Sequence record: PP449093.1
Direction: 5' to 3' (one strand)
DNA length: 64,000 bases
Source of the DNA: Escherichia coli phage phiS
The position numbers and the translations under genes are program-made. The notes under the pieces are model-generated. The model was not told where the DNA came from and did no database searches. It saw nothing but the letters and a program-made list of their open reading frames with translations. Of the stretch, positions 1 through 64,000 are shown piece by piece. Within the stretch, counting starts at the first letter, position 1; each line of letters starts with the position of its first letter.

Positions 1-1
1 G

Positions 2-958
2 CGCGGCAACTGTCTTGATATGAAAGAAAAGAATCCTTTGCGATTCAATGGTTATAATGTCGGCAATATGTATGGTATGGCGTGGCGACGCAAACCGATT
101 CATCCACACGGTGAAATCAAAATTAAGCGCGTTAAGAGCAAATATACACATACATTTAAGCACCCGTGGGTAGAAGACTTTACGCCAACCAATGAAACAG
201 AAGACCGTTTATGTGCTATCTGGCGTGGTATGCGTTATGAAGAGTTTGATTGTATTCTGGTAGCAGACCACTGGAAGACTCAATCTAATTTTGTTAATGA
301 TGCATATTGCTTGTGGGGATTCCAGGAATGGGTAGATAGTGGTTATTTCGATTATCTGCTTGATAGTGATTATCTGGGCGGTGACATTTTAGCACCGGAT
401 ACCACGATCTTTGTTAGTATGGACGTAGACACATCAAGCCCTAAAGACGATGAGGAATATGTATATCGCCAGAAGATTTGGGAAGACCAGTTACAAAACG
501 TGATTGAACAAATTAAAAACAATCCAACAGATCGCCGGATCATTATTGACTCATGGAACGTACAAGGAACACATAATGCTGTATTAGGTGTATGTCATCC
601 TTTCGTGCAATTCTATGTCAATGAAGGTAAACTGTCTTGTATGTGGTTTCAGCGAAGCGTAGACAGCTTTTTGGGCTTGCCCTTTAACGTCGCCAGCTAT
701 GCGCTGTTAACTCACATCATAGCGAAAATGTGTGATCTTGAGGTAGGAGAACTGATTTTCTCTGGTGGAGATACTCACATTTACAAAAACCACTTTGATC
801 AAGTTATGGAACAGTTAAGCCGTGTTCCGTTTGATAAACCAACAATTGAGTTGCCGGAATTTAAATCTTTAGATGAGATATTGACAAAGACTCCGAAAGA
901 CTTTAAAATTCACAACTATCAAAGCCATCCAGCGATCACAGCTCAAATGGCAGTATAA
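2..958 (+). CDS. td: Thymidylate synthase, 5' end truncated by window edge; carries a ~125-aa insertion relative to E. coli ThyA/T4 Td between the GxxYGxxWR motif and the DRR motif
   Basis: Frame open from base 2; motifs NVGNMYGMAWRR, TDRRIIIDSWN, CHPFVQFYV (catalytic Cys), FLGLPFNVASYALL, GDTHIYKNH and C-terminal HPAITAQMAV match the ThyA family. Confidence 0.85.
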   Translation, partial: RGNCLDMKEKNPLRFNGYNVGNMYGMAWRRKPIHPHGEIKIKRVKSKYTHTFKHPWVEDFTPTNETEDRLCAIWRGMRYEEFDCILVADHWKTQSNFVNDAYCLWGFQEWVDSGYFDYLLDSDYLGGDILAPDTTIFVSMDVDTSSPKDDEEYVYRQKIWEDQLQNVIEQIKNNPTDRRIIIDSWNVQGTHNAVLGVCHPFVQFYVNEGKLSCMWFQRSVDSFLGLPFNVASYALLTHIIAKMCDLEVGELIFSGGDTHIYKNHFDQVMEQLSRVPFDKPTIELPEFKSLDEILTKTPKDFKIHNYQSHPAITAQMAV

Positions 959-1028
959 ACAAAGGGGGCGAAAGCCCCCCAAATATGGAGGATAAACTTG
1001 TTCCTGCTAAAATATGAAGTGAGGTAAT

Positions 1029-3272
1029 ATGATTAAAAATGTTGTTAAGTCTTCCGGTCTGACTGTTCCGTTTGAAAAAGAAAAAGTAATGAAAATTCTT
1101 GAAGCGGCAGCCGAAGGTCATAACGTTGATCCATATGAATTGTTTGATATGGTTGAACCACTTCTGACAGAAGGTATGTCTACCAATGATATCCAGAAAG
1201 TATTGATTAAGGTCGCAGCAGATAACATTACTGTAGAAACACCAGATTATCAATATGTAGCAAGTAACCTTGCAATGTTCGCGCTTCGCAAATCAGTATA
1301 CGGTCAATTCCAACCGATTGATTTTTATAGCCATATTGAGCGTAATATTGCAACCGGAAAATATGATCGCGAAATTCTGCAAAAGTATTCCCGCGAAGAA
1401 GTGGAATATCTGGAGAAATTCATCGATCATAAACTTGATTTTAAAATGACCTACGCTGGTGCGATGCAGTTAAAAGAGAAATATCTTGTTCAGGATCGCA
1501 GCACTAAGAAAATCATTGAAACACCGCAGTTTGCGTATATGCTGATCGGTATGTGCTTACATCAAGAAGAGACAGAAAATCGACTTGAACATGTGATTGA
1601 TTTTTATAATGCTGTTGCGAATAAGCAAATTTCTCTGCCTACTCCGATTATGGCGGGTGTGCGTACCCCGACACGACAATTTAGTTCGTGTGTGGTTATT
1701 GAAAGTGATGACTCATTGCAGGGCATCAACGAAACAGCAAATGCAATCATCAAGTATATTAGTAAGCGTGCTGGTATCGGTATCAATGCTGGTATGATTC
1801 GCGCGGAAGGATCTAAGATCGGGCATGGTGAAGTTCGTCATACTGGCGTTATCCCATTCTGGAAACATTTTCAGACTGCCGTTAAGTCATGCTCACAAGG
1901 CGGTATTCGTGGCGGGGCGGCGACTCTCTATTACCCAATGTGGCATTTAGAGTTTGAAAGTCTTATTGTGTTGAAGAACAACAAAGGGGTAGAAGATAAC
2001 CGCATTCGTCATCTTGATTACGGCGTACAGATTAATAACCTGATGGTAGAGCGATTCCTTAAACGGGATTACATTACTCTGTTTAGTCCAGATGTTGCAG
2101 GTGGCTTGTTGTGGGATCTGTACTTCCGAGATGAGGAAGGTTTCCGCCAGCTTTACGAAAAACTGGAAAAAGATCCGAGTGTTCGTAAAACTCGTGTTAA
2201 AGCCGAAGACCTGTTTTTAGCGGTAGCAATTGAACGTTTTAACACTGGTCGAATCTACCCAACATTCACAGACAACATGAACAATCACGGGGCGTTTATT
2301 CGTAATGTAGCACCAATTAAACAATCTAACCTGTGTTGTGAAATTGCTCTGCCAACAAAACCGATGGGTCGTGATGATTCAGAAATTAGCCTATGTACTT
2401 TGGCAGCATATGTTTTAGGTAATTTCGATATCGAAAATATGGAAGAAGTAGAACGCATTGCTATGGTTATGGTGCGTGCACTTGACAACCTGTTAGATTA
2501 TCAGGATTATCCTGTAGAACAAGCTCTGACAGCCAAAAAACGTCGCTCTCTGGGTGTTGGTGTTACTAACTTTGCATCATATCTAGCAGATAATTTCTTC
2601 ACATATGAAGACGCTAACGAGTTTACGCATAAAACGTTTGAACGCTTGCAATATGCTCTGATTAAGGCTAGTGTGCGACTGGCTAAAGAGAAGGGTGCTT
2701 GCGAACTGATGCACGAAACACGTTATGGTCGCGGTGAACTGCCTATCGACTGGTACAAAAAGACAGTAGATGAACTGGTTGATCCGGTGTATGAGATGGA
2801 TTGGGAAGAACTGCGCGAAGACCTGAAAAAATATGGCATTCGTAACAGTACACTTTCGGCGCTGATGCCGTGTGAGTCGTCTTCTCAGGTATCTAACAGC
2901 ACAAACGGTATTGAACCGCCTCGCGGGATTGTATCGGTTAAAGGATCGAAAGAAGGGCAATTTAATCAGGTTATTCCGAACGTAGAGAATAATGCTGATG
3001 TTATTGACCTGCTTTGGACACTGATCAAGAAAGGTAACAAGCCTTATCTGACACTGGCAGCGATCATGCAGAAGTTTGTAGATCAGGCGATTAGTTCCAA
3101 TACATCCTATGATCCAAGCACTTATAAGACTGGTAAAGTCGATATTGCTGATGTGTTAGATGATATGTTGTTCGCTCAACATTACGGTCTGAAAACCCTG
3201 TATTATGCGAACGTTCGCGACGGTGCAGATGGTACGGAAGACGCTAGCGAGTGCTCATCTTGCAAGCTGTAA
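1029..3272 (+). CDS. nrdA: Ribonucleotide reductase class Ia large subunit
   Basis: 747 aa; N-terminal ATP-cone-like segment, C-terminal CESSSQVSNSTNGIEPPRG active-site region; RBS GAGGTAA before ATG; position td-nrdA-nrdB as in T4. Confidence 0.95.
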   Translation: MIKNVVKSSGLTVPFEKEKVMKILEAAAEGHNVDPYELFDMVEPLLTEGMSTNDIQKVLIKVAADNITVETPDYQYVASNLAMFALRKSVYGQFQPIDFYSHIERNIATGKYDREILQKYSREEVEYLEKFIDHKLDFKMTYAGAMQLKEKYLVQDRSTKKIIETPQFAYMLIGMCLHQEETENRLEHVIDFYNAVANKQISLPTPIMAGVRTPTRQFSSCVVIESDDSLQGINETANAIIKYISKRAGIGINAGMIRAEGSKIGHGEVRHTGVIPFWKHFQTAVKSCSQGGIRGGAATLYYPMWHLEFESLIVLKNNKGVEDNRIRHLDYGVQINNLMVERFLKRDYITLFSPDVAGGLLWDLYFRDEEGFRQLYEKLEKDPSVRKTRVKAEDLFLAVAIERFNTGRIYPTFTDNMNNHGAFIRNVAPIKQSNLCCEIALPTKPMGRDDSEISLCTLAAYVLGNFDIENMEEVERIAMVMVRALDNLLDYQDYPVEQALTAKKRRSLGVGVTNFASYLADNFFTYEDANEFTHKTFERLQYALIKASVRLAKEKGACELMHETRYGRGELPIDWYKKTVDELVDPVYEMDWEELREDLKKYGIRNSTLSALMPCESSSQVSNSTNGIEPPRGIVSVKGSKEGQFNQVIPNVENNADVIDLLWTLIKKGNKPYLTLAAIMQKFVDQAISSNTSYDPSTYKTGKVDIADVLDDMLFAQHYGLKTLYYANVRDGADGTEDASECSSCKL

Positions 3273-3280
3273 AATAAGTG

Positions 3281-3309
3281 TTGACGCGGGGAGAAATCCC
3301 CGCTATAAT
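3281..3309 (+). promoter_or_regulatory. sigma70-type early promoter with stem-loop in spacer (PeSL-like): TTGACG - 17 bp - TATAAT
   Basis: TTGACG 3281-3286, inverted repeat GCGGGGA gaaa TCCCCGC 3286-3303, TATAAT 3304-3309. Confidence 0.6.
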
Positions 3310-3341
3310 ACAACCATCAAAAACAAGTGAGGATTTTTATT

Positions 3342-3509
3342 ATGACCAAATTAAAATGTGTTGCTGTAGATTTTGAGCTAGCTGATAGCTTTGTTGTCGG
3401 TGATGTATATGATGCTCGACATGATGGGGCTTGCTACTACGTTGAGGATGAATATGGCGTAGAATGGGCTATTCTTCCTGATGATAAATGCTTTGAGGTT
3501 GTAGGATAA
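3342..3509 (+). CDS. Hypothetical small protein (55 aa)
   Basis: ATG preceded by GAGGA RBS; downstream of PeSL-like promoter. Confidence 0.35.
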   Translation: MTKLKCVAVDFELADSFVVGDVYDARHDGACYYVEDEYGVEWAILPDDKCFEVVG

Positions 3510-3682
3510 TGGCTACTGTATGGTTATTGATTGCAATCAGCAATTCAATGTATAATTACGGAAATATGTCAAGCATTGAGTTTGCAACAAAGCAGGATTG
3601 CGTTAAAGCTCGCGAGGTTATCCGCGAAGACAATAAACGCTTTATGAATCTGTACTGTGTTGAAAAGCAGAAGGTGAACTAA
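3509..3682 (+). CDS. Small membrane-anchored protein, tandem paralog 1 (57 aa)
   Basis: Not in the ORF track (<60 aa); MATVWLLIAISNSMY hydrophobic N-terminus; TAATG start-stop overlap; paralog of 3682..3849. Confidence 0.4.
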   Translation: MATVWLLIAISNSMYNYGNMSSIEFATKQDCVKAREVIREDNKRFMNLYCVEKQKVN

Positions 3683-3849
3683 TGGCTACATTATGGTTAT
3701 TGCTTTCCGTTAGTGTTGGTGTGTATAATAAAGGCACGGTCACTGGTGTAGAGTTTACATCTCATCAAAGTTGTTTTGAGGCTTTGCGGGAACTACAACA
3801 GGATAGCGAAATAAACAGAAATACTAAGTTCTTTTGTGTTAAAAAGTGA
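3682..3849 (+). CDS. Small membrane-anchored protein, tandem paralog 2 (55 aa)
   Basis: MATLWLLLSVSVGVY N-terminus, same architecture as 3509..3682; TAATG overlap. Confidence 0.4.
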   Translation: MATLWLLLSVSVGVYNKGTVTGVEFTSHQSCFEALRELQQDSEINRNTKFFCVKK

Positions 3850-3918
3850 TAGTGAGGTGAATTAATCCTTCTTCTGGATACCTGATAAATAATGGTATAC
3901 AGAAAAGAGGATTTATTC

Positions 3919-4566
3919 ATGAACTTACAAAAACTACACGACGCAATCATAGAAAAAGCAAAGATGAGAGGAACCGTTGAAGGATATAAGGAAACACATC
4001 ACATTTTACCGCGATCTATGGGTGGCAGTGATGAAGTCGATAACCTGATTGATTTGACAGCAAAAGAACATTTTGTTATTCATCACCTGCTAGCAAAAAT
4101 TCATGGTGGACCTATGGCGCAAGCATTTGGTATGATGTGTTTGGCAAAAAATGCTAAGACCAATAAAAGAGATTATGTTGTTTCGTCTAGGGTATATGAA
4201 CAAGCTAGGGTACTGATATCTGAACAAAGAAAGGGTAAGCCTATGAAAGAAGAAACGCGAAGAAAGATTAGCGAATCTTCAAAGGGTGTATTGAAATCAG
4301 AAGAAACAAAAGCTAAAATGCGTAAACCAAAAACAAAGGAGCACGCGTTAAACATTTCAAAAGCTAGAATGGGAAGTAAAAATCCTATGTTTGGTAAACC
4401 ATCACCAACTAAAGGAATACCACATAGCGAGGAAATGAGAAAGCTGATTGCACAAAGGACAAAGGAAGCAACGATGGCAGATCCTTGTCCGCATTGCGGT
4501 AAAATTACCAATAAAGGCAATGCTCTACGATGGCACTTTGATAACTGTAAAATGAGGAATATGTGA
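3919..4566 (+). CDS. mobE: HNH homing endonuclease between nrdA and nrdB (MobE-like)
   Basis: HNH core HHILPRSMGGSDEVDNLIDLTAKEHFVIH; repeated NUMOD3-like K/R-rich segments; RBS AAGAGGA before ATG 3919; stop overlaps nrdB ATG; same position as T4 mobE. Confidence 0.75.
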   Translation: MNLQKLHDAIIEKAKMRGTVEGYKETHHILPRSMGGSDEVDNLIDLTAKEHFVIHHLLAKIHGGPMAQAFGMMCLAKNAKTNKRDYVVSSRVYEQARVLISEQRKGKPMKEETRRKISESSKGVLKSEETKAKMRKPKTKEHALNISKARMGSKNPMFGKPSPTKGIPHSEEMRKLIAQRTKEATMADPCPHCGKITNKGNALRWHFDNCKMRNM

Positions 4567-5760
4567 ATGGGAAATACGGTATTTAATCGTGAACATGTTG
4601 ATATTATGAATGAACCGATGTTTCTGGGTAGCGGTTTAGGTATCGCTCGTTATGATATTCAGCGTCATCAAGTATTTGAAGAATTAATTGAAAAATCTCT
4701 GTCATTTTTCTGGCGTCCAGAAGAGATTTCACTTGCAACTGACCGCATTCAATATCTTAATATGGGTGACGTTGAAAAGCGTTTCTTTACTGAAAACTTG
4801 AAGTATCAGACATTACTTGATTCTATTCAAGGTCGCGCACCGTCCGCAGCATTTGGTCCAATTGTATCTGATCCAACTCTCGATACATGGTTACAAACAT
4901 GGACATTCAGCGAAACGATTCATAGCCGCAGTTATACTCACATTATGCGTAACTGTTTTATTGATCCGGCTAGTGAGTTCGACCAGATCATCGATAACCC
5001 TGCTATCATGAAGCGAGCGGAATCTATCGGGAAATATTATGATGATGTTCTTTATTGGATTCGTAAGTATGAGAATGCAAAAGAAGATCTCCGCTATTGG
5101 GAAGAAGAAGTTCTCCACCACTATTGGGAAGAACGAGACGATCAGACAGAATTAGATGATGCAAGAAGATTTTTTGAAGATACAAAACGAGATCTGATGG
5201 CTTCGATTTATCTGTGTGCACACTGCGTAAATGCACTGGAAGCAATTCGTTTTTATGTGTCCTTTGCATGTACTTTCAGCTTTGCCGAACGTGGTTTACT
5301 GGAAGGTAACGCGAAGATCATGAAATTTATTGCGCGTGATGAACAACTTCACTTAAAAGGCACACAATACATTATTCGTCAATGGCAAACGGGGGTTGAT
5401 GGTGATGAGTGGAAACAGATTGCGGAAGAACTTGAAGGCGAAGCAACGAAAATCTTTCTGGATGTTGTCGAGCAAGAAAAAGAATGGGTAGACCACCTAT
5501 TCGCAATGGGGGCAATTCCTAACCTGTCACCGGAAATTCTGAAAACCTATGTAGAATACCTGGCAGATTCCCGTATGCGCGCCGCCGGACTGAAAAGCCC
5601 GTTTAGTGTTCGTCGTCATCCGTTACCGTGGATGCGTAAATGGTTGAACTCTGACGAAGTACAGAATGCAGCGCAGGAAGTAGAGATTATGTATCTGGTA
5701 TCTCAGGTTAATACCGATTTAACAGACGACGACTACAACCGATTCGGGAAATATCTATGA
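4567..5760 (+). CDS. nrdB: Ribonucleotide reductase class Ia small subunit; no intron evident
   Basis: 397 aa continuous ORF; di-iron ligand motifs (EALEAIRFYVSF, ARDEQLHL); C-terminal acidic tail. Confidence 0.95.
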   Translation: MGNTVFNREHVDIMNEPMFLGSGLGIARYDIQRHQVFEELIEKSLSFFWRPEEISLATDRIQYLNMGDVEKRFFTENLKYQTLLDSIQGRAPSAAFGPIVSDPTLDTWLQTWTFSETIHSRSYTHIMRNCFIDPASEFDQIIDNPAIMKRAESIGKYYDDVLYWIRKYENAKEDLRYWEEEVLHHYWEERDDQTELDDARRFFEDTKRDLMASIYLCAHCVNALEAIRFYVSFACTFSFAERGLLEGNAKIMKFIARDEQLHLKGTQYIIRQWQTGVDGDEWKQIAEELEGEATKIFLDVVEQEKEWVDHLFAMGAIPNLSPEILKTYVEYLADSRMRAAGLKSPFSVRRHPLPWMRKWLNSDEVQNAAQEVEIMYLVSQVNTDLTDDDYNRFGKYL

Positions 5761-6233
5761 TATATTTTGTCGATTTAGATTTTACGATCACAGATCCAAC
5801 GCATCGACTAGCAAAGATGCCAACCGAAAATCTTGATAAAGTCGAGTCGTGGATCGAATATAACAAGGCATGTGGGGGAGATTCCCCCATTTACGATGTA
5901 ATTCGTGTTATTAATGCTCTTTCCGACAACGGGCATTTGATTTACATCCTCACCGGACGAAGTTCACATGCTTACATGGAAACAATTGATTGGTTAATTT
6001 CTAACGGGGTGTGTTTTGATAAAATCTTTATGAGAGGCCGTACCGATTCCCGTAAAGACTATCACATCAAATTAGAGGTAATTAAATCCTTTGATAAAGA
6101 TGAAGTTGTCGGAGTCTTTGAGGATAACCCAGAAGTGATTAAAGTTTTGCGTGAAAATGGTTATCGTGTCTTTGACGTAGGAAATCACAAAGATAAGACG
6201 CGAGCGGATATTGCAAATCACGGTCATGATTAA
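5757..6233 (+). CDS. HAD-superfamily phosphatase-like protein
   Basis: N-terminal DxD motif in VDLDFTITD (HAD motif I); ATGA overlap with nrdB stop. Confidence 0.5.
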   Translation: MIYFVDLDFTITDPTHRLAKMPTENLDKVESWIEYNKACGGDSPIYDVIRVINALSDNGHLIYILTGRSSHAYMETIDWLISNGVCFDKIFMRGRTDSRKDYHIKLEVIKSFDKDEVVGVFEDNPEVIKVLRENGYRVFDVGNHKDKTRADIANHGHD

Positions 6234-6244
6234 TGTTTGTTCAA

Positions 6245-6271
6245 AGTCGCCCATAGTGGCGACTTTTTTTG
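6245..6271 (+). terminator. Rho-independent terminator
   Basis: AGTCGCC cata gt GGCGACT followed by TTTTTTT. Confidence 0.6.
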
Positions 6272-6281
6272 TTATTGGGTG

Positions 6282-6310
6282 TTGACAATCGGATCGTGGT
6301 ATAGCATAAT
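6282..6310 (+). promoter_or_regulatory. sigma70-type early promoter (PeSL-like, degenerate stem): TTGACA - 17 bp - CATAAT
   Basis: TTGACA 6282-6287, CATAAT 6305-6310, conserved leader ...cccatcgaaacGGAGGaacatATG. Confidence 0.55.
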
Positions 6311-6334
6311 GCACCCATCGAAACGGAGGAACAT

Positions 6335-6553
6335 ATGGAAACAGAAGAACAAGTCATTGCATATTTTCATCGTAAAAAGATGAAACTTAGAATCGAAAAA
6401 CAGTACATCAATCACTACATTGACCAAGTTCACTTAACAAGTACACCTTACCTATTCCGGTTGATAAACCCTAGAAAACGGTGGGAGAAGTTGGATAGAA
6501 ACACAAAAATAATTGATAAGCTCACCCAATGGTGGAATGAATACAACAAGTAA
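6335..6553 (+). CDS. Hypothetical protein (72 aa)
   Basis: ORF with GGAGGA RBS downstream of PeSL promoter. Confidence 0.45.
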   Translation: METEEQVIAYFHRKKMKLRIEKQYINHYIDQVHLTSTPYLFRLINPRKRWEKLDRNTKIIDKLTQWWNEYNK

Positions 6554-6560
6554 AAAGTAG

Positions 6561-6589
6561 TTGACACTGAATAACGGGGGTAGTAAGAT
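6561..6589 (+). promoter_or_regulatory. PeSL-like early promoter: TTGACA - 17 bp - TAAGAT
   Basis: TTGACA 6561-6566, TAAGAT 6584-6589, imperfect inverted repeat GGGGGTAGTA/TACTCCC around the -10. Confidence 0.55.
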
Positions 6590-6622
6590 ACTCCCATCGA
6601 AACGAAACAAAGGAGAATCAAA

Positions 6623-6841
6623 ATGAAATTTACTTGCACCGACTCTATCAACAAACACTTTGTAGTGGGCGAAGTATACGAATCTACTACTATTCGTCAA
6701 CGTGACCTGATGGGTCGCCTTTACAATCAGCCAGTATTCATTATTGGTGAAGAATTGTTCTACATTGAAAACCGTCCGTGGGTTGCTTTCAATAAACGAG
6801 GACGCAAGGTAGCAAAATTCGAACTTGTCATTAAAAAGTAG
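6623..6841 (+). CDS. Hypothetical protein (72 aa)
   Basis: ORF with GGAG RBS downstream of PeSL promoter. Confidence 0.45.
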   Translation: MKFTCTDSINKHFVVGEVYESTTIRQRDLMGRLYNQPVFIIGEELFYIENRPWVAFNKRGRKVAKFELVIKK

Positions 6842-6870
6842 TTGACAGCATATCACGGGAGTAGTAAGAT
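6842..6870 (+). promoter_or_regulatory. PeSL-like early promoter: TTGACA - 17 bp - TAAGAT
   Basis: TTGACA 6842-6847, TAAGAT 6865-6870, inverted repeat GGGAGTA gtaaga TACTCCC. Confidence 0.55.
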
Positions 6871-6903
6871 ACTCCCATACCAAAACAACTAAGGAGTATC
6901 AAG

Positions 6904-7302
6904 ATGATTAAATTTCAAACTCGCAAAGACGTTCTGGACTTCGTTAAAGTTTTCGGTTACGCTGCATTGCAACATGCAATGGACAAAATGACCATCTCCC
7001 CAGATCAGACTATGCTGATCCGTATGGTTAAAGCAACCGCCTACAAAAACGACATTACCCTCTCAGAAATCAACGACGGTAATACTGTCCGCGAGGTAAT
7101 TGTTTCTTTCGAATCACCGAAAATTGGCGGTTTTCATACCACGATGTTAGGTGAAATCACTGTCACTGTATACGGGCAAGGTGGCGGAGTGTTTACCGTC
7201 AAAGAAGCAATGGAAAATGGAACGCTGAACAAAGAAAAACTGGAATTTGTCCTGAAAATCATCAAGGAGCGTAACGAAGCTCGCGATATTCTGGAAAGTT
7301 AA
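6904..7302 (+). CDS. Hypothetical protein (132 aa)
   Basis: ORF with GGAG RBS; followed by terminator-like hairpin. Confidence 0.5.
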   Translation: MIKFQTRKDVLDFVKVFGYAALQHAMDKMTISPDQTMLIRMVKATAYKNDITLSEINDGNTVREVIVSFESPKIGGFHTTMLGEITVTVYGQGGGVFTVKEAMENGTLNKEKLEFVLKIIKERNEARDILES

Positions 7303-7309
7303 TAAGGTG

Positions 7310-7334
7310 GGCGGGAGAAATCCCGCCTTTGTTG
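7310..7334 (+). terminator. Rho-independent terminator-like hairpin
   Basis: GGCGGGA gaaa TCCCGCC followed by TTTGTTGT. Confidence 0.45.
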
Positions 7335-7352
7335 TGACGTGAGGAAAGGATA

Positions 7353-7814
7353 ATGATTAATGAGCTAATAGAAAACTATGGATTCGTTAAATATTCATGT
7401 TTAGAGTGTAAAGATGGTGATGTGATTCTACCGCCTCAGAAGAACCGTTTAAATGTTCTTTACGCTATTGTTGTTGATGATGAACTGGTATACATTGGTC
7501 AGACTGTTAATCTCAGAAAGCGGATCAATTATTACCGGACTAGCATTAACAGACAAACACCAACAGCGGATACTCGCAAGAGTAAGAATATTCATAAGGC
7601 GCTAGAGGAAGGTAAGACAGTAACATTCTATTACCGACAGTGCTTTGAGTTGTACATCGAGAATCCAACGGGTAAGGATATTATAAGCACTGCCGATATC
7701 GAAGAACCTGTTTTGATCACCAAATTTAAACCAGAATGGAACACAAATTATGTCAACAAAAGAAAACAACAAAAAAGTTTTAGCATTGTTCAAAAATCTG
7801 ATGGTACTATGTGA
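7353..7814 (+). CDS. denA: Endonuclease II (GIY-YIG family)
   Basis: GIY-YIG core NVLYAIVVDDELVYIGQTVNLRKRINYYRTSINRQ closely resembles T4 EndoII as I recall it; position upstream of rnlA. Confidence 0.75.
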   Translation: MINELIENYGFVKYSCLECKDGDVILPPQKNRLNVLYAIVVDDELVYIGQTVNLRKRINYYRTSINRQTPTADTRKSKNIHKALEEGKTVTFYYRQCFELYIENPTGKDIISTADIEEPVLITKFKPEWNTNYVNKRKQQKSFSIVQKSDGTM

Positions 7815-8919
7815 CGGATCTGATACGTTCTATTACAAAGATGAAATTACGGCGATGCAAACCCGTATGCGCATTTTTAGCTATCTGTACTTGAGCAAAC
7901 CGGAAATGTGGAATAAACCAGATGCGTTAGAGTGTCGCGGGATCATGTTTGAAATTGACGATAAAGGTCGTCCGGTCCGCATCGCATCTCGTCCTATGGA
8001 GAAGTTTTTTAATTTGGGTGAGAATGATCGCGCTCGCTTTAAGCCGGAAGATGTGGAAATGGTCATGGACAAAATGGACGGTAGTCTAGTAAGTACATAC
8101 ATTGATAACGGCTATGTTCAGTTGAAGTCTAAAGCGGCCTTGTACTCAAGCCAGGCAGAGAGAGCAAACGGTCTTCTGTATTCAGAGAAGTATGCGGATC
8201 TACGCGCTAAGATTGCTGATATTGGGTCTGATTATACTTTCAACTTTGAATATACAGCGCCCAGCAACCGAATTGTTGTAGAATATTCTGAACCGTCGCT
8301 AACACTTCTGAATGTACGCCATAACGTCACAGGAGAGTATGTACCGCATCAAATGCTATTCGCTGATGCAATCCTACGTCCTCATCTGGTAAATGCGTTA
8401 CAGGTTGATTCAGCGCGTTTTAGCAATATTCTTGATGAAGTTCGGATCGCAGAAGGTATCGAAGGAATTGTTGCACGCACTAAAGACGGTCAAATGTTCA
8501 AAGTGAAGAGTGAATGGTATATTGGTGTGCATAACATTAAAAACACATCGATGTTTCCTAATAACCTGATCTACTATGTAGTAGAAAGTGAAACCGATGA
8601 TTTGCGTGCTGCATATGAAGGCGAACCGGAAGCACTGGAACGAATCGAGCTATTCGAGGAAGCATTCAGGTCTATTCTTCGCAATGCCTTCACGACAGCA
8701 ACAGAATTTTATAACGCACACGCGGGAGAAGACAGAAAGACATATGCATCCAATGCGACTATCGAATCACGTAAACATGGTGATGCACAAGCATATATTT
8801 TCATGTGTCTGATGATTGCATTTGATGGTCTTGATTATGACCGTATTCTGGATTCAATGAAAACTTACTATCTACGGAATTATAAGAAACTGATTCCGGC
8901 TGATAAGATTGATTGGTAA
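7750..8919 (+). CDS. rnlA: RNA ligase 1; start uncertain (overlaps denA 3' end)
   Basis: Nucleotidyltransferase KxDG motif in VMDKMDGSLVSTY; ALECRGIMFE and IASRPMEKFFNL blocks as in T4 Rnl1. Confidence 0.85.
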   Translation: MSTKENNKKVLALFKNLMVLCDGSDTFYYKDEITAMQTRMRIFSYLYLSKPEMWNKPDALECRGIMFEIDDKGRPVRIASRPMEKFFNLGENDRARFKPEDVEMVMDKMDGSLVSTYIDNGYVQLKSKAALYSSQAERANGLLYSEKYADLRAKIADIGSDYTFNFEYTAPSNRIVVEYSEPSLTLLNVRHNVTGEYVPHQMLFADAILRPHLVNALQVDSARFSNILDEVRIAEGIEGIVARTKDGQMFKVKSEWYIGVHNIKNTSMFPNNLIYYVVESETDDLRAAYEGEPEALERIELFEEAFRSILRNAFTTATEFYNAHAGEDRKTYASNATIESRKHGDAQAYIFMCLMIAFDGLDYDRILDSMKTYYLRNYKKLIPADKIDW

Positions 8920-8925
8920 TAATAA

Positions 8926-8947
8926 GCGGGGCTAGTTCCCGCCTTTT
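8926..8947 (+). terminator. Weak terminator-like hairpin
   Basis: GCGGG gctagtt CCCGC then CTTTTGTC. Confidence 0.3.
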
Positions 8948-8962
8948 GTCGTTGGGGGTAAT

Positions 8963-9286
8963 ATGTCAAAGCTGATATACATTGTTATCATCTCTGTCTT
9001 GCTAGGGGTAGGTGGTAATATGTGGTGGGAAAATAAAAAGGAGGTAGATCGACTGAATCAGGAATTTACAGAGTATAAGAAAAAGACAGATGAAAAGATG
9101 AAGATTGTAGACTCGCTACAAAAGGAGATGTACGGAATAAGAACTAAGTTTGCAGAAGAACAAAACAAAGCAATGAAAGACGCTACACGAGGCTATGTAG
9201 TAGCACAAAAACCCAAGTTGGTAGAGAAACAGCTTAATGACTCATTTAAGGAGTTTACCGAAGAATTAAAGGAGGCTACTAAATGA
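8963..9286 (+). CDS. Putative i-spanin (Rz-like): N-terminal transmembrane helix plus coiled coil
   Basis: LIYIVIISVLLGVGG hydrophobic segment then K/E-rich helical region; sits just upstream of pseT, as the T4 spanin genes do. Confidence 0.5.
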   Translation: MSKLIYIVIISVLLGVGGNMWWENKKEVDRLNQEFTEYKKKTDEKMKIVDSLQKEMYGIRTKFAEEQNKAMKDATRGYVVAQKPKLVEKQLNDSFKEFTEELKEATK

Positions 9287-9735
9287 GCATAGAAATATTG
9301 CATACACAAGATCAGATAAGCAATTTTAATCTGGTTGATTATCTGGGGATAGGTGCAAGCATTATTATCCTGATGGTGTTTTCAATTTTCGTGATACACT
9401 GGATGTTTAAGAAAGCACATAAGAATTTTCAGACCGCCATAATCCATGTCTTCGCTGTGCCTATTGTATTTGCGCTTTCTTCGTGTACACTGGACCATTA
9501 TTCACAGGAACCGAAATTACATCCTCCACTACCAGCACCAATAGAAAAAGTTGACATTGACCTGAAAGTGGATACAATAGACGGTAAACCTAGAGTTTCT
9601 ATGTCGTGGGAGGACTCCCAAAAATTCAGAGTCTGGCTTGCGGATATTAAGAGATATACACTTGAAAGTAAGTTGATCATGTGTTATTATCGAAAAGAAC
9701 TTAATGAGGAACGGTGCAAACCGAAGGAGAAATAA
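9283..9735 (+). CDS. Putative o-spanin lipoprotein (Rz1-like); true start may be the internal ATG at 9403
   Basis: Lipobox-like VFALSSC preceded by MFKKAHK plus hydrophobic stretch; proline-rich mature region; strong AAGGAGG RBS supports 9283 whereas the signal-peptide logic supports 9403. Confidence 0.45.
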   Translation: MSIEILHTQDQISNFNLVDYLGIGASIIILMVFSIFVIHWMFKKAHKNFQTAIIHVFAVPIVFALSSCTLDHYSQEPKLHPPLPAPIEKVDIDLKVDTIDGKPRVSMSWEDSQKFRVWLADIKRYTLESKLIMCYYRKELNEERCKPKEK

Positions 9736-10613
9736 TGCCGAAATGTGAAGTGATTTTAACCGTTGGTTGTTCTGGGTCCGGTAAAACTACATGGGCTATG
9801 GAAACGTGTAAACGGTTTAGTAATTATCGTAATGTGAATCGCGATGATCTTCGTCTTATGTTGTTTGGTGTTGACTCACATTTGAAATACAAGTATACTA
9901 AGGAAAAAGAAAAACTGGTAGAGTCTATTCAGAGAATGATTGCTCGTGAGACTCTATCACGCGGTTTGAGTATCATTATCTCCGATACCAACCTGAAAGA
10001 AAAACATCGTGTATTCTACAAAGAACTTGCAAAAGAATTTAACGCGGTGTATACTGAACAAGTGTTCAATGAACCGTTTGAGACACTAAAGAAACGTAAT
10101 TTCTATCGCGGCGAGAAAGCAATTCCACTTTCTCATTTGCGTAACCAATTTTATCTGATGCAGGAATATATGGGTCAAGAAGTATACAAACCGAATACCA
10201 TGCTGCCGAAGGCAGTGATCTTTGATATTGATGGAACATTAGCGGATAAGGGCGGTCGTCATCCGTTTGACTGGACAAAGGTCAAAGAAGATAAACCTCG
10301 TCCGCAAGTGATCGAAATGCTTAAACTGTATCGTGATAATGGCTATCGTATCATTACATGCTCAGGGCGTGAGGATGTTTGCGAAGAAGATACTCTGCAA
10401 TGGTTGCGTGAACAGGGTATTGAACCGAGTGATCACTTTCAACGTGAAACTAATGATCGTCGTCCTGATCATGAAGTGAAGAAAGAGATTTTCTTCTCTG
10501 AAATTGCACCGCGTTATCATGTTGTGTTGGCAGTAGATGATCGTGATCAAGTGGTTGACATGTACCGCTCAATTGGTGTAGAATGTTTTCAGGTTAACTA
10601 CGGAGACTTTTAA
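9735..10613 (+). CDS. pseT: Polynucleotide 5'-kinase/3'-phosphatase
   Basis: P-loop GCSGSGKTT at N-terminus, HAD phosphatase DIDGTL in C-terminal half, C-terminal GVECFQV; RBS GAAGGAGA. Confidence 0.9.
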   Translation: MPKCEVILTVGCSGSGKTTWAMETCKRFSNYRNVNRDDLRLMLFGVDSHLKYKYTKEKEKLVESIQRMIARETLSRGLSIIISDTNLKEKHRVFYKELAKEFNAVYTEQVFNEPFETLKKRNFYRGEKAIPLSHLRNQFYLMQEYMGQEVYKPNTMLPKAVIFDIDGTLADKGGRHPFDWTKVKEDKPRPQVIEMLKLYRDNGYRIITCSGREDVCEEDTLQWLREQGIEPSDHFQRETNDRRPDHEVKKEIFFSEIAPRYHVVLAVDDRDQVVDMYRSIGVECFQVNYGDF

Positions 10614-10816
10614 TGTTTACCGATAAAATCAAGCAATTAGGCGAAGCACTTGCTAAACGTGGTTTTAGTGTTGATATTGAACCAGCGCCAGTTATGCCGT
10701 TTAGCGATGAACGTCGCAGTGTATATGTCATCATGAGAAATAATCATGGTGTGAATACATTCAATGTAAAACAGTATAGCGACGGATCAGTAGAATACTT
10801 TCGCGTATACGGTTAA
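10613..10816 (+). CDS. Hypothetical protein (67 aa)
   Basis: ATGA overlap with pseT stop. Confidence 0.4.
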   Translation: MFTDKIKQLGEALAKRGFSVDIEPAPVMPFSDERRSVYVIMRNNHGVNTFNVKQYSDGSVEYFRVYG

Positions 10817-10837
10817 TTAATATGTGAGGATTATATT

Positions 10838-11344
10838 ATGTTGTCACAAACTTACATGCAGATCGCCTATCTGATCGCAAAGAACTCTAAATGTGTTTCG
10901 TGGAAGGTAGGCGCACTGATCGAAAAAGACGGGCGAATCATTTCTACTGGATTTAACGGAACTCCAGCAGGGCAAGTAAATTGTAGCTGTCATGCACATA
11001 AAAACGGTTGGCTGGATGATGACGGCAAAATGATCCCAGAAAAACGACCAGAGCATAGTGCATGGTCACAGAAAAACGAGATCCATGCTGAATTAAATGC
11101 TATTTTGTTTGCTGCCCGTAGCGGTGTATCGATTGAAGGCGCTAGTATGTGGTGTACTGCTTCACCGTGTCCAGATTGCGCTAAAGCAATTGCAAACAGT
11201 GGAATTAAACATTTATACTATTGCGACACATATGATCGAAATGGTGGGCGTGATTGGGCTGATATTTTGGATAAAGCCGACATTACGGTTACGCGTATTC
11301 CAAAAGCATTATTGGCTGATTTGAAGGGTATTGATAATGACTGA
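10838..11344 (+). CDS. cd: dCMP deaminase
   Basis: Zinc-binding deaminase motifs HAELNAI and PCPDCAKAI; strong resemblance to T4 Cd as recalled. Confidence 0.9.
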   Translation: MLSQTYMQIAYLIAKNSKCVSWKVGALIEKDGRIISTGFNGTPAGQVNCSCHAHKNGWLDDDGKMIPEKRPEHSAWSQKNEIHAELNAILFAARSGVSIEGASMWCTASPCPDCAKAIANSGIKHLYYCDTYDRNGGRDWADILDKADITVTRIPKALLADLKGIDND

Positions 11345-11657
11345 ACAAATTGATAATATCGCACTTCGTGAAGCACTCAAGAAAATGTTTTCGGTCGGTA
11401 CTCACTCTTTGCAGTTTACTAAGAAAGATGGTACTGTCCGTGAGATGATCGCCACGCGAGATCCGGCACTGATGCCGTTTGAAACATACGAAAAGTGGTT
11501 AGTTCCTAATGTTGAAAAACCGCGTAAAGAATCAGAAACATCTTTGCCAGTATATGAAATTGCAGTTGAAGGTTTCCGTAGTTTTGGGCTTGATAGTCTG
11601 ATTAATGTAGATGGATTGACTCCAGCGCAGATCATCGAAATGTACGGTGGTAGTTGA
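11331..11657 (+). CDS. Hypothetical protein (108 aa)
   Basis: ORF in operon context; no recognisable motif. Confidence 0.4.
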   Translation: MIMTEQIDNIALREALKKMFSVGTHSLQFTKKDGTVREMIATRDPALMPFETYEKWLVPNVEKPRKESETSLPVYEIAVEGFRSFGLDSLINVDGLTPAQIIEMYGGS

Positions 11658-12271
11658 CAATGGAAATAAAAGATGATAATATCATATTACCAGCACCGGA
11701 AGAATGGAGACAAGCTGTAGGTTATCCGTGGTATGAAATCTCTAATTATGGTAGATTGAGATCTATTGACCGAAATATCGAATTTTATAGAGAAGTTTCT
11801 CCTGGTAATATTAAGCTAGTAAAACAAAAACGTGCTGGTAAAATAATAAAACCGATTTTAGACCGATATGGGTATTATTATTCAACACTGTCAAAACAAA
11901 AAGACAATGGTAAAATCTCAGTTAAAGCCGAAAAGATACATCGACTTGTAGCAAATGCATTTCTAGGAGACGTTACCGGACTGGAGGTTAACCACATCAA
12001 TGGTGTAAAAACCTGCAATTATGTGTGGAATTTAGAAATAGTAACCTTACTAGAAAATATGAGACATTCATTTAGAACTGGACTCAATAACAATGTTGGT
12101 GAAAACCACTCACGGGCAAAACTGACAAATGCGCAAGTCGAAGAAATAATGCGACTCAAAGGAAAGGTTAAGAAGCAAATTATAGCCGATATGTTTAATG
12201 TTTCTTATTGTTGTATAGCGCAAATACATTCTGGTCTGCGGCGAAATCCAAAGGTCGCTAAATATAAATAA
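11654..12271 (+). CDS. HNH homing endonuclease (NUMOD4 + HNH + C-terminal HTH-like)
   Basis: NUMOD4-like WYEISNYGRLRS; HNH-like VNHINGVKTCNYVWNLEIVTLLENMRHS. Confidence 0.7.
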   Translation: MTMEIKDDNIILPAPEEWRQAVGYPWYEISNYGRLRSIDRNIEFYREVSPGNIKLVKQKRAGKIIKPILDRYGYYYSTLSKQKDNGKISVKAEKIHRLVANAFLGDVTGLEVNHINGVKTCNYVWNLEIVTLLENMRHSFRTGLNNNVGENHSRAKLTNAQVEEIMRLKGKVKKQIIADMFNVSYCCIAQIHSGLRRNPKVAKYK

Positions 12272-12307
12272 TTTACTATTGAACTGAATTGAAGAGGTAA
12301 GAAAATT

Positions 12308-12631
12308 ATGACCGTTAAAACTCCTAAAGCACTTGGTGACTATGTGATCATTGAAGCTAAAGCGGAAAGCGCAGGGACCGAAGTAAAGAGCGACTTTGGT
12401 ATTATCATCGAACAAAAACGAACTATGGGAGAGATTCCTTTAGTCGGTAAGATTATTGATATCGGTGATAACGTTGATAAAGAATTGCTGGGTAAGACTG
12501 TATTGCTTCCTCATGGGAAACTTAATAAAGTTCCTCATCCAGACGTTATTAACGGCGTTAAGAAGGAAGAAGAGATCGACCTGAAATGGACTGTAACACA
12601 CAAACAGAATATTGTGGTAGTTTACGGTTAA
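12308..12631 (+). CDS. 31: Co-chaperonin GroES-like protein (T4 gp31 homolog)
   Basis: 107 aa; GDYVIIEA and VPHP motifs resemble T4 gp31; position between cd and gene 30. Confidence 0.75.
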   Translation: MTVKTPKALGDYVIIEAKAESAGTEVKSDFGIIIEQKRTMGEIPLVGKIIDIGDNVDKELLGKTVLLPHGKLNKVPHPDVINGVKKEEEIDLKWTVTHKQNIVVVYG

Positions 12632-12642
12632 TGATTTTAAAC

Positions 12643-12669
12643 GGCGGGAAATAATCCCGCCTATATTTT
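12643..12669 (+). terminator. Terminator-like hairpin
   Basis: GGCGGGA aataa TCCCGCC then TATATTTT. Confidence 0.45.
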
Positions 12670-12713
12670 GGCTATATGATTTTGTAAGTTATTGATTATT
12701 AAGGAATTTTATT

Positions 12714-12878
12714 ATGAAAACTATGAATGTAAACATCCACGAAATCCATACCGAAGTATTCACCGATGAAGACCAGTTTGGTGTATGGGTAAATCCTCAT
12801 TCGATTACTATCGATATTCCTAATGACGATTATGATCCGTTCTCTCTGATTAGCGAGATTAGTTTCAATGACTTCTGA
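12714..12878 (+). CDS. Hypothetical small protein (54 aa)
   Basis: ATG with upstream AAGGAA; overlaps start of next gene. Confidence 0.25.
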   Translation: MKTMNVNIHEIHTEVFTDEDQFGVWVNPHSITIDIPNDDYDPFSLISEISFNDF

Positions 12879-13347
12879 AATTGATATCTATGCGGGTGGA
12901 CCTTATCCATCGGGTGAATTGAGTAATTTCAATAAAAGACCATTCCGTCTATTTGGTTGTGATATTAACAGCACAGAAGGATTTTTACAGGGGCTAAGAT
13001 TTAAGAACCCTCAGAGACAAAGAGAAATCTTTTTGATGCACGGTGGCAAAGCAAAAAGAACCGGAAGAACTGAAAAGATTGAGAATCACATGTTATATTT
13101 TCAGGGTCGCCAGATTCATCGAATGAGTGAGCATTATTACAGACTGGTACATCTGGCATTTGTTACGATGGCACGGAATAACCCAGAATTTTGTAAAGCA
13201 TTACTCGCTACAGGAAATAAGAAATTACGTCATAGCATAGGTGGAACTGATCCGTTAAAGACTATATTGACTGAATCGGAATTTTGTAGTATCCTCAATG
13301 ATATTCGTGAACGTTTAACAAAACGAGGTGAAAATGTCAATTCTTAA
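12868..13347 (+). CDS. NADAR-domain (YbiA/DUF1768-like) protein
   Basis: ELSNFNKRPF...STEGFLQGLRF and ALLATGNKKLRH blocks match the NADAR family signature. Confidence 0.6.
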   Translation: MTSEIDIYAGGPYPSGELSNFNKRPFRLFGCDINSTEGFLQGLRFKNPQRQREIFLMHGGKAKRTGRTEKIENHMLYFQGRQIHRMSEHYYRLVHLAFVTMARNNPEFCKALLATGNKKLRHSIGGTDPLKTILTESEFCSILNDIRERLTKRGENVNS

Positions 13348-14830
13348 TATCATTAACCAGCTTGCAGCGACCGACAAAACATCGCTGAAAGAAAAGATCC
13401 TGAAAGAATCCGCAAGTAATGAAACTCTGAAAGAATGCTTTTATCTGGCATATTGCAAACAGGTTACGTTTGGCGTAAAGAAATACGATAAACCATCGCG
13501 TTATTCGTCTGTATTGTCTTTATCCGGTGCATTACAGGTCTTTAAAAATAAACTTGCCACGCGTCAAGTAACTGGTAATGCAGCATTACAGCTAGTTACC
13601 GATACTCTGACTTGCTTGTCAGAGGATGATGCTAAAGTTGCAATGATGGTCCTGAATCGTGATCTGGAGTGTGGTTGTTCCGCTACCACTGCAAACAAGG
13701 TATGGAAGAAACTGATCCCCCAGCAACCGTGCCACCTTGCATCGTCATGTTCTGATAAGACTATTGCCAATATCAAATATCCGGCGTATGCACAACTTAA
13801 AAGCGATGGCGCTCGTGGTATGGCTGATATTGACGGGGAAACATTAGCAATCTATACCCGCTCAGGTAATACCTATCAAGGGCTTGATGATTTGTTTGCG
13901 GTTTTAGAGCGTCTACGAGGCCGTGGAATTGTTCTAGATGGCGAATTGGTATATATGCCTACCCTTTCGCAAACACCAGCGCAGAACTTCGTTGAGAGCG
14001 TTTATGATGGTACTCTGTCATGGATATTTGAAGAAGAGGAAATGCCATTAACGCCAGTAGCGGAAGCAGTGAAAGAATCCGTTGTTGCAGATCGTCAGAC
14101 CGGAAATGGTATCCTCAACAAATCACTTAAAGGAACTATTCCAAAAGAAGAAGCCCAATGTATTGTTTACACTGTCTGGGATGTTATCGACCGTGATGTG
14201 TATTACGGAAACGAGAAAGCAACGAAGCAATATAAAGATCGATTCGAAGAACTAAAACAGATTGTTGAAGAACTTAACGATCCTCGTGTTCAGATAATCG
14301 AAAATACTGTAGTTAACAATATCGATGAAGCTCGCGAAGTATATCATCGCTATGTAAACATGGGATTAGAAGGCATTATCCTTAAAAATTTACATGGTGT
14401 ATTTGAAGATCGTCGCAGTAAAGATCAGGTTAAATTTAAAGAAGTGATTGACTTCGACGCGGAAATTGTTGATGTATATCCGCATAGTAAAGATCCTAAT
14501 AAGGTAGGCGGTTTTACTGTCCGTAGTGCGTGCGGACGAATGATGACTAACACCGGATCGGGATTGACCGACACCACAACCGAAAAAGGCGATGATGGTA
14601 TTGAACGTGTGATTCCGTTTGACCGTCGAAATGAACTTGACCGAGAAATGTTATGGGCTGACCGTCATAACCTGATTGGAAAAGTCATTGAGATGACATG
14701 CAACGGGTATATCCGCAGCAAATCACGTAAAGAAGATGAACCGGAGTTCTCTTTATTTCTCCCAATCATAAAACGTATTCGCTACGACAAGACCACTGCA
14801 AATACAGTAAAAGAGGTATTCGATGTGTGA
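13334..14830 (+). CDS. 30: ATP-dependent DNA ligase
   Basis: Adenylation motif AQLKSDGARG (KxDG); overall resemblance to T4 gp30; RBS GAGGTGA. Confidence 0.95.
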   Translation: MSILNIINQLAATDKTSLKEKILKESASNETLKECFYLAYCKQVTFGVKKYDKPSRYSSVLSLSGALQVFKNKLATRQVTGNAALQLVTDTLTCLSEDDAKVAMMVLNRDLECGCSATTANKVWKKLIPQQPCHLASSCSDKTIANIKYPAYAQLKSDGARGMADIDGETLAIYTRSGNTYQGLDDLFAVLERLRGRGIVLDGELVYMPTLSQTPAQNFVESVYDGTLSWIFEEEEMPLTPVAEAVKESVVADRQTGNGILNKSLKGTIPKEEAQCIVYTVWDVIDRDVYYGNEKATKQYKDRFEELKQIVEELNDPRVQIIENTVVNNIDEAREVYHRYVNMGLEGIILKNLHGVFEDRRSKDQVKFKEVIDFDAEIVDVYPHSKDPNKVGGFTVRSACGRMMTNTGSGLTDTTTEKGDDGIERVIPFDRRNELDREMLWADRHNLIGKVIEMTCNGYIRSKSRKEDEPEFSLFLPIIKRIRYDKTTANTVKEVFDV

Positions 14831-15299
14831 TAATGAAGGGGCGAAAGCCCCTAAACCTAAAAAATTGTCAAAGAAAGAGCAACGCCAGATCCTGAAAATG
14901 AAATATGGTGGACGTTGTGCCTATTGTGGCGAGGAACTAGGGGATCGCTGGCACGCAGACCACATCAAACCAGTATTGCGACGCTCAAAGGTAGTCTATG
15001 ATGAAAATGGACGAATTGCCCGTAATGATGATGGATCGTGGAAGTATAAGGTTGTAGGAATGCATAAACCGGAGCATGATATACTTGATAACATGAATCC
15101 GGCGTGTGTGCAATGCAATCTTTACAAAAGCTGTATGGGCTTAGAATACTGGCGTAAGTGTATACGCGAGAACTTCCAGAAGTACATTCAGCACAATATG
15201 GGATTGCGAGCGGCTAAACGCTTTGGCTTGCTGTCAATTCATGACCAGCCAGTAGAATTTTATTTCGAAAAGTACGAGCGCGAGCATCAAGAAAAATAA
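14823..15299 (+). CDS. HNH nuclease (McrA-like zinc-finger HNH)
   Basis: CAYCG ... HADHIKP ... CVQCNLYK pattern typical of HNH nucleases. Confidence 0.65.
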   Translation: MCDNEGAKAPKPKKLSKKEQRQILKMKYGGRCAYCGEELGDRWHADHIKPVLRRSKVVYDENGRIARNDDGSWKYKVVGMHKPEHDILDNMNPACVQCNLYKSCMGLEYWRKCIRENFQKYIQHNMGLRAAKRFGLLSIHDQPVEFYFEKYEREHQEK

Positions 15300-15313
15300 T
15301 TCAAAAAAAGTTG

Positions 15314-15342
15314 TTGACAGGGGATCACCGATCCCCTATACT
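15314..15342 (+). promoter_or_regulatory. PeSL-like early promoter: TTGACA - 17 bp - TATACT
   Basis: Spacer is the perfect inverted repeat GGGGATC acc GATCCCC. Confidence 0.6.
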
Positions 15343-15387
15343 ACACACATCAAAACGAAACACACTTTCTTAAACGGAGAATCAAAA

Positions 15388-15555
15388 ATGTTCCAGACTA
15401 AAGCAGAATGCGAAGCATACATTGTAGCAAACCACGGTGAAGACTACCTGAAATTCGATATCGTAGTAGCACAGAAGATCACCGGAATGGTTGCAAAATA
15501 TCTGGGTGTTAAAGAAGGTTACTATCCAAGCAACGCACCAGAAATTAACAAATAA
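15388..15555 (+). CDS. Small protein (55 aa), paralog of 18645..18812
   Basis: Not in ORF track; MFQTKAECEAYIVANHGEDYLKFDIVVAQK...; near-identical second copy at 18645. Confidence 0.5.
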   Translation: MFQTKAECEAYIVANHGEDYLKFDIVVAQKITGMVAKYLGVKEGYYPSNAPEINK

Positions 15556-15558
15556 TAG

Positions 15559-15587
15559 TTGACAATGATTAAAGGGAGTAGTAAGAT
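15559..15587 (+). promoter_or_regulatory. PeSL-like early promoter: TTGACA - 17 bp - TAAGAT
   Basis: Inverted repeat GGGAGTA gtaaga TACTCCC. Confidence 0.55.
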
Positions 15588-15619
15588 ACTCCCATAAAGA
15601 CAACAAACGGAGAATCAAA

Positions 15620-15799
15620 ATGAAAGCTATCGAAGTTCAGAAGTACATGGAACTCATCATTGAAGGTAAAGCACATACAGTATTGACTACCCACGTAGGA
15701 TATGATAAAAATGTGCATATGCTGGTAGACAATATCGGTTGGATGAAGTTTAATCCTAACGAGAATGTACAAGCTCAAGAAATGACCATCCCTTTCTAA
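15620..15799 (+). CDS. Hypothetical small protein (59 aa)
   Basis: ATG with GGAG RBS downstream of PeSL. Confidence 0.4.
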   Translation: MKAIEVQKYMELIIEGKAHTVLTTHVGYDKNVHMLVDNIGWMKFNPNENVQAQEMTIPF

Positions 15800-15811
15800 G
15801 AGGAATATATT

Positions 15812-16090
15812 ATGATGCGAATTACTGCAACGCTGGATAAGACACACAAAGAAAGATTTTTCGGTATGATCTTAAAAACGCCGATTTTCGATAATTACCT
15901 TTATGTTGACTATGACGGTCACATTAGCTATAAATGTAAAAATGATATTCGTGATTCCTTTGGTGATAAATCACAAGCCGATATTCATGACCACTGGTGG
16001 AACCATGACGAACCTTTACGAGTTATCGCAGTTGATGTAAAAACAACAAAAGAAGCTGATAAGGTAGTGAATGATTATGAGCAAATTTAA
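15812..16090 (+). CDS. Small protein, member A of a 4-copy paralog family (HxHW motif)
   Basis: YLYVDYDGHISY ... HDHWW ... RVIAVDV shared with 16491, 16816 and 17513 ORFs. Confidence 0.5.
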   Translation: MMRITATLDKTHKERFFGMILKTPIFDNYLYVDYDGHISYKCKNDIRDSFGDKSQADIHDHWWNHDEPLRVIAVDVKTTKEADKVVNDYEQI

Positions 16091-16286
16091 AGAATACAAA
16101 GCATATCAACAGATTTTGCGAGTATACGCACCAGAGTTCGCCGAAAAGATGATGGAAGATGCATCAAAATGCCCGTCCTTTTCTGGAAACAAAAACCATT
16201 ATTCGACTGGTATTGTGTCATGGAAAGAAACCGCATATACTCAACAATGGATAGAGGTTTTCTCAAAAACTCTTGATTGGTGTTAA
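16077..16286 (+). CDS. Small protein, tandem paralog 1 (MSKFK family)
   Basis: MSKFKEYKAYQQI...MMEDA...WKETAY; paralog of next ORF. Confidence 0.45.
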   Translation: MSKFKEYKAYQQILRVYAPEFAEKMMEDASKCPSFSGNKNHYSTGIVSWKETAYTQQWIEVFSKTLDWC

Positions 16287-16288
16287 TT

Positions 16289-16504
16289 ATGAGCAAATTT
16301 AAAGATTATCGAGCATATAAAGCGATCTGCGATATATTCGATGAAAAGACCGCTCATGCAATGATGGAAGATGCAGAACAATATGAATCATTCGTCAATT
16401 CCAAAGATTGCACAGTAAACGGGATTGTGTGCTGGAAAGATACAAAGTATGAAGAAAAATGGATTACTGTGTATTACGGAGAACTAGAATATGAAATTAA
16501 CTAA
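16289..16504 (+). CDS. Small protein, tandem paralog 2 (MSKFK family)
   Basis: MSKFKDYRAYKAI...MMEDA...WKDTKY. Confidence 0.45.
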   Translation: MSKFKDYRAYKAICDIFDEKTAHAMMEDAEQYESFVNSKDCTVNGIVCWKDTKYEEKWITVYYGELEYEIN

Positions 16505-16811
16505 AAAGATTTTCCCAGAATTGCGTAACTGTCTGTTATTGGTTACTGAATATAAGCCGTATGCGATCTACTTGTATGTTGATGAAAATCTGAAAATCCG
16601 TTACTATGATTATACGTCTCCAGTGATGAAATCATTTGCTCACTCGATAGCAAATAACTGTATGAATCACAATCATTGGGTATCAGAAACGGATGACGAT
16701 GCGTCAGAAGTTGTAGTGGTTGCATGGAATCTATCACCAGCGGAAGCAGATCAAGCACGCATTAAGCATTATGCGAAAAACAATTGGTTTGACCTTATAA
16801 GTGAGGACTAA
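16491..16811 (+). CDS. Small protein, member B of the 4-copy paralog family
   Basis: ELRNCLLL...YLYVDENLKIRYYDY...HNHW...VVVVAWNL. Confidence 0.5.
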   Translation: MKLTKKIFPELRNCLLLVTEYKPYAIYLYVDENLKIRYYDYTSPVMKSFAHSIANNCMNHNHWVSETDDDASEVVVVAWNLSPAEADQARIKHYAKNNWFDLISED

Positions 16812-16815
16812 TATT

Positions 16816-17094
16816 ATGTTCAAAGTAGGTGATAAGTTTATTCTTAGTCGTGATATTCTACCTAATCTGAAAGGTTGTATCATCAATCCTAGTAAAAATT
16901 CATGGTTTTATCTGTTTATCGACGACAAACTGAATGTACGCGCCGAATATAAAGAAGGTCTTCGCACTGGCCTCGGTTTCTTTAACGATCACGATCATAG
17001 CCATTGGCTAAACGGTGGATTCGAAGCAACGGTGCTCGCGGTTGATGTGACCTACACAAACATCATAGAAAAATATCAAAAAATTATTTTATAA
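16816..17094 (+). CDS. Small protein, member C of the 4-copy paralog family
   Basis: FYLFIDDKLNVRAEY...HSHW...VLAVDVT. Confidence 0.5.
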   Translation: MFKVGDKFILSRDILPNLKGCIINPSKNSWFYLFIDDKLNVRAEYKEGLRTGLGFFNDHDHSHWLNGGFEATVLAVDVTYTNIIEKYQKIIL

Positions 17095-17100
17095 AAAGTG

Positions 17101-17129
17101 TTGACATAAGATCGGGTGTATAGCATAAT
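17101..17129 (+). promoter_or_regulatory. PeSL-like early promoter: TTGACA - 17 bp - CATAAT
   Basis: Inverted repeat GGGTGTAT agcataa TACACCC. Confidence 0.6.
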
Positions 17130-17175
17130 ACACCCATCGAAACGAGATACACTTTCTAACTAGGAGAATCAAATT

Positions 17176-17463
17176 ATGGCATACATCACCATCACTCTGA
17201 AAGTTAACAAATTTGCTCACGCTGCACACGAAACCGATAATGCAATCCGTAACAACAAGTTCGCACGTCTGGTACGCGATGCGGTAGCTAAAGAGTTCAA
17301 CTTCAAATTTGCCGATGGTAAAGTTATCACTAAATGGACTCATGACGGCGAAACTAAAGTAGAACTTGCTGACAACTTCGCAAATCAGGAATATGCACAC
17401 CGTCGCATTAATGAAATTATCAGCGATGAACTCTACTACGGTGTACAGGAAGGACTGTTTTAA
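17176..17463 (+). CDS. Hypothetical protein (95 aa)
   Basis: GGAG RBS, downstream of PeSL. Confidence 0.45.
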   Translation: MAYITITLKVNKFAHAAHETDNAIRNNKFARLVRDAVAKEFNFKFADGKVITKWTHDGETKVELADNFANQEYAHRRINEIISDELYYGVQEGLF

Positions 17464-17512
17464 TATATGGGGCGTTAAGCCACTTTTAATCTATCTGAAT
17501 GAGGATATCACT

Positions 17513-17821
17513 ATGAAAAATCTTGTAGTTGAATTTACCCGCGAGAATTTACCACAATTACGCAACTCTCTGCTTAAACTAGAGAACAGTAATTATGATG
17601 TATATTTTTACATCACAGAAGACCTAGAGATCCTTTACGCAGATTATCCAGGTCCGATCCGTACTTTCGAAACAGCATCAAAGTATAAAAATGTTTACGG
17701 TCATGAGCACTGGTTACGAGAAAACCCAGGTCGCAAGAAAGCACGCGTTAAAGTGCTGGCGATTGACATAACACCAGCATACGCCGACCGGATTGCACAG
17801 AATGATTATTTGTCTAAATGA
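17513..17821 (+). CDS. Small protein, member D of the 4-copy paralog family
   Basis: LPQLRNSLLKL...VYFYITEDLEILYADY...HEHW...VLAIDIT; GAGGA RBS. Confidence 0.5.
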   Translation: MKNLVVEFTRENLPQLRNSLLKLENSNYDVYFYITEDLEILYADYPGPIRTFETASKYKNVYGHEHWLRENPGRKKARVKVLAIDITPAYADRIAQNDYLSK

Positions 17822-17828
17822 TTTTATT

Positions 17829-17855
17829 AGCCGACCTTAGCGTCGGCTTTTTTAT
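17829..17855 (+). terminator. Rho-independent terminator
   Basis: AGCCGAC cttagc GTCGGCT followed by TTTTTT. Confidence 0.6.
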
Positions 17856-17877
17856 TGCATAAAATTTTAAAAAAGAA

Positions 17878-17906
17878 TTGACACCAGATCACGCCTATAG
17901 CATAAA
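17878..17906 (+). promoter_or_regulatory. PeSL-like early promoter: TTGACA - 17 bp - CATAAA
   Basis: Conserved leader ...cacccatcaaaacgagataccacttaGGAGaatcaaacaATG. Confidence 0.5.
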
Positions 17907-17947
17907 TACACCCATCAAAACGAGATACCACTTAGGAGAATCAAACA

Positions 17948-18217
17948 ATGGCACTGACTAAAACCACTACCAACTTTGCAAAACGTCACGGCTTCGACCT
18001 TGAAATCAATAGCTTTAACGATTACACCCTTCTGTGTGTATATGAAATCGAAAATGATTGCGAGTGGATGTTCAGCTATCGCGTAAACGAAGACGGATCT
18101 TTCACTTGGAACGGAAATATCTATCTTGCACAGGAAGTAAAAGAAGAACTTCCGGCGACCATCAAAGATGAGAAACATTTACGTCAAGTTTTAAAATTTA
18201 TTTCTGAAAATATCTAA
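17948..18217 (+). CDS. Hypothetical protein (89 aa)
   Basis: GGAG RBS, PeSL upstream. Confidence 0.45.
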   Translation: MALTKTTTNFAKRHGFDLEINSFNDYTLLCVYEIENDCEWMFSYRVNEDGSFTWNGNIYLAQEVKEELPATIKDEKHLRQVLKFISENI

Positions 18218-18225
18218 AAAAGTTG

Positions 18226-18254
18226 TTGACACTAAAGTAAGAACATAGCATAAT
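18226..18254 (+). promoter_or_regulatory. PeSL-like early promoter: TTGACA - 17 bp - CATAAT
   Basis: Consensus hexamers with 17-bp spacing. Confidence 0.55.
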
Positions 18255-18287
18255 ACACCCATACCGAAACGAACTGGAGAATCAAAA

Positions 18288-18569
18288 ATGAAATTCATCA
18301 AAGCAACCGAAATCCTGAAAAACAAAGAAGCATACATCGGAAACATCGTTGGTATGAACATTCGCGGCGCTGGTAGCCAGTGGACCAAACTGGTTGATGT
18401 TAAAGCTAAAGGCGATAAAATTGAGTTCACTGTAAAAATGCTTACGCATAACGCACATATGGGTATCAAGACAAAAACGATGGCAGCAGATAAAAGCATT
18501 AACTATCAGGATCTGGGTGATTGGCTGAACTGGTGCAAAATGCACAACATCGAAACTAATCACGAATAA
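18288..18569 (+). CDS. Hypothetical protein (93 aa)
   Basis: GGAG RBS, PeSL upstream. Confidence 0.45.
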   Translation: MKFIKATEILKNKEAYIGNIVGMNIRGAGSQWTKLVDVKAKGDKIEFTVKMLTHNAHMGIKTKTMAADKSINYQDLGDWLNWCKMHNIETNHE

Positions 18570-18582
18570 TTTAAAAAAGTTG

Positions 18583-18611
18583 TTGACGGGGATCGGGAGA
18601 TCCCCTATAAT
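18583..18611 (+). promoter_or_regulatory. PeSL-like early promoter: TTGACG - 17 bp - TATAAT
   Basis: Inverted repeat GGGGATC ggga GATCCCC. Confidence 0.6.
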
Positions 18612-18644
18612 ACACACATACCGAAACGAAATAGGAGAATCAAA

Positions 18645-18812
18645 ATGTTCGAGACTAAAGCAGCATGTGAAGCATATATCATTGAAACCTACGGTGAAGA
18701 TTATCTGAAATTTGACATTGTAGTAGCACAGAAGATTGTAGGGATGGTTGCGAAATACCTGGGTGTTAAAGAAGGTTACTATCCTAGCAACGCACCAGAA
18801 ATTAACAAATAA
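18645..18812 (+). CDS. Small protein (55 aa), paralog of 15388..15555
   Basis: MFETKAACEAYIIETYGEDYLKFDIVVAQK... Confidence 0.5.
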   Translation: MFETKAACEAYIIETYGEDYLKFDIVVAQKIVGMVAKYLGVKEGYYPSNAPEINK

Positions 18813-18826
18813 TTTTATAAAAAGTG

Positions 18827-18855
18827 TTGACAGGGGAGGATAACTCCCCTACAAT
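18827..18855 (+). promoter_or_regulatory. PeSL-like early promoter: TTGACA - 17 bp - TACAAT
   Basis: Inverted repeat GGGGAG gataa CTCCCC. Confidence 0.55.
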
Positions 18856-18895
18856 ACAACCATCAAAACGAGATACCACTTAGGAGAATCAAACA

Positions 18896-19147
18896 ATGGC
18901 TAACATCGAAACCGCAAAGAAAATCGCTAAAGACCTGAACGTTAAAGGCTTCCGTAAACTGAAATTACAGCGTGTACGCTACACCATCGGCAAACAGTGC
19001 TCTTTCATGAGCGAAGAAATTGCTAACAGCCTGATTGATAACCTGATTGCGGCTGGCTGGGAAGTTGCGGATCTGAAAACTTGCCGCGAACTGGCTAACA
19101 AAGGTCTTTTAGATTCTGTTACTATCAAACCAATGGGGGCAGCGTGA
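18896..19147 (+). CDS. Hypothetical protein (83 aa)
   Basis: GGAG RBS, PeSL upstream. Confidence 0.45.
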   Translation: MANIETAKKIAKDLNVKGFRKLKLQRVRYTIGKQCSFMSEEIANSLIDNLIAAGWEVADLKTCRELANKGLLDSVTIKPMGAA

Positions 19148-19680
19148 ACAATATAGACTGGAAGAAATACTTTAATTATGATCCTGATACTGGTATTCTT
19201 ACATGGAAGGAGAGAACAGATATACACCCATCAAGAATAAAACAATGGAATGCTGCATGGGCTGGAAAGGAGGTCGGGTCACTAGGAAGTGGTGGACGTT
19301 ATCTTGAATCGTCAATAAAAATTGACGGTAAAATTATTAACTACAAAGTTCATCGAGTATGTTATATTATCCACAATGGACCTATACCAGAAGGATATGA
19401 AGTAGACCATATTAATCACATTAAGACAGATAATAGAGCGGTGAATTTTGAACTTAAGACACATCAAGACAACATGAGGAATCAAACAAAATCTAAAAAG
19501 AATACAAGCGGACACAGTGGAATACATAAAAACAAATACAATAAATGGGTAGTTAGAATTGGCAGCGGTCGTCGTGGTGATAGAAAATATCTAGGATGCT
19601 TCGATACATTAGAAGAAGCTATAGAGGTTAGAACCAAAGCAGAAAGAGAGCATGGCTATCATGAAAACCACGGAAAGTAA
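19144..19680 (+). CDS. HNH endonuclease with C-terminal AP2-like DNA-binding domain; GTG start
   Basis: HNH core YEVDHINHIKTDNRAVNFELKTHQDNMRNQ; AP2-like GIHKNKYNKWVVRIGSGRRGDRKYLGCFDTLEEAIEVR. Confidence 0.7.
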   Translation: MNNIDWKKYFNYDPDTGILTWKERTDIHPSRIKQWNAAWAGKEVGSLGSGGRYLESSIKIDGKIINYKVHRVCYIIHNGPIPEGYEVDHINHIKTDNRAVNFELKTHQDNMRNQTKSKKNTSGHSGIHKNKYNKWVVRIGSGRRGDRKYLGCFDTLEEAIEVRTKAEREHGYHENHGK

Positions 19681-20386
19681 ACTTATATTCTGTAATTTTG
19701 ATGGGTCCGGTATCATGGGTCTAGAATGGGCGAAAGCAGGTCATAAGGTGATCTGCTTTAACGCAGATGATGCGGATCATGGAACATATAAAAAATACAA
19801 CACTCGATTTGAGCATCCCAACCTAACATATGTTAATGCATGGATTGACCTAGATTGGTTGGAAAGGGCAATGGACCTTGAATGGGGCAAACCGGATATG
19901 ATCTTTGCGTTTCCTAGCTGTTCAAATTTAGCGGTTAGTGGCGCTGCACATTTTGAGCGTAAGCGAAAAACTCTAGGTCCACTCATTCAGCATAGAGATG
20001 TTCAAACAGCTAAAATAACCGCTTATTTGGGTGAATGGCTAGGAGTTCCCTACATGATAGAGAATCCTGTAAGCGTTATCTCTAGCATGTGGCGTAAGCC
20101 TGATTATATGTTCCATCCGTGGGAATATGGCGGTTATTTGCCGGAAGATGATAAACATCCTACTTTTCCTGAGTATATTGCCGCCCGTGATATGTACCCG
20201 AAAAGGACTTGCTTATGGACCGGACAAGGCTTTATAATGCCAGAAAAGAAACCGTTGCAGATTAATAAAGGGTACAGTAAACAGCATTCTAAGCTAGGCG
20301 GGAAAGGAACGAAAACAAAGACTATAAGGTCACTTACCCCGCGAGGATTCGCAAAGGCAGTATTTGAAGCAAATAAGGATCTATAA
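19652..20386 (+). CDS. Compact cytosine-C5 methyltransferase-like protein (catalytic domain only)
   Basis: Motif I-like FCNFDGSGIMG, motif IV-like DMIFAFPSCSNLAVSG (PSC instead of canonical PCQ), motif VI-like MIENP; start overlaps 3' end of the HNH-AP2 gene. Confidence 0.55.
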   Translation: MAIMKTTESKLIFCNFDGSGIMGLEWAKAGHKVICFNADDADHGTYKKYNTRFEHPNLTYVNAWIDLDWLERAMDLEWGKPDMIFAFPSCSNLAVSGAAHFERKRKTLGPLIQHRDVQTAKITAYLGEWLGVPYMIENPVSVISSMWRKPDYMFHPWEYGGYLPEDDKHPTFPEYIAARDMYPKRTCLWTGQGFIMPEKKPLQINKGYSKQHSKLGGKGTKTKTIRSLTPRGFAKAVFEANKDL

Positions 20387-20715
20387 TGAGATTGTTTAAG
20401 TATTCGCTAACGTCAAATTACGATAAACAAGGTCATTGCATCCGTTGCCCTGATTGTCATAACCATAACATCGAAAGCAAGATCACCGATCATATTGATG
20501 GACTTTGGTCGCCAGCAAGTGAAATAGAATACTATTGCGCTGATTGTGGAATTGTAGTAGCATATTGGGCATACGGATCATATGATCCATACTTCCAGAT
20601 GGGAGAGCGTTCAATCCCTGCGCTTATCTGGAGAATTAAGAACAATATCCGCCATTCATGGGATGAGTTATTAAAAGATATTGATTTACGTGATGATCCA
20701 TTCAGGAGACTATAA
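20386..20715 (+). CDS. Zinc-ribbon protein (two CxxC pairs)
   Basis: CIRCPDC ... CADCG. Confidence 0.45.
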   Translation: MRLFKYSLTSNYDKQGHCIRCPDCHNHNIESKITDHIDGLWSPASEIEYYCADCGIVVAYWAYGSYDPYFQMGERSIPALIWRIKNNIRHSWDELLKDIDLRDDPFRRL

Positions 20716-20716
20716 C

Positions 20717-21235
20717 ATGAACAGATTAACCCCTAAACGCCGTTACTATACCAATACTAAAAACTTTGTCATCTCTGTTTATGAGGCGTGGTTAGAAGAT
20801 GGCTATATCAACATGAACCCAGATTATCAGCGTCCTTTGGTATGGGACACCGAAAACAAACGTATGTTTATCGAAAACCTGATTAATGATTTTCCGGTTG
20901 GTGCTATCGCAATGGCTAAGATTGATGATGGCTCTCGATATGAGATCGAAATCGTGGACGGTAAACAGCGTTTAAACGCAATATTCTCCTTCATGAAGGA
21001 TGAGTTTAGCATTGCTGGTAATGATGATTCTATGCTGTATTACAGTGATTTTACGCCAGCAGAAAAGCGACGTTTCCGAAATCTCGGACTACCCGCGATA
21101 ATGATGGAAGAGAGCACACGAGAAGACCGATTAGAGTATTTCTACAAAACAAACTTTTTCGGTGTCCCTCAATCGGAAGAACATCGCCAGCATGTGATTT
21201 CCCTATTGCAAGATGAGCAATTAAAAAATAACTAA
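20717..21235 (+). CDS. Standalone DUF262 (ParB/Srx-like NTPase domain) protein
   Basis: PDYQRPLVW ... IVDGKQRLNAI matches the DUF262 signature (DxQR ... DGQQR); AGGAGA RBS before ATG 20717. Confidence 0.55.
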   Translation: MNRLTPKRRYYTNTKNFVISVYEAWLEDGYINMNPDYQRPLVWDTENKRMFIENLINDFPVGAIAMAKIDDGSRYEIEIVDGKQRLNAIFSFMKDEFSIAGNDDSMLYYSDFTPAEKRRFRNLGLPAIMMEESTREDRLEYFYKTNFFGVPQSEEHRQHVISLLQDEQLKNN

Positions 21236-21242
21236 AAAGTTG

Positions 21243-21272
21243 TTGACAGGGGGATCGGTGATCCCCTATAAT
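21243..21272 (+). promoter_or_regulatory. PeSL-like early promoter: TTGACA - 18 bp - TATAAT
   Basis: Inverted repeat GGGGGATC ggt GATCCCC. Confidence 0.55.
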
Positions 21273-21308
21273 GCACACATACCGAAACGAACTACTAAGG
21301 AGTATCAA

Positions 21309-21521
21309 ATGGCTAACATCGAAATCATCATTACCGACGTAACTTATGACCGCATTAACGAAATCGGTACTGCATTACTGGAAGATGAAACAACTCGTAC
21401 CATCAACTACGCAGAATACGTTGAAATGCGTGGCTGGATTAAACGAGTAGGAAAATATACCCTGATTGAAAAAGACTATTCAGGATATACCTTAGAGCAA
21501 TTGCTCGATGGTGCATTATAA
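21309..21521 (+). CDS. Hypothetical protein (70 aa)
   Basis: ATG with GGAG RBS; followed by terminator hairpin. Confidence 0.45.
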   Translation: MANIEIIITDVTYDRINEIGTALLEDETTRTINYAEYVEMRGWIKRVGKYTLIEKDYSGYTLEQLLDGAL

Positions 21522-21526
21522 TAAAG

Positions 21527-21546
21527 GGGGCGTTAAGCCCCGTTTT
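21527..21546 (+). terminator. Terminator-like hairpin
   Basis: GGGGC gttaa GCCCC followed by GTTTT. Confidence 0.45.
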
Positions 21547-21587
21547 CATAAATATAGGTTTATAGGTTATCAACTAGAGGATATAAA

Positions 21588-23639
21588 ATGTTTAACTTAG
21601 AAATCGACGATCTAATGATTGAATCTTTCGAGAAATGGCTGTTGACGGAAGAGGAAGAAAACTTTGGTAGTATTGCCCCGGTACAGTGCTTAAAGCCTAA
21701 GCAGAATCCTAAACAGCTTTTTGCAGTACAGACACGCGATAAAGATGTGATTGTCCGTCTTTGTAACTTCACCAACAAAACACCTAAAATCATTCGTATG
21801 GGTGACAAGACAGCACATGTTGTACTGTGCGAAATGAACAAAAGCGGTCGTATTGTACAGCTTAAAAATGGTCTAGGCGATAACCCGATTGCAGTTATGG
21901 CAAGTGCTTTTGATGTGGTTATGGAAACAGCCCGTAAAGCGCAATTAGACGCTGTTATGTTCCGTTTTAACGTATCCCGCATGAAAGGTAAGACCGAACT
22001 GGTTAAGCGCGTTATAGAGCGTTTGGTGCGTCGTACACCGAAGTTTGAAGTATTCCAGCAGGAAGTAATGACCAGCAAAAAGATCGCTTTAGTTGTTGTC
22101 AAGCGTCGCGGTATGGCGATTGATAAGATTAAAGGGATTAAACTTGATGATTCCTTGTTCACTAAAGTAGAAAGTGATTTAGGTGATCGCTGGGTATCTA
22201 AGGCTACTGGTGAATCTCTGACTAAAGATGAGGCGTATGCGGCTAGTCTTGTGTCAGAAGAAGAACGAAACGCGGAAGCGGAACAACGCGTAGCGGCTAA
22301 ATCTCGTTTGACTAAAGAAGAAATGCTGAAAACTCAAGCGACCTATAACAGCGACTATGTGAATCATCCAGAAAAAATTAATCTTAAACCGGAAGAAGAT
22401 ATCACCGAAGCCGAACCTAAGAAACAGTTTAATACTCTGATTGATCGTCAAGCCTTAGAACGTTCAACCGCTCGTTCTCTGAATGAATGGACAAGTGATA
22501 TTATCACTCGCTATGGTTTCATGCGTACTATTTTTGAAAGCGAAGCCGATGCAAAATACGCAGTAAGCGAACTGGTAAAAGTTCAGGATCAATATGATCC
22601 GTTGTCTGCGGAAGTTATCGCAGCATCAATCAAACGCTTAAAAGAAATCATGAGCGAGGAAGTATTCGAAAACAAGATCACCGCCCTGGCAATGGATCGA
22701 GTAGACCAGTCTATGCCAGCAGATGTAAAAGCTGAAATGCTGCGTAGTCATATCACCCAGATTAAAACCGATGCCCTACGTAATGTTGCTTCCGGTATGT
22801 TTGAAGCAATTGCTAGCAACATGGGTGAAATGATGGCAGATATTGATCTTGATCTGCCGGGCGCGGAAGGTTTTGTATTGAGCGAATATGCCGATGCAGC
22901 ATACATCAATATGAACAACTTCCTAACCGACCGTAAGCTGGAAGAGTTTGAAGGCATCGCAGATCCAGAAGAATTGGTCAAGATGTGCGATGCACTGGAT
23001 AATGCCTTCTCTAACTATGGTGTTAAACTTGATCCGGGTACTATTCTGTATCGTGGTATGGACTTCCGGTCGCAAATGTGGGAAACTGCACGTAAGCAAA
23101 AAGCGTTTTACTTTAAAAACTATGTGAGCACTTCCCTTGCACCTAACATTTTTGGTGGCTGGAATGCAAACGTGGCTAGTGCCATTGCTGGTGTTGATTC
23201 TATGGCTGGCTCTCGCGGTGAAGGTGGCGCTAATGTTGCTTTCTCCATTGCTGGCGCGGAAAACATCCCTGTATTGCCAGTAGGTAACAAAGCATTTGCT
23301 TACAAAGAATGCGAGATTTTACTTCCTCGCGGTGTTGTGTTATCCTTTGATACGGTAACTCGTGCTACGGCATCGACGGATTCACAAGAAACATATTACA
23401 TTGAGGCACATATTATGAACAAAAGTGAACTGGCAGCATTACAAGAATCTGGCGAAATGATCGCGGACGGTGATGCATTCATCCGTGAAGGTGTTGTTAA
23501 ACCTGCTTCTGACCTGTCTTTCTCCAGCTTCATTAGCGAAGCTAAAACCGAACGTAAGAAAGCAGATAAGGCAACTCTACGTCAGCTTATCGCTGATCTG
23601 GTATCTGTAGACGCAATGCCAGATAAATTTAAAATGTAA
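21588..23639 (+). CDS. alt: ADP-ribosyltransferase Alt (head-packaged)
   Basis: 683 aa (T4 Alt is about 682); R-S-E catalytic triad motifs LYRG, VSTSLAP, ECEILLPRG; CATAAATA late-promoter-like box at 21547-21554. Confidence 0.85.
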   Translation: MFNLEIDDLMIESFEKWLLTEEEENFGSIAPVQCLKPKQNPKQLFAVQTRDKDVIVRLCNFTNKTPKIIRMGDKTAHVVLCEMNKSGRIVQLKNGLGDNPIAVMASAFDVVMETARKAQLDAVMFRFNVSRMKGKTELVKRVIERLVRRTPKFEVFQQEVMTSKKIALVVVKRRGMAIDKIKGIKLDDSLFTKVESDLGDRWVSKATGESLTKDEAYAASLVSEEERNAEAEQRVAAKSRLTKEEMLKTQATYNSDYVNHPEKINLKPEEDITEAEPKKQFNTLIDRQALERSTARSLNEWTSDIITRYGFMRTIFESEADAKYAVSELVKVQDQYDPLSAEVIAASIKRLKEIMSEEVFENKITALAMDRVDQSMPADVKAEMLRSHITQIKTDALRNVASGMFEAIASNMGEMMADIDLDLPGAEGFVLSEYADAAYINMNNFLTDRKLEEFEGIADPEELVKMCDALDNAFSNYGVKLDPGTILYRGMDFRSQMWETARKQKAFYFKNYVSTSLAPNIFGGWNANVASAIAGVDSMAGSRGEGGANVAFSIAGAENIPVLPVGNKAFAYKECEILLPRGVVLSFDTVTRATASTDSQETYYIEAHIMNKSELAALQESGEMIADGDAFIREGVVKPASDLSFSSFISEAKTERKKADKATLRQLIADLVSVDAMPDKFKM

Positions 23640-23656
23640 TTTTTAAGAAATAATGG

Positions 23657-23685
23657 TTGACTCAAACGGGGACTAGTTTTATACT
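23657..23685 (+). promoter_or_regulatory. PeSL-like promoter: TTGACT - 17 bp - TATACT, doubling as terminator hairpin after alt
   Basis: Hairpin ACGGGGACTAGT ... ACTAGCCCCGT plus TTTT; hexamers at consensus spacing. Confidence 0.5.
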
Positions 23686-23717
23686 AGCCCCGTTTTCTGT
23701 TATATGGGAGGTTTAAA

Positions 23718-24542
23718 ATGTTCAAGAAATTACAGGATTTTCGTCTTTCGGAAGAAGCACGCGAATCAATGATGGAACGTATGGATAATTACATCGAAAC
23801 ATATGGCATCGAGGGGATTAATGGTTACATGATCACTGAGATGATCAGCGATCAGATTAACTTTGATGATTATGTGAAGGTTATCCGCTTCCTTGAGCGT
23901 GAGACACAAGATTATGGATTTGTCAAGAAAATCATTAATGTGATGTATGAAGTACACTCCGAAGACTTTGGAGATAATGTATTCAAACATTACAAACATA
24001 ACAATATAACCCCAGCAGAATATAATGCAATCTGTGATTATGTGTCTGAACAATACGAATGGGTAAATGGTGCTCTCTTAGGGGAAGAAGACATGACCGA
24101 TGAGATATCAGAGATTGTTGATTTGATGGATTGTGTCATGGATAAAACCGAAAAGTTAAACGGTACTCTTTATCGCGGTCAACATCTTGACATTCAGACA
24201 ATAGAGCGTATTATTGAAGATAAGGAATTTACCTTTAAAAACTTTGTGTCGACCAGCATGACACCAATCATCTTTGGAGGCTGGCTTTCAAACAGCACTA
24301 GCCTTTATTGTGAGAATCGATATGAATCAATGACCGGAAAGATGCAACATTCTTGTAATGTATCGTGGGTAATTGACGTAAAAGATCATAAAGGTTTTGT
24401 CGTTGGGTCAATTGCATGGAACCCTTGCGAATGTGAAGTAATTTTACCGCGCGGGACTTGCGTCAAGGTAAACGACGTAGTAGAATCTTTCGGCGATGAG
24501 AATCGTAGACAATTTACAATTTTCGGTGAGGTGACTAAATGA
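23718..24542 (+). CDS. Second ADP-ribosyltransferase (Alt/Mod-like, 274 aa)
   Basis: LYRGQHL, FVSTSMTPIIFGGW, ECEVILPRG parallel the Alt catalytic motifs. Confidence 0.7.
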   Translation: MFKKLQDFRLSEEARESMMERMDNYIETYGIEGINGYMITEMISDQINFDDYVKVIRFLERETQDYGFVKKIINVMYEVHSEDFGDNVFKHYKHNNITPAEYNAICDYVSEQYEWVNGALLGEEDMTDEISEIVDLMDCVMDKTEKLNGTLYRGQHLDIQTIERIIEDKEFTFKNFVSTSMTPIIFGGWLSNSTSLYCENRYESMTGKMQHSCNVSWVIDVKDHKGFVVGSIAWNPCECEVILPRGTCVKVNDVVESFGDENRRQFTIFGEVTK

Positions 24543-25024
24543 AAATGATTAAACTGATTGGTCTTGCGGCTGCATTCATGCTTACTGGTTGTGCCAACAT
24601 GGAAGCTATGATGAATGCTAAATCAGATCCGGTTTTCTTGCTTCGTGAATGTAAAGCAGCATATGCAAGTGATGGTCAGATCGAATCATGCTTTATTTCT
24701 AAAATGGAACGTCGAGACGTAGATCGAGTTAAAGTTGGTTTAGCACCACAAACTCAGATGTTCAAGGATGCAATCAAAGAAGCGCGGGAAGAGAAAGAAC
24801 AAGAAGAAAAGAAGCGTCAAGAAGAATTGCGCAAGCAGAAAGAAGAGTCTAAACAACTTGATAAGATGAAAGCACGGGATCGCTGTATCATCATGTCTGA
24901 CATGCAGATAGAGCAAGAAGCAAGAAAGGCAGCATTAAACGGTGATTATGACCGTTATGAAGAACTTAACAGCGCAGAATTTCAAACTAAGGCACTAAAA
25001 TATTGCAATGATTTAGCAAAATAA
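24539..25024 (+). CDS. Lipoprotein with coiled-coil region
   Basis: Signal peptide plus lipobox MKMIKLIGLAAAFMLTGC; K/E-rich central segment. Confidence 0.6.
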   Translation: MKMIKLIGLAAAFMLTGCANMEAMMNAKSDPVFLLRECKAAYASDGQIESCFISKMERRDVDRVKVGLAPQTQMFKDAIKEAREEKEQEEKKRQEELRKQKEESKQLDKMKARDRCIIMSDMQIEQEARKAALNGDYDRYEELNSAEFQTKALKYCNDLAK

Positions 25025-25027
25025 AAA

Positions 25028-25050
25028 GGCGGGGGATAATCCCCGCCTTT
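25028..25050. terminator. Bidirectional terminator between convergent early (+) and late (-) units
   Basis: AAAAA GGCGGGGG ataat CCCCGCC TTT; run of A on one side and T on the other. Confidence 0.6.
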
Positions 25051-25056
25051 CGCTTA

Positions 25057-25989
25057 TCAGAACCAGTTAGTGACAGTATTCACCACACGCCCACCAACGC
25101 CATTTAGACGCGATAAAGCATTACCAGCAGCAGATAACCCACTATCAAGTAAATTATTGCCGAAAGTGTTTGTTATTGCGTTTATTGCCTTATCCTCAAT
25201 CCATTCTCGCGCGGCTTGCTCTCCTACAGCACCAGTTTGCATAGAACGATATGCGAAAGTAACATCGAATGTTGTGATTTCGTTGTTGTTTTCATAGTTT
25301 AATTCCGGTGCACTCACACCAACAGGAACACAACCATTAAACATCATGATCGTGTGAGGAACTCCCATTCGGTTATGTAAGTTGACCTGAATATCTGCTT
25401 CAACGTCAACAGGAAGCGCACGAAGCCCTGTAACGGGGTCTTCTACTGAGTTAACCCAATCCTGCATTGCTCTATAGTTTGATGCGCTAGAGTCCATTCT
25501 AAAGCTCAATACAAGCGGATCAAAATCACGTCCGGTAATTCGAATGTTTGGCGCATTGTGGTTACGGTCCATTTCATAATTCAATCTGTTTTCTGGAACC
25601 TTAACAGCATACACCAGAAGACCGCTTGTCTTATATGCCATATTGAACCAGTCAAGCGCATACGTACCAACATCAAATTGCCCCAGAAGAGATTGAACTA
25701 CGCGGGATGACATTGCACCTAAAAGATACTTTTTGACACCGGATGAATCAACAGCACGCCTAACACCCTGTACAGCAAGATTTGTTAATGCGTCAGTATA
25801 ATCACCACGAGTAATCCCGAAATAGTCATTTAATGCATTTGGTATAATATCATATACCGCACCGCCCATACTTTCTAGGATCGCTTGTGTCTTATTACTT
25901 GGAGTGGTGGCAAATGCCACGCTGAATAAGTTGGATCGCTGAAAGTCAAGGTTAGCGGCTTGTTCGTTAAAATCATTTAAATCAAACAT
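25057..25989 (-). CDS. 54: Baseplate tail tube initiator (gp54-like)
   Basis: 310 aa; order 51-27-28-29-48-54 as in T4. Confidence 0.75.
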   Translation of the reverse strand: MFDLNDFNEQAANLDFQRSNLFSVAFATTPSNKTQAILESMGGAVYDIIPNALNDYFGITRGDYTDALTNLAVQGVRRAVDSSGVKKYLLGAMSSRVVQSLLGQFDVGTYALDWFNMAYKTSGLLVYAVKVPENRLNYEMDRNHNAPNIRITGRDFDPLVLSFRMDSSASNYRAMQDWVNSVEDPVTGLRALPVDVEADIQVNLHNRMGVPHTIMMFNGCVPVGVSAPELNYENNNEITTFDVTFAYRSMQTGAVGEQAAREWIEDKAINAITNTFGNNLLDSGLSAAGNALSRLNGVGGRVVNTVTNWF

Positions 25990-27047
25990 TATACCGCACT
26001 CCCAAATATAGTACCACGGGAAAGTGTCAAGATCTCTCTAAATGATACTTCCAGAACAAAGGTACTAGGCAAGTTAGGAGAAATAGCAAGGCCATTAAAC
26101 TTACCATCAGGCGACTTGTCCAGACGTACACTTGAGATCTGAGCGGGACCAAATGCATCGCTACGCCCTTCAAACGATGTACGCTTACCGAAGTTAGAGA
26201 TCATCCATATTGTCGGGTTAGATACAGTAATTGCGTTTGATAGAAAATCGGTGATCCCTTCAAACAGCGTATCATTTCTCTTTGCCTCGGCTGGAGTGGA
26301 TTTGCTCAATAGTGTATTTTTATACCACGCATCAACTTCCGCTTTTAATTCTTTTGCGGTGCTGGAAATACCACTAGAACCATAAGACAACTCTAAAAAC
26401 GTTTCGTATATGATCAGAATATTGCGAAGGTCTTCAATACTACGTGGGGTTAGATGCCATACGTAGTTTTTCGTTCGTGCGTCAGCACCCGCATACATGC
26501 TTCGCGCAGTATTATAAATCTGTTCACCGTGATCGGCAAGGTATCCACCAGTAATACTTTCGATACCACCAAAAACGGCAGTAGATGCCATATTAGAAAG
26601 AGCACCGCCTAAAGTACCACCGCCGCGAGAAATAACAGATTCACCAACATCATTAAACTTATGGCTGGCAGCGTCAACGTCAGATTGACTACGAGGAAGA
26701 AGAATATTAGCAATTGCCTCTCGGTCAAATGCAACATTTCTCCCACCCAAATTTAAATCAAAACCAGCGATATTAACACTACCGCCAAAACCGCTAGCAA
26801 CATTTTTCTTTTTCCTGAAATCACGCAACGATCCGGTAGTACGAGATGTATAATCGTATGCAGTGAATAACAGACCATTATTATATAAGTCGTTGATATA
26901 ATAACCGCTAGCATCATTACCGCTAGCACGTTCAGCGGGGAATTGAGCGGTTAATGTTTTCCCTTTATTTTTTGAGGTAAAACCAGCGGAGGTTTTAACC
27001 CCCGCTTTAAAGCTATCAACGACATCATTGATAACACTAATTTTCAT
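25989..27047 (-). CDS. 48: Baseplate tail tube cap (gp48-like)
   Basis: 352 aa; position and size. Confidence 0.75.
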   Translation of the reverse strand: MKISVINDVVDSFKAGVKTSAGFTSKNKGKTLTAQFPAERASGNDASGYYINDLYNNGLLFTAYDYTSRTTGSLRDFRKKKNVASGFGGSVNIAGFDLNLGGRNVAFDREAIANILLPRSQSDVDAASHKFNDVGESVISRGGGTLGGALSNMASTAVFGGIESITGGYLADHGEQIYNTARSMYAGADARTKNYVWHLTPRSIEDLRNILIIYETFLELSYGSSGISSTAKELKAEVDAWYKNTLLSKSTPAEAKRNDTLFEGITDFLSNAITVSNPTIWMISNFGKRTSFEGRSDAFGPAQISSVRLDKSPDGKFNGLAISPNLPSTFVLEVSFREILTLSRGTIFGSAV

Positions 27048-28780
27048 TAAAAGTTCCCCATATTAATTGTACCCGGGGCATCAATTCTAGTTGTTGGTGC
27101 ACCCTGTTTAATAGTTCTATTGTTTGTTACAATTTGTGTATTATTTACGTTTGAGGTCTGGTTTGTCGTTTGTTGCTGGATTGCAGCTTGTTTCTGCATT
27201 TGTTCAGTACGTTCCGCTTGTTTTGCTGTTTCCGTTTCAGTTGCAGGAACCGGCTGTGTTTGCACAACACCCTTAGTTTTATCAGCATACATCTCATCAA
27301 ATTTTTCAATAAGACGCTCTAACTGAGAACGATCACTTTCAACTAATGTAGGATCTTGAACTTGCTCACGGTAAACATCAATATCCTTTTTCAACTCTCC
27401 CATTCTTTCTTTGTCATAGTCACCGCTCAAATTCTCCATAACTTCATTAATATTATTGATCGCGCCCTCGCTTTTAATTCTAAGTTTACGACTAGCAGAT
27501 CGTTGTTCAGCAGAAACAGACTTGTATTCCCCGCGTTTTAATTCTTCTTGTCGTTTCTCTGCGTCAACATCCTTTTGATCTCGCCAACCCAGACTAACAA
27601 GACCTTCGTTAACTTTATCCTTAATAGAATCCCCAATAGCTTCGCCAATATCACGGGCTTTTCCGGTCCAACCAGTACGCTCTCCATATTTGTCTTCTTC
27701 GTGTTCAGACTCGACCTTATCCATTAATTCGAGTTCTCTTTCATTTGGCGTATAGCCTTGAGCGACAGCAGATTTTAAAGCACCATATTCTAACTTATCG
27801 GCATAATCACCCATACCAGGGATCATACGAAGAATTTTAGCAATACCAGTAGTGATAATTCGATCAAGTTGGATAAAGGTTTTATAGAATGCATCACCAA
27901 TACCCATAACAAGAGATTTAATTAACTCTCCATATTCGCCTTTAGACCAATAATCTCGAACCTGACGAACAGTAGTTAAAATATCGCTAATAGGACCAGC
28001 CCATCCTCCGGCCTTATCCATAAATTCCTTGAATTTTGTTTCGAATAAATCACTCCAATATCTGAAATGAACCATCAGGGTATCAATGACAAAAACAATA
28101 CCCATCAAAATAGCACCCCATTTTGCGGCTTCTGCCATAGCGGTCAATGTGATCTTAAATAACATCCCTAAGACCTTATTAGAGATACCTATGGTTTCTT
28201 TAAATCCTCCACGAACAACTTTAAGAAGATTTTCCATAGAATCCGCATTACGCTTATCTGTGGCGTTCTTTTTCTTTCGGTCATCAACATCTGGTTTTTT
28301 CTTTGGAAGACCTTGATAGTTGTCATTGTTAGGCTGTTCCGGTACAGTAGGCAAAACTGGCTGAGGTGATGGCATTGTTTGCGGTTGTTCCGGTTTTTTC
28401 AATGCTTCTTCAATCGCACCAATACCACTAGCCATTTTACTGACAACACCAAATCTACGTTCCATCATAACACCAAAACCACGTAATTTCTCATTCATCT
28501 GAGAAGAGAAATTATTGAGTTTTTGCAATTCTTCATAAGTTTTTTGGGTATTGCCAGCGGTAGATTGTGTATTTTCTGCCGTCAATTCATTGGCTGCGGT
28601 GTTATCCTCTACCGCACCAACAACTTCATTAGATTTTTGTTCCACTGTCTCCGCCACCAATTCGGTAGCGGCTTGCAAATTATCAATAGAATCAAGTTTA
28701 TCTAATTTGTTAATTTTATCAATCGGGTTTTCTTCCGCTTCCTTGCGCATCCCGCGAAATGATGTTAATGCGTCATTCAT
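27047..28780 (-). CDS. 29: Tail length tape-measure protein (gp29-like)
   Basis: 577 aa; Q/T-rich N-terminus, central hydrophobic segment; position. Confidence 0.7.
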   Translation of the reverse strand: MNDALTSFRGMRKEAEENPIDKINKLDKLDSIDNLQAATELVAETVEQKSNEVVGAVEDNTAANELTAENTQSTAGNTQKTYEELQKLNNFSSQMNEKLRGFGVMMERRFGVVSKMASGIGAIEEALKKPEQPQTMPSPQPVLPTVPEQPNNDNYQGLPKKKPDVDDRKKKNATDKRNADSMENLLKVVRGGFKETIGISNKVLGMLFKITLTAMAEAAKWGAILMGIVFVIDTLMVHFRYWSDLFETKFKEFMDKAGGWAGPISDILTTVRQVRDYWSKGEYGELIKSLVMGIGDAFYKTFIQLDRIITTGIAKILRMIPGMGDYADKLEYGALKSAVAQGYTPNERELELMDKVESEHEEDKYGERTGWTGKARDIGEAIGDSIKDKVNEGLVSLGWRDQKDVDAEKRQEELKRGEYKSVSAEQRSASRKLRIKSEGAINNINEVMENLSGDYDKERMGELKKDIDVYREQVQDPTLVESDRSQLERLIEKFDEMYADKTKGVVQTQPVPATETETAKQAERTEQMQKQAAIQQQTTNQTSNVNNTQIVTNNRTIKQGAPTTRIDAPGTINMGNF

Positions 28781-29295
28781 GATAGGCGATCCAATATGTT
28801 AATTCCACCATAGATAGTACCTTCCGGTGTATCCAGTGCAATAGTTTTTCTTAATCCTGTAGCCCAATCCATAATAAAAGCTGGGAAATCATGGAAGTCT
28901 ACGCTAGGATCGTGATAATGATGACTCAAGAAATCAGCGTCATCGATAATGGGGTCAGAAGTATACATTGGATTTTTAAATTTAAAGACTTTACCATTTA
29001 AAGTAAATTCAGTCTCTGTACAAATATACACATCAGACAGCTTAAGACCATCTTTTTCTTCCAGACACTTACCATTAAACGCACAAAGGTTAAGCATAAC
29101 CAATTCCGACTCGGCAGCGTTTAACCCAGGACAGATTGAATCAAGAAGAATCTTTAATGTTTCATCACAGCTACGAACATCTTTTAATAATCGATGTTGC
29201 TTAATCCCCATTTTTGGGATCTTAATATGTTTCCCGTTTATCTCTAATTTTTTTACAGGAACAACAAATTTTAACATAGGTTTAGTTTCTGTCAT
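28777..29295 (-). CDS. 28: Baseplate hub distal subunit (gp28-like)
   Basis: 172 aa; position. Confidence 0.65.
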   Translation of the reverse strand: MTETKPMLKFVVPVKKLEINGKHIKIPKMGIKQHRLLKDVRSCDETLKILLDSICPGLNAAESELVMLNLCAFNGKCLEEKDGLKLSDVYICTETEFTLNGKVFKFKNPMYTSDPIIDDADFLSHHYHDPSVDFHDFPAFIMDWATGLRKTIALDTPEGTIYGGINILDRLS

Positions 29296-30404
29296 TATAT
29301 CTTACCTTCAAATTTGACTTCCTGTAATTCTTCGCTGTTACCGATCATATACAGGTGAGTTAATGATTGCTCTCGGCTAATTTCATGCACAACTTCGTCA
29401 ACAATAAAATCATTGCGTGCTTGTTGTTTCTCATCAAAGAATCGAATAACCATGCCGGGGCGCAACGAAAAATTACCGTGACACACGGCGGTAGCATATG
29501 AATCATATTGTTCTATTGTGGCAAGTTTAGAACCTTCCAAAAACGCATTCTTATAAGTTAAATTACCATAAGCGCCACCATGAGCAAAGTGTGCAATATT
29601 ATCCCCATTACCAACAACAATTTTATTATACTGCTTAGTAACAAAATCAATAGTTGTGTATGTCACATTGCTAAATGAATTTTTAACTTTAGCATTGCTC
29701 TTAGTCTGCCACTCGAAATTAAAAACCATCAGATTAGGCGACATATCAATAAATTGCCCCATGAGTCTAGGCTCACAGATTATAGCTGGTATTGGCTCAT
29801 TTTTTAATATTGTATCGTATCCAGCAATCGTTATACCATCAAAATCTTCCCAGCAATACACGAAAGACTCGGTTTCTACGCTTTGCCCGTATGCCCTAAC
29901 AAAATCCATATAGTCATTTATGGTACTAACCCACGGACAACGAGGAATAACAACGTTATCACCCTTTATAGTAGGTTTCCATAAAGGAACTTCCTTATAG
30001 ATGGCATCAATCATGCTAGTTACGTTATTAACCGCGTTATTTGTCAATGAGCGAGAAAATTTAAGGTTTAATGTTTCGTGATAGCTCTTTAACTGGAATG
30101 TTAAAATATTGTCGGATTTTTGGTCAATTGTTACATTACTATGAGAGATCCCATAGATTCGGTTAAACACTTCATCTGTATTAGCAGTGGACAGCGAAAT
30201 CTGAATAATCTCTCGTCCGTTTAATTTTGTATGCATCGCTTTATTATCATAGAATTGCAACAATCCTTCATTGACCCCACGGATCGAATCACGCAGAGTC
30301 ATTGTAACAAAGGTAGCACCCAACTCTATAAAGCGATGATTTAGAAACGCCTCATAATCCTGATAAAGTTTTATTGAGACATTAGGAAACCCCGTTCTTT
30401 GCAT
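29295..30404 (-). CDS. 27: Baseplate hub subunit (gp27-like)
   Basis: 369 aa; position. Confidence 0.75.
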   Translation of the reverse strand: MQRTGFPNVSIKLYQDYEAFLNHRFIELGATFVTMTLRDSIRGVNEGLLQFYDNKAMHTKLNGREIIQISLSTANTDEVFNRIYGISHSNVTIDQKSDNILTFQLKSYHETLNLKFSRSLTNNAVNNVTSMIDAIYKEVPLWKPTIKGDNVVIPRCPWVSTINDYMDFVRAYGQSVETESFVYCWEDFDGITIAGYDTILKNEPIPAIICEPRLMGQFIDMSPNLMVFNFEWQTKSNAKVKNSFSNVTYTTIDFVTKQYNKIVVGNGDNIAHFAHGGAYGNLTYKNAFLEGSKLATIEQYDSYATAVCHGNFSLRPGMVIRFFDEKQQARNDFIVDEVVHEISREQSLTHLYMIGNSEELQEVKFEGKI

Positions 30405-31152
30405 TATTTGCCTCTTTTACGTCTTTCTCGACCAGTGTCAGTGCAATGTTTCTCTCAATCGGTAACATATCCATAAGATCACTGATAGAATAATTTGATT
30501 TTGCCAATAGATGGTTTATTCGATAAAAGATGAATAACTCATCTGGATTCAACAACAATTTGAATAATGGAAGAAGACCTATGTATTTCAGGTCATGACT
30601 TTCACAACAAGATATCTTTTGTTCGATCTTGATTGTGTGCATCTGCTTAACAACTTCTTCAAATTCAGCAAATGAGATTGAATCGATAACCTGTTCTCTA
30701 ACTTCTTCCGGTAATTCAGTCCATAGATAATCATTAATACCATCAGATACACGCTCTATCGCATCCAGAAACGTTTTTGCATAGTCGGTTGATGGTTTAA
30801 CATACCGGAAAGTTATTTTAAGCCCTGCGGCCTCTAGAACGATTGGTTTTAGTGCTTCAACCTGTAAGTTAAGCAACATTTTTCTTTCTTTGTTGCAAGT
30901 CGGGCAAGTAAAACAAAGCGGTATCTTAGTTTTACCAATTGAACTAGTAAAGACATTCAGGAAAATATATTCACGAAATGCCGGATCTACTTCTGGATAT
31001 ATTTCTTCTAATAGCTCATCCAGAATCGTTTGTTCTTCTTCTGGATTCATCTTAATTTCAGTTGACACCAGAAGGAAATCTCTATAATCTTTTACCGTGA
31101 ATGGTTTAAATCTCTGCACACCTTCCGGTAGTTTTATTCGGATAATATTCAT
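30382..31152 (-). CDS. 51: Baseplate hub assembly protein (gp51-like)
   Basis: 256 aa; Cys-rich CFTCPTCN; late promoter upstream. Confidence 0.65.
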   Translation of the reverse strand: MNIIRIKLPEGVQRFKPFTVKDYRDFLLVSTEIKMNPEEEQTILDELLEEIYPEVDPAFREYIFLNVFTSSIGKTKIPLCFTCPTCNKERKMLLNLQVEALKPIVLEAAGLKITFRYVKPSTDYAKTFLDAIERVSDGINDYLWTELPEEVREQVIDSISFAEFEEVVKQMHTIKIEQKISCCESHDLKYIGLLPLFKLLLNPDELFIFYRINHLLAKSNYSISDLMDMLPIERNIALTLVEKDVKEANNAKNGVS

Positions 31153-31172
31153 GGTATAATCCCCCTTTCGGG

Positions 31173-31180
31173 TATTTATA
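31173..31180 (-). promoter_or_regulatory. T4-type late promoter TATAAATA (for gene 51)
   Basis: Reverse complement of tatttata, about 20 nt upstream of the ATG. Confidence 0.5.
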
Positions 31181-31222
31181 AAATACTAAATAATTCTATG
31201 TGTTTATAAAGGGTGTTTTATT

Positions 31223-31852
31223 ATGCAATACTTTTTCAAGATCCAATTAGGCGAAAAGTTGATACACGCCCGTGCTTTCACCTTCGGCGAATTTCAAAAA
31301 CTGGTAGCAGCAAAAGAGACTGGCAAGCTGTCAGAGGTTGTTATAGAGATCATACATGAATGTACGGGGATCAATGCATTAGAGCTAGAGAAATGCGAAG
31401 CAGAATATATTTTTCTTCTCTTATGGTGTCACAGCCTCAATAAGATGAAAATTGATGCTACTTGGGTGTGTGGTGTATGCAATAAAGAGAAAGTATACTC
31501 TCTTGATGTTTCACGCACACAGATACCAGAAGTTGAACCGTATATTCTGGACTTAGGACAAGTAAAAATCAAGTTTCGTCAACCTAAGTTTACAGAAGAT
31601 GTTGATATTATGCAGATGGTAATTGCATGTATCGAATATATCGTGATCGGCGATCAGCAATTCAATATAGACGACCTGAACGCACAGGACTTTGACCGCG
31701 TGCTGGATATGCTTACCACGGATAAAGTGGAAGAAGTGATCGACGAGCTAACAAGAAATCAAATCACGCTGGCAGTACCGATCAAGTGCGAATGCGGGGA
31801 ATCTGGTGTATATTCATTATCAGGTCTATCCAGTTTCCTTAAAATTCTTTGA
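31223..31852 (+). CDS. 26: Baseplate hub subunit (gp26-like)
   Basis: 209 aa; divergent from gene 51 as in T4. Confidence 0.7.
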   Translation: MQYFFKIQLGEKLIHARAFTFGEFQKLVAAKETGKLSEVVIEIIHECTGINALELEKCEAEYIFLLLWCHSLNKMKIDATWVCGVCNKEKVYSLDVSRTQIPEVEPYILDLGQVKIKFRQPKFTEDVDIMQMVIACIEYIVIGDQQFNIDDLNAQDFDRVLDMLTTDKVEEVIDELTRNQITLAVPIKCECGESGVYSLSGLSSFLKIL

Positions 31853-31860
31853 GGTATAAC

Positions 31861-32247
31861 ATGGCAACTATTAATCAGATGTATACTGATTTGGATCTCA
31901 ATATATCCAGATCGTGGAATAACGACGTTAAAAAGAACATAGGGATTAAAGCGGTTAAGGATTCTATTCTACTGATCGTGACTACTCGCAAGGGATCTCG
32001 TCCATTTGATCCACTGTTTGGATGCGATCTCAATAAATCACTGTTTGAGAACATGAACCCACTGACAGTGGATACCTTATCAAAAAACATCAATGAGGCG
32101 ATCCGAAACTATGAACCACGGGTCCGAAACCTGACAGTAGAAGTAACTCCGCAGTACGACGATAACTCGATCATAGTATCAATCTACTTTTCAGTAATAG
32201 ATAACCCAGATGATCTTGAACAACTACGCATAAGACTTGCAAAGTGA
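31861..32247 (+). CDS. 25: Baseplate wedge subunit gp25 (lysozyme-like fold)
   Basis: TTRKGSRPFDPLFGCDL and EPRVRNLTVEV blocks resemble T4 gp25; GAGG RBS. Confidence 0.85.
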   Translation: MATINQMYTDLDLNISRSWNNDVKKNIGIKAVKDSILLIVTTRKGSRPFDPLFGCDLNKSLFENMNPLTVDTLSKNINEAIRNYEPRVRNLTVEVTPQYDDNSIIVSIYFSVIDNPDDLEQLRIRLAK

Positions 32248-32294
32248 TTTTGTGTGTGATATGATATAGGTCTTAGTGTGAATAAGGGGATATT

Positions 32295-32702
32295 ATGGAC
32301 CTAAACGATTTGAAAGAACAATTAGAAGCTGACATGAAGATCGATGCGACTAAGTTGCAATGGGAGGCGCTGAATAATCCGGTAGTATACTCAAAGTGGT
32401 TAAGGATTTACAGCGAGGCGAAAAGAGAGACGATTGCTCTTGAGGCTAAAAAGAAAAAGGCTATGAAAAATCGTCTTGACTTTTACACTAACCGTAGTGA
32501 TGACTGGTGTCGCGCTGAATATGAGAAATCAGAATTGAAAGTTGTCATGGCAGCAGACGACGAGATCTTACCGCTTGATACGAAAATTGCATATTACCAG
32601 ATGGTAATGGATTTTGCTGGTCGCGCACTTGATATCGTTAAATCTCGTGGATTTGCGATCAAGAATGCTATAGAATTGCGTATGCTGGAATCTGGACGCT
32701 AA
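32295..32702 (+). CDS. uvsY: Recombination mediator UvsY
   Basis: 135 aa; KLQWEALNNPVVYSKWL and KSRGFAIKN blocks as in T4 UvsY. Confidence 0.85.
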   Translation: MDLNDLKEQLEADMKIDATKLQWEALNNPVVYSKWLRIYSEAKRETIALEAKKKKAMKNRLDFYTNRSDDWCRAEYEKSELKVVMAADDEILPLDTKIAYYQMVMDFAGRALDIVKSRGFAIKNAIELRMLESGR

Positions 32703-32723
32703 ATACATGCAGGAGGAATTTTT

Positions 32724-32900
32724 ATGAAAATCTGTATTTGTTGTAAACAACCTGTCGAGGATGCGTTAGCCGTCCAGACAGAAAACGGCGTTGTTCACAC
32801 TGGCTACTGCTTACAGCTAGTAACAGAACGTTCGATTAGTGAAGATGCGAACGGCGAAGAACAAGAACAACTCGTAGAGCAAACAATGCTGTTAATGTAA
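32724..32900 (+). CDS. Small Cys-rich protein (58 aa)
   Basis: AGGAGGA RBS; CICC..C pattern; followed by terminator. Confidence 0.4.
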   Translation: MKICICCKQPVEDALAVQTENGVVHTGYCLQLVTERSISEDANGEEQEQLVEQTMLLM

Positions 32901-32933
32901 TTTGTTGATAACCGATTTTAATTGGTTTATTTT

Positions 32934-32958
32934 GCCCCATCATTGATGGGGCTTTTTT
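32934..32958 (+). terminator. Rho-independent terminator
   Basis: GCCCCATC att GATGGGGC followed by TTTTTT. Confidence 0.65.
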
Positions 32959-32963
32959 ATATC

Positions 32964-33200
32964 TTAAAAATCCTCTTCCGGCTCCTCTTCTGGCTCGTTG
33001 TCCGCTTCCAGTTGCTTACGGCGTCCAGCGATGGCATCACGGATCGAAATATCATCAGCAGGTTTCAATTCTGTTTCTTTCTTGCGCTTCTCATAATATG
33101 CCTCAAGTTCATTTAATCCCTCGATAGTATTACAAGAATAAATCTTACGCATGAAACCGTCAATAGCGGCCTCAACCAAAAAACGTTTAAAGCTAATCAT
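32964..33200 (-). CDS. UvsW.1-like small acidic protein
   Basis: 78 aa directly downstream of uvsW on the same strand. Confidence 0.55.
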   Translation of the reverse strand: MISFKRFLVEAAIDGFMRKIYSCNTIEGLNELEAYYEKRKKETELKPADDISIRDAIAGRRKQLEADNEPEEEPEEDF

Positions 33201-33243
33201 TTTTAATCTCCGTAGAATAAAGGGGCATTAAAGCCCCTATTTA

Positions 33244-34746
33244 TTAGATCTCGATTGTTTTCGTGACATATTCGAATCGATCGGTGTTATAAATTTTTAT
33301 TCTTTCAAGCGCATGTTTAAGAGCATAATTAAGGTGGCTAAACTGTTTCTTAGCATTCTTGCTCTTTGTCTTAACCGCCAAATGATCGATAAGATCCCAG
33401 ACCGTTGCAATATCCTTAGAACCATGTTTACGCAATGCACGACCGATACTCTGACGAACGATAGTTGATTCCTTCACTGGATGACCGAAAATAACATGAT
33501 GCAAATTCTTAATTGAAACACCAGTAGAGAATACACCATAAGACGCAACACAAATGATCCCGGTGTCACCCTCCGCCATTTTCTTAAATTCATCACGTTC
33601 TTCTGTCTTAACTCCACCGTCAATATAATAAACCTTGTCGTGTACCTTCTGTAACGCGTCATACATAAGTTTTCCGTGCTTAGTATTGCGGAACATAAGG
33701 AATACGTTTTCGCCCTTCTTAGCGAGTTTTAGCGCCAAATTACAAGCAAACTTATTACGTCGTGGGTTAGACGTAATATACTTGATCTCTTCCGCATATT
33801 CTCTACCCTTAACCGCGCTACATTCCTCATCGGTATAACGAAGGAAAAGACAGTTAATTTTCAGTTTTGTCACCTGGCCTTCTTCCATCAGGCGGTCAAT
33901 ACTCACGATCTTAGAAATATCACCGAAAAGCCCGACATACTGCATCATGTTAGCTTTCCCGTCACGAGGGGAACCAGTCATGCCGATCTTAAATTGGCAA
34001 TGATCCATATCAGTAACGATGTTTAGCAGGTTTTTAGCAGTAGCCTTGTGACATTCATCAACAATTACCATCCCAAATTGTTGGAACCACTCACGAGGCT
34101 GTTTACATGCTGACTGCCACGTACTAACAACGATCAGGCGATCACCTACGTGTTTACTAGTACCGCTCATGATAGTATGAATTGCTTCATACGGAAACTG
34201 GCGATAATCAACAAAGTCATCACGCATTTGCAGCACTAGCGACGTGGTAGGAACGATGATCAGCACTTTCCCTTCGTAGTTCTCTAAGTACCAACGAGAC
34301 AACATACAAGCAATCGCAGATTTACCAGCGGACGTAGGCAAAACTAACATACGGCGTTTATGATGAATACCTTCAAAGACAGCCTTTGACTGATACCAAT
34401 GCGGGGTGATCCTGTTAGCACCGGAATATAATTCTAAGTCATTACACCATTTTGTAATTTCTTCTTCTGTAACTTGTTCTTTTTCGAATAAGCGAGGATC
34501 TACCCATACGCTATAGCCCATATTTTTAGCGAAGATTCCCACGGTTTTAGTTAGGCCGATTGGCAGCTTTCCGTTGTAATCTAAAAGACGAATACGCCCA
34601 TCCCAGCCGCCGTATTTTACTCGTTTTTGAAATCTTGCTCCCTCGACTTCAAAACTAAAATAATCTCGCATTTCTAATAAAATTGAATCGCTACATTCAA
34701 TTTGAACATGGGAATAGTTCAGAAAGTGAATTTTAATATCTTGCAT
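33244..34746 (-). CDS. uvsW: UvsW helicase (SF2)
   Basis: Walker A LPTSAGKS, DECH box MVIVDECH; N-terminus MQDIKIHF parallels T4 UvsW. Confidence 0.9.
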   Translation of the reverse strand: MQDIKIHFLNYSHVQIECSDSILLEMRDYFSFEVEGARFQKRVKYGGWDGRIRLLDYNGKLPIGLTKTVGIFAKNMGYSVWVDPRLFEKEQVTEEEITKWCNDLELYSGANRITPHWYQSKAVFEGIHHKRRMLVLPTSAGKSAIACMLSRWYLENYEGKVLIIVPTTSLVLQMRDDFVDYRQFPYEAIHTIMSGTSKHVGDRLIVVSTWQSACKQPREWFQQFGMVIVDECHKATAKNLLNIVTDMDHCQFKIGMTGSPRDGKANMMQYVGLFGDISKIVSIDRLMEEGQVTKLKINCLFLRYTDEECSAVKGREYAEEIKYITSNPRRNKFACNLALKLAKKGENVFLMFRNTKHGKLMYDALQKVHDKVYYIDGGVKTEERDEFKKMAEGDTGIICVASYGVFSTGVSIKNLHHVIFGHPVKESTIVRQSIGRALRKHGSKDIATVWDLIDHLAVKTKSKNAKKQFSHLNYALKHALERIKIYNTDRFEYVTKTIEI

Positions 34747-34782
34747 AGCGAATAGCCTCACTCAATAAATACAGTATACAAA

Positions 34783-34790
34783 TATTTATA
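34783..34790 (-). promoter_or_regulatory. T4-type late promoter TATAAATA (upstream of uvsW)
   Basis: Reverse complement of tatttata. Confidence 0.45.
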
Positions 34791-34816
34791 CAAACACCCC
34801 CAATCAGGAGAATAAC

Positions 34817-35542
34817 ATGTTTGATAAAGAATATTTCGAAGAACTCCTCGCTATTGCGGCGTCCGACGACAAAGAAGCACAGAAAACAGCTAAAACAGAA
34901 TTAGCGGACTACGCAAAACAATTTGACATCAAGGCCAAAAAGACTTTATCACTAGAGAACATGATCGAGTTCGTAGAAACCGAATTAACTAAACTGGCTT
35001 CCGAAATGGAAGAAGAAACTCCGGCAGAAGGAACCAGTATTAACGATCTTATTCTGGCAGCAGACACCGCAGAGGATAAAGTGGTATTCGACGAAGTTGA
35101 CCCGTCTCTGGTTGAAGCAATGAAAGAACCTGAGATCGTCATTGAAGAAACAAAAGAAGAATCTCCAGCAGTTGAACCAGTGGTCGAAGAAGTTAAGTCA
35201 GATGTTGAAGAAGCACCGGAAGTTAAAGTGGAATCTCCGGTAGCAAACATTTTCTCTGACGAAGCAGAACATCGTTCCCCCGCACATGACACTGATTCAT
35301 TTTGCGATCTTACTGGCTTCCGTCCGACCATTTGCTTGATCGGTGGCGGTCGTGGTTACTACTCCTGCCCGTGGTGGATTTTCGACTGGATCGTTAATAC
35401 TCCAGATTGGAAGAAGTATCCAGAACGTTTCCCGCACGCGTATGTACACGACACCCTCAAGTCACTGATCTATTATATCAAACGCGATGGGTCTGTCAAG
35501 GTGCGAGAGACTAAACATAGCCAATTCCACACACTCAAGTAA
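34817..35542 (+). CDS. Acidic protein, possible Inh homolog by position only
   Basis: 241 aa, E/D-rich central region, Cys/Trp-rich C-terminus; lies between uvsW and hoc. Confidence 0.4.
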   Translation: MFDKEYFEELLAIAASDDKEAQKTAKTELADYAKQFDIKAKKTLSLENMIEFVETELTKLASEMEEETPAEGTSINDLILAADTAEDKVVFDEVDPSLVEAMKEPEIVIEETKEESPAVEPVVEEVKSDVEEAPEVKVESPVANIFSDEAEHRSPAHDTDSFCDLTGFRPTICLIGGGRGYYSCPWWIFDWIVNTPDWKKYPERFPHAYVHDTLKSLIYYIKRDGSVKVRETKHSQFHTLK

Positions 35543-35807
35543 TTTTTGGGTGATAAAAGTTGTGAAATATTTGTTATAATTTTAATTGTAGTTCCGTTAT
35601 GCAATTAAAAAGAGGATACTACATGTCTAACAAAATCAATGTATTACATCAAACAGAACAAATACCCAGACGAGATCGATACTATTTCGGCCTCGTTGCA
35701 TCACTATTCTAATACTCATGTATTGGAATCTCGCAATGGTTATCTGGTTGATGGCAATCAACTATTTCAATTAATTAAATTCGGATTTTCTATGGGAGTG
35801 GCTTTAT

Positions 35808-37022
35808 ATGGCTTTCACAGTATCAATTAAATCTAACAAAAGATGTTTTCTTGCTGGAGATGGTTTCACCTTAACGGCGACTTTAGCGGGTGACGACCCA
35901 TTACCCAGCAATTTGACATATACATGGACAAAAGACGGCCAACCGCATGAAAATAAAACAGCTACGCTAACTGTAGAAGGCGCAACAAGTGAAAATGCGG
36001 GTAGCTATAAAGTAACGGTACAAGATACCGATACGATGGCATCAGTAGAATCTGAAGTTTTCCTCATGGAAGAAGCGGAATTAATCGTAAATATCACCGA
36101 ACCGCCGCATTTCTACGTATCATCACAAAAAGACGTAGAATTACATGCAACAGTAAATTTTTCGGGTGGGAAGACTCCAGCAGACAACTATGAACTACAT
36201 TATAGTTGGAGTAAGGGCGAAGAAGTTATAGACACAAAACAGAATACTACAATCAAAAAATTTACAGCAGATAAAAACGGCGTGTATACTGTAAAAGTGT
36301 GGGGTGAGTCGGAAAATTCAGCCGATAGCGCATCGACTAAAATCATGCTGGCAACAATGAACGTAGATCAGGATGTGGTGGAATCAAAGACCGTGGCACT
36401 AGGTAATGAGATCTTACTTAATTATGTTGTGTCAGAGGACATTGTAGGCGATTCTAGCGGTATGCCTGAATTGACGATCAAACATAACTGGTATTTGCAG
36501 CGCGAAGGGCAACCGTCACCGACTCTAATCGGTAGTGAGGACGGCGAAGCACTGGAAGGATTTTCTATCACTCCAGACGGTCATCTGTTCAAAGAGAGTG
36601 CTACTTACGATGACACAGCCAAATTCTGGTGTGTTGCTAAACTATATCAACAGATCGAAGATGAAACAGTAGAAGTTGCAGCAAGTACAAGCAGAAAATG
36701 TTCCATTGAAGTTGTTAAAATGTTTCGTTACGTACACCCGATCCCGTGGCGCAAAACTTCATTTATCTACATTGGATGGTGGGTATTTGACGAGATTGTT
36801 AAATTCAATGAGGCTGGGTTAGAGTGGCGTGACCGAGAAGTTTATTCTACCAGCAAGTACGCCAAAGATCTGGAGACAATCGCGGCAGCGGAAGAACAAT
36901 ATAGTGATTGCACTTGCATGGAATCTCGCAATGGTTTCATGTATCATTCCAAAGATTTACATAAACTGGACCGAGATACGTTAGAGCGAGTTCTACGCAT
37001 TCGTGAAACGCATCCTGCTTAA
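35808..37022 (+). CDS. hoc: Head outer capsid protein Hoc-like (tandem Ig-like domains)
   Basis: Repeated beta-rich Ig-like segments (YTWTKDG, GSYKVTV, GVYTVKVWG); terminator downstream. Confidence 0.65.
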   Translation: MAFTVSIKSNKRCFLAGDGFTLTATLAGDDPLPSNLTYTWTKDGQPHENKTATLTVEGATSENAGSYKVTVQDTDTMASVESEVFLMEEAELIVNITEPPHFYVSSQKDVELHATVNFSGGKTPADNYELHYSWSKGEEVIDTKQNTTIKKFTADKNGVYTVKVWGESENSADSASTKIMLATMNVDQDVVESKTVALGNEILLNYVVSEDIVGDSSGMPELTIKHNWYLQREGQPSPTLIGSEDGEALEGFSITPDGHLFKESATYDDTAKFWCVAKLYQQIEDETVEVAASTSRKCSIEVVKMFRYVHPIPWRKTSFIYIGWWVFDEIVKFNEAGLEWRDREVYSTSKYAKDLETIAAAEEQYSDCTCMESRNGFMYHSKDLHKLDRDTLERVLRIRETHPA

Positions 37023-37033
37023 TGAAATCTATC

Positions 37034-37059
37034 AGCCATCCTTCGGGGTGGCTTTTTTG
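37034..37059 (+). terminator. Rho-independent terminator
   Basis: AGCCATCC ttcg GGGTGGCT followed by TTTTTTG. Confidence 0.65.
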
Positions 37060-37222
37060 TTTTTGTGCTCGACAGAGCGATTTAGAGGCATATAATGGCA
37101 CGCATCGACCTGCTACTGTCATAGTGAGGCGAAGAAAATATTATGAATATGGGGTTGAAAATGGCGTTGATAACTGTTACTGTCCTATTCGTTGTTGTGT
37201 TTATGAATGTATGAGGTGAAGT

Positions 37223-37420
37223 ATGAATGAGATTGTACGATTGATCAAAGAAGCATCAATCGAGATGTATTTTCTGGCTTTGGTTGCAACAATGGTCTAT
37301 CAGCTAGTCGCATGTCATGTGTGGAAGTCAGAAAATGCGTTTATCCGGTTTATTGGTACTGTCATGATCCAGTTTCCGGTACTGATCACTATCCTGTTAA
37401 TCGTCAATGGGGCGAAGTGA
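37223..37420 (+). CDS. Small membrane protein (two predicted TM helices)
   Basis: Hydrophobic segments FLALVATMVYQLVA and VMIQFPVLITILLIV. Confidence 0.4.
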   Translation: MNEIVRLIKEASIEMYFLALVATMVYQLVACHVWKSENAFIRFIGTVMIQFPVLITILLIVNGAK

Positions 37421-37695
37421 TGGACAAGAAAACAGCGTTAATGGTTTACATGCTACGCGAAGACCACGGTCTTAATTTTGTTGATATTGCTAAGAAGATT
37501 GGCGGGATCAGCGGACAAGATGCGGCTAAGGCATGGTTGATGGTAAAAGATGCACGCGAGGCTTACGCCAGCCGTGAAAAGGTTGTTTATCGTAAACACC
37601 ACATCAACAAAAAATTTAAAAATAAAGTTCAAAAACGTGTTGACATGCCAAATAACACTGTTATAATGGACGCATTCAAACGGGCAATGTCCTGA
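37420..37695 (+). CDS. Hypothetical protein (91 aa)
   Basis: ATG overlapping preceding stop (TGATG). Confidence 0.4.
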   Translation: MDKKTALMVYMLREDHGLNFVDIAKKIGGISGQDAAKAWLMVKDAREAYASREKVVYRKHHINKKFKNKVQKRVDMPNNTVIMDAFKRAMS

Positions 37696-37741
37696 TTTGT
37701 AATTAATATTCTGAATAACTAATCAATAGAGGTGACTAATT

Positions 37742-38179
37742 ATGAAATTCCGTAAAAACCACGTAGCAATGAAAAAGGCAATGTTCGAAGCATTCAAAGC
37801 AGTTGATCAGGGCGGTGTTACTCTGATTGAGCAAATTAATGTTGATGTTTGGCAATCTCCGGCGATCACTTGCTCCCGTCTTGCTACGGCTGGCCTTCTG
37901 AAAGTTCACAGCTCTACCGCATACGACGAAGCATTGCAAGTTATTAAGGCTTTTGCTGGAGACGTTACCAGCAAGTGGGTCTATGAGAATAAAGGTGAAA
38001 TTGCGGTTGCTCACGTAGGCAACAATATCCAGATGGAAATCAAGATTAAGGAAGGGTCTAAACGCAATCAGATGCTTGTTCGCTTCCAGCCATACAAAAC
38101 TAACGTAGTGCCGGATGATCTGATCATCTCTAAGAGTAATGTTACCATTCGCCGAAATCAGATCGTTATCAACAAATAA
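37742..38179 (+). CDS. Hypothetical protein (145 aa)
   Basis: GAGG RBS; terminator downstream. Confidence 0.5.
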   Translation: MKFRKNHVAMKKAMFEAFKAVDQGGVTLIEQINVDVWQSPAITCSRLATAGLLKVHSSTAYDEALQVIKAFAGDVTSKWVYENKGEIAVAHVGNNIQMEIKIKEGSKRNQMLVRFQPYKTNVVPDDLIISKSNVTIRRNQIVINK

Positions 38180-38187
38180 TTAACATT

Positions 38188-38213
38188 AGCCGTCCTTCGG
38201 GGCGGCTTTTTTG
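38188..38213 (+). terminator. Rho-independent terminator (near-copy of the 37034 terminator)
   Basis: AGCCGTCC ttcg GGGCGGCT followed by TTTTTTG. Confidence 0.65.
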
Positions 38214-38592
38214 TATCTGTTATTAACATAATTTTAGTTTACATGTGCACAATATTAATACTGTTTGATTAAATTATGATCAAAACGAAGAAAGATCTTT
38301 AGAACATAGAAAATGTATCTTTGGTTAATTATTAATCACTACATATTGTAACACAAATGTTATACTCCGTAGGAGTTCGCGAAGCGATATCCTTTTGTGT
38401 AGTTTTTACATGTATGATTAAATTATGATCAAAACGAAGACTTATCTTATAGAATAATAAAAATTTGTTTCGAACATTTATTAATCAATTACTGGGAGTG
38501 TTTTATTGCTCGCTGTGCTCGCTTCCGCTACGCGGATACTTGTATTTGTTATTAACTTGTAGTATGATATTGCTTTCTATGGAGGAAATATT

Positions 38593-39180
38593 ATGTTTGA
38601 CCAGTTACAAGATCTATTTGGAGTAAAACCACTTCGTAGATGTGCTTTAATCGGCTCTAGAAAAGCGCCTAGCGACATTTTGATAATGGCTAGTACCATT
38701 GGGAGGGTATTGTCAGAAAATCGCGTTGTAGCGCATTCTGGAGGGGCTTACGGTATGGACAATGCTTTCATGAAGTATTACGATCCAGATTATAGAAAAA
38801 TTTTCATTCCAAATTGGAAGTTTTATGACCACAAGCATAACGGGCATGATGTGATTGCATGGCAAACCTTAGAACAAAAAAATCTGGCGATGGATGAATT
38901 AGAACATGTTTATGATAATCCTCGTTCTATACCGTTATACATGCAAAATCTGTTTTCTAGAAATGTTGCTCAAGTCTTAGGTGAGACACTTGATGACCCT
39001 GTAGATTGTGTGATATTTTGGGCGAAAGAAGTTAATGGAATCGTTTCGGGAGGAACTAGAATTGCTGTTTATGTTGCCCGTAGACATGGGATACCATGTT
39101 TTAACTTATATCATCAAGAAAATAGATCCGCCGTCGAAAAAATCTTGGGCGGATCTGACTTGTCTTGGTTAGATATTTAG
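38593..39180 (+). CDS. DprA/Smf-like (SLOG-type Rossmann fold) protein
   Basis: ALIGSRKAP, HSGGAYGMDNAF and GIVSGGTRIAVYVARRHGIPCFNL resemble the DprA/LOG nucleotide-binding family. Confidence 0.45.
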   Translation: MFDQLQDLFGVKPLRRCALIGSRKAPSDILIMASTIGRVLSENRVVAHSGGAYGMDNAFMKYYDPDYRKIFIPNWKFYDHKHNGHDVIAWQTLEQKNLAMDELEHVYDNPRSIPLYMQNLFSRNVAQVLGETLDDPVDCVIFWAKEVNGIVSGGTRIAVYVARRHGIPCFNLYHQENRSAVEKILGGSDLSWLDI

Positions 39181-40422
39181 TTAAGCGTTGTCAATCTCAA
39201 GCGGTGGCAGTTCGATTCCTAAAATGTAGGACATTTCTGAACGTCCAGCCATTTTACCCCAATCGTCACCCTTGATGACCTGGTGTTCTTCCTGATCAAC
39301 TTTTGATGTATATGGGTTGACAGAGAGTGAATAACGATTCATAATAGCTACATGATGCTGGAAGCTATTAGGGTCAATTACACTCTTATACGCGCCAGCG
39401 CCGTCGGCTTCTGTATATGGGGAGTAGAACAGAGAACCTACACTCTCCATATCACCGATCATGTGCTTACAACCAACGAGCATATAATCGAAAGGTGTTG
39501 TCGTGTCTGCGTACACTTCCAGACCGCAACGTAGACGACCTTCGCTTAGAGCATTGTCGGTTTCTTCCATCCATCCGGTAGATTGCAGGAGGCCAACCAC
39601 GCGAGAAGACGCCAAAACGTATGTACCAGCAAAGGAGGAAGTCCGCAACATTTGATTGCTCATTTCGCAAGCATAGCGGTAAAGTTCACGCGCTTGTGTT
39701 GGTGCATCCTGAACGCTAACGAGAGAAAGTATGCCATCAGGGGTGATCCCTTTAATTTTATAGCGAGATGATACAGTGATCAACTTCTGAATAATATCTT
39801 TGTTGATCTCTTCGGAAGCAACAGTAGCCAGAAGATCAATTACAGAGTTTTCAGAGTTGATTTGGCTTGCCTCAAGATCCTGCATTAATTCAGTGGTGAA
39901 CGAGGTTTTCAGTTTACGGGAACCTACATTAACCTGCCATTTATCAAACTGCATAGAGGTAGACGAAATTTCGGTGTTTTTATCTTCAAAGTATTCTACC
40001 GATGCACAATCGCTATAGAAACGAATTTTGTTTGTCATTATGCCTTTAAAGATTGCAGCTTCTGGAGTTTCGGCATCTTCACCGACTGTACCAGCGGTTA
40101 CAACTTCGTATACAACATCGTCTGATTTGAATAGTGCGCCTTCGTCATAAGATTTTTCTTTTGAAAACTCTTCAATCTCTGTGCGATCACCAGCCGCGCC
40201 ACCATAGGTTGTAGCAGTTCGGAAAGTCATCTGACCATCACGATTAAGATAACGTAGGCCGTACAATGCAGATACTGGTTGATCCGTTGGCTGGATTGCT
40301 ACCAGGTCAGAGAAAATCAGGTTGTTTACCGCGCGAGTTAATGATAATAGTTGCGGTCGCGCTGTCTGGTTAGCTACTGAGGAAGTAGATTCCCGCAACA
40401 GTTCAGTAAAAATATGAGTCAT
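39181..40422 (-). CDS. 24: Head vertex protein gp24
   Basis: N-terminus MTHIFTELLREST... parallels T4 gp24; gp23-like fold signature; late promoter 40462-40469. Confidence 0.85.
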   Translation of the reverse strand: MTHIFTELLRESTSSVANQTARPQLLSLTRAVNNLIFSDLVAIQPTDQPVSALYGLRYLNRDGQMTFRTATTYGGAAGDRTEIEEFSKEKSYDEGALFKSDDVVYEVVTAGTVGEDAETPEAAIFKGIMTNKIRFYSDCASVEYFEDKNTEISSTSMQFDKWQVNVGSRKLKTSFTTELMQDLEASQINSENSVIDLLATVASEEINKDIIQKLITVSSRYKIKGITPDGILSLVSVQDAPTQARELYRYACEMSNQMLRTSSFAGTYVLASSRVVGLLQSTGWMEETDNALSEGRLRCGLEVYADTTTPFDYMLVGCKHMIGDMESVGSLFYSPYTEADGAGAYKSVIDPNSFQHHVAIMNRYSLSVNPYTSKVDQEEHQVIKGDDWGKMAGRSEMSYILGIELPPLEIDNA

Positions 40423-40461
40423 GTTTATGAATCCTGTATTTGCCTTAATGGATATATCATA

Positions 40462-40469
40462 TTTATACA
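40462..40469 (-). promoter_or_regulatory. T4-type late promoter TATAAATA (gene 24)
   Basis: Reverse complement of tatttata, about 40 nt upstream of ATG 40422. Confidence 0.55.
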
Positions 40470-40506
40470 AAAAGAAAAAGGAATCCGAAGGATTCCAAAA
40501 ATAAAC

Positions 40507-40659
40507 TTACTTCTTCCTAGAAACATTATCAACGCTACGGTTAACTTTGTTTACCAGATTAATTGCATGATCAGAACGAATAATTGCATAAGCTAATGCT
40601 AACATCAATTCGTTGTATTCCTTACGAGTCATAACATAGCTGTTTTCTTTCTTACTCAT
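40507..40659 (-). CDS. Hypothetical small protein (50 aa)
   Basis: Strong AAGGAGGAAA RBS before ATG. Confidence 0.35.
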   Translation of the reverse strand: MSKKENSYVMTRKEYNELMLALAYAIIRSDHAINLVNKVNRSVDNVSRKK

Positions 40660-40934
40660 GCATTTCCTCCTTATGGAGAATTTGTGGTTAATTCAGGGAA
40701 CAGCGTACCAAAACCAAAATTACCGCTAGCGTCACGCTGAAATGTCATAACAAGGTCGGCATACACCAGATCTGTATATCTACCAAATCTATCCGACCTA
40801 ATACTCATTTCATTCATTGGTCCTTTGCCATGTAGTTACTACGAAAATTGGTGGAATTGTTTGTTGTGTATATCTATTTTAGCTCCCAATAGAATATAGG
40901 CTTGCAACCTTATTTATGACGGGTTATAATACGC

Positions 40935-40964
40935 AAAAAGGGAAGACCCTTTCGAGTCTTCCCT
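40935..40964 (-). terminator. Rho-independent terminator downstream of gene 23
   Basis: On the - strand GGGAAGAC tcgaaagg GTCTTCCC followed by TTTTT. Confidence 0.6.
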
Positions 40965-41048
40965 TTGGAATTAACACTTTACACTGTCATAAGGTTTATG
41001 ATAGGTCGGGTATTGCACCCGACCGGAGTTTTTCAGGAATGGCTTATA

Positions 41049-42635
41049 TTAGCAACCTTTAACCCATACACGACGGAAGTATGCGTTTTTACCTACGCTG
41101 TCTTTGCTCAACATACCGGAGGTGATGCGAGCGGACGGCGCCTGGGATTTGCTGTCAGCAAACGGGTTGATGCCAATGCCATAGCGAGTCTTGAAGCCCA
41201 GAACCGGGTGGAAAGACTGCGGATCAGTTGCACGCAGCGGAGTCAGAGCAACATACGGAGCATAGTAGATACCAGCATCCATTTCGTTGTCACCTTTGTA
41301 ACCTACGGTGAAGTAGTCCTGACGAGCATACTGGTCGATGAATACTTTGTACTTACCAGCCAGAACACCAGCGAAAACAGCTTTAGTGGTGTCGGTATTC
41401 AGACCTTTTGCAGCACCCTGCATAGCAAGACTGATACCCTGATCAGCAGAAGCCAGAATGTTTACAACGTTACGGGAAGCGATAACAAAGTTACCAGCAC
41501 CGCGACCAGTCTGACGAGCGATTTCAGCAGCTTCTTTGTCGATCTGGTAAATCAGAGACTTGAAGGATTCACCAGCCCAACGAGCACCGCGAGTATCAAT
41601 CGGGTCTTGCAGGTCAAATACACCAGCTTTAGAACCAACGGTCTGAGTCATACCAGTCTTACCAACCTGAGCGGTAAAGTTGATCACATCAACGATTTCA
41701 CGGTTGATTTCCAGCAGAACTTCGTTAGCCAGAATAGCATTCAGTTCAGCGTCAGCGTCCATACCGTGAACAGCACGCAGATCCTGCGCAACTTCGATAG
41801 AGTAACGAGCTTTCAGTTGGCGAGATTTCGCTTCAACAACCTGTTTGTCAATACGCATTGACATTTCAGCCCACGGGTTATTCTGAGAACCGTTAAAGCC
41901 TTCCTGAATTTCGGCAATGGAGGTCGCCATACCGAAAGCGATTTCAGCCAGATCGCCTTTTTCGATCAGTTTCATAACCGTTTCGTCTGGGGTTTCTTGA
42001 CCTGCTTTGGTCGGGGTTACTGCCCCTGCGGTAACGTTTTGCAGATATGCAATGCCAGTTTCTGCGAAGGTGTGGTATACAATATCACCTGCGTCAATCT
42101 GAGTACCGATTGCCAGTTGCTTGAATGCAGTACCAGTTGGAGATTCAGTCGTTGCACCTTTAGCAGCAAGAGAGCTATGGAAAGCATCAGGCGCATACAT
42201 CGGGTGGAATGCTTCTTTAGCCTGAGGCGCCAGCGGGTTAGGACCGTATACAGAACGGATTGCAAAGATCTGGCTAGTCGGAGTGCTCATCGGCTGAACG
42301 CCACAAATATCAAATGCGATCAGGTTAGGAATAGCACGGCGAACCATACCGATAACAGCCGGACCTACGTTGGTGATTGCGCCAGTAGTCTGACCAGCCG
42401 CGATGTGAGATGCGTCATAACCGTGGTCGCCAGCAACTTCGGCTTCTGCGATAAAGCCACCAAATGCTTCAACAACTTTTTCATCCTTATAGATCGGGTC
42501 TACAGCAAAATCCGCTTCCTGAGATTCCAGAATTTTAGCAACCAGTTTCTGCTTAGACGCAGTTGCGATTTCCGGCAGTTTTTCGTTCTCCAGCAGCGGG
42601 GACCATTTTTCCATCAGTTCTTTGGTAGTTTTCAT
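41049..42635 (-). CDS. 23: Major capsid protein gp23
   Basis: 528 aa; long conserved blocks (GPAVIGMVRRAIPNLIAFDICGVQPM, NAYFRRVWVKG) as in T4 gp23. Confidence 0.95.
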   Translation of the reverse strand: MKTTKELMEKWSPLLENEKLPEIATASKQKLVAKILESQEADFAVDPIYKDEKVVEAFGGFIAEAEVAGDHGYDASHIAAGQTTGAITNVGPAVIGMVRRAIPNLIAFDICGVQPMSTPTSQIFAIRSVYGPNPLAPQAKEAFHPMYAPDAFHSSLAAKGATTESPTGTAFKQLAIGTQIDAGDIVYHTFAETGIAYLQNVTAGAVTPTKAGQETPDETVMKLIEKGDLAEIAFGMATSIAEIQEGFNGSQNNPWAEMSMRIDKQVVEAKSRQLKARYSIEVAQDLRAVHGMDADAELNAILANEVLLEINREIVDVINFTAQVGKTGMTQTVGSKAGVFDLQDPIDTRGARWAGESFKSLIYQIDKEAAEIARQTGRGAGNFVIASRNVVNILASADQGISLAMQGAAKGLNTDTTKAVFAGVLAGKYKVFIDQYARQDYFTVGYKGDNEMDAGIYYAPYVALTPLRATDPQSFHPVLGFKTRYGIGINPFADSKSQAPSARITSGMLSKDSVGKNAYFRRVWVKGC

Positions 42636-42668
42636 GTTCTTTAAACCTTGTTTGTTGTTAACCTAAAG

Positions 42669-42676
42669 TATTTATA
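42669..42676 (-). promoter_or_regulatory. T4-type late promoter TATAAATA (gene 23)
   Basis: Reverse complement of tatttata, 34 nt upstream of the ATG. Confidence 0.6.
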
Positions 42677-42694
42677 AAGTAGATTTGAATTACA

Positions 42695-43489
42695 TTAGAT
42701 GAAATTCAGGTAGCGGGATACGCCGGAATCTACAGTTGCCTTTTTCTCTGATTCTTCGACAGCTTCTGCAATAACATTCAGCTTGTCGGCATCAGTATTT
42801 AGTGATTCTTCAATCTTCGCTGGTTTGTCTTCTTTCTTAGCCACCATTTCGACAATTGCAGTTAATTTCTTATCGAAAGTTTCGCTATATTCCAGACCTT
42901 CAATCAGCGCGGTTACTTTTTCTTTCTGAGTATCGGAAAGATCACGAGTGCTTTCATTGATCGCTTGTTCGCGCTTCATGTCACGAATTTCGCTTTCAAG
43001 TTGCAGTTTGGCATCAAAGAGTTCAGAGGTTTTTTCTTTTTCTTCTTTGAGTGCTTCGTCAAGTTCAGCAACAACGTCTACAGATTCTTCCGGTACTACA
43101 ACATTGTGAGTAACGAAAACATCTTTCAGAGAACCAATCAGGGATTCGCACAGATCCGCTTTAATATTACGGGTGACGGCTTCTTTATTTTCTGCCAGCC
43201 ATTTAGCGCCTAAGTGATTCAGGAATTTATCTGCATCTTCGTACAGTTTGGTTTCAATCTCGGTGCGTGCTTCTTCGACCTTTGATTCTACCAGTTCATC
43301 GGCTTTAGCGGCGATTTTTTCAAGGTGGCTTTCTGCCAGTGCAACAGCATTAGCTTTTACCGCCTGAGCGTAGATAGTACCAAAATTTTCTTTTACTTCC
43401 GGCGACAGTTCGACGGATTCAAACAGGTCATCGAGAGCAACGTCTACGGTGATCTGTTTTGCTTCTTCGAGCAGCATTTCTTTAAGCAT
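42695..43489 (-). CDS. 22: Prohead core scaffold protein gp22
   Basis: 264 aa, highly acidic coiled-coil; position. Confidence 0.75.
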   Translation of the reverse strand: MLKEMLLEEAKQITVDVALDDLFESVELSPEVKENFGTIYAQAVKANAVALAESHLEKIAAKADELVESKVEEARTEIETKLYEDADKFLNHLGAKWLAENKEAVTRNIKADLCESLIGSLKDVFVTHNVVVPEESVDVVAELDEALKEEKEKTSELFDAKLQLESEIRDMKREQAINESTRDLSDTQKEKVTALIEGLEYSETFDKKLTAIVEMVAKKEDKPAKIEESLNTDADKLNVIAEAVEESEKKATVDSGVSRYLNFI

Positions 43490-43520
43490 GGTTATAACCT
43501 TCTTGTTGATAACGACGTTA

Positions 43521-44216
43521 TTATTTATAGCGTTTAGATAACGCTTCTGCGAGCGCCATAAACGCGCTATTATTCGATTCTACGATGTTTTGTTGTGAGG
43601 CTGTAGGGTTAGTCACTTTTTCGGTTTTATCGCTTTCTGGTGCGTCTGACGCGCTAGAATCGCTATCCGTTGACTCAACCACCGGAGTTACCCACGCATC
43701 CGGTGCGCTCGGACCCCAAACAACATCAACACCAACCGTCAACACAAAACCTTCCTGTACAATATTGTATCCGCGACCAGAGTCTTTCAACCGACCCAAC
43801 CCACGGGAGGAAACGCCAGGAATCCAGCCAGCGCGAATCAGTGCAGCAAGTTTATCACCTGCGCCTTTATCCCCTTCAATAACACGGGCTTTACCCATCA
43901 CGTTATTACCTTCCCACCATAATTTTTCAATTATGATGCAAGCATTAGATGGATCTGGCATTGCTCTTGCTGGGTGATTAAGTTCGCCTAGAGCTTGATG
44001 TGTCTCAACTTGTTCATGTATGTATTTAGTAACCGCATTTTCTAGAACACTGCGAGGATACCAGCGTTTATTACGGTTTACCGTTTCGGCTTGCAGGAAA
44101 ATCCCTTGAATATAGAGATTTCCTGTAGCCTTATCATCAAATGATTCAAGCAATGACGAACTACCGCGAGCACAAGGAACGCCCCATTGTTCGATCAGTA
44201 ATTCGTTCTTTTCCAT
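43521..44216 (-). CDS. 21: Prohead protease gp21
   Basis: ALGELNHPARA, GWIPGVSSRGLG, WGPSAPDAWVTP blocks as in T4 gp21. Confidence 0.9.
   Translation of the reverse strand: MEKNELLIEQWGVPCARGSSSLLESFDDKATGNLYIQGIFLQAETVNRNKRWYPRSVLENAVTKYIHEQVETHQALGELNHPARAMPDPSNACIIIEKLWWEGNNVMGKARVIEGDKGAGDKLAALIRAGWIPGVSSRGLGRLKDSGRGYNIVQEGFVLTVGVDVVWGPSAPDAWVTPVVESTDSDSSASDAPESDKTEKVTNPTASQQNIVESNNSAFMALAEALSKRYK
43522..43529 (-). promoter_or_regulatory. T4-type late promoter TATAAATA (gene 22), inside the 3' end of gene 21
   Basis: Reverse complement of tatttata. Confidence 0.5.
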
Positions 44217-44227
44217 GTTGTTTCCTG

Positions 44228-44635
44228 TTATAATCCTAACGCCTTACGTTTACGCATTGCTTTTTTGCGCTTACGTTCCGCATGACGTTCGATAGATGGA
44301 TTTGCACGTTTGGTTTTTGCAGCACGACGGGCAATTTGACGGCGTTTAGCTTTGCTTAGGCCAGTAGTCATGTAAGCATTACGCTCACGGGTTTTGCGAT
44401 CTTTCTTACGTTCAACTTCCCCGCGTGCGTTTACATGTTTAACCATTGCTTCATTTACAGTAATTCCGTCGATGATAGACAGCATTGCTACCGCCAGTTC
44501 AGGCTCATCCTCGGAGATACCTTCAACGATTTTCAATAGTTCTTCTGACTCAAACATAGCCAACATGTCCAATTTTTCCTGTGCTTCCGGCAGAAAAGTT
44601 TCTAAGTCAGCTTTAGGAGTAAAATCTTTAATCAT
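44228..44635 (-). CDS. 68: Prohead core protein gp68-like
   Basis: 135 aa, basic C-terminus; position. Confidence 0.6.
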   Translation of the reverse strand: MIKDFTPKADLETFLPEAQEKLDMLAMFESEELLKIVEGISEDEPELAVAMLSIIDGITVNEAMVKHVNARGEVERKKDRKTRERNAYMTTGLSKAKRRQIARRAAKTKRANPSIERHAERKRKKAMRKRKALGL

Positions 44636-44647
44636 GTTGGCTTCCTA

Positions 44648-44890
44648 TTATTCGTCGTCTTCTTTGTCTTTTTTATCGTCTTTGCGATCTTCGTCTTCGT
44701 CGTCCTCATCTTCCATATCTTCTTCATCATCGCGGTCTTTTTCTTCTTCACCTTCGATCATGATACTGGATGCGATTTCGACACGCTGGGATTCGATGAT
44801 CTGGGCTTTTTTAGCCTCCATGATCTTATCAAATTCTTTTTCGATCAGCGTTAGATCGCGAGTTTTAATTGCTTCGATAAATTGTTTCAT
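44648..44890 (-). CDS. 67: Prohead core protein gp67-like
   Basis: 80 aa with D/E-rich tail; position. Confidence 0.6.
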   Translation of the reverse strand: MKQFIEAIKTRDLTLIEKEFDKIMEAKKAQIIESQRVEIASSIMIEGEEEKDRDDEEDMEDEDDEDEDRKDDKKDKEDDE

Positions 44891-46456
44891 TTAAAAATCC
44901 TCTATTTCATCGGGAGTTTGTTTAAAGCGCGGATCGTTCGCTTCTTCTTCGATCTGTTTCTTCTCGGTGTCCATCTGGTCATCGGTATATTTCAGAATGT
45001 CACGCATCACTGTCTGGTTAGAGAAATATTTACCAATGTAAGGTGTAATACGTTCGATTAGACCGATTCGACGTTCTAAAATTTCCGCGTCTTTAACTTC
45101 TGTATAGTAAGAGTCCCGATGGAAAACCACCTTGATATTATTTATTTCACGATCCCAATCGTCTTCCGTAATTACATTTTTGAGAATCAGATTATATTTC
45201 AGAGGATCGCGCAATACTTCCGAAAACTGTGATTGCAGAGTTCTAATGAATTTCGAAAATTCCAACTCATCGCGAGTAATTTCTGAACCGTCACCACCGA
45301 TCACCATATTAGCATCGGAGAGATTACTACGTGACAATGGCACACGCAACGCTTCATACAACTTACGGTTAAAGTAGCGAATATCATCGATATCACTCAT
45401 ACCGGATGCACCGGGTAAAGTAGTAACGTCGGTGATTGCTTTACCATCTCGACGCTGTAACCAGTAGTCCTCTGTCATTGATAGATTTGCTTGCTGGTTT
45501 TTAAGTTTACCAGTCGATGCATCATAAACAACGCGGTTTTTAAAAGACTGTGCCACTGAGTTCATGTGCTGTGCAGCCTTGCGGTTGTTCATGTTTCCGG
45601 TATCAATAAAGAACACTCGGCGTTCCGGTGCACGCGTGATACGATAAACGACCATTGCGTCTTCCAACAATTTAAGCTGGTTTGCTGGCTTAACCGCCCG
45701 ATGCAAATAACCAATGATATATTTATCATCGCAATCCATCAAGCCGCTGTGAGCGTATGTAATAGCACTACGCGGGATTTTAACGCGACTATTAGGAGAG
45801 AATACTTGACCACCTGCGCAATAAGAGCTATTACCTACAGTGTAGATGAAATATTCTTTCGTTGCTTTATAAATTTTACCTTCCGGTGTGTCTTCTGTAA
45901 TGATCTCTCGAACGTATTCAAGATTTCGTGGATCAAGCTGGCGTAATTCTACGATACCATCTTTTGGATTTTTGCCGATGATTTTATGGAAGAAAATACG
46001 AGAATCGACATACCAGCGACGGAACATATCCTGACCACGCTTATCAAACTGGATAGTGTTTAAAAGATCTTTAAATTCTTCATGAATGCGCTCTTTTACA
46101 GATTCACTAAAGCCAGTCGCCTCAAGATTTAATGAAACAACGTCATGACCGTCTTCGAATACAATAGCATCGTTAACGATATTTTGTACAGCGTTTTCGA
46201 CTTCATGGTTATTCATCAAACCGCGATATGTGTTAACTAATTGCTTAGTTGTACTGATTTTCTGGTCGGTGCTGTAAAATTGCTGGGTAAGAGAGTTCCA
46301 CGCGCTAGCAGGTGAATTATCATTAATTTCTACTTCCGTAGCACCATCATTGTTTTTAGGTGCGGCGATAGACTCTGCTTTATCTTTAATTTGTTCTTCG
46401 TATTTGTCGTTGTCAAAATCAGCCCAACGCGCAAGCATTTTTAATCTACTAAACAT
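44891..46456 (-). CDS. 20: Portal protein gp20
   Basis: 521 aa; FRRWYVDSRIFFHKII and YLHRAVKPANQLKLLEDA blocks as in T4 gp20. Confidence 0.95.
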   Translation of the reverse strand: MFSRLKMLARWADFDNDKYEEQIKDKAESIAAPKNNDGATEVEINDNSPASAWNSLTQQFYSTDQKISTTKQLVNTYRGLMNNHEVENAVQNIVNDAIVFEDGHDVVSLNLEATGFSESVKERIHEEFKDLLNTIQFDKRGQDMFRRWYVDSRIFFHKIIGKNPKDGIVELRQLDPRNLEYVREIITEDTPEGKIYKATKEYFIYTVGNSSYCAGGQVFSPNSRVKIPRSAITYAHSGLMDCDDKYIIGYLHRAVKPANQLKLLEDAMVVYRITRAPERRVFFIDTGNMNNRKAAQHMNSVAQSFKNRVVYDASTGKLKNQQANLSMTEDYWLQRRDGKAITDVTTLPGASGMSDIDDIRYFNRKLYEALRVPLSRSNLSDANMVIGGDGSEITRDELEFSKFIRTLQSQFSEVLRDPLKYNLILKNVITEDDWDREINNIKVVFHRDSYYTEVKDAEILERRIGLIERITPYIGKYFSNQTVMRDILKYTDDQMDTEKKQIEEEANDPRFKQTPDEIEDF

Positions 46457-46514
46457 TATTCACCTCGAATTGGGAGAAATTAAGCGGGGAACTTCTCCCC
46501 GCATGATAATATAT

Positions 46515-47009
46515 TTATTCTACCCAATCGATAGCAAAAGTAACTTCAAACGTTTCAACTTCGTTGTTTTGTTCCCAATCGAGGGTTACTTCACCAACGT
46601 TGGTCGGGAAAATACCGTACAATGTTTTTTCGCTAGTTGATTCGGTGTTACGGTTAAGTTGACGAACAATAGCTTGTTTCTTATATTGTGCAGGAGTTGC
46701 ACCAGTGATCGCCGAACCTGTGCCATGTGTCTGATCGCTCCATGCAACGATAGCATCACGGATCTTGTGTGCGTCATCGTTGAATACAGTGATGGTCCAG
46801 TCGTCGTATACACGGTCGCCAGCGATGTTAATTTTACGGTTTTGATAGCCTACAGCAATTTTTTCTACGGTTGCGGCCGGGACAGTCGCAGCCTTACACA
46901 TCAGCTTAAAGTTTTGCCCCAGATACGGGATCTCAACTTCAAACAGGTTAGGACGAGCAAAATCGCCAGACTCGAAACCGCGTGTAATATCATTCAAATC
47001 GAGTGCCAT
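46515..47009 (-). CDS. 19: Tail tube protein gp19
   Basis: 164 aa; position. Confidence 0.85.
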   Translation of the reverse strand: MALDLNDITRGFESGDFARPNLFEVEIPYLGQNFKLMCKAATVPAATVEKIAVGYQNRKINIAGDRVYDDWTITVFNDDAHKIRDAIVAWSDQTHGTGSAITGATPAQYKKQAIVRQLNRNTESTSEKTLYGIFPTNVGEVTLDWEQNNEVETFEVTFAIDWVE

Positions 47010-47052
47010 AATTGATATTCCTTAATAGAGCGGGGATTTTCTCCCCGCTTGA

Positions 47053-47613
47053 TTAATCTAATAATTCCCAGACGTCAATACTATTTTTAGTGTATTTCTG
47101 TCTATTGTTTTCCCATGTGATTATTTCTAAATTCTTTATGCCGCCTATGATATGCGGCGGGATGTGATTATCAAATCCATAACGTATAGAAACTTTATGG
47201 TCTAGTTGATATGCACCTTTTTTACCACACATTCCTAACTTATCGGCATTTTCCCATTTAGACCATATTGGCTTATGTTTTCGTGTCTCTGAATAAACAC
47301 GGGCTTTATATTCCGCCAATTTATCCTTATCAGTTTTCCATCTTGGGTGATTTTCACCGCTAACGTGAGGGCGATGTGTGTTTTTTGTTTTTAACCCAGA
47401 TTTGCGAGATGCATCTTTCTTTGCACAAGAATAACATAAATGAATATCCCTTTTCATTAAAATTTGAAACTGTCTTTCAAATTTAGACCCGCATTCATCG
47501 CAAATACAATTTACTTTTTTATTACTATTGATCGGTAGATTTTCTACAGGAACTTCAATAATAGAAAATGGTTTAACTTCATATCCTAAATGCTCTGTCC
47601 ATCTTTTAGACAT
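47053..47613 (-). CDS. Free-standing HNH-type homing endonuclease inserted between genes 18 and 19
   Basis: Zn-ribbon CICDECG ... CYSC and HNH-like QLDHKVSIRYGFDNHIPPHIIGG...NLEIITWENN; start moved to ATG 47613 (TATAAATG box and RBS upstream); the longer ORF-track start overlaps gene 18. Confidence 0.6.
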   Translation of the reverse strand: MSKRWTEHLGYEVKPFSIIEVPVENLPINSNKKVNCICDECGSKFERQFQILMKRDIHLCYSCAKKDASRKSGLKTKNTHRPHVSGENHPRWKTDKDKLAEYKARVYSETRKHKPIWSKWENADKLGMCGKKGAYQLDHKVSIRYGFDNHIPPHIIGGIKNLEIITWENNRQKYTKNSIDVWELLD

Positions 47614-47704
47614 TGCTCTTACATTTATAAAGACCGGTTTAGTAGTAATCACATGGGAATCCTCGCTTGTTAATGGGGGGAGTTGACCTCCCCCTTCATT
47701 AATG

Positions 47705-49705
47705 TTATGCTTGGTTGGGTGGACCGATAATTTCGTCAAAATCAGCACCAGTTGCAACAGCCGTGAAGTTCAATAGAATGTAGTTAATCGATTTTGCTGG
47801 TTTGATGAACATACTGGCAACAAATTCGTTACGATCAATTACATCCGGCGTGTTATTCGTGGTGTCGCATTGTACTCGGAAGTCATAAATGCCGCCCAGA
47901 GAGCGAATCGTGCTGAGATATTGCGAAACCTCCATACGGAAGGAAGCGCGAGTAAAGTTATCGTTGTTTTCAAACAGTTTGTATTTGCTTGAATCGCCGA
48001 TATTCTTTTTCAGCATGTTAAACAGACGACGAACGTTAATGCGGTCAAACGGGCTAGGAACAGTCGTAGCGGTTTTATCACCCATCAGGATAAACCCTTC
48101 ACCACCAGCACCGATCACCGGGTTAATTGCGGACTGATACAGACGATCGCGGTGCGCTTTGCGAGGCTCAATTGCCAGTTTAACCACGTTCATGATCTGA
48201 CCACGGTTATAACCTGCCGGACTCATCCACGGCTGGGATACAGCATCAGTACGAGCGCACAGACCAGCAATATCAGCAGCCAACGGAACCCAACGGTTTA
48301 CGTCGTTGTATTTGTCATACTGATATTTGTAGTTACCATCAATAACCGCGTAAGTGGTATTAATGTTCATGTTGTTTTCATTATAGTTTCCTGAACCTTC
48401 GCGCCATGCAATCAGGTTATCAATTGCGGTAGTCACCGGAATATTAACAACAGTGCTACGCGGCGGAGAAACCATTACTAAGCAATCCTGACGCTCATCA
48501 CCGATGGAAACAGCATGTTTCTGTACGGTAGAGAACGCATCGCCTTCGCCAGCACATGCACCAGCGATCAACAGGTTTACGTGAATAGATTCACGTTCAG
48601 CAAACAGATCCCAACCTTGCATCATCGCACCGATGAACGGATCAGCACCAACTCCACCAGTCGTTGCTTCGTTAGCAGAAACACCACCAGCAAGAGAGAT
48701 AATACCACTGAAACCATCTACCCACCCTTGAGCGGTTGCATAGATGTACTGGCTAGAACCACGAGCAAAGAAGTCGTCCATGTAGATAGAATTGCCGTAT
48801 ACGTCTTTATCCCCTTTCAGAGTAGACAGTACATAGGATTCTACCACAACACCATCGCGACGAACAATAAATGCATATTGATTATCATTCTGCGGTGCAT
48901 ATGGAATCAGGTTGCGTGCTGCGGTGCGCTCGCCACCATAAGGATACATGGTCAGATCCGGTGCAGTATTCTTAAACGCACTACGTGCCAGAATTTCAAC
49001 TTCCAGAGAGTTACCAATCTCACCAGCATAGATCGCGCTTACCGCTGGCATGTCATATTTCTTGAGTTTAGTCAAGAAAGTTTGACTTGTGATATTGGCA
49101 CGGGAAGTTTCCAGATCCGTTAAGAGAAGACCGGAATCGGTAACAATTTTAGTTACTGACAGCGCCGCACTACCGTTACCTGACGAAGAAGTGAACTCTG
49201 CCGTCCAACCTCCATCAAGTTCTGGATATACACCGATTGCTTTAGCGTGAGCGATAATTTTACCAGTTGGGATAAATACGCCCTTAACTTTACCATCACC
49301 ATCAACTTTAGTTACTTTACCTGCCGTTTCAATCTCTTGACGGTTATGTTTAATCTTGATGGTATCGCCTACTTTATAGTTTGAACCTTCGTTTGTGATT
49401 TCAAACTCTACGTTACCAGCTAGGGCAGTTGCGTTTTTTGCTTTTTCTTTATTGAGTACACGAACAACACGCAGGTCATTGCCATACTGGAGGAAGTTAG
49501 CCCCGCTCATGAAATAGTCTGCGGTGTTATTATCCGGCTGACCAAATTTATTAACTAATTCAACTTCATTAGTTACTTGAATAATCTGGAAAGCTGGACC
49601 CCATTGGAATTTACCCACCAGTGCCGCGCGACCAGTCGCAGATTGCACAATGGTAGTGGAGAGAGTAGTTTCTTTCGTTTCGAAACCCGGTGATAATAGA
49701 GTCAT
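47705..49705 (-). CDS. 18: Tail sheath protein gp18
   Basis: 666 aa; position. Confidence 0.9.
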   Translation of the reverse strand: MTLLSPGFETKETTLSTTIVQSATGRAALVGKFQWGPAFQIIQVTNEVELVNKFGQPDNNTADYFMSGANFLQYGNDLRVVRVLNKEKAKNATALAGNVEFEITNEGSNYKVGDTIKIKHNRQEIETAGKVTKVDGDGKVKGVFIPTGKIIAHAKAIGVYPELDGGWTAEFTSSSGNGSAALSVTKIVTDSGLLLTDLETSRANITSQTFLTKLKKYDMPAVSAIYAGEIGNSLEVEILARSAFKNTAPDLTMYPYGGERTAARNLIPYAPQNDNQYAFIVRRDGVVVESYVLSTLKGDKDVYGNSIYMDDFFARGSSQYIYATAQGWVDGFSGIISLAGGVSANEATTGGVGADPFIGAMMQGWDLFAERESIHVNLLIAGACAGEGDAFSTVQKHAVSIGDERQDCLVMVSPPRSTVVNIPVTTAIDNLIAWREGSGNYNENNMNINTTYAVIDGNYKYQYDKYNDVNRWVPLAADIAGLCARTDAVSQPWMSPAGYNRGQIMNVVKLAIEPRKAHRDRLYQSAINPVIGAGGEGFILMGDKTATTVPSPFDRINVRRLFNMLKKNIGDSSKYKLFENNDNFTRASFRMEVSQYLSTIRSLGGIYDFRVQCDTTNNTPDVIDRNEFVASMFIKPAKSINYILLNFTAVATGADFDEIIGPPNQA

Positions 49706-49736
49706 TAGAATTTCCTCATCTTTTTATGCATTATCG

Positions 49737-53345
<3,609 letters not shown>

Positions 53346-53358
53346 AATAAATTACCTC

Positions 53359-54192
53359 TTAAAATTCTCTTACAATACGTGGACCCGGTGGAGTCGGTGC
53401 AACTGGTATTGGAATATCACTAGAATATGATTCTTTGATAGTTCCGTCCCATTCTTCTTGCTCGACGTCACGTTTAACGACCTCGTGATCCACAGATTCA
53501 AAATTACCGCTAGGATTTAATTCACGAGAATTAGCATGAAAATCAAGATAAATCGTTCTGATTTCCCCCTTAACGTCGGTAGCTGGAGGATAGATAAACC
53601 CGATGAACTCAAACATAATGGTCCACTCAAGACGACGACGAGAAAACTTATCTTCGCCTACCTGTTCATCTGGAGTAATAGAACTAATTGTGACCTGAAT
53701 ATCTCGATCAATCCATACATCATTACCGTGTAGTTCTTTAATCTTACAGTTAAAATGAGGCTGGAAGTAAGGAAGAATCTGTTCAATTATCTGAAACATA
53801 TCATCTTCGTTACGTGTATAAATCCCCAGCTCGAAGGTAAACTTATATGGTACAGGATTATATTGTGTCACACTCCTGATACCATCAGCCGTATATTTTG
53901 GTACTGTCTTATTTGCAATATTTGTTTTAAAGTTCTGGGCGTATGTCATATCAATCAAAGAAAGACACATACGAGGTAAAATAGTTTCTACCTTTGCTAC
54001 GTCTTCCTCGCTTAAGATATTGTTATATTTGTCCAGACTCATCATGAATTTTTCTTTCTTTGCGTAGGTGATAGGAACTTTAATAAAACGCTCACCGTCA
54101 CTACGCACCCTTTTAATTTGTACGCCGGAGAATAAATTACCCAGCAATACAATATATCTTCTAATTGACGAATTATAGTGCCAACCGAACAT
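53359..54192 (-). CDS. 15: Tail sheath stabiliser / tail completion protein gp15
   Basis: N-terminus MFGWHYNSSIRRY and YFQPHFN blocks resemble T4 gp15; AAGGGGG RBS. Confidence 0.8.
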   Translation of the reverse strand: MFGWHYNSSIRRYIVLLGNLFSGVQIKRVRSDGERFIKVPITYAKKEKFMMSLDKYNNILSEEDVAKVETILPRMCLSLIDMTYAQNFKTNIANKTVPKYTADGIRSVTQYNPVPYKFTFELGIYTRNEDDMFQIIEQILPYFQPHFNCKIKELHGNDVWIDRDIQVTISSITPDEQVGEDKFSRRRLEWTIMFEFIGFIYPPATDVKGEIRTIYLDFHANSRELNPSGNFESVDHEVVKRDVEQEEWDGTIKESYSSDIPIPVAPTPPGPRIVREF

Positions 54193-54218
54193 TTGACCCC
54201 CTTGTTTATGAGTATTTA

Positions 54219-54959
54219 TCAAAAATTAGCAAAAGGTGAACCAGTGCCATTAATAGGATCAAACGGGTCAATAAAATCTTGTCCTTCGCTTCTGAATTGC
54301 TTATCTTCTTTGTACTGATCTAAGTTGATATCTGTTAACCCGTCCAGATTAGTGATCGGTGCAAGGTCCAGATCCGCAAACTCATCAACATTAATTCCCT
54401 CATTGCGTTGTAATTCTGGTCGCAATTCCTCACCGCTATACACGAATTTCTCTGCAATAATTTTACGCATGGCATTTTTGCCAGCCTGAAAAAACGGCTG
54501 ATATGGCTCTACATATGAGATTTCAAATAAATCATTGCTCATAGGAATGTAAAACAAATCACCGGATTTAGGCTCTTGGTTATCTACTTGATGTTTAAAT
54601 AAATTTGGATTTATAGTTATGGTTAACTCATCATTAGCGGTATAACCGAAAGATTGAAAGAAATTGCCAGCACCCTCATACCCATCGAAAGAATTTATGT
54701 ATGCTGCAAACTTCCACGCCTTAGTGAATTTGCTTTGCACGTCCTCCCCAAATATCATATCAGGTTTCACAAATTCTCTCGGTATGTAGTACATCTCGAC
54801 GCCGCGCATTTGTATAGACTCGGCAACCATAATATCGGCTAGAGTTTGTGTATTTGTATGTGAATTGAAATTCACATAAGGATTGAGAATTTCTGTTTGT
54901 CTAGTGTTCTCATAATCCTTCTGTGACTCCAATCTGGCAAATAATGTAGAGTCAAACAT
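54219..54959 (-). CDS. 14: Neck protein gp14
   Basis: 246 aa; LNPYVNFN and KNEGINV blocks. Confidence 0.75.
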
Positions 54960-55536
54960 AATAAAACTCCTTCCATTTTTCTGCGGTTGACTTTACTCGT
55001 TTCCTCATAGAAGCGGCTGATATCCCATACTTTCTACAACATTCTTGAGTGGTTAAGTATAGAACACCTTCTGCCATAATTTTTCTTGCGCCTTTAAAAT
55101 TTTCCCAATCTCTATTTCTATTTTTTGCCGATTGACTCATTTTATTTTTAGTCTCGTCTGAGTGAGATTCTCTTTTTCGACTGGATGCTTTTTCAGATAT
55201 TTTTCTTCTTGCTTCATTTTTGGTTTCTTCGTCCATGTCATCCCACAAAGAACCTCTATTCACTCCACCCAGAGCAATATTATATGTATCTTCTCTTTCT
55301 ACAAATTCCTTAGTCACTATCTTTTTTTCTGCTAAAGCTAGTTCTTCTAACGTGTTGTGTGTGGAAAGAATAGTTTTTGTGAAGTTCTCTATTCCATACT
55401 TTTTTATTGCTCTTTTAATTCGTTTTCCGCTCCCCCAATAAGAATCCTTTTCTATTGGTTTTCTGGACGTTCTCATACCAACATAGACCATCCCATTTAA
55501 ATTATTTGTTATTTGATATAGATAATAATATGCCAT
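54952..55536 (-). CDS. GIY-YIG homing endonuclease (Seg-like) inserted between genes 13 and 14
   Basis: GIY-YIG core [20 protein letters not shown]...YWGSG; K/R-rich NUMOD3-like repeats; C-terminal HTH-like. Confidence 0.7.
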
Positions 55537-55603
55537 ATGATTCTCCTTTTTATGTTCTCGTCAGATCATACACTAACGAGAACATATTAGTCAACACATT
55601 TAA

Positions 55604-56536
55604 TCAAATCATGAGGATGCCGAACGGAGGATCTAATAATTCTAGTTCTTGTCGCAATTTCTCAATGTCGGCTCGTGCTTCTTCAATGATTCGGATACCA
55701 TCAACAGTGACACCACCGGGTAATTGCAGACCTTGATGTTTAGCCATGATGGACCCCCAAACCTCCTTAGTGAAGGCGGTGGCCATATCTTTCACCCAAC
55801 GGTTATTATATGCGCCCTGCTTGTTCTCACTGATCGGTCCCATGCCAGCAACAATCCCGCTTAAACCAGCAGTTGGGTTATCATAAACGGCGCTAATCCC
55901 GCCAGCGGTAGAACATCCTCCCGCATGAGCATAACCAGCAACCGCACCGATCATATCAGGAACGTCTATATAGCTTTTAACATATAATTCAACAACAATG
56001 AGATCACCTTCTCGGAAGTTTCCTGTAATCTTAAGTTGTCCGTTTGCGCTATTATACCAATAATCTGGAAGCGGATTGAGCATATTTTGCATAGTTGCGC
56101 GATAGCTCATAAGCTGTTCGAAATATCCCAGATCACCGCCCATTGCATTTGGACCATAAAATTTACTACAGCCAGATCCTAAACCGCCATTTACACCCGC
56201 TAAACCCAACAGAAAGTCAGTAAACCACGGATAAACGGCAGTGCCATCCATCGTAGCCGCGCTACCTACGTTTGTTCGAATTATTTTAGTTACTGCGAAT
56301 ACTCCAGAATCGCTTAAATCAAATACCCCGTGTTGCGCTTGCTCTGCACTAACACGAAATACTTTATATCCTTTATTCACACCATCGAAATGATATTCCC
56401 CATAGAGTTCTAGTGCTCTCTGAATACAATCGTAAATCTGGTCTTCTGTGACTTCTACGTTAATTACTGGTGCGCCTAAACGACGCAGAATAGCGTCTTT
56501 TAATTCTCTTGGGTTATTGGTTACATATCCTGACAT
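55604..56536 (-). CDS. 13: Neck protein gp13
   Basis: 310 aa; position. Confidence 0.75.
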
Positions 56537-56582
56537 AATATCACCTATAAACGGAAAAGGGGCTTAACGCCCCTTTAATTTC

Positions 56583-58352
56583 TTATACCGGAGAAATTCC
56601 AAAGAGGAACTCTTTAATTTGTAGCTGTTGCGCTAATGCTTCTTCGGATACGCCCTTAATGCGAATATCGATCCGGTCGCCCTTTTCAATATTTAGGAAA
56701 GCACTGGTAGAATAGCTAATTAAATCATCAGGTCCATAATGACCATTTCGTACCTCATGTACAATCAGACCATTTTTAGCAATACCGACTACGAAAGTAG
56801 CGTTATGTGCCGCATTTACAGAACAACGGAAATCACAACGGAATAAGCCTTTGTCGTTAACCGTAACAAGAGATTCGCTCTTAACCATTCCACGCGCAGG
56901 AACTTCTTCGGTCATATCGTTTAGCGGGATTCCTTTGTATTGATCTTGTCCGTCGAGAGTAATATCAATCTGAGCGGTGTTTTTAAATGCACCAGCCGCC
57001 CATGCGACCTGAACCCATTCCCCGTGCTTACGTAGATAATGGAAACCATCATCAGGAACGTCTGTTACCTTGCTTGCATTTGATGTGCTCAATTCCTTAA
57101 CAGTTTTCACGATCCCATCTTGTTCAAGCTGCGTGCTTCCTTCTGGATTGCCGTACATGTCGCTTGACAGCTTAATAACCCCGGCGGTTAGACCGGAATC
57201 TCGATCTCCGATCATTTGCTCGATATCCTGTACGCTAGCTTCTAGTCGTCCCTGTGTATTTTCTACAATTTTTAGACGACCTGCGATAGTATGACGCTCA
57301 CTATCAGTACCAACTGTGTTAGAGATTCGTGCAACCTCACCACGTAGACCATCAGCACCACTAACACCGACAATAGATTTAAGATCTACAAATTCCCGTT
57401 CTTGATTAGTCAATCGATAATCAATACTTCCAGCGGCTTGAGGACTGCCAATCGTATTTTCCAGAAGAGTTAAACGAGGACGGATACCAGCGTCAACCCC
57501 GTTGACTTCATCATTAAGCTGTGTATAATCAGATTGTAGCTTAGTTACTTTAGTACCGATATCAGGAATTGATTCAAATAGAATCGCTTTCTTTACTTCC
57601 TGAACTTCGTTTGATATACTAGCGATATTGCGAGTATTTGTGCGAAGACGAAGATAAACATTGTCCTGTGTTGCTAGTGATGTGTCGCCTAGCTCGCTTC
57701 GCATTTTGTTAACTTGTTCTGTTAGCTCTCCAACGTCAGAATCTTGCCAGTCGTTTTCTAGTTGGCGGATTCGCTGACCGTGGTTGTTTAATGCTTCCGT
57801 ATTCTGGATAACTCGATATTTGATACCGGAACCGGAACTACCCGGATCTGGAGAGCCGTTGATATTGAAGTTAGGGAAAGCGCCCAATTCTTGTTTGATG
57901 AAAGAAATATCATCATATATTGTTCGTGTACTCGGATCTGCTGCCGGACGAACACCAATTTTCTTTCCTGTCTCTGCCAGTTCATCTACTGTGGTTTGTA
58001 ATGTCCTTGAAGTTTCTCCTAAATTTTCTTCTACAGACTCAACCTTTGAAATAGTTTGATTGACAATATCAATAATACTACCATCAGCAACCGCGCCTAA
58101 AGTAGTTTTAATATCATTAACTGCTGTAACAACTTCGTTAACTTTTGTTACCGTTGTCTTAGAATTTTCATCCAGACGAACAATATTTTCTTGAATAGCA
58201 TAAGGGGCGCGGTTAAGCGTCCCCTCATGTCCTGTTTCTGTGGTTGCTGCGCTTAGACATTCACCATTTTTAATCCAGCTAATAGAATGCTGTCCCTCTC
58301 CAGGGACACCATCGACGTTAGGGATCTTTCGAATGTTTAACTGTTCGATCAT
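56583..58352 (-). CDS. wac: Fibritin (whisker, wac-like) with an extra C-terminal domain
   Basis: Long heptad-repeat region; foldon-like GFHYLRKHGEWVQV; about 140 aa more after it. Confidence 0.6.
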   Translation of the reverse strand: MIEQLNIRKIPNVDGVPGEGQHSISWIKNGECLSAATTETGHEGTLNRAPYAIQENIVRLDENSKTTVTKVNEVVTAVNDIKTTLGAVADGSIIDIVNQTISKVESVEENLGETSRTLQTTVDELAETGKKIGVRPAADPSTRTIYDDISFIKQELGAFPNFNINGSPDPGSSGSGIKYRVIQNTEALNNHGQRIRQLENDWQDSDVGELTEQVNKMRSELGDTSLATQDNVYLRLRTNTRNIASISNEVQEVKKAILFESIPDIGTKVTKLQSDYTQLNDEVNGVDAGIRPRLTLLENTIGSPQAAGSIDYRLTNQEREFVDLKSIVGVSGADGLRGEVARISNTVGTDSERHTIAGRLKIVENTQGRLEASVQDIEQMIGDRDSGLTAGVIKLSSDMYGNPEGSTQLEQDGIVKTVKELSTSNASKVTDVPDDGFHYLRKHGEWVQVAWAAGAFKNTAQIDITLDGQDQYKGIPLNDMTEEVPARGMVKSESLVTVNDKGLFRCDFRCSVNAAHNATFVVGIAKNGLIVHEVRNGHYGPDDLISYSTSAFLNIEKGDRIDIRIKGVSEEALAQQLQIKEFLFGISPV

Positions 58353-59755
58353 TATTGTACCCTTATCATGTAGTTTAATGCAAGGCTTTTAACGCGAGTT
58401 TCGCCAGACGTTCTAACCTGTCTTGCGCTGTCAAAGTTAACAATACTACCCCAATCATCACCACCACCGTTTTTATAGTTCGTGCTCCATTGACCACCTG
58501 TGATGGAAAATGCACCACCAGTCCAACCGCGCCAACGGTTAGCTACAGGGAAGTTACCTGTCATATGTTGCATGGTGTCGTCTTGATAAGTACCAAATCC
58601 ACGACCTGGGTCTAGTCCTCGACCGTGGTCGCATCCTCTAGCAACAAGCCCTCGCATATCGGGTAGAGCAAAGTTGTCTCCGCCATCTCCGCCGTAAGTG
58701 AAACCGATTCGTGAAAATAATACTGGATATTGGTGTTTATTTAACCATTGACCGTTACAGATTTTGAATTGTGCGTGGTCGAAACTGTTAAATGCTGTAA
58801 GAATGATGCCACCAATAGGCATACAAAGACCATCCAGTTCATTTTTAATGATAAACTGGTTTCCGTCGCCTCCGCTATGACGATACACATCACCAGTAAC
58901 GACACCACCACTTAGAGGCAATACACGAGCATTTGCCGACAGTGCTGTGTTTGCCTCGCCTGATCCTGGGTTATCTGTTAGCTTAACAACACCGAATTGT
59001 CCAGTGGTTGCTTTAGTGTTCGCAAATTTTTGTGCTGATACTACTACTGTGTTGTCATTGCCGTCAATCATTTGTTGGGATGAGGCAATTTTAACAGTAC
59101 CCGCCTGATTTTCATTGGCTCTTGCGTTGGAAAATGCATATGGACTAACGGCAAATCCTTCTCTGATAGTACCAGCAAGCGTTTGTTGGCTTGTCGCCAG
59201 TCTAACTAAACCCTCACGGGACTCGGTCGCCGTGTTTTGTTCTGGAATCAACCCAGGAACAATCTGAGCAATAGCAGCGTGCATCTTTTTAGGCGTTACT
59301 GCCATAGTGTCATCGCTACCTATTTTTGCCGCATCCATAGAACAGATTTTAATTGTACCCTGTACGGTTTCCGTTGCTTTCTTGTTCTCGAATACATGGG
59401 TTAATGTATCAGGACCAATTGCAATATTTGGAGTATCGCCCATAGCTTCATCGTTATTAGCATAGCGAGTGATCCCTTTGACAAGTTTTGTTGCGTCCGG
59501 TCTTGACAGCTTAACAGCCAATGTTTTTGGGGTAACAATTTTAGTTCCATCCAACCCATCATCTACTTCTTGTTGAGTAGCAATTTCAGCAATACCCGCT
59601 GTTTCTTCGGTTGCCGTTGGAAGACCTGCAATCGCAAATCCCTGAATAGCGGCTAATGCCGCTTGTACGTTTTTTATATTGCTAGGCCAATTTCCGGTAG
59701 GGTCAAACTTAACATACTGTGCATCGTCTTTTACGTGATTAATAGTGTTATTCAT
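58352..59755 (-). CDS. 12: Short tail fibre gp12
   Basis: N-terminal repeats (ETAGIAEIATQQEVDDG, ETVQGTIKICS, REGLVRLATSQQ, QAGTVKIASSQQ) typical of gp12. Confidence 0.75.
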   Translation of the reverse strand: MNNTINHVKDDAQYVKFDPTGNWPSNIKNVQAALAAIQGFAIAGLPTATEETAGIAEIATQQEVDDGLDGTKIVTPKTLAVKLSRPDATKLVKGITRYANNDEAMGDTPNIAIGPDTLTHVFENKKATETVQGTIKICSMDAAKIGSDDTMAVTPKKMHAAIAQIVPGLIPEQNTATESREGLVRLATSQQTLAGTIREGFAVSPYAFSNARANENQAGTVKIASSQQMIDGNDNTVVVSAQKFANTKATTGQFGVVKLTDNPGSGEANTALSANARVLPLSGGVVTGDVYRHSGGDGNQFIIKNELDGLCMPIGGIILTAFNSFDHAQFKICNGQWLNKHQYPVLFSRIGFTYGGDGGDNFALPDMRGLVARGCDHGRGLDPGRGFGTYQDDTMQHMTGNFPVANRWRGWTGGAFSITGGQWSTNYKNGGGDDWGSIVNFDSARQVRTSGETRVKSLALNYMIRVQ

Positions 59756-59766
59756 AATTTTACACC

Positions 59767-60411
59767 TTACGCAATACGCTTAAAATAAAATAGTGTTGAA
59801 TCAAATTTTTCTTCCGTTCCCAATCTGGACCATGCACCATAACCATAACGAGCAGGGGAATTTATTTCCCCACGAACGCTAATACCATATTTTTCTACGA
59901 CCGTTGCTTCGTGTGCGTTTGAATCAATATACTGAATCTCTATTTTATCATTACCAGTGCCTTTCCGCTCAACTTTAGAGAATAAGATACTTTTGTCTTT
60001 CAATTCAGTAAATTTTGTTGTGACCATTTCGCATAATGCAACATTCGATGTTCCAACATTAACAACAAATGGATAACCCAAAACTTCAATTACAACTTTT
60101 GTCGCGGCTGGATCGTGTTTATTTGTTACCGTTCCAGTGAAAGAAAGAGTTTCTATTTGTCCCGCCGCTTCCGGTGGAGTTGAATTTGTAGTTACCAATA
60201 CATCACCGACATTAAGCATAGAAATGCTATACAAATCATCAATGGCTGATTGTACGTTGTTAATAAAAGAACCTTTGCGAGATTGGTCTACGTTTAATCC
60301 ACCAATTGGGCGAATGTCACCAATAATGGGGTCTTTCGACCCCGGATCGTATGAAATGAATGCTGCGTCGCTAGAAAATACGCTTGCTTTAGAACGTGTT
60401 TTAGAAATCAT
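59767..60411 (-). CDS. 11: Baseplate wedge / short tail fibre attachment protein gp11
   Basis: 214 aa; position. Confidence 0.7.
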   Translation of the reverse strand: MISKTRSKASVFSSDAAFISYDPGSKDPIIGDIRPIGGLNVDQSRKGSFINNVQSAIDDLYSISMLNVGDVLVTTNSTPPEAAGQIETLSFTGTVTNKHDPAATKVVIEVLGYPFVVNVGTSNVALCEMVTTKFTELKDKSILFSKVERKGTGNDKIEIQYIDSNAHEATVVEKYGISVRGEINSPARYGYGAWSRLGTEEKFDSTLFYFKRIA

Positions 60412-60412
60412 A

Positions 60413-62215
60413 TTAACCTACCCTTAACCAGCGATGAACGGTACGATATGGAGGAAGAATACCCATCATTGATGGATCAGCATTTCCAGAATTAACTTTT
60501 ACGATATCCTCTCTATATTTCGTAAACGCTGGACCTGCCGCATCAGGATCAACTTGACAACCACCAATGATAATTGACCCTGTATCGTCTTTCACCAAAA
60601 CACGATCGCTGGATTGTAATTCAGGAATCATATCTTTCTTGATTTGATAGGCAACTTCACCACCAGTACCACCAGCGGTGTGTGTAGGTTGTCCATGAAT
60701 ATCAAGATCGTTATTGTTTAATGCAAAATTCTGGTCGCTGGCATCAGAAGACCAACCAGCAAGAAATTCTCCTTCCGCATACCGAACCCAGATACCAATA
60801 CCCATATATGTCGCTGGGTTAGCTGGGTTATGTGCGTTTTCGTATATCGTGCCGATCGGATGGAAAATATCAAACAGTGCATATATATCCATAATTCGAC
60901 CTGAATACTCTTCTGCCGGACGAGTGTTTTTCTGGCTAGGATTCTGGAAGTCGGTATATTCAATTTGTTTTGTTAAATTAACTTCGTCTTCGTTATTGAG
61001 ATAAATCTTGTCTGCTTTTTCTTTAATTCCGCCGACACCATCCCATTCTAATAGAGTTCCGATATCGTTATTAAACCAACGAATTGTTATAGTATCTCTA
61101 TTGTCCAACGCTTTAGCTAATTTAATCCCTGTTACAATGCTATTCTCATCAAATACCAGTGAATAATCTTCTCCAGACTGTACCCACTGACCGCCAGCAA
61201 GTGCGCAACTCTCTTCGGTTTCTCCGTCAGCACCTTCACAAACAAACGAAGGAAGATCAGCATCACCAGCTTTAATCATTTGAGTACCATTTATTAATAA
61301 CTCAAATGAATTTGGGTTAATTATATCACGTTTACTAACTCCCAAATCAGCATTGGTAAATTCTTTTTTCGTCGATAAATCACCTACCCACACTTCACCC
61401 GGAATAGTTTCTAGTGCTGTCATTCCGGTATCATACACTCTAATTGTGTGTGTGATATAACTAGATCGGAATGATGCAATTCCGTCCATATATGTAATAA
61501 TTTGAACGGTGTCCCCAGCCGAACAAGGAAAACGAAGTTTTATGCTTTTGCCATCAAGTTCAACAAGTGATCCATCCTCACCAATTGAACCGTAGTTAGA
61601 GTCATTACTAAAAGACTTGCCATAATATAAAAGGTTTCCTCGATAATATACTTCAACATTTCGAGTGTTATATGTGTTAGAACCAAATACATTAGGGAAA
61701 TCTGTTTGCCCTTCTGTGGCAATATAAACTTCCTTAGCTACTGTGCTTAGGTCAGACGTGGTGATCGTGTCAACTCGCTTGTTTTCGATATATTCCCAGC
61801 GTCCAGGCGCACAATAAACCAGTTCAACATCCATAAAATCTTTATACAACTCACGGTCGATTGGAGATCCCTTAATGGTATCACCTTGTGCTGGCTTCAA
61901 TGTTACGTTATGTGCAGCCCATGAGCGCCAAACATCACGAAGTTTAATTGTTTTATTGTAATCACTCGCGCTTCCTTTAGGCAATTCAACAGAAACAGCG
62001 TTGTTCGTTGTATTAATTGCCCATGCATCACCAAAATTTGGTTTTAATACTGGTTGTGTGTGAGTTTTCCACGCGCCGGATGCATGGGGGATATCACCGT
62101 CCCCCAGCTTAGTATAAAGTTCAGAAAAGTTGTCATTAATCTTTTGACCGCCTTTTCTTAGATAATCACCTGTACCGTCATCAACAACGTTACCGATATT
62201 AATTAATTGTTTCAT
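60413..62215 (-). CDS. 10: Baseplate wedge protein gp10
   Basis: 600 aa; position. Confidence 0.8.
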   Translation of the reverse strand: MKQLINIGNVVDDGTGDYLRKGGQKINDNFSELYTKLGDGDIPHASGAWKTHTQPVLKPNFGDAWAINTTNNAVSVELPKGSASDYNKTIKLRDVWRSWAAHNVTLKPAQGDTIKGSPIDRELYKDFMDVELVYCAPGRWEYIENKRVDTITTSDLSTVAKEVYIATEGQTDFPNVFGSNTYNTRNVEVYYRGNLLYYGKSFSNDSNYGSIGEDGSLVELDGKSIKLRFPCSAGDTVQIITYMDGIASFRSSYITHTIRVYDTGMTALETIPGEVWVGDLSTKKEFTNADLGVSKRDIINPNSFELLINGTQMIKAGDADLPSFVCEGADGETEESCALAGGQWVQSGEDYSLVFDENSIVTGIKLAKALDNRDTITIRWFNNDIGTLLEWDGVGGIKEKADKIYLNNEDEVNLTKQIEYTDFQNPSQKNTRPAEEYSGRIMDIYALFDIFHPIGTIYENAHNPANPATYMGIGIWVRYAEGEFLAGWSSDASDQNFALNNNDLDIHGQPTHTAGGTGGEVAYQIKKDMIPELQSSDRVLVKDDTGSIIIGGCQVDPDAAGPAFTKYREDIVKVNSGNADPSMMGILPPYRTVHRWLRVG

Positions 62216-63066
62216 GTAGCAACCCCGATTTTAATAGTGTCTACGGCTTTAACTGCTAAACGAATATTTTCGCCAGTAGCCTTATACTCTGCATATACTT
62301 TATCGCCGGAACCGATGAAATAACGAACTTTGTATAGCTCATCTTCTGTCTTCTGCAAAACTGCATATTCCGTCGCATAAACTTTTCCGGCTTTAGAATC
62401 AATCATCAGTAGCGTTTCACTTGAACGCATTTTTGAACCGGATGTATTGCTAGCGGTAGTTAATAATTTGATGGAAACGTATTCTGTTTTTGCGGCAATA
62501 GCAACGTTTGTTGCTACTCCAGTTACGTTAACTGTTTTATCTAATGGCATTGTTGTATCGGTAAACATACTTTCGATACCCAATCGCCATGTTACGCGAC
62601 TACCTTCAACGGCAGTACACCAAACAGTGACTTTTGAGAAAGGTTGAGTTATTACCGCGTCACCTGAATACCCGCTAATAGAATCACCTGCTTGAGTTCG
62701 AATATTGAGCGGTGTCGTCGTTGAAAAGCTACCGTTACTATTTATGAATACAACACCCTCACCAACCTTTGCTTTAGGTAGAATAGCAATAAGTGCGCCT
62801 TGAGTTGTATCGATATCGTGTAGACTCCCAATCTCAACAGCGGAACCAGCGTAGCTTTGACGTGGATGTTTCTGATAGTATCCGGTTGCATGAATAACCA
62901 TTCTTCCCACGCCGTGGTCTATGTCTTTAAACCGTTGATCAGCGAATGCGTCATAGATTGAATCAAAGTTATCGTTAATTTTATTACCGCCATCATATAA
63001 GATATCGCCAGTCGATGGATTGCCGACAGTACCTGTGTCTATTCTTTTCTTTGGAACTTGTGCCAT
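62212..63066 (-). CDS. 9: Baseplate wedge / long tail fibre connector gp9
   Basis: N-terminal IDTGTVGNPSTGDILYDGGNKINDNF and C-terminal KIGVA resemble T4 gp9. Confidence 0.8.
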   Translation of the reverse strand: MAQVPKKRIDTGTVGNPSTGDILYDGGNKINDNFDSIYDAFADQRFKDIDHGVGRMVIHATGYYQKHPRQSYAGSAVEIGSLHDIDTTQGALIAILPKAKVGEGVVFINSNGSFSTTTPLNIRTQAGDSISGYSGDAVITQPFSKVTVWCTAVEGSRVTWRLGIESMFTDTTMPLDKTVNVTGVATNVAIAAKTEYVSIKLLTTASNTSGSKMRSSETLLMIDSKAGKVYATEYAVLQKTEDELYKVRYFIGSGDKVYAEYKATGENIRLAVKAVDTIKIGVAT

Positions 63067-63141
63067 TGTTTAATTCCTCATGTTATGATGTATTATTTAT
63101 AAAATACATACAAAAAAGCCGCCCACAAGGACGGCTTATAA

Positions 63142-63981
63142 TTAAATGTCAAACAAATCTGAGAGCGTCCCAGACTCGCTTTCCTGTTTCGGTAAGGTAA
63201 TATCCTTACTTTCTTCTATTTGTTCGTTAGGACGTGATTTAGGCGCTTCTACGGCTTCTTTCTCGTAATACCGAACCTCAACCACTTCTGTTAAAACGTT
63301 GGTACTATGCCATTCATCGCGATAGATTGATGTATCGATCCCGCATCCGGCGTAAGTCACCAAACCAGTTTGTTTGCTCCATTTTAGATATTTATTAGAC
63401 TTCACTGATTCATCATAATAAGGTCTGCCGGAATAAGCAAACCCAGCGGAACTAGCAGGAACAATAAAATAACCTACATCGGCAAACTTCTGGCCTAACG
63501 TCATAACCTTAAATTCAAACTCACCGCCAGTATATTCAAATACATCCTTTGTGTCTGTAGTATTGATTTTACCGAAAGGTGGATTGCTGATCACCACATC
63601 GAATTTTTCGTTTGACTCAAATTCGAATACATCGCTGGTGATCCATTCTGCCTCCGGTAATAGTCGCTTGCCAATCAGCGCAAATTCTGGATTGAGTTCG
63701 ACGCATACGATCTTTTCTGGCTTACAACGATGTAACATACAAAAAGATAAGCGACCGATCCCCGCACAAAGATCTAATACTTTTCCGGTGCAATATGCAT
63801 CAATGGTAAAATCCCAGGCAAGCCATTCTGGGGTAAAGAATGCACCGGAACCACCTAGTCCATCGCCATGATAGTTGTTATAGCAAAATTCTTTTTCTTC
63901 AAATGTCAATGGACGATCTGAATTAATCAACTCCATCACCCGATCGTGTAATTTTTGTTCTTGTTTAGAAAGTCGTGCCAT
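63142..63981 (-). CDS. Class I SAM-dependent methyltransferase, gamma-class amino-MTase-like (candidate DNA N6-adenine/N4-cytosine MTase)
   Basis: Motif order X-I-IV: FFTPEWLAWDF, VLDLCAGIGRLS, VISNPPFGK; acidic C-terminal tail. Confidence 0.55.
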   Translation of the reverse strand: MARLSKQEQKLHDRVMELINSDRPLTFEEKEFCYNNYHGDGLGGSGAFFTPEWLAWDFTIDAYCTGKVLDLCAGIGRLSFCMLHRCKPEKIVCVELNPEFALIGKRLLPEAEWITSDVFEFESNEKFDVVISNPPFGKINTTDTKDVFEYTGGEFEFKVMTLGQKFADVGYFIVPASSAGFAYSGRPYYDESVKSNKYLKWSKQTGLVTYAGCGIDTSIYRDEWHSTNVLTEVVEVRYYEKEAVEAPKSRPNEQIEESKDITLPKQESESGTLSDLFDI

Positions 63982-64000
63982 TATTTAACCTTTGCTGTGA

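Follow-up and report, generated by a model that had tools for sequence, protein, structure and literature searches.

A stand-alone minimal DUF262 gene lies in the accessory-gene region upstream of alt in phage phiS, within the 64,000-nucleotide stretch of DNA analysed here (the window), together with the following features.

18827 to 18855, plus strand: sigma-70-type promoter-like site, TTGACA-17-TACAAT (11/12 in a consensus scan)
19144 to 19680: HNH_3 homing-type ORF (Pfam match)
19652 to 20386, plus strand: MTase-like gene, 244 aa, phrog_757; its stop overlaps the start of the next gene
20386 to 20715, plus strand: CxxC/zinc-ribbon-like gene, 109 aa, phrog_2993; its stop abuts the start of the DUF262 gene
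20704 to 20708, plus strand: Shine-Dalgarno sequence AGGAG, 8 nt 5′ of the DUF262 ATG (read from the sequence)
20717 to 21235, plus strand: stand-alone minimal DUF262 (ParB/Srx-fold) gene, 172 aa, with its ATG at 20717 and its TAA at 21233-21235
21243 to 21272, plus strand: perfect sigma-70 consensus promoter, TTGACA-18-TATAAT (12/12), just 3′ of the DUF262 stop

The ATG at 20717 is the start used in all annotated orthologues, giving genes of 519 nt, and the ORF translates to 172 residues rather than the 173 given in the first-pass annotation of this DNA. The same annotation had placed the gene in a phage, and indeed the region shares 96% identity with genomes of Krischvirus, among them JSE, RB49, Phi1 and TB34, the source being an RB49-like (Krischvirus) phage of E. 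coli. The DUF262 protein was found at an identity of at least 95% in 56 records, compared with 63 records matching the 4-kb region. Across six orthologues the pN/pS ratio of the gene was 0.03-0.09, indicating that the ORF is a real gene under purifying selection.

A profile search, the test named in advance for the earlier DUF262 assignment, placed the protein in PF03235 (GmrSD_N, that is, DUF262) with E=3.9e-20 and 73.3 bits over residues 26-122. Since the curated Pfam gathering cut-off for this family is 33.2 bits, the match is far above chance. The ParB/Srx-like fold proposed at the same time was borne out by an AF2 model with this fold (pLDDT 87.7, pTM 0.83), high confidence being reached in only one of the five models of the first run. 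No NCBIfam family was found for the protein. Three motifs, following the definitions in PMC12065111, were located in it, and their conservation was scored on 153 representatives with a pairwise identity of at most 50%.

20825 to 20845, plus strand: motif I (QRxxxW), Y37-Q-R-P-L-V-W43, with Q38 to W43 as the motif itself
20957 to 20971, plus strand: motif II (DGxQR), D81-G-K-Q-R85, predicted nucleotide-phosphate binding centre
21140 to 21184, plus strand: motif III, F142-x3-N146 (F142-Y-K-T-N146), and the clade-specific G149-V-P-Q-S-E-E-H156, placed by alignment

The two motif strings read earlier, DYQRPLVW and DGKQRLN, correspond to residues 36-43 and 81-87. In motif I, Q38 and R39 were 100% conserved, W43 99% and Y37 95%. 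Every residue of D81-R85 was 97-100% conserved (K83 97%), and motif II aligns with the DGQQR of BrxU, of the DndI-system protein and of other solved DUF262 proteins. The motif III region was similarly constrained (F142 99%, N146 100%, G149 99%, H156 97%, S153 86% and Q152 83%); a weak alignment puts it on the 'FIRMNSGG' of BrxU, and two relatives, P0026 and P0023, reach positions 176-182 of the Pfam profile. Nearly all of the near-invariant positions lie within the three motifs, with G149, H156 and F92 in addition, as is usual for sites that bind a ligand or carry out catalysis.

The phage clade, recognised by DGKQR together with a near-invariant G(V/I)PQSxEH, comprises 324 cultured phage records and thousands of metagenomic proteins. 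Its members are found mostly in phages, with hosts that include Proteobacteria, Bacteroidota and Firmicutes, and they occur in RB16/RB43-, KP15- and ST64B-like phages as well as in metagenomic phages. Cellular DGKQR relatives have F..LN..G..L..QELRN in place of the G(V/I)PQSxEH segment, and the restriction of this segment to the phage clade suggests that the site has been modified and not just copied passively. On the other hand, the lysine that replaces the first Q of DGQQR is not a sign of new chemistry, because cellular NsnA-like proteins have it too. Some relatives add an N-terminal Tudor/KOW-like barrel, as might be expected of a targeting domain on an active module. The homologue in temperate phage ST64B, sb33, is flanked by a cI-like repressor gene and int, a position that, from general knowledge of lambdoid phages, we take to be an early accessory region; an ST64B-type homologue was found in one of 5426 E. 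coli genomes, where it is truncated and plasmid-borne. The T4-like phages among the matches listed belong to genera without hmC and include no T-even type, and the Escherichia-named matches listed are about as many as would be expected from Krischvirus and Pseudotevenvirus alone. A literature search by DUF262, ParB-like, locus tags and phrog id found no work on the function of stand-alone DUF262 proteins from phages. The clade is large, mostly phage and uncharacterised, and it is a variant within the known DUF262 domain family.

We also examined the genes around the DUF262 gene. The MTase-like gene matched phrog_757, 'DNA methyltransferase', at E=1.5e-88; it had no Pfam match, and a PDB sequence search gave a chance match only. 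The zinc-ribbon-like gene gave weak matches to Zn_Ribbon_TF and ECs_2282_CxxC. The promoter-like site at 18827 is likely to be the start of an early unit ending with the DUF262 gene, while the promoter at 21243 appears to start the next early unit, which would make the DUF262 gene the last of its own; no plus-strand terminator-like site was found between the 18827 promoter and 21243. Early expression of the DUF262 gene is suggested by such consensus promoter matches alone, the total of which in the region was not above the shuffled expectation. The MTase-like and DUF262 genes share this transcription unit and are not general partners. The zinc-ribbon-like gene is probably co-transcribed with the DUF262 gene, in an association that is lineage-specific; apart from Krischvirus, the two adjoin only in L008, a relative with 56% identity, and the ORFs of 109 aa found upstream in RB16 and Miro show no relation to the phiS zinc-ribbon-like ORF. 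The HNH_3 ORF at 19144, the only HNH gene nearby, is a sporadic homing-type insertion that is missing in most relatives.

The description of the protein as standalone was confirmed, since it has one Pfam domain only and its immediate neighbours carry no DUF1524 or GmrD-like nuclease. A Pfam scan of seven flanking ORFs revealed no DUF1524, ATPase or dioxygenase, no DGxQR, QRxxxW or DHIYP-like motif was found in the other ORFs of at least 80 aa in the window, and the MTase-like and zinc-ribbon-like genes had no NsnB or NsnC match in PADLOC. Flanking genes were compared by tblastn between the window and four metagenomic loci, RB16, Miro and ST64B were examined next, and plus-strand ORFs were then clustered across 60 loci. 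No neighbour family was common to the phage lineages in these 60 loci besides the DUF262 gene itself, and a conserved partner gene was therefore rejected.

The reading that we prefer, tentatively and with slightly less than even confidence, is that the protein is a self-contained NTP-binding or NTP-hydrolysing module, expressed early and acting in trans on a host or phage target. It would correspond to the DUF262 part of the NsnA architecture, with the ParBDB domain, the nuclease or effector and the dedicated partner gene all removed. By homology with BrxU, SspE, ParB and Srx, we infer that an NTP would be bound, in a pocket built by QRxxxW, DGKQR and FxxxN, and that it might then be hydrolysed or serve as a switch or phosphodonor. 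The clade-specific G-V-P-Q-S-x-E-H segment may aid this use of NTP, and within it H156 is a candidate for a further residue that takes part in catalysis or contacts the ligand. The presumed action in trans would not be directly on DNA, and the protein would serve an accessory purpose early in infection, in host take-over or counter-defence. Sensing of modified DNA, which the first-pass annotation had considered, is unlikely for the protein alone. In SspE, GmrSD, NsnA and DndB it is the helical ParBDB or middle domain that binds DNA (PMC12065111), and the phiS protein has none. Direct DNA binding is unlikely, because the protein is acidic (pI 5.05, net charge about -6, calculated as -6.3) and only about 26 residues remain C-terminal to motif III.

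An alternative explanation is that the free DUF262 core is a counter-defence decoy, which would enter non-productive heterodimers with host immune DUF262 sensors, or compete for their partners, and uncouple sensing from the effector. Its targets could include NsnA (Menshen), PD-T4-2_A, Dazbog DzbA, GmrS/GmrSD/BrxU and SspE, and the proposal thereby broadens the earlier idea of a dominant-negative mimic past GmrS. NTP-dependent dimerisation, as in the engagement of ParB N-domains, also requires conserved nucleotide-pocket residues, and motif conservation alone therefore cannot separate an enzyme from a decoy. In the PADLOC defence library, the best match was NsnA (E=1.1e-20), residues 13-150 aligning to exactly the DUF262 part of that profile (positions 47-188 of 385), followed by PD-T4-2_A (E 4.8e-12, residues 27-102), while GmrSD/BrxU-like models reached 1e-4 to 1e-2 only. 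Among cellular proteins, the nearest relatives are sensors of the NsnA (Menshen) and PD-T4-2_A types, ahead of GmrSD. Both alignments suit a decoy, as does the naming of PD-T4-2, reportedly by Vassallo and colleagues in 2022, for its anti-T4 defence. Cellular DGKQR proteins of 350-385 aa, one of which is encoded in a defence island, align with the NsnA profile along its full length (50-381). Furthermore, the BrxU dimer changes state upon NTP binding, the early accessory position of the gene suits anti-defence genes, and a type IV system that requires a separate GmrS-like subunit exists (PMC12373910), which implies that free DUF262 subunits can join complexes.

Nevertheless, we regard a decoy as rather unlikely. 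Host DUF262 domains are hugely divergent, with 'virtually no similarity' past DGQQR among the GmrSD proteins compared; in the phage clade, by contrast, conservation extends over phages of Proteobacteria, Bacteroidota and Firmicutes alike, and the near-invariant H156, S153 and Q152 of the clade are not seen in the cellular proteins that it would have to mimic. The narrower version put forward earlier, a dominant-negative mimic of GmrS, is disfavoured by these same residues and also by the biology of the carriers, since Krischvirus genomes have no hmC or glucosylation genes, no T-even phage occurs among the matches listed, and the DNA of TB34, in which no modified base was detected, is not cut by BrxU (PMC13390438).

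By analogy with certain phage ParB-like proteins, the DUF262 protein might be an accessory factor of a DNA-modifying enzyme, which would activate or guide the MTase-like phrog_757 enzyme encoded two genes upstream and might form part of the unexplained cytosine-modification phenotype of Krischvirus. The MTase-like, zinc-ribbon-like and DUF262 genes overlap or abut at their stop and start codons, phage ParB/Srx proteins without a DNA-binding domain are obligate activators of 5mYOX thymine dioxygenases (bioRxiv 10.1101/2025.08.14.668559), and modified cytosines have been reported in the Krischvirus SAP, which has no known pathway genes (PMC13390438). However, this reading appears improbable on several grounds. 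Phage records with the MTase-like family number 1536, as against 324 with the DUF262 family; the MTase carriers listed are mostly small-genome phages, which are missing among the DUF262 matches listed. RB16/RB43-, KP15- and ST64B-like phages and metagenomic phages have the DUF262 gene without an MTase-like neighbour, and L008 keeps the zinc-ribbon-like and DUF262 genes and has no MTase-like gene. From the record counts and from L008, a link to the MTase-like gene was rejected as a general rule. Moreover, the 5mYOX-associated ParB proteins belong to PF02195 and not to DUF262. SAP and TB34 differ in their modification, yet their MTase-like/zinc-ribbon/DUF262 operons are identical, and all that sets the two apart locally is that the promoter segment 3′ of the DUF262 gene shows a perfect 79-bp tandem duplication in one relative to the other. 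We do not regard this duplication as explanatory, and a link between the operon and the difference in modification was rejected. The modification profile of SAP groups with those of seven Tequatrovirus phages of the same collection (PMC13390438), which would counsel caution about its cytosine phenotype.

We give equally little credence to a phage-borne exclusion or defence sensor, directed against competing phages or plasmids and served by a variable, lineage-specific effector nearby. It is true that cellular DUF262 is almost always a defence sensor, that the orthologue is labelled 'DefenseFinder protein' in some phage records, that the gene is present in temperate phages too, and that a single phage contig encodes both a long-form mini-DUF262 and a DUF262+HNH protein of 454 aa. 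Against this, no effector-like neighbour recurred in the 60 loci, the Krischvirus neighbours, which comprise small ORFs besides the MTase-like and zinc-ribbon-like genes, have no toxin or nuclease domain save the sporadic HNH homing-type gene, the ParBDB DNA-binding domain of the cellular sensors is missing, and the gene is placed in an early unit of strictly lytic phages. This placement in an early unit also led us to reject an injected internal protein like IPI*, for which the N-terminus offered no support either, as by eye it has no clear capsid-targeting and cleavage signal of the T4 type.

DUF262 is among the most reused sensor domains of bacterial immunity, being found in GmrSD, BrxU, SspE, Dnd-associated systems, Menshen, Dazbog and PD-T4-2, and the phage clade is a conserved copy of its nucleotide-binding core alone, carried by hundreds of cultured phages that include candidate therapeutic Krischvirus and Klebsiella T4-like phages. 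It is possible, if doubtful, that the clade represents a widespread and previously unrecognised counter-defence or host-take-over factor. As a poison subunit, the protein could disable, in an NTP-dependent manner, the DUF262 sensor common to Menshen, PD-T4-2, Dazbog, GmrSD/BrxU and Ssp/Dnd. As an enzyme, it could be a neofunctionalised ParB/Srx protein with a new His-containing active site that acts on a nucleotide or a host protein. The clade would thus be either a simple model for the basic chemistry of DUF262 or a candidate broad inhibitor of DUF262-based defences; if it proved to be a housekeeping-type accessory enzyme, the result would be a useful annotation of phrog_1583 and no conceptual advance.

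Compared with known systems, the phiS protein resembles NsnA, the proposed sensor of Menshen (NsnABC), most closely. It matches the whole compact ParB-DUF262 part of NsnA, including motif III, with the same three motifs and the same compact spacing between motifs II and III, and it shares the DGKQR variant of the cellular 350-385-aa proteins. It differs in that both the N-terminal sensor domain and the C-terminal ParBDB domain (an eight-helix DNA-binding domain) are missing, the alignment stopping at position 188 of 385; in having GVPQSxEH where NsnA-like proteins have G..L..QELRN after motif III; and in being encoded by a phage, whereas NsnA comes from defence islands. Nor does the phiS gene have NsnB (an ABC ATPase) or NsnC (an effector) next to it. 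PD-T4-2_A, from an anti-T4 system of E. coli, is matched across motifs I and II within a 363-position profile that contains further domains, and PADLOC detected no PD-T4-2 B-like neighbour at the phiS locus. GmrS/GmrSD, BrxU and SspE are DUF262-DUF1524 type IV restriction and PT-sensing nucleases. The earlier statement that DUF262 is normally fused to HNH/DUF1524 holds for this branch only, and the best defence-library match of the phiS protein is NsnA. The phiS protein has neither the middle helical domain nor the DUF1524/HNH nuclease of these enzymes, no GmrD-like gene or motif was found within the 64-kb window, and DGKQR stands in place of the DGQQR typical of GmrSD. The inter-motif insertions of GmrSD are also missing, so that the Pfam alignment covers only positions 5-105 of 199.

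The similarity to the canonical ParB CTPase is confined to the fold of the N-domain. Sequence identity to the ParB N-domain, PadC and the sulfiredoxin/free serine kinase group was 8-18%, and no PF02195 (ParBc) match was found in the phiS protein at E up to 1. The ParB boxes GxxRxxA and ENLQR are replaced by the DUF262-specific motifs, and the HTH and dimerisation domain of ParB are missing. The ParB-like regulators associated with 5mYOX are, like the phiS protein, encoded by phages and of the ParB/Srx fold; their DNA-binding domain has been lost, and they serve as accessory factors that work in trans and depend on nucleotide (bioRxiv 10.1101/2025.08.14.668559). In contrast to the phiS protein, which falls in the DUF262 branch and has no dioxygenase among its neighbours, they match PF02195, keep a C-terminal dimerisation domain and lie beside a TET/JBP-like dioxygenase gene. 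By analogy, they provide a functional precedent for a bare ParB-type module in phages.

The window derives from a Krischvirus, an RB49/JSE/Phi1-like T4-type coliphage, and bases 19000-23000 are about 96% identical to dozens of RB49/JSE/Phi1-like genomes. The DUF262 gene (20717..21235, + strand) has an AGGAG eight nucleotides 5′ of its ATG, ends in a TAA at 21233-21235, and encodes 172 residues rather than the 173 reported in the first-pass annotation. The two peptides singled out there, DYQRPLVW and DGKQRLN, were found at residues 36-43 and 81-87, and a profile search placed the protein in Pfam PF03235 (GmrSD_N, that is, DUF262), scoring 73.3 bits (E=3.9e-20) where the curated cut-off is 33.2 bits, confirming the observation of a stand-alone DUF262 protein. 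PHROGs assigns it to phrog_1583 (function unknown; E=3.9e-53), NCBIfam has no model for it, and public records already annotate it in part, as a 'DUF262 domain protein' in phage W115 and through a note on RB16p168. With pN/pS values of 0.03-0.09 across six Krischvirus orthologues, and at least 95% identity of the protein in 56 phage records compared with 63 records matching the surrounding 4 kb, this is a genuine gene, under constraint and nearly core to Krischvirus.

DUF262 proteins are defined by the motifs QRxxxW (I), DGxQR (II, the predicted nucleotide-binding centre) and FxxxN (III), as described in the analysis of Menshen (PMC12065111), and the phage protein contains all three, at Q38-W43, D81-R85 (in the form DGKQR) and F142-N146. 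Fold comparison gave scores of 9.4 for the pNOB8 ParB N-domain, 8.7 for BrxU (134 residues aligned), 7.8 for PadC, 7.7 for SspE (130 residues aligned), 6.3 for both KorB and sulfiredoxin, 5.9 for the DUF262 protein of the Dnd-DndI system and 5.1 for free serine kinase. Lacking the usual DUF262 insertions, the protein aligns with no more than positions 5-105 of the 199-position Pfam profile and is a stripped-down form of the domain. In NsnA, DndB, GmrSD and SspE, DUF262 is followed by an eight-helix ParBDB/middle domain that confers DNA binding (PMC12065111). The phage protein, in which about 26 residues follow motif III, has neither this domain nor a nuclease domain, and it is acidic (pI 5.05, charge -6.3).

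A word-indexed search recovered only seven relatives, while scanning all 1.84 billion representatives with an HMM gave 17,175 matches at E<1e-3, 71 of them at E<1e-30. The best 150 of the 17,175 are all short: some stand alone at 160-190 aa, and the others reach about 270-295 aa through an N-terminal extension. Some relatives carry an attached Tudor/KOW-like barrel. In an alignment of 153 representatives with pairwise identity of at most 50%, the near-invariant residues were Y37, Q38, R39 and W43 in motif I, D81, G82, K83, Q84 and R85 in motif II, F142 and N146 in motif III, as well as F92 and G149, and a clade-specific tail was found at P151 (80%), Q152 (83%), S153 (86%) and H156 (97%). This suggests that the near-invariant His, Ser and Gln adjoining motif III may form a modified active or ligand site.

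The family is present in 324 cultured-phage records, including Krischvirus, the other T4-like genera whose hosts are Klebsiella, Enterobacter, Cronobacter or Citrobacter, together with RB16/RB43 (Pseudotevenvirus, Slopekvirus and relatives), ST64B-like temperate Salmonella phages (gene sb33, flanked by a cI-like repressor gene and int), Kappa/K139-like Vibrio phages, Moraxella phages, and large phages of Brevundimonas, Sinorhizobium, Tenacibaculum and Bacteroides. Since no T-even-type phage was among the 60 matches listed, and Escherichia-named matches are about as many as expected from Krischvirus and Pseudotevenvirus alone, Tequatrovirus and Mosigvirus probably lack the family. The short form also occurs in genomes of Klebsiella grimontii, Serratia, Buttiauxella and Flagellimonas, where it might stem from prophages, though this is conjecture; among 5,426 complete E. 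coli genomes the family is all but missing. The sole E. coli genome match to the ST64B-type homologue was a truncated 115-aa 'DUF262 domain-containing protein' (L152 3989..4336) among small hypothetical genes of the 210-kb plasmid pDETEC13 (NZ_CP116116.1). Separately, the phage-like contig L069 encodes a 454-aa DUF262+HNH protein of GmrSD-like architecture (2295..3659) and, about 3.3 kb away, a minimal DUF262 protein of the long form (7001..7891).

In the window, the DUF262 gene is the last gene of a tightly packed series, listed here with the promoters on either side:

18827, near-consensus sigma-70 promoter
18896..19147, 83-aa ORF
19144..19680, + strand, HNH_3 ORF
19652..20386, + strand, MTase-like ORF (phrog_757)
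20386..20715, CxxC/Zn-ribbon-like ORF (phrog_2993)
20717..21235, + strand, DUF262 gene
21243..21272, + strand, perfect sigma-70 promoter (TTGACA-18-TATAAT), just 3′ of the DUF262 stop codon

No terminator-like site was found on the + strand between the promoters at 18827 and 21243. Downstream come two small ORFs, followed by alt and another ADP-ribosyltransferase gene. This layout, together with the consensus promoter matches, suggests that the DUF262 gene belongs to an early accessory transcription unit. The spacer of the 21243 promoter holds a palindrome, GGGGATC-GGT-GATCCCC, with two GATC sites, and the consecutive + strand ADP-ribosyltransferase genes (Alt homologue, 683 aa, 21588..23639; second protein, 274 aa, 23718..24542) both match PF03496. 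The homing-endonuclease-like HNH_3 gene (PF13392, E 3e-17) lies on a 530-bp insertion (19149..19678), a site that is empty in JSE (4-bp junction) and holds an unrelated 81-aa ORF in TB34 and W115; compared with relatives, the left flank is 99% identical and the right flank, in the MTase-like gene, about 89-90%, a pattern suggestive of a mobile endonuclease and of co-conversion or mosaic exchange.

Clustering the same-strand ORFs of 60 loci revealed no family other than the DUF262 protein that is shared across lineages. Outside Krischvirus, the Zn-ribbon gene accompanies it in a single metagenomic relative (56% identical), which is without the MTase-like gene, and the neighbours in RB16, Miro and ST64B are unrelated.

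Our tentative reading, which we favour with somewhat less than even confidence, takes the protein for a self-contained ParB/Srx module that would bind or hydrolyse NTP, be synthesised early in infection and exert its effect in trans, on a component of the host or the phage and not on DNA. This reading draws on the concentration of conservation across very distant phages in the pocket motifs, the clade-specific residues adjoining motif III, the lack of a DNA-binding domain, the acidic charge, the absence of a partner gene and the Tudor/KOW-like targeting barrel of some relatives. Family membership, fold, conservation, autonomy and distribution are shown directly, whereas nucleotide use, early synthesis and the effect in trans are inferred. 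The main rival, that the protein is a decoy poisoning DUF262-based immune sensors, is rather unlikely. The closest relatives of the protein are indeed NsnA-type and PD-T4-2-type proteins, free GmrS-like subunits participate in some type IV systems, and pocket conservation is compatible with a decoy, as NTP-dependent dimerisation would require the same residues; however, host DUF262 domains diverge very fast while the phage clade is conserved, and the invariant residues of the clade are missing from the proteins to be mimicked. The finding would carry more weight if the clade turned out to inhibit DUF262-based immunity in general or to be an enzyme that has neofunctionalised.

That the protein assists the neighbouring MTase-like enzyme as an accessory factor is improbable in view of a lack of co-occurrence: the MTase-like family is found in 1536 phage records compared with 324 for the DUF262 family, and most of its listed carriers are small-genome phages that are not among the DUF262 matches. 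The MTase-like protein itself (244 aa; 'DNA methyltransferase' phrog_757, E 1.5e-88) shows by eye the C5-MTase-like motifs FDGSG, FPSCS and ENP, matches nothing in Pfam, in NCBIfam or, by sequence, in the PDB, and leaves no room for a normal target-recognition domain; TB34 carries the gene, yet has no detectable modified base (PMC13390438). A phage-borne exclusion sensor, which the resemblance to defence sensors might suggest, is weakened by the absence of any effector and seems hardly probable.

The literature yielded no work on the function of a stand-alone DUF262 protein encoded by a phage. The first-pass annotation had proposed a sensor of modified DNA or nucleotides, or a dominant-negative GmrS-type mimic, and this was only partly supported; the GmrS-specific mimic is disfavoured by the lack in Krischvirus of the hmC DNA that GmrSD attacks. 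Krischvirus genomes carry no hmC-synthase or glucosyltransferase genes, and TB34 DNA is unmodified and BrxU-resistant (PMC13390438, 2026). SAP, which is 99.96% identical to TB34, was reported to have DNA that contains hmC and gentiobiosyl-hmC and that BrxU cuts, without a genetic explanation (PMC13390438). In this 7-kb region the sole substantial difference between them is a perfect 79-bp tandem duplication in SAP (L013 3440..3597) of the promoter segment directly after the DUF262 gene. The SAP phenotype should probably be treated with caution, since its modification profile groups with seven Tequatrovirus phages of the same collection (PMC13390438).

A precedent for bare ParB/Srx modules acting in trans is provided by phage ParB-like proteins (PF02195) that lack a DNA-binding domain and serve phage thymine dioxygenases as obligate activators (10.1101/2025.08.14.668559, 2025 preprint). 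These belong to a different superfamily branch, however, and their dioxygenase gene is always adjacent, whereas none lies beside the DUF262 gene.

Among defence proteins, the top PADLOC match was NsnA, the proposed sensor of Menshen, with E=1.1e-20 and residues 13-150 aligned to positions 47-188 of the 385-position profile; this part is the entire compact DUF262 domain with motif III and ends where ParBDB begins. PD-T4-2_A was second (E 4.8e-12), whereas GmrSD/BrxU-like models gave only weak scores (1e-4 to 1e-2). DGKQR is not restricted to phages, as cellular DGKQR proteins of 350-385 aa match the full-length NsnA profile (E 1e-36 to 1e-47). Two such proteins occur in an uncultured Clostridium sp. 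MAG (L102 2347..10202) and Klebsiella oxytoca (L117 3886..5963), with no obvious NsnB/NsnC pair after either; one sits in a defence island, between a type IIG RM enzyme and genes for PDC-S11 and PifA-like proteins, the other overlaps an upstream 349-aa ORF without a PADLOC match, and they may be NsnA-like sensors in non-canonical systems. After motif III, the cellular proteins read F..LN..G..L..QELRN and the phage clade GVPQSxEH. Given the NsnA match over the DUF262 domain, the DGKQR shared with cellular relatives and the different tail, the most fitting description of the phage protein is an NsnA-type ParB-DUF262 core whose DNA-binding domain has been lost and which has gained a conserved tail of its own; what is new is thus a mostly phage-borne minimal core with its own motif signature and no previously described function.

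Follow-up and report, generated by a model that had tools for sequence, protein, structure and literature searches.

A short Alt-type ADP-ribosyltransferase beside alt in Krischvirus: conserved catalytic residues, regulatory signals and candidate roles

T4-type phages reprogram their host by timed ADP-ribosylation. In T4, Alt (gpAlt, P12726) is a packaged NAD+:arginine ADP-ribosyltransferase (ART), while ModA and ModB (phrog_832) are small enzymes with an R-S-ExE signature that are expressed from early sigma-70-type promoters and are not packaged (PMC3014915, PMC9958956, PMC10468400). A second alt-related gene located directly after alt and before gene 54 has been described (PMC1524935) in JS98 (alta/altb), T6 (alt and a 685-aa alt-like ORF), T4 (alt.-1/alt.-2) and 44RR (ORF187c/188c). 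The T6 and JS98 genomes keep two full-length copies that adjoin directly, with no spacer containing a promoter, and are apparently transcribed together; T4 retains only N-terminal fragments, and Krischvirus only the catalytic part, placed behind a promoter/stem-loop cassette (PeSL). The short gene of RB49 (RB49ORF183c) was listed as a paralogous duplication of alt in the same study (Nolan et al., 2006). The PeSLs of RB49 and phi1 (Arbiol et al., 2010; Comeau et al., 2014), in one described subclass, combine an A/T-rich stretch, consensus -35 and -10 boxes, a G-run/C-run hairpin over the -10 box, an SD and an ATG.

The window analyzed here, a 64,000-nt stretch of Escherichia coli phage phiS (PP449093.1), is a segment of a Krischvirus (RB49-like) genome, 98.4–98.6% identical to RB49 and GEC-3S. 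It contains, as proposed in an earlier sequence-only reading, two ART genes in tandem, each scoring above the PF03496 cut-off. That reading treated the pair as new, but it is already present in RefSeq, where RB49p183 is labelled "similar to C-terminal part of T4 Alt", and was described in 2006 (PMC1524935). The combination of alt with a short ART is, therefore, real but ordinary, annotated and published before. At the level of gene discovery it offers nothing new; its value lies in a defined and conserved short enzyme, a natural case for asking which portions of Alt determine its packaging and which its choice of target. A literature search for ART experiments, virion proteomes, transcriptomes and paralog studies of RB49 or Krischvirus returned nothing relevant.

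The full-length Alt and its upstream signals

The first gene, alt (21588–23639, + strand), encodes a 683-aa protein whose residues 31–681 are colinear with T4 Alt (27% identity, E 4e-62) and which matches phrog_802 at 3e-180 in a PHROG profile search. The Pfam domain PF03496 (ADPrib_exo_Tox; cut-off 23.4 bits) is found at aa 425–610 with 37.9 bits, and the corresponding Alt cluster (P0009) contains both PF26846 and PF03496. The protein is laid out as an (L/I)-x-E propeptide motif (L19-T-E21), an N-terminal domain (aa ~30–235), a helical linker, the ART domain and a conserved C-terminal tail, so that colinearity, the PF26846 N-terminal domain and the tail, the three features by which we define a full-length Alt, are all found. 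The catalytic residues of its ART domain (R489, S514-T515-S516, E574 and E576) lie within the motifs LYRG (aa 487–490, nt 23046–23057), VSTS (aa 513–516, nt 23124–23135) and ECE (aa 574–576, nt 23307–23315), all on the + strand. The L19-T-E21 motif (LTE) aligns with the N-terminal ITE/LNE motif in 58 of the 60 Alts and constitutes a putative gp21-type site, with a putative propeptide of 21 aa in Krischvirus vs. 6 aa in T4. A PDB sequence search with the Alt query yielded no match; for the N-terminal part of the protein (aa 1–340) there is a weak GNAT-like lead. As judged from sequence, the 683-aa protein is a colinear ortholog of T4 Alt, with which it also shares the genome position beside gene 54, the hairpin and late-promoter layout, the N-terminal (L/I)-x-E and the R/STS/ExE signature.

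Upstream of alt, the terminator scan revealed a G+C-rich terminator-like hairpin, GGGGCgttaaGCCCC, followed by a T-run (21527–21541, + strand), which would insulate alt from early transcription upstream. RB49, GEC-3S and L005, a distant relative, have it at the same position, and a terminator is annotated at this site in the GEC-3S record. Next to it, 33 nt before the alt ATG, is a T4-type late-promoter-like motif, ATAAATA (21548–21554, + strand). In the form (C/A)ATAAATA it is kept in the window, RB49, GEC-3S and L005 despite differing intergenic DNA around it, and ATAAATA is underrepresented on the + strand (6 observed vs. about 13.7 expected). A similar layout is found in T4, where TATAAATA lies 28 nt before the alt ATG, after a hairpin. 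The motif upstream of the Krischvirus alt probably acts as a late promoter.

Family, fold and selection of the short enzyme

The second gene (23718–24542, + strand; SD GGGAGG at 23706–23711, + strand), an ortholog of RB49p183, encodes a 274-aa Alt-type ART that consists of the catalytic domain only. It matches PF03496 with 59.2 bits (4.6e-16), it matches phrog_15144 (5e-197), and it is 37% identical to the neighboring Alt across the catalytic core (E 2e-16) and 31% identical to the catalytic part of T4 Alt over 181 aa (E 1e-23). Its coverage of the Alt profile phrog_802 is limited to positions 331–602 and PF26846 is absent, in line with the earlier claim that the long N-terminal region of Alt is missing. 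A further difference, absent from that reading, is the lack of the conserved ~75-aa C-terminal tail of Alt, and the 274-aa protein is by both features not a full-length Alt. Compared with T4 Alt, it is without about 340 N-terminal residues as well as the tail, and it has an early promoter of its own.

The same three motifs, LYRG (aa 151–154, nt 24168–24179), VSTS (aa 177–180, nt 24246–24257) and ECE (aa 238–240, nt 24429–24437), are present on the + strand in the short gene, and their occurrence in both ARTs is far beyond chance. The proposed retention of the R / STS / E-x-E signature in both proteins withstood careful alignment: R153, S178-T179-S180, E238 and E240 (short ART numbering) are invariant in all 72 sequences of the Alt-family alignment, and also among short ART orthologs down to 41–48% identity. 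They are in register with LYRS/STS/EME of T4 Alt, with YRG/STS/EAE of the solved Tre1 and with EAE of SpvB; a PDB sequence search with the short ART gave marginal matches only, to Tre1, SpvB and Vis.

The structure model of the short ART (AF2 pLDDT 91.7, pTM 0.88) confidently predicts a C3/Vis-like ART fold. The top Foldseek matches of the model are Vis, C3bot2, CDTa and iota Ia (E 5e-11), and among 125 PDB matches at E<=0.001 the best 50 are all C3-like/binary-toxin-type ADP-ribosyltransferases. With the Vis/C3-type toxins (PDB 4xzk and 1r45; Foldseek E 5e-11 to 1e-10, target TM about 0.64), its best structural matches, the phage protein shares a single ~200-aa ART domain with an N-terminal helical lobe and the E-x-E of arginine-specific Vis, but the identity is only 16–20%, and the phage protein has an additional ~65-aa N-terminal helical extension, in common with the Alt linker, and no secretion signal. 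The E-x-E motif predicts, but does not in itself prove, arginine specificity of the short ART.

A dN/dS value of 0.097 indicates purifying selection on the short gene. In a neighbor-joining tree (without bootstrap), the short family forms a separate deep clade outside both the Krischvirus Alts and the altb-type copies. The possibility that the short gene is a recent copy of the neighboring alt was rejected, as its product is no closer to its neighbor than to T4 Alt and belongs to its own clade.

The suggestion that the short enzyme is "Mod-like" holds as a functional analogy only (a small early ART), and not as family membership. A BLASTP comparison with T4 ModA and ModB showed no significant similarity (E 0.41 and 1.2), and neither the Mod PHROG phrog_832 nor a local Mod HMM was matched. 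The genomic location differs as well: the T4 modA/modB position beside srd is occupied in RB49 by RB49p014 (167 aa, annotated 'modB'; 3e-78 to the local Mod HMM and 1e-20 to phrog_832), whereas the short ART is located beside alt and gene 54. A composite Krischvirus genome encodes two Alt-type ARTs and one Mod-type ART. Krischviruses apparently arrive at the T4 count of three by a different route: T4 has one Alt and two Mods, whereas in Krischviruses a single Alt and a single Mod are accompanied by a short enzyme derived from Alt.

The PeSL and the gene downstream

The intergenic region between the two ART genes contains an early promoter (23656–23685, + strand) with an A/T-rich stretch upstream, a G-TTGACT -35 box (23657–23662), a 17-nt spacer and a TATACT -10 box (23680–23685). 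The -10 box is overlapped by a G/C-rich stem-loop (23664–23695, + strand; AAACGGGG-a-CTAGT / ACTAGCCCCGTTT, then TTCTGTT) with an RNA fold of -20.9 kcal/mol (z -2.84), and an SD and an ATG follow. This combination of sigma-70 hexamers, spacing and hairpin fits the definition of a PeSL (PMC2839356), and the -35 box agrees with GTTGAC, the early -35 form of RB49 (PMC1524935). A generic promoter scan is uninformative alone (14 sites vs. 10.9 expected), and the assignment therefore required the specific form GTTGAC-N18-TATA, which occurs 7 times in the window vs. 0.18 expected, together with conservation across lineages. The -35 box, spacing and -10 box are kept in five lineages with saturated synonymous sites; two pairs of the stem change on both sides between lineages (CTAG/CTAG to TCAG/CTGA and ACAG/CTGT); and a promoter is annotated at this position in the GEC-3S record. 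The PeSL-type promoter previously attributed to the short ART at 23657 is, accordingly, present and conserved, with compensatory changes in its stem. It differs from the described PeSLs in two respects: it lies between two paralogs whose family is known, where those flank an ORFan, and it is conserved across lineages, where those are shuffled.

Both promoter and terminator activity have been measured for other PeSLs of RB49/phi1 (206/205 and 211/210) (PMC2839356), and by analogy the stem-loop analyzed here is most readily regarded as a terminator/attenuator of alt transcripts. Termination at this hairpin may be partial, in which case late transcripts begun at the alt promoter could continue past it.

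The stop codon of the short ART overlaps (ATGA) the start of an ORF (24539–25024, + strand) for a 161-aa lipoprotein-like protein with a signal peptide and the lipobox LTGC, which matches phrog_16112, a PHROG of unknown function. An ORF of 159–170 aa with a conserved lipobox L[TN]GC follows the short ART in four lineages; the 161-aa product is 45% identical to its L005 homolog, and a comparison with T4 alt.-3 showed the two to be unrelated. A bidirectional terminator hairpin with an 11-bp stem, identified by the terminator scan at 25024–25051, separates this early operon from gene 54, a late gene in convergent orientation; terminators are annotated on both strands at this hairpin in the GEC-3S record. 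The order alt – PeSL – short ART – lipoprotein-like ORF – (gp54) is conserved in five diverged lineages, down to 44% identity.

Candidate roles of the two enzymes

For this locus we observe homology, catalytic residues that are intact, the modelled fold, purifying selection, and conservation of both the regulatory signals and the gene order, and we consider it probable, with moderate confidence, that Krischvirus deploys two R-S-E ARTs of the Alt/VIP2 branch at different times. From these observations we infer the timing of expression, as well as the absence of the short ART from the virion, its specificity for arginine and the nature of the targets. The 683-aa Alt, carrying the Alt-specific N-terminal domain and the gp21-type (L/I)-x-E propeptide site, would be transcribed from the late promoter behind the terminator, with its transcript ending at the PeSL hairpin. 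By homology with T4 Alt, it would be carried in the phage head, be injected along with the DNA and at once ADP-ribosylate arginines of the host RNA polymerase alpha subunit and of other proteins. The sigma-70 promoter inside the PeSL would then produce an early bicistronic mRNA encoding both the 274-aa enzyme and the lipoprotein. The 274-aa protein is predicted to be a C3-like ART, complete in a single domain, whose ARTT motif is E-x-E, the arginine-specific type; most likely it represents a freshly made cytoplasmic arginine mono-ADP-ribosyltransferase acting on host proteins. A target different from that of Alt is plausible. The role of ModA and ModB would, in this case, be filled by an Alt-derived catalytic domain, beside the single true Mod-family enzyme of the phage. 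Of the two T4 Mod enzymes, ModB uses NAD-capped RNA.

A possible but doubtful alternative is that the short ART is also a packaged and injected head protein, like an internal protein, each virion carrying two different ARTs; its first ~12 residues, MFKKLQDFRLSE|E, would then be a capsid-targeting propeptide cut by the gp21 prohead protease. An early promoter is compatible with packaging, since T4 ipI, ipII and ipIII are also located behind early promoters with stem-loops. The short ART contains L10-S-E12, with a putative prohead-protease site before E13, between a short N-terminal helix and helix 12–29 of the AF2 model, and an (L/I)-x-E ending at aa 8–13 is present in 5 of 6 members of the short-ART family vs. 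12% of the long ORFs of the phage. The motif is common, in aligned form, to the Alts, and there is a loose likeness to the T4 IPII/IPIII targeting sequence MKTYQEFIAE|A. On the other hand, the short ART is without PF26846 and the C-terminal tail, which are conserved in essentially all full-length Alts; the QDF-like likeness is confined to its closest orthologs; and it has no late-promoter motif upstream, being separated from alt by a hairpin and T-run. In search of a Krischvirus capsid-targeting consensus, the N terminus of every ORF was compared with that of the short ART and with the T4 IP sequence; this produced no family, and a capsid-targeting-type motif is absent from the RB49 ORF in the ipI position.

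In a broader and equally tentative proposal, which we regard as unlikely, the 274-aa protein founds a distinct deep lineage of catalytic-domain-only Alt-type enzymes, fixed together with the PeSL and the lipoprotein gene, and either has a set of targets unlike those of Alt and Mod or represents a further ART to be injected, one that lacks the N-terminal domain of Alt and reaches the capsid by way of a short (L/I)-x-E propeptide. The latter case, if true, would mean that Alt is directed to the head by something other than this large domain.

Quite improbable, in our estimate, is an interpretation in which the short ART forms, with the translationally coupled lipoprotein, a single module unrelated to transcription takeover, e.g., an anti-defence effector with a host toxin or defence protein as its ADP-ribosylation target, combined with a superinfection-exclusion lipoprotein. 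The overlap of the two genes (ATGA), their co-occurrence in four to five lineages and the conserved lipobox are consistent with such a module, as are the reported modification of MazF by T4 Alt (PMC8120803) and a weak N-terminal match of the lipoprotein ORF to the Cor superinfection-exclusion family (E 0.0025). This match is, however, limited to the signal-peptide region; T4-type phages routinely co-transcribe unrelated early genes; and the ART is without a signal peptide, which places the two products in different compartments.

Finally, a decaying, non-enzymatic remnant of an alt duplication, as suggested by the non-catalytic remnants alt.-1 and alt.-2 at the same position in T4, with which RB49ORF183c was grouped by Nolan et al. 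(PMC1524935), is effectively refuted by the low dN/dS and the invariant catalytic residues, and argued against by the complete, confidently modelled ART fold and the short gene's own conserved promoter and SD.

Identity and catalytic integrity of the two ADP-ribosyltransferases

The two ADP-ribosyltransferases (ARTs) proposed in the sequence-only reading are both found in the ORF list: alt (21588-23639, + strand) encodes a 683-aa full-length Alt ortholog and the short ART gene (23718-24542, + strand) a 274-aa Alt-type enzyme. Both products score above the Pfam gathering cut-off for ADPrib_exo_Tox, and their catalytic cores are 37% identical (E 2e-16). The R / STS / E-x-E signature ascribed to them is retained, with the quoted motifs located at aa 487-490, 513-516 and 574-576 of Alt and aa 151-154, 177-180 and 238-240 of the short protein. 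The invariant columns of an alignment of 72 Alt-family proteins include R153, S178, T179, S180, E238 and E240 (short-protein numbering), and HMMER alignments to solved enzymes place LYRG, STS and ECE opposite YRG, STS and EAE of Tre1 and EAE of SpvB; thus, no catalytic residue is lost under careful alignment. Overall, the original observation is confirmed, and its interpretation is partly supported.

This tandem pair is already known. The 21400-25100 segment displays 98.3-98.6% identity over its full length to 58 phage records, including RB49, GEC-3S, ELT4 and other Krischvirus (Straboviridae) members, and the gene order in the GEC-3S and RB49 records (alt, "ADP-ribosyltransferase", a hypothetical protein, and convergent genes 54, 48 and 29) is the same as in the window. 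Indeed, the RB49 record describes RB49p183, the short ART ortholog, as "similar to C-terminal part of T4 Alt protein", and RB49ORF183c, 44RRORF188c and T4 alt.-1/alt.-2 were listed as paralogous alt duplications (Nolan et al., 2006; PMC1524935), so the feature is both real and on record. For Krischvirus ARTs, literature searches uncovered no data on expression, virion proteomes or enzymatic activity.

Domain content and relationship to Alt and Mod enzymes

Colinearity of the long protein with T4 Alt spans residues 31-681 (27% identity, E 4e-62), its match to the Alt PHROG runs over the full length, and its 90% cluster carries PF26846 (Tevenvirinae_ADPRT) and PF03496. The short protein matches the same PHROG only at profile positions 331-602, in agreement with the suggested absence of the long N-terminal region: it lacks the N-terminal ~340 residues as well as the conserved C-terminal tail (DGD...ETG...P-x-KF) of full-length Alts. 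Based on an AlphaFold2 model (72-sequence alignment; pLDDT 91.7, pTM 0.88) and its Foldseek matches in PDB to Vis toxin, C3 exoenzymes, CDTa, iota Ia and Certhrax (E 5e-11 to 1e-8, probability 1.0), the short protein is a complete single-domain C3-like ART with an additional N-terminal helical extension. Its motif is of the E-x-E form, which is associated with arginine-specific enzymes (PMC8120803).

The proposal that the short ART is Mod-like is not borne out at the sequence level, as BLASTP against T4 ModA and ModB yielded E values of 0.41 and 1.2, and neither the Mod PHROG nor a local Mod HMM was matched; the term would be acceptable solely as a statement of likely role. The Mod-family gene of RB49 is RB49p014 (167 aa), located directly downstream of srd, the modA/modB position of T4, and matching ModB (33% identity, E 8e-11) and phrog_832 (1e-20). 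An HMM search of all ORFs in a composite Krischvirus genome (the window plus the 1-100 kb and 135-164 kb portions of RB49) detected exactly two Alt-type and one Mod-type ART. Krischvirus, therefore, has three ARTs like T4, namely Alt, a short Alt-type enzyme and Mod vs. Alt, ModA and ModB.

Orthologs of the short ART are few (83%, 63%, 48%, 44% and 45% identity), and every contig bearing one shows alt, a short spacer, the short ART, a 159-170-aa ORF and then gene 54 on the other strand. Comparison with the 83% ortholog, beyond which synonymous sites are saturated, gave dN/dS of 0.097 (dS about 1.2), a value that excludes a decaying remnant. The short protein is no closer to the neighbouring Alt than to T4 Alt (bit scores 66 and 87), and a neighbour-joining tree built on the catalytic region (no bootstrap, indicative only) places its family in a separate deep clade, apart from Krischvirus Alts, primary Alts and second-copy (altb-type) Alts. 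T4-type phages commonly have another alt-related gene after alt, and the short protein matches at two separate places in many of the 1,217 phage-collection records that it hits. Both copies are full length and abutting in JS98 (alta and altb) and T6 (alt and a 685-aa alt-like ORF), and T4 retains N-terminal-part fragments alone (alt.-1 and alt.-2), whereas Krischvirus has kept only the catalytic part, behind its own early promoter.

Transcription signals and packaging

Upstream of alt, a G+C hairpin with a T-run (21527-21541) is followed by a late-promoter-like ATAAATA motif (21548-21554), 33 nt ahead of the start codon. RB49, GEC-3S and the distantly related L005 share this arrangement, and T4 alt likewise has a hairpin and then TATAAATA 28 nt before its ATG. 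This layout fits a late gene that would be insulated from upstream early transcription, a timing that we infer. Additionally, after the late-promoter-like motif and ahead of the SD, the alt 5' leader (window 21555-21587; L005 3890-3929) contains AGGTTATCAAC, a block conserved in lineages that have diverged elsewhere.

The intergenic spacer (23640-23717) comprises an A/T-rich stretch, promoter hexamers, GGGAGG and the ATG. The promoter-early stem-loop (PeSL) promoter claimed at 23657 is indeed present, with a G-TTGACT -35 (23656-23662) matching the RB49 form GTTGAC (PMC1524935), a TATACT -10 (23680-23685) 17 nt further on, and a hairpin, AAACGGGG-a-CTAGT / ACTAGCCCCGTTT (23664-23695; as RNA, -20.9 kcal/mol, z -2.84), that overlaps the -10 and precedes TTCTGTT. 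These elements fit the published PeSL definition, including its subclass with a stem-loop overlapping the -10 box (PMC2839356), and a promoter is annotated at the corresponding place in GEC-3S. Five lineages share an identical -35 and -10 set 17 nt apart, while both partners of two stem pairs differ between lineages, which argues for selection on promoter and hairpin alike. GTTGAC-N18-TATA occurs seven times in the window (0.18 expected), six on the + strand between 3 and 24 kb. A transcript starting about 7 nt past the -10 would begin within the hairpin 3' arm, and the whole hairpin would be contained only in transcripts arriving from alt.

The short ART is probably early-expressed and non-packaged. 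In T4, gp21 prohead protease removes a small N-terminal peptide from gpAlt, about 40 copies of which reside in the head (PMC9958956); nearly all Alts have (L/I)-x-E inside the first 11 residues, and L19-T-E21 of the window Alt aligns with I4-T-E6 of T4. Packaging of the short ART in the virion would accord with an (L/I)-x-E ending at residues 8-13 in five of six family members (vs. 12% of the phage's long ORFs) and with T4 ipI, ipII and ipIII, whose products are packaged despite early promoters with stem-loops; nevertheless, it seems unlikely, as Alt-specific domains are absent and no targeting-like N terminus is shared elsewhere in the genome. Each T4 (L015) ip gene is preceded by a GTTTAC-type early promoter with long palindromes around the -10, i.e., by PeSL-like cassettes ahead of packaged-protein genes.

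Neighbouring ORFs and differences from RB49 and GEC-3S

A 161-aa ORF (24539-25024), which overlaps the stop codon of the short ART, encodes a protein with a signal peptide and an LTGC lipobox. The ORF, lipobox included, is conserved at this place behind the short ART in four lineages; its weak Cor-family match is confined to the signal region, and it is unrelated to T4 alt.-3, which occupies the equivalent position. Just upstream of a putative DNA methyltransferase, an HNH endonuclease ORF (19144-19680; 178 aa, PF13392 at 3e-17) stands in place of the 81-aa RB49p189.1 of RB49 and GEC-3S, likely through mobile-endonuclease insertion or replacement. Relative to both phages, ORFan RB49p186 (59 aa) and its PeSL are missing at ~21268-21291, where the two BLAST segments have 24 nt in common at a PeSL core, the pattern that a PeSL-mediated deletion would be expected to leave; a perfect TTGACA-18-TATAAT is located at 21243-21272. 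Finally, since the early-region ORF 20681-21235 carries a GmrSD_N (DUF262) domain (PF03235, 4.7e-20) yet spans only 172-184 aa, it is a phage-encoded N-terminal domain of a type IV restriction-like protein, with the nuclease half absent.

Follow-up and report, generated by a model that had tools for sequence, protein, structure and literature searches.

The 413-bp gap at positions 38180-38592 of the 64,000-nucleotide stretch of phage DNA analysed here (the window) consists of two tandem copies of a cassette of about 150 bp each, with a core of about 80 bp and about 20% G+C. We tentatively interpret the gap as a DNA-level control region, in which two cassettes specific to RB49-like phages would be bound by a protein and set the activity of the adjacent promoter, a reading that we hold to be possible rather than probable. 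For the cassette itself a protein-bound control module is the most likely role and a replication origin a less likely one. The source phage is a Krischvirus, an RB49/phi1/JSE-like T4-type coliphage, and the cassette is best read as a relative of the PeSL (promoter-early stem-loop) elements, the mobile regulatory cassettes of phi1 and RB49 (Arbiol et al. 2010, PMC2839356; Comeau et al. 2014, PMC4122927).

The gap is located between a 145-aa ORF and a DprA/SLOG-like gene; the stop codon of the former ends at 38179 and the ATG of the latter is at 38593, hence its length of 413 bp. It is the sole stretch of more than 285 bp in the 64-kb window without an ORF of at least 40 aa, and also the longest run without an ORF of at least 60 aa, in agreement with the initial annotation, which had described an unusually long non-coding gap of about 410 bp. 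The DNA is AT-rich (27-30% G+C) and placed between a stop codon and the next Shine-Dalgarno and start. A 53-aa ORF with a TTG start (38465-38626) overlaps the start of the DprA-like gene and has neither a Shine-Dalgarno sequence nor conservation, and none of the small ORFs in the gap has a Shine-Dalgarno sequence or a conserved frame. Hidden small ORFs were accordingly rejected; two mini-ORFs of the diverged relative L005 (MEHTRSCNN and MKHTRSCNN) have no counterpart in the other lineages. Reading-frame preference is absent from the gap, tblastx similarity being found in all frames and on both strands. Its first feature is the intrinsic terminator of the upstream early operon (38188..38213, + strand), AGCCGTCC-TTCG-GGGCGGCT followed by T6, which at 38188-38207 has the 8-bp stem (6 G-C pairs), TTCG loop and TTTTTT run of a Rho-independent terminator and for which several relatives in GenBank carry a terminator annotation. 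The two near-identical terminators reported for this region are indeed present: the paralogous one, at 37034-37053, has the same make-up (8-bp stem, TTCG loop, T-run) and is 86% identical to the copy at 38188 over 36 nt.

The internal direct repeat that had been noticed earlier is confirmed as an exact 26-nt duplication, TGATTAAATTATGATCAAAACGAAGA, at 38266-38291 and 38415-38440 (0 expected in shuffles); even when 3 mismatches are allowed, the window contains no third copy. It is contained in a larger duplication of 77-78 nt (38262-38338 versus 38411-38487; 78% identity, spacing 149), and the sequence tttacatgt upstream of the repeat also occurs twice (38238 and 38405), across an 18-nt indel. 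Each cassette comes after the terminator of the transcription unit before it and has first a 15-bp dyad box over the -35 position of a weak promoter core, then a conserved -10-like hexamer and a very AT-rich stretch of about 40 bp, at whose end a second 15-bp dyad box is placed; one or two GC-rich triloop mini-hairpins come next, and directly after them the promoter and Shine-Dalgarno sequence of the following gene. Core copy 1 (38263..38343, + strand, about 23% G+C; alignments A7 and A8) scores 49.6 bits with model R1 (E=7e-14), and core copy 2 (38412..38490, + strand, about 19% G+C) scores 43.6 bits (E=6e-12). The -10-like hexamer of unit 1, TAGAAC (38300..38305, + strand), aligns with the TATAAT/TAGAAT of other copies and lineages (A7, A8), and that of unit 2, TAGAAT (38450..38455, + strand), likewise placed by the alignments, has TGATCA 18 nt before it. 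A conserved GCTCGC-TGT-GCTCGC motif (38508..38522, + strand; alignment A4) has its counterpart in GCTCACTGCGTTCGC in lineages L030 and L032, and in a true hairpin, GCGAGC-TTTT-GCTCGC, in L029.

Beyond what the initial annotation could see, the repeat belongs to a dispersed family of four copies. In the whole RB49 genome model R1 finds only these four, at 62.8, 97.6 and 150.0 kb; two of them are the tandem pair of the gap, the third precedes gene 3, and the fourth is in the interval from the gp35-like to the gp36-like tail-fibre gene. All 58 Krischvirus genomes have about four such places each (230 in total). The four copies share the same orientation relative to the downstream gene, each adjoins a promoter, and within a genome they appear to evolve in concert. 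Those before gene 3 and the gene-36-like gene directly precede late promoters. Within about 10-20 nt after the mini-hairpins comes TATAAATA or AATAAATA. TATAAATA marks the late genes of the phage, for instance 34 nt upstream of gene 23; it is absent from the gap, which thus has no T4-type late promoter.

In 58 of 58 Krischvirus genomes the gap is kept at full length (413±2 bp) with 95-99.8% identity and without gain or loss, its identity per segment being about the same as that of the flanking genes and not clearly above that of coding DNA within the genus. Compared with L005 the identity is only about 65%, near our estimate for neutral sites. The order DUF2774 - orf~145 - gap - DprA-like - gp24 is common to five metagenomic lineages; in these relatives the DprA-like protein is 50-87% identical and the gap measures 326-574 bp, with 2-3 tandem units. 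Conservation is strongest upstream of the -10, while the segment downstream of it varies in sequence and length and is always AT-rich. Although the sequences themselves diverge, the lineages retain the box consensus, the -10 box and the pairing of the hairpins. A protein-guided viral scan yielded one diverged locus (L005) and two near-identical Krischvirus loci, a metagenome scan two close relatives (L021 and L022), and the useful distant relatives were obtained by protein search and subsequent look-up of contigs. Scanning viral contigs with exact 16-mers and with 14-mers gave almost nothing beyond chance matches. No RNA-seq or intergenic study of Krischviruses was found in the literature. The earlier suggestion that the gap is functional rather than junk is borne out by the retention of its length and sequence in 58 genomes and of its tandem layout down to 50% identity of the flanking protein.

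All four dyad boxes of the gap match GNNYAWWWWWTRNNC, the high-affinity consensus of Escherichia coli Fis as quoted in PMC3302801. Box 1a (GATTAAATTATGATC, 38267..38281) is a perfect fit, box 2a (GGTTAATTATTAATC, 38323..38337) is in addition a near-palindrome, and the corresponding boxes of the second unit are 1b (GATTAAATTATGATC, 38416..38430) and 2b (GAACATTTATTAATC, 38472..38486), none of them being assigned to a strand. The 64-kb window contains seven matches to GNNYAWWWWWTRNNC, four of which fall within these 413 bp, where dinucleotide shuffles of the gap predict 0.05. The gaps of the relatives contain 6, 5, 6, 2 and 1 boxes, versus 0-2 in their flanks, with differing box sequences; L033 has one consensus box only, box 2 being missing. 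The box centres are at about -96, -152, -245 and -301 from the predicted proximal start, and the distance between box 1 and box 2 ranges among lineages from 53 to 65 bp.

The arrangement resembles the Fis-dependent promoter regions of rrnB P1, tyrT and leuV, and of proP P2 with its site at -41, in that clusters of GNNYAWWWWWTRNNC are placed in easily melted AT-rich DNA upstream of or overlapping a promoter. At proP P2 Fis works from the site overlapping -41, and at the leuV promoter it transmits duplex destabilisation to the promoter. The resemblance does not extend to helical phasing: the classical upstream activating sequences are phased at about -71/-102/-143, whereas the boxes of the gap are spaced 56, 93 and 56 bp apart, and two copies of the cassette precede late promoters, which are read by gp55-RNA polymerase. 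Moreover, the degeneracy of the Fis consensus means that a palindromic, AT-rich repeat such as this could match it and yet never bind Fis. As for binders encoded by the phage, T4 DsbA binds late promoters, and the note to the RB49 dsbA annotation also states late-promoter binding. The neighbouring proteins DUF2774 and orf145, considered as box binders, gave no informative match in PDB, Pfam or PHROG; DUF2774 is also present in phage JD18, which is without the cassette. Compared by eye, the gap contains no convincing match to the consensus sites of DnaA, IHF, PurR, TyrR or ArgR, and its GATC (Dam) sites are not enriched (3 in 413 bp versus 5.5 per kb window-wide).

The promoter next to the cassettes is a predicted sigma-70-type promoter of the DprA-like gene, TTGTAT-17-TATGAT (38540..38568, + strand), followed by the Shine-Dalgarno sequence GGAGG (38581-38585) and the ATG of the DprA-like/SLOG gene at 38593 (together 38581..38595, + strand). 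On our own approximate PWM it scores 8.5 bits, which is moderate in comparison with the 12-15.5 bits of the window's canonical early (PeSL) promoters. A comparable promoter is found at the same place in five of six lineages, with 8.2-10.8 bits in L005, L029, L030 and L032. Within the units, a -10 (TATAAT/TAGAAT) is placed 17-19 nt after xTGAxC in nearly all cases and reaches 8-12 bits in L029, L030 and L033. On the same PWM the in-unit promoters of the window are poor (below 5 bits, the unit cores scoring below 7 bits), unit 1, with TAGAAC, lacking the key final T, and a simple consensus scan of 38180-38592 gave no promoter on the + strand. Two further candidates were rejected: a canonical early promoter inside the repeats, where the ATCAAAACGA leader has no -10/-35 at the canonical distance, and minus-strand promoters, which score well in L005, L029 and L030 but neither in the window nor at conserved positions.

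Three mini-hairpins were found on the + strand of the gap. HP1 (ACTCC-GTA-GGAGT, 38364..38376) has 5 pairs and is 100% paired across 5 lineages, 2 of the pairs showing compensatory double changes; it overlaps a candidate extended -10, TGtTATACT, at 38358-38366. HP1b (TCGC-GAA-GCGA, 38377..38387) is 94.7% paired, with double changes in 2 pairs, and contains both GCGAAGC (38379-38385) and TTCGCGAA (38376-38383). The palindrome that had been listed near 38375 is this TTCGCGAA; it is not free-standing and belongs to a conserved GCGAAGC mini-hairpin. HP2 (TCCGC-TAC-GCGGA, 38524..38536), which abuts the -35 of the proximal promoter, is 100% paired in 6 lineages with compensatory double changes in 2 of 4 pairs, and on the minus strand it reads GCGTAGC. 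In the two hairpin alignments, 97.7% and 100% of the cells are paired. The compensatory changes all lead from one Watson-Crick pair to another, G-U intermediates being absent, and the triloops are of the DNA type (GNA); with stems of 4-5 bp, these hairpins are not polyG/polyC stems. GCGAAGC, CCGAAGG and CCGTAGG are known as DNA mini-hairpin motifs at single-strand initiation sites of phages and plasmids (PMC13037366), and motifs of this class are about 17-fold enriched in the gap. The heptamers d(GCGAAGC) and d(CCGAAGG) of G4-type origins, RSF1010 ssiA and the N4 early promoters (PMC13037366) are identical to those of the cassette, which also includes the variants CCGTAGG and GCGTAGC and shares the compensatory stem changes and AT-rich neighbours. 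These systems, however, involve single-stranded DNA of phages or plasmids, or a dedicated virion RNA polymerase. The surrounding duplex is weak as well: at a scale of 100-400 bp the gap is the least stable part of the window, and three of the four cassette copies occupy the genome's three weakest 100-bp windows, the copy at 150 kb not being among them.

The features described above lead us to favour the control module, for which a mechanism can be outlined. We infer that the dyad boxes are bound by a dimeric architectural protein, most likely host Fis because all four boxes fit the high-affinity consensus exactly, or alternatively a double-stranded-DNA-binding protein of the phage such as DsbA. 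Such binding, on DNA that melts more easily than any other here, would control how the neighbouring promoter of the DprA-like gene fires. Transcription arriving from upstream would be kept off this promoter by the terminator and the mini-hairpins, and the copies would stay alike through gene conversion, as in PeSL-type recombination. Among the functions proposed earlier, that of a regulatory leader or control region is accordingly the best supported one. Against it count the unphased spacing of the boxes, the degenerate consensus, the single consensus box of L033, the moderate strength of the proximal promoter and the unremarkable degree of conservation; in addition, most of the same features fit an origin model equally well, and two of the four copies precede T4-type late promoters, which are not known to use upstream elements.

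The kinship with PeSL elements is based on several likenesses. Both occur in the same phage group as intergenic composites placed after a stop codon and before the following Shine-Dalgarno sequence, both bring together AT-rich DNA, a promoter and a GC stem-loop, which in the cassette takes the form of triloop mini-hairpins of 4-5 bp, and both exist in repeated copies exchanging sequence, as concerted evolution suggests for the cassette; the ATCAAAACGA leader motif of canonical PeSL promoters is found in the cassette unit too. They differ in that a PeSL has a near-consensus TTGACA-17-TATAAT (12-15.5 bits), usually with a GGGG..CCCC stem in its spacer, whereas the cassette core is without a consensus promoter and has instead about 80 bp of AT-rich DNA, two dyad boxes and triloop mini-hairpins. 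There are about 50 PeSL elements per genome, mostly before ORFans in hyperplastic regions, as against four cassettes, which precede gene 3, the gene-36-like gene and the DprA-like gene. Late promoters are not mentioned by Arbiol et al. 2010 (PMC2839356), and the present family would widen the concept of mobile regulatory cassettes, known from PeSL elements, to a second type that differs in structure and is linked to late genes. Depending on its role, the cassette could represent origins, an upstream element of late promoters or a route for Fis, a growth-phase protein of the host, into phage gene expression. Krischviruses are used in phage therapy cocktails, and it therefore matters for their engineering to tell dispensable intergenic DNA from control elements.

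Several other roles were weighed. It is rather unlikely that the cassettes are replication origins primed by transcription (R-loop origins), as T4 oriF and oriG are, with a weak promoter, dependent on a factor at box 1 in the role of the MotA box, firing into the AT-rich segment of about 40 bp as unwinding element; the annealed RNA would prime the leading strand, the GC mini-hairpins would mark the border on the displaced strand, and the genome would have three origin loci, the tandem pair of the window being one of them. T4 ori(uvsY)/oriF and ori(34)/oriG resemble this proposed arrangement: they are modules of about 100 bp, in which a promoter without a normal -35 has a factor site instead and an unwinding element downstream, and they too occur at several loci per genome, near strand switches and in the same gene neighbourhoods. 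The minimal T4 origins consist of a promoter and a downstream AT-rich unwinding element, about 100 bp in all, the unwinding element having no sequence requirement, and T4 oriE has an early promoter and direct repeats, with oriE, oriF and oriG all near strand-switch regions (PMC3016281). In the cassettes, the -10 at its regular distance from xTGAxC, the conservation upstream of it and the variable AT-rich DNA downstream are the pattern expected of a promoter and its unwinding element; the coincidence of three copies with the genome's lowest duplex stability and the abundance of mini-hairpins of the single-strand-initiation type are also consistent with it. None of the three cassette loci is more than about 5 kb away from where RB49 has its equivalents of the oriE, oriF and oriG neighbourhoods (genes 3-5, uvsW-24 and 34-36; T4 positions partly after PMC3016281), and two of the three are within 0.6 kb of a strand switch. 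Against this stand the poor in-unit promoters of the window, the loose correspondence to the T4 positions, which was noticed post hoc, the exclusion of the 150-kb copy from the least stable windows, and the fact that every copy points to and abuts a downstream promoter, which an origin would not need. T4 oriF and oriG use MotA-dependent middle promoters; no motA annotation is present in the inspected part of the RB49 genome, and Desplats is said to have described in 2002 only early and late promoter classes for RB49. No common sequence motif is known for T4 replication origins, whereas the cassette units are a sequence family, so that homology provides no argument here. The fuller proposal, that the four copies at three loci are RB49-type origins, made of sequence-defined, factor-dependent promoter and unwinding modules capped by mini-hairpins and replacing the MotA-dependent T4 origins in the neighbourhoods of oriE, oriF and oriG, is unlikely; on it, Fis at the dyad boxes could gate origin firing. 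The support for the earlier mention of an origin-like site is thus circumstantial and consists of the low duplex stability, the promoter-like core followed by an AT-rich segment and the DNA-type mini-hairpins. A recognisable family of fixed copy number at the three most easily melted spots would nevertheless give a concrete target for the question of how replication starts in T4 relatives without MotA.

Small RNA genes, which had also been proposed, are the least supported of the earlier suggestions, and it is clearly improbable that the units, in tandem like the small RNA genes of LhrC or PrrF1/PrrF2, encode a small multi-copy non-coding RNA starting at the in-unit promoter and ending at the GC hairpins and a T-rich run. 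The layout is that of such a gene (a terminator, a promoter-like core, about 60-95 nt, a hairpin with a T-rich tract and the next promoter), the copies evolve in concert, and the hairpins show compensatory changes. Unit 2 can also form a long hairpin between box 1 and box 2, as can several relatives (z -3 to -6.7 in L029, L030 and L033); since it is strong in some lineages and absent in others (L005 and L032), and weak in unit 1, it was dropped as a defining feature. A long-range pairing of GCGAAGCGA with TCGCTTCCGC around unit 2 was also set aside, as by eye it competes with HP2 and is not conserved across lineages. An Rfam search of 36500-39500 gave no family, only sub-threshold terminator look-alikes, and single-sequence folds of both strands gave weak z-scores, -0.9 to -1.3 for the units and the whole gap on the + strand. 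RNAalifold of four unit cores produced only a local stem of 6 pairs, with a covariation term of +0.12 and no net covariation support, covariation being limited to the terminal mini-hairpins, where the exclusively Watson-Crick exchanges and GNA triloops point to DNA. HP2 was flagged as terminator-like, with a 5-bp stem and an interrupted T-run, but the T-runs begin 2-5 nt after short stems of 4-5 bp and the hairpins would make poor intrinsic terminators. The promoter in the units of the window is weak, and the best-conserved segment (box 1 and ATCAAAACG), upstream of the -10-like box, would fall outside the putative RNA. Tandem small RNA pairs such as PrrF1/PrrF2 and the REP/BIME and ERIC elements resemble the cassette as short palindromic intergenic repeats after terminators with tandem copies that are alike, and BIMEs bind architectural proteins, but the cassette belongs to a phage genome, has only four copies and is without a conserved RNA fold. 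A decayed gene can be set aside more firmly. More distant phages do have an ORF in this slot, as had been considered: the order in JD18 is DUF2774 (24.3) - hypothetical - hypothetical - rnlB - DprA-like - gp24, with no gap, in Matisse rnlB is located 94 bp upstream of the DprA-like gene, and T4 has this RNA ligase gene in the slot as well. A tblastn search with both RnlB proteins against the gaps of six lineages gave nothing better than E=1, and the gap therefore does not derive from a gene disrupted recently. Its repeated architecture, which is shared between lineages and recurs at two further loci, and the lack of a tblastx frame preference also oppose this highly improbable reading, which is effectively refuted. 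It is quite unlikely, finally, that the units are selfish or neutral recombination modules, "empty" PeSL-like cassettes left by swaps of small ORFs, with a functionless core, that persist by gene conversion and by supplying a terminator and a promoter. The roughly 50 promoter/stem-loop cassettes of RB49/phi1 recombine, form mini-circles and shuffle ORFans, and hoc is PeSL-associated (PMC2839356); the occupation of the slot by rnlB in other T4-type phages indicates a plastic site, the divergence from L005 is roughly neutral, and a motif of the units, ATCAAAACGAAGA (38279..38291, + strand), also occurs in the canonical early (PeSL) promoters of the phage, in their +1/leader region. Tandem repeats, however, should easily be lost in a highly recombinogenic phage, whereas four copies and a length of 413±2 bp are fixed in 58 genomes and tandem units persist down to 50% protein identity; the box consensus, -10 and hairpin pairing are retained despite sequence change, and the PeSL hallmarks (TTGACA/TATAAT and the GGGG..CCCC stem) are missing from the units. 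If the gap were only a recombination-homogenised spacer between terminator and promoter, the result would be modest, yet it would explain the largest non-coding gap of this genome region. The recombination site proposed earlier is supported indirectly, by the concerted evolution, the PeSL kinship and a 17-nt direct repeat, TTGTATCTGTTATTAAC (38211..38227, + strand; family D7, 94% identity), whose second copy (38540-38556) constitutes the -35 and spacer of the proximal promoter. The pair brackets the two-unit insert, each copy adjoins a hairpin, and nowhere does the gap vary more among Krischviruses than at the junction just past the terminator (38212-38232); read by eye, L005 has an analogous, lineage-specific pair of direct repeats.

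The stretch at 38180-38592 lies in a region shared throughout Krischvirus: for the 2.3 kb around it, 58 phage records match at 90-99% identity, all belonging to that genus (RB49, phi1, JSE, GEC-3S and others), and the match coordinates place the window at about 72-136 kb of RB49 in reverse orientation. The local gene order runs from uvsW (minus strand) through an inh-like gene (plus), hoc (35808-37022, plus, followed by a terminator), orf65, the gene of a DUF2774 protein annotated as gp24.3 (37420-37695) and a 145-aa ORF (37742-38179), which is followed by a terminator and the gap. Directly 3' of the gap stands the DprA-like/SLOG gene (38593-39180, plus), with gp24 and gp23 beyond (both minus). 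Two strong sigma-70 promoters would drive the small-gene cluster, one directly past the hoc terminator (37069-37096, TCGACA-16-TATAAT) and one within the DUF2774 gene at its 3' end (37640-37667, TTGACA-16-TATAAT with a TG extension). The genes on the upstream side of the gap are therefore probably early, although T4 expresses hoc late. The terminators at 37031-37066 (+) and 38185-38220 (+) are two of a small set of almost identical intrinsic terminators that share the form AGCCNNCCTTCGGGGNGGCTTTTTT; the others stand at 17826-17853 (+) and 63108-63136 (-), the last adjoining a copy of the late-promoter sequence TATAAATA at 63094-63101. Compensated changes set the stem at 37034 apart from the one at 38188 (A-T versus G-C).

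The initial annotation described an unusually long, ORF-free intergenic region with an internal direct repeat, and, at 413 bp, the gap is indeed the longest part of the window in which no ORF reaches 60 aa and the only part of at least 150 bp in which none reaches 40 aa; its G+C drops to 27-30%. The repeat is borne out by the 26-mer TGATTAAATTATGATCAAAACGAAGA, of which the window has just two exact copies, at 38266 and 38415 (0 expected), within a duplication of 77 nt at 78% identity and a 149-bp period. Both terminators, and the palindrome TTCGCGAA, likewise lie where first reported. No small ORFs with a Shine-Dalgarno were found in the gaps, and tblastx between gaps returned similarity in all frames and on both strands. 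A 53-aa TTG ORF (38465-38626, plus) lacks a Shine-Dalgarno, is not conserved in relatives and is probably spurious; it overlaps the promoter and start of the DprA-like gene, and some GenBank records carry it as a hypothetical protein or fused to the downstream gene (SSG23, UPWr_E1).

Relatives with a normal ORF here, disrupted in this genome, had been named as the finding that would overturn this view. An ORF does occupy the slot elsewhere: rnlB (RNA ligase 2) lies directly upstream of the DprA-like gene in JD18 (L036, 791-2346) and Matisse (L035, 753-2343), compared with 37742-39180 of the window, and also in T4. A remnant of RnlB was sought in all gaps and nothing was found; with no frame preference in tblastx and no RnlB signal, a gene or decayed gene (rnlB) is essentially refuted. 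The 145-aa ORF has weak similarity (E=2e-5 in L033, a diverged relative's contig) to the JD18 gene beside DUF2774, in the 24.2 position. Together with the placement of rnlB, this identifies the slot as the T4 '24.3 - 24.2 - rnlB - 24' position with rnlB replaced; RB49-type phages carry a non-coding cassette pair where other T4-type genera have rnlB.

The gap is of full length in 58/58 Krischvirus genomes, with identity of at least 99% in 41 of them, and in a comparison by segment it shows 97.3-99.5% identity, much like the flanking genes. Among 13 aligned genomes, substitutions cluster in 38212-38232, directly past the terminator, and the repeat cores and hairpins are nearly invariant. In L022 (OQVL01003522.1), a recombinant metagenomic contig from a close relative, the intergenic region is 98.3% identical and the adjacent ORF 92.9%; this contig follows the window at 88% identity from hoc to about codon 61 of the DprA-like gene (about 38770) and then diverges completely, an abrupt change that points to a recombination breakpoint within that gene.

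More distant lineages (n=5) were obtained by protein search and subsequent contig look-ups, as short contigs covering this locus. Identity of their DprA-like proteins to that of the window is 87%, 70%, 59%, 57% and 50%, and the gene order DUF2774 - orf~145 - long gap - DprA-like - gp24 is common to them; of this order the partial L032 contig covers only the part from the gap through the DprA-like gene to gp24. Each gap, of 326-574 bp, holds two or three tandem units. Across the six lineages compared, whose units are not independent, units are more alike within one phage than between phages (26 identical nt in L030 as in the window, 40 in L033, and about 100 nt at roughly 90% in L005). At their 3' ends, though, the first and the last unit each have orthologues in the other phages; these patterns together indicate that the tandem arrangement is old and that the copies evolve in concert. 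In L005, the lineage at 87%, about 170 extra bp (2270-2440) separate the proximal promoter from the DprA-like ATG; within them lie CTAAAATC...GTTTTAG-type inverted repeats, and they could be a structured leader or other inserted element.

A unit has four parts, namely dyad boxes, a -10-like hexamer, triloop mini-hairpins and, past the last hairpin, a sigma-70-type promoter. There are two boxes per unit, of 15 bp and spaced 53-65 bp apart; those of the window (GATTAAATTATGATC twice, GGTTAATTATTAATC and GAACATTTATTAATC) all four fit the degenerate consensus GNNYAWWWWWTRNNC, quoted as the E. coli Fis high-affinity site (PMC3302801). Four of the seven matches in 64 kb lie within the gap, against 0.05 expected from dinucleotide shuffles of the gap itself, and the remaining RB49 genome has five. 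The relatives' gaps hold 6, 5, 6, 2 (partial contig) and 1, versus 0-2 in their flanks, with box sequences that differ from the window's and obey the same consensus. The hexamer between the boxes, TAGAAC or TAGAAT in the window and TATAAT in most relatives, stands 17-19 nt past xTGAxC, which would centre box 1 near -38 and box 2 near +17 relative to a hypothetical start.

The mini-hairpins lie at 38364-38376 (ACTCC-GTA-GGAGT), 38377-38387 (TCGC-GAA-GCGA, including GCGAAGC) and 38524-38536 (TCCGC-TAC-GCGGA), and their loops are of the GNA type. Across lineages, 97.7% of cells are paired at 38364-38387 (compensatory double changes in 4/9 pairs) and 100% at 38524-38536 (2/4 pairs), with 17-47% in register-shifted controls; all stem changes are from Watson-Crick to Watson-Crick. 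The heptamers GCGAAGC, CCGAAGG and GCGTAGC have been called 'extraordinarily stable DNA mini-hairpins' and placed at phage and plasmid initiation sites (PMC13037366); in the gap, the enrichment of mini-hairpin heptamers is about 17-fold. The promoter is predicted at 38540-38568 (TTGTAT-17-TATGAT), with GGAGG and then ATG on its 3' side, and scores 8.5 bits on our own approximate PWM; counterparts in the same place in four other lineages score 8.2-10.8 bits on this matrix. The late promoter TATAAATA was sought in the gap and is absent from it.

Promoter-early stem-loop (PeSL) cassettes, first described in phi1 and RB49 at about 50 per genome, combine a consensus sigma-70 promoter with a GC stem-loop, recombine and form mini-circles (PMC2839356). 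Canonical PeSL early promoters were located in the window at 3281-3316, 6282-6327, 6560-6606, 15314-15359, 17101-17146, 17880-17924, 18226-18270, 18583-18628, 18827-18872 and 21243-21290, in the form aaaaagttgTTGACA, a GGGG..CCCC or similar spacer and TATAAT; all but those at 6560 and 17880 are textbook cases, with aaaaagttgTTGACA, GGGG..CCCC, TATAAT, 6 nt and ATCAAAACGA. The strongly conserved +1/leader motif of the whole set, ATC(A/G)AAACG(A/G)(A/G) or ATACCGAAACGAA, starts 6 nt past the -10, leads to ...GGAGAATCAAA-ATG, and could be a promoter-escape aid, a translational enhancer or an RNase site. ATCRAAACGRR occurs eight times in the window versus 0.49 expected, six times at PeSL promoters and twice within the gap's repeats. 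The leader motif is thus common to both, whereas the consensus promoter is missing from the unit core: neither -35 nor -10 stands at the canonical distance from the gap's leader motifs, and on the approximate PWM the unit cores stay below 7 bits where canonical PeSL promoters reach 12-15 bits, which marks the units as relatives rather than members of the PeSLs.

A sequence-only model, built from 11 units in six lineages and searched against the window and the remaining RB49 genome, finds exactly four copies, two in the gap and two dispersed. One dispersed copy, at RB49 149,999-150,073 (35.6 bits), is preceded by a terminator and lies in a 203-bp gap between gp35-like and gp36-like tail-fibre genes; the other, at RB49 62,810-62,884 (minus strand, 33.2 bits), lies in a 189-bp gap upstream of gene 3. 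The cassette regions span RB49 149,995-150,159 (segment L156, 13996-14160) and 62,765-62,925 (segment L157, 12765-12925, minus strand). Their layout is core, GTGCC-TAC-GGCAC, GTCGC(G/A)AAGCGA, 10-20 nt, TATAAATA (AATAAATA in the gene 3 copy), leader, Shine-Dalgarno and ATG. TATAAATA is a mark of late genes in this phage (at gene 23, for instance, it lies 34 nt upstream), and both copies directly adjoin, on the upstream side, the late promoters of the gene-36-like tail-fibre gene and gene 3; no upstream elements are known at T4-type late promoters. In the dispersed copies the centre is nearly identical to unit 1 and the 3' arm is like unit 2, a mixed likeness that we attribute to gene conversion. 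A selfish or neutral repeat is a doubtful reading of this family, which occupies about four places in every one of 58 Krischvirus genomes (230 in total), always oriented toward the downstream gene.

By nearest-neighbour energies, the gap is the window's least stable duplex at 100, 200, 300 and 400 bp, with deviations from the mean of 3.3-3.9 sd, and the three least stable 100-bp windows genome-wide are the gene-3 copy and the two gap units; the 150-kb copy is of low stability, outside the ten least stable windows. Action at the DNA rather than the RNA level is favoured by conserved dyad boxes, DNA-type hairpin loops, a weak signal of RNA folding, a long hairpin that varies from lineage to lineage, and conservation that peaks upstream of the -10-like box; an sRNA gene, among the initial suggestions, appears quite improbable. 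The main rival is a T4-style replication origin, which we consider unlikely. The minimal T4 origin is a promoter with a factor site replacing the -35, plus a downstream AT-rich unwinding element, and oriE, oriF and oriG lie near strand switches (PMC3016281). The three cassette loci are in gene neighbourhoods corresponding to oriE/oriF/oriG and two adjoin strand switches; however, this positional match is loose and was noticed post hoc, and the in-unit promoters are weak in the window.

Our tentative preference is that the cassette may be a control and insulator module that lies upstream of a gene and is bound by protein. The dyad boxes, on DNA that melts very easily and follows a terminator, would be occupied by a dimeric architectural protein that modulates the adjacent promoter. 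The mini-hairpins would serve as boundaries, and the likeness of the cassette copies would be maintained by recombination. Fis is a candidate box binder that fits by consensus; phage DsbA is an alternative candidate, since two copies adjoin late promoters, to which DsbA was reportedly linked by Gansz et al. in 1991. Outside the cassettes, the promoter region upstream of gene 32 (RB49 141,964-142,063; L156 5965-6064) is the tied third-least stable 100-bp window, level with unit 2 at -1.087 kcal/mol per bp, and only three cassette copies rank above or equal to it.

Follow-up and report, generated by a model that had tools for sequence, protein, structure and literature searches.

The neck-gene locus of phage phiS

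The window analysed here is the whole stretch of 64,000 nucleotides from Escherichia coli phage phiS (PP449093.1). On the minus strand of the window, at 54952..55536, is an ORF of 194 amino acids with an ATG start, here called seg, which has Pfam and PHROG matches and is 99% identical to the gene annotated as segC in phages Phi1, ECD7, and kvi. It is flanked upstream by gp13 (55604..56536, minus strand), encoding a neck protein of 310 amino acids that matches PHROG_211 (head-tail adaptor Ad2), and downstream by gp14 (54219..54959, minus strand), encoding a neck protein (head closure) of 246 amino acids that matches the Pfam T4_neck-protein family (E=7e-101); both are annotated under these names in Phi1 and RB49. 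The orientation of seg is that of all of its neighbouring genes, and gp15, gp16, and gp17 lie further downstream of gp14. Megablast with 54100-56700 identified 57 records, all of them Krischvirus, so the phiS neck region is of the RB49-like Straboviridae type, the closest records being ECD7 (98.0%), Phi1 (97.4%), and kvi (96.9%).

From the stop codon of gp13 to the start of gp14, seg forms an ORF of its own, outside any intron or intein. An Rfam scan of 49000-58000 (E<=0.1) returned zero matches and therefore no group I intron, which rules out an intron-encoded endonuclease. The ORF is an intact, selfish, free-standing homing endonuclease gene between two neck genes, and the enzyme is probably active.

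The gene is already known: three public genomes have it annotated, and the annotation goes back to the Phi1 record (EF437941). In Phi1, ECD7, and kvi the product is called either 'SegC homing endonuclease' or 'homing endonuclease', and phi1 segC is one of the seven genes of phi1 that are missing from RB49 (Arbiol et al. 2010, PMC2839356). In all three phages the gene, which is phi1p149.1 in Phi1, has the same gene 13/14 position, the same junctions, and the same upstream cassette as in phiS, and the encoded proteins have 99.0-99.5% amino acid identity to that of seg. The changes amount to one or two amino acids: R25 of phiS is K in the others, D127E is found in Phi1, and N141K in ECD7.

The GIY-YIG catalytic domain

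Pfam, a family profile, AlphaFold2, and Foldseek all place a GIY-YIG catalytic domain in amino acids 1-95 (55252..55536, minus strand), with Y7, Y18-V-G20, E70, and N86 at the expected positions. Residues 5-79 match PF19835 (SegE_GIY-YIG) with 29.8 bits, exceeding the curated cut-off of 25, and the protein matches PHROG_314, 'homing endonuclease', with E=4.7e-45. When a profile built from 35 seg homologues was compared with the I-TevI catalytic-domain structures 1ln0 and 1mk0, the match had E=1e-3. I-TevI, the endonuclease of the T4 td intron, has the same catalytic fold, and its Tyr, Tyr, Glu, and Asn positions align with those of seg: Y7 (in Y-L-Y) with Y6, Y18-V-G20 with Y17-V-G19, E70 with the metal-binding E75, and Y85-N86 with Y89-N90. 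Across a family alignment of 62 sequences, Y7, G20, E70, and N86 are invariant and Y18 is present in at least 90%; the phiS protein retains 16 out of 16 invariant and eight out of eight nearly invariant positions.

The canonical Arg is the exception, since I-TevI R27 falls in an indel relative to the Seg profile and sequence alignment leaves the residue unplaced. The best candidate in seg is R22, which is H or R across the 35 homologues, and the second is R25, the residue that is Lys in Phi1, ECD7, and kvi. The helix-1 region of I-TevI (R27/H31) is shortened in seg, which has a Seg-specific Y-x-G-S-G motif instead.

The AlphaFold2 model has a mean pLDDT of 86.9, rising to 96-98 over residues 1-90, and its strands (3-11, 17-24, and 52-60) and helices (38-47 and 63-73) form the GIY-YIG sheet and helix fold. 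A Foldseek search of the PDB with this model gave a probability of 1.0 only for the I-TevI catalytic domain (1mk0/1ln0), with 27-29% identity and a target-normalised TM-score of 0.62-0.64. By all testable criteria, the seg protein belongs to the Seg/I-TevI branch of the GIY-YIG homing endonucleases, and as such it would be predicted to make site-specific double-strand cuts with 2-nt 3′ overhangs.

The linker and C-terminal DNA-binding region

The catalytic domain is followed by a basic linker at amino acids 100-140 (55117..55239, minus strand), containing two weak NUMOD3-like repeats. Pfam NUMOD3 matches residues 125-138 weakly, with 14.8 bits, which is under the cut-off of 20.4. The two copies, one of which is degenerate, have the pattern S/D-E-E/T-K…K-I/M-S in the family alignment and align with the S-x-E-x-K-x-K-I-S columns of those homologues in which PF07460 is present. 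The linker lacks a zinc finger, as there is no Cys/His cluster and the sole cysteines are C165 and C166; the zinc finger is an I-TevI-specific feature and is not required in Seg proteins. Unlike I-TevI, seg is therefore without a zinc finger, as well as not being intron-encoded.

Amino acids 148-192 (54961..55095, minus strand) correspond to a helix-turn-helix subdomain of the I-TevI type, with Pfam I-TevI_DNA-bd matches of E=6e-4 to 7e-5 and a match to PDB 1i3j. As a single sequence, seg scores 20-23 bits against I-TevI_DNA-bd (PF20987), 23.1 at best and under the cut-off of 27, and matches 1i3j with E=4.4e-4, in an alignment that begins past the zinc-finger part. A profile made from the C-termini of five Krischvirus neck-region endonucleases matched the helix-turn-helix of 1i3j, residues 61-113, with E=1.7e-10, and PF20987 is matched by the C-termini of all five. 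The match of seg to the DNA-binding module of I-TevI (1i3j) takes in the minor-groove helix and the helix-turn-helix, with the C-terminal KW..FY motif. The C-terminal third of the AlphaFold2 model is of low confidence (pLDDT 59-84) and no classical helix-turn-helix is visible in it; because this part is too uncertain, support for the subdomain is taken from profile homology.

The first-pass annotation of this DNA had described a Seg-like GIY-YIG endonuclease with NUMOD3-like basic repeats and a C-terminal helix-turn-helix, and had raised the possibility that catalytic residues would be lacking on alignment. The assignment to the endonuclease family is borne out by the Pfam score above cut-off, PHROG_314, the I-TevI alignment, and the AlphaFold2 and Foldseek results. 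Four of the five canonical catalytic positions are aligned to I-TevI, with the Arg unplaced, and the lack of catalytic residues that would have refuted the assignment is not seen. The helix-turn-helix is upheld by the profile of the five C-termini, whereas the repeats are recognizable as two copies in the family alignment but not as a NUMOD3 match above the Pfam cut-off.

Relationship to T4 SegC and other Seg endonucleases

Within the T4 group, the closest relative is T4 SegC, with 35.5% identity over residues 3-190 (97% of the length) in a co-linear alignment. SegC has 196 amino acids in T4_ev151 and shares with seg the layout of an N-terminal GIY-YIG domain and a basic C-terminus. It is an experimentally active free-standing GIY-YIG endonuclease (Table 1, PMC2988022).

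The genomic location is different. A tblastn search of T4-type records with the seg protein found its best place at the 5.1/5.4 locus, and T4 segC lies between 5.1 and 5.3/5.4, at 80196-80618, adjoining gene 5.1; T4 genes 13 and 14 adjoin directly, with no gene between. Since T4 segC is at another locus, phiS seg must have a different target. For the same reason, seg is best described as 'SegC-like', a name that reflects best-hit similarity, and not as a positional orthologue, and the annotation 'SegC' in the Krischviruses should be read in this way. The expression signals differ too: T4 segC is a promoter-less cassette with a 20-bp overlap with its upstream gene (PMC2988022), whereas phiS seg has a promoter-like element of its own and a 67-bp spacer.

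SegF and SegG, which mediate intronless homing, resemble seg in being free-standing between conserved genes and in having a one-sided foreign tract in the neighbouring gene. Measurements exist for SegF and SegG of the cleavage site, of marker exclusion, and of co-conversion gradients. The homing traits of phiS seg, unlike theirs, are deduced from comparative sequence only.

Candidate promoter, leader, and initiation signals

The leader of seg consists of the 67 bp between gp13 and the seg ATG. It contains a candidate sigma70-like promoter, TTGACT-18 nt-TATGAT (55565..55594, minus strand), which agrees with the consensus at 10 out of 12 positions and ranks first among the promoter matches on the region's coding strand; promoter-like sites as a class are not enriched across the region (10 found, 8.7 expected from shuffled sequence), and the function of this one is putative. 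Overlapping the -10 box is a stem-loop with a 14-bp stem (55551..55586, minus strand), with an RNA fold of -26.3 kcal/mol (z=-3.1), and a Shine-Dalgarno AGGAG (55543..55547, minus strand), read from the sequence, is located 6 nt upstream of the ATG. Phi1, ECD7, and kvi have exactly the same promoter sequence, and their leaders differ from that of phiS by a single A in the A-run before the Shine-Dalgarno. In Krischvirus E26, which has a related gene at the same place, the equivalent leader has TTTACA-17-TATAAT and a similar stem, despite sequence divergence.

Arrangements of this kind have been described in phi1 and RB49 as PeSL cassettes, in which an intergenic sigma70-like promoter is combined with a stem-loop as attenuator (Arbiol et al. 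2010, PMC2839356). The seg leader has the PeSL layout, with a sigma70-like promoter and stem-loop followed by a Shine-Dalgarno and ATG. The stem, of which one arm is ATGTTCTCGTTAGT, is without G or C tracts, unlike the typical polyG/polyC stem of PeSL, and because these are absent the leader is named 'PeSL-like' only. The hairpin is not an intrinsic terminator, as it is followed by an A-run and no T-run and was not called in a terminator scan; a role as attenuator is possible.

No T4 late promoter (TATAAATA) is present on the coding strand from 49744 to 63094, ruling out that such a promoter drives seg or gp14 from within this interval. With no T4-type late promoter nearby, late expression of seg would therefore be by read-through.

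At the other end of the gene, the initiation region of gp14 is inside the 3′ end of seg (54952..54971, minus strand), with AGGAG at 54967-54971 and the ATG at 54957-54959. The ATG overlaps the seg stop codon as ATGTTTGA. The cassette has replaced the spacer found in RB49, together with its hairpin and the original gp14 Shine-Dalgarno. On this reading of the sequence, the ribosome-binding site of gp14 is supplied by the seg cassette.

Endonuclease genes in the gp13/gp14 spacer

The 57 Krischvirus records from megablast were surveyed for synteny. The spacer between genes 13 and 14 is empty in 34 of them, including RB49, in which it is 36 bp long and includes the gp14 Shine-Dalgarno as well as a GGGGG-AGTATT-CCCCC hairpin. 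Five records, representing three phages (Phi1, ECD7, and kvi), two of which have duplicate records, contain seg. A relative of 311 amino acids occupies the spacer in E26 (one record), a gene of 271 amino acids, of the Makalu_002/KFS-EC type, is there in five records, and a gene of 214 amino acids, of the G37-3 type, in three. Between genes 14 and 15, seven records have a gene of 251 amino acids (JSE/FL20 type), and two records are double, with the G37-3 type at 13/14 and the JSE/FL20 type at 14/15. As in seg, the E26, Makalu_002/KFS-EC, G37-3, and JSE/FL20 proteins are GIY-YIG proteins with C-termini of the I-TevI type. At least four different endonuclease genes thus use the gp13/gp14 spacer within Krischvirus. 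Both the insertion of seg between genes 13 and 14 of an otherwise conserved neck module, as first proposed, and the synteny comparison suggested for checking it are supported by this survey: the RB49 site is empty, and presence or absence at the spacer is polymorphic among phages that are 92-98% identical.

The types also differ in where they are inserted. At single-base resolution, seg replaces the interval from two bases past the gp13 stop codon to the gp14 ATG; the spacer has been replaced in both the phiS and the E26 types. The Makalu type is inserted upstream of a retained spacer hairpin, and the G37-3 type within the loop of the hairpin. Sequence comparison marks the endonuclease genes at gp13/gp14 as independent insertions into one small spacer. 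The 3′ junction of the E26 gene is identical to that of seg, the two having the last ~39 nt in common. The E26 protein is much longer, with more NUMOD3 repeats, but seg is not a deletion derivative of this gene, because outside the last ~13 residues the identity is only 37-39%. In the Makalu and G37-3 types it is the gp13 side that is divergent, with the last 100 nt 85-87% identical to RB49, which suggests targets that differ from that of seg.

Footprints in the flanking genes

Compared with RB49, the phiS gp13 has 97-100% identity up to its stop codon. On the other side of seg, the 5′ end of gp14 is a foreign tract (54500..54959, minus strand), recognized in a sliding identity profile and by segment identities, that is about 76% identical to RB49-type gp14. 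Along these first ~460 nt, identity to RB49 is 60-85%, after which it returns abruptly to 97-100%; substitutions are densest in the first ~50 nt, with about 60% identity. Among codons 1-153, 75 of those that differ from RB49 are synonymous and 15 non-synonymous. The pattern is that of an allele from a long-separated lineage. When the tract was compared by blastn with 50,697 phage records, nothing exceeded 77.5% beyond the seg-containing phages, pEJ01, and Makalu_002. In IMG/VR the sole close Seg relative was ECD7, and the 79 more distant relatives all lay away from gp13, gp14, and gp15. The donor of the gp14 tract is therefore unsampled.

The phages with seg also share a haplotype block of low diversity (54769..55672, minus strand), with two to five differences where 23-38 would be expected from the flanks, a contrast for which formal P values are optimistic because the limits of the block were set with the differences already in view. 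The block, of ~900 bp, reaches from 70 nt before the end of gp13, through the leader and the whole of seg, to nt 190 of gp14. Among the four phages, seg is 99.3-99.8% identical, compared with gp13 at 96-97.6% and gp14 at about 97%, and the flanking neck genes differ by 2.4-4%. A near-invariant seg between diverged flanks indicates, from these comparisons, that the cassette has recently spread laterally into different genomic backgrounds.

These data bear on whether seg might be a recently inactivated or decaying endonuclease that cuts no DNA and is kept only for the initiation signals of gp14. The embedding of the gp14 Shine-Dalgarno in the seg ORF and the overlap of the gp14 ATG with it would fit such a remnant, as would the Arg that is not located, the shortness of seg relative to its 311 amino acid E26 relative with more NUMOD3 repeats, and the low allelic variation, the alleles differing by 1-4 nt, which is too few for measuring purifying selection. 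Against these stand an ORF that is intact in four independent isolates, the keeping of every one of the 16 invariant family positions, co-linearity with the active T4 SegC, and the near-identity of seg between diverged flanks, which is more in keeping with recent spread than with a long stay at the site. Decay is therefore considered improbable, and a functional endonuclease is the preferred reading of the gene.

Two phages without seg carry parts of the foreign tract. In pEJ01 there is an empty RB49-type spacer, followed by RB49-type sequence in gp14 nt 1-135 and then phiS-type sequence to ~460, and Makalu_002 has the most distal part of the tract. It follows from these partial tracts that recombination occurs within it; the mosaic of pEJ01, as reconstructed, is a recombination product of the kind expected for homing. 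The distal part of the tract in phiS itself has about 12 private or Makalu-like variants.

Free-standing endonucleases cleave away from their own gene, repair resects into the homology beyond, and flanking markers are co-converted (PMC2988022). The foreign tract and the low-diversity block are consistent with homing of this type, which they do not prove, and the foreign tract could instead have come from one old recombination event.

More generally, the cassette might have moved passively, through PeSL-like elements or ordinary exchange of gp13-seg-gp14, with the endonuclease having no causal role. The 5′ junction does have a PeSL-like promoter and stem-loop, the empty site bears a GGGGG/CCCCC stem-loop of the kind tied to cassette shuffling (PMC2839356), and the seg-less tracts of pEJ01 and Makalu_002 indicate that plain recombination is active. 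However, the PeSL-like element flanks the cassette on a single side, the 3′ junction being inside the gp14 initiation region, and most PeSL traffic is in the hyperplastic regions according to Arbiol et al. (PMC2839356). Four nuclease genes have also landed independently in a 36-bp spacer, with another at gp14/gp15, and the clustering of five nuclease genes at gp13/14/15 is left unexplained by passive movement but is predicted by nuclease-driven targeting. Passive movement is possible for individual recombination events but is unlikely to be the general explanation, for which homing driven by the endonuclease is preferred.

A proposed model for homing of seg

Taken as a whole, the observations are best explained if seg encodes a free-standing GIY-YIG homing endonuclease that is functional and of the T4 Seg/I-TevI type, a reading to which a probability of roughly 80% is given. 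Transcription would be from the sigma70-like early promoter within the cassette and by read-through of the late gene 13 message. A transcript from the early promoter would start within the 3′ arm of the stem and so be without the hairpin, which would form in the read-through RNA from gene 13. Homology and modelling of the domains suggest that the C-terminal helix-turn-helix and NUMOD3-like helices would anchor the protein on a long asymmetric DNA site, where the tethered N-terminal GIY-YIG domain is predicted to make a double-strand break.

The presumed target is the seg-less gp13-gp14 allele of a related, co-infecting phage. On sequence comparison, the target site is most likely in the 36-bp spacer or in the first ~190 nt of gp14 of seg-less phages, because the shared block ends there and gp13 is alike in phages with and without seg. 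Repair of the break by recombination would copy the cassette, together with the adjacent part of gp14, from the seg-containing genome, amounting to intronless homing with co-conversion. A genome with seg would itself be immune, since the spacer has been replaced and the 5′ end of gp14 is heavily substituted. Clean loss of seg would be difficult, because the cassette gives the essential gp14 its ribosome-binding site and a coupled start codon.

As seg fits the well-studied Seg/I-TevI paradigm, the discovery value is small. The new elements are the footprints of co-conversion and lateral spread, the leader with promoter and stem-loop, the take-over of gp14 initiation, and the hotspot for multiple endonucleases. 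The cassette is a clean natural example, combining a putative early-type promoter of its own, the captured initiation of an essential late gene, and a sharp, one-sided tract.

A broader reading is put forward tentatively, as somewhat less likely than not to hold in full. The spacer would be an arena in which several endonucleases unrelated by descent compete for a 36-bp site, and the phiS type would be actively homing in natural populations, carrying along ~190-460 nt of gp14 that derive from a sister lineage not yet sampled. If this is true, homing endonucleases, and not ordinary recombination, would be the main cause of mosaicism in an essential neck protein, and haplotype boundaries alone would suffice for mapping the cleavage site. 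With the hotspot occurring in the spacer of one genus, the sequenced Krischviruses are suited to testing endonuclease competition and target-site immunity.

Endonuclease genes in the neck region

The 36-bp spacer between gp13 and gp14, which is empty in phage RB49, is occupied by four different GIY-YIG endonuclease genes in different members of the Krischviruses, based on comparison of the gp13-gp15 regions of Makalu_002, G37-3, FL20, and E26 (L003-L006). A fifth GIY-YIG endonuclease gene lies between gp14 and gp15, and in both MIZ4 and MIZ5 two endonuclease genes are present together. For the Makalu and G37-3 types, the flank that diverges is gp13 and not gp14: the ~100 nt at the end of gp13 are 85-87 % identical to RB49. 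The targets of these endonucleases may therefore be on the opposite side.

In pEJ01 (L011, gp14 at 420-1160 of this region), the spacer is empty and of the RB49 type. The first 135 nt of its gp14 are also RB49-type, and from nt 135 to ~460 the gene carries the foreign sequence that is associated with seg, the SegC-like endonuclease gene of the window. This hybrid is either a recombinant that has lost seg or the result of co-conversion without gain of the endonuclease gene.

Upstream, the wac-gp13 spacer of the window holds a GC-rich hairpin, AAAGGGGC-TTAAC-GCCCCTTT (56556..56576), which a scan classed as terminator-like on the plus strand. A terminator is annotated at the equivalent site in G37-3.

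Annotation of related endonucleases

For the 311-aa ORF of E26, annotated as a hypothetical protein (L006, 2353-3288), the true start is probably 13 codons downstream of the annotated one. The latter falls within TTTACA-17-TATAAT, a near-consensus promoter, and its stem-loop; an alternative ATG, suitably spaced from AGGAG, yields MNHYVYKITN…, in agreement with the N-termini of this endonuclease family. In the T4 reference sequence (NC_000866; L009, 4697-5292), the annotation ends segC at 140 aa and makes the 56 aa behind it a gene of their own, 5.3. The same stretch in T4_ev151 (L007, 2486-3076) and many T-even relatives is a single continuous ORF of 196 aa, co-linear with the window seg protein. 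The division into segC and 5.3 is due either to a frameshift or stop codon in the reference T4 or to a sequencing or annotation difference.

Intein and intein-like insertions in the large terminase gene

In the large terminase gene of the window, gp17 (49740..52851, minus strand), the Walker-B motif (…FIYIDE|C…) is the site of a 1288-bp insertion, which breaks the gene into two overlapping ORFs. ORF A (51100..52851, 583 aa) carries the N-terminal part of TerL; next come ~25 aa resembling intein block A, then zinc-ribbon-like motifs rich in Cys, and a nuclease domain similar to TnsA/endonuclease I that is joined in frame. The first ~108 aa of ORF B (49740..51119, 459 aa) match the 'consensus engineered intein CatC' (PDB 6dsl_B, E=1.6e-13) and end in …VESHN|CAF; TerL then restarts at the exact point where ORF A leaves the Pfam Terminase_6N profile. 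From its sequence, the insertion looks like an atypically split intein, with a very short N-piece and a long C-piece.

The same insertion is present in kaaroe, SAP, TB34, G2494, and JK32, and is not in RB49, Phi1, or E26. It resembles the lone 'terminase' fractured gene reported by Dassa et al. (2009; PMC2677866), however that gene came from a metagenome, whereas the window-type split gp17 is found in cultivable coliphages.

In Makalu_002, gp17 (L094, 124-2940) is one undivided ORF of 938 aa with a different, contiguous intein of ~330 aa, which has a LAGLIDADG-like motif (LGYWLGDGH) and is placed in the Walker-A loop (…QLGK|ALDV…THN|TTAV…). Together with the intein-like insertion at Walker-B in the window, the gp17 genes of a single genus therefore harbour two different inteins, each in a different ATPase motif. 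The gp17 of ELT3 also has an insertion, of ~1 kb.
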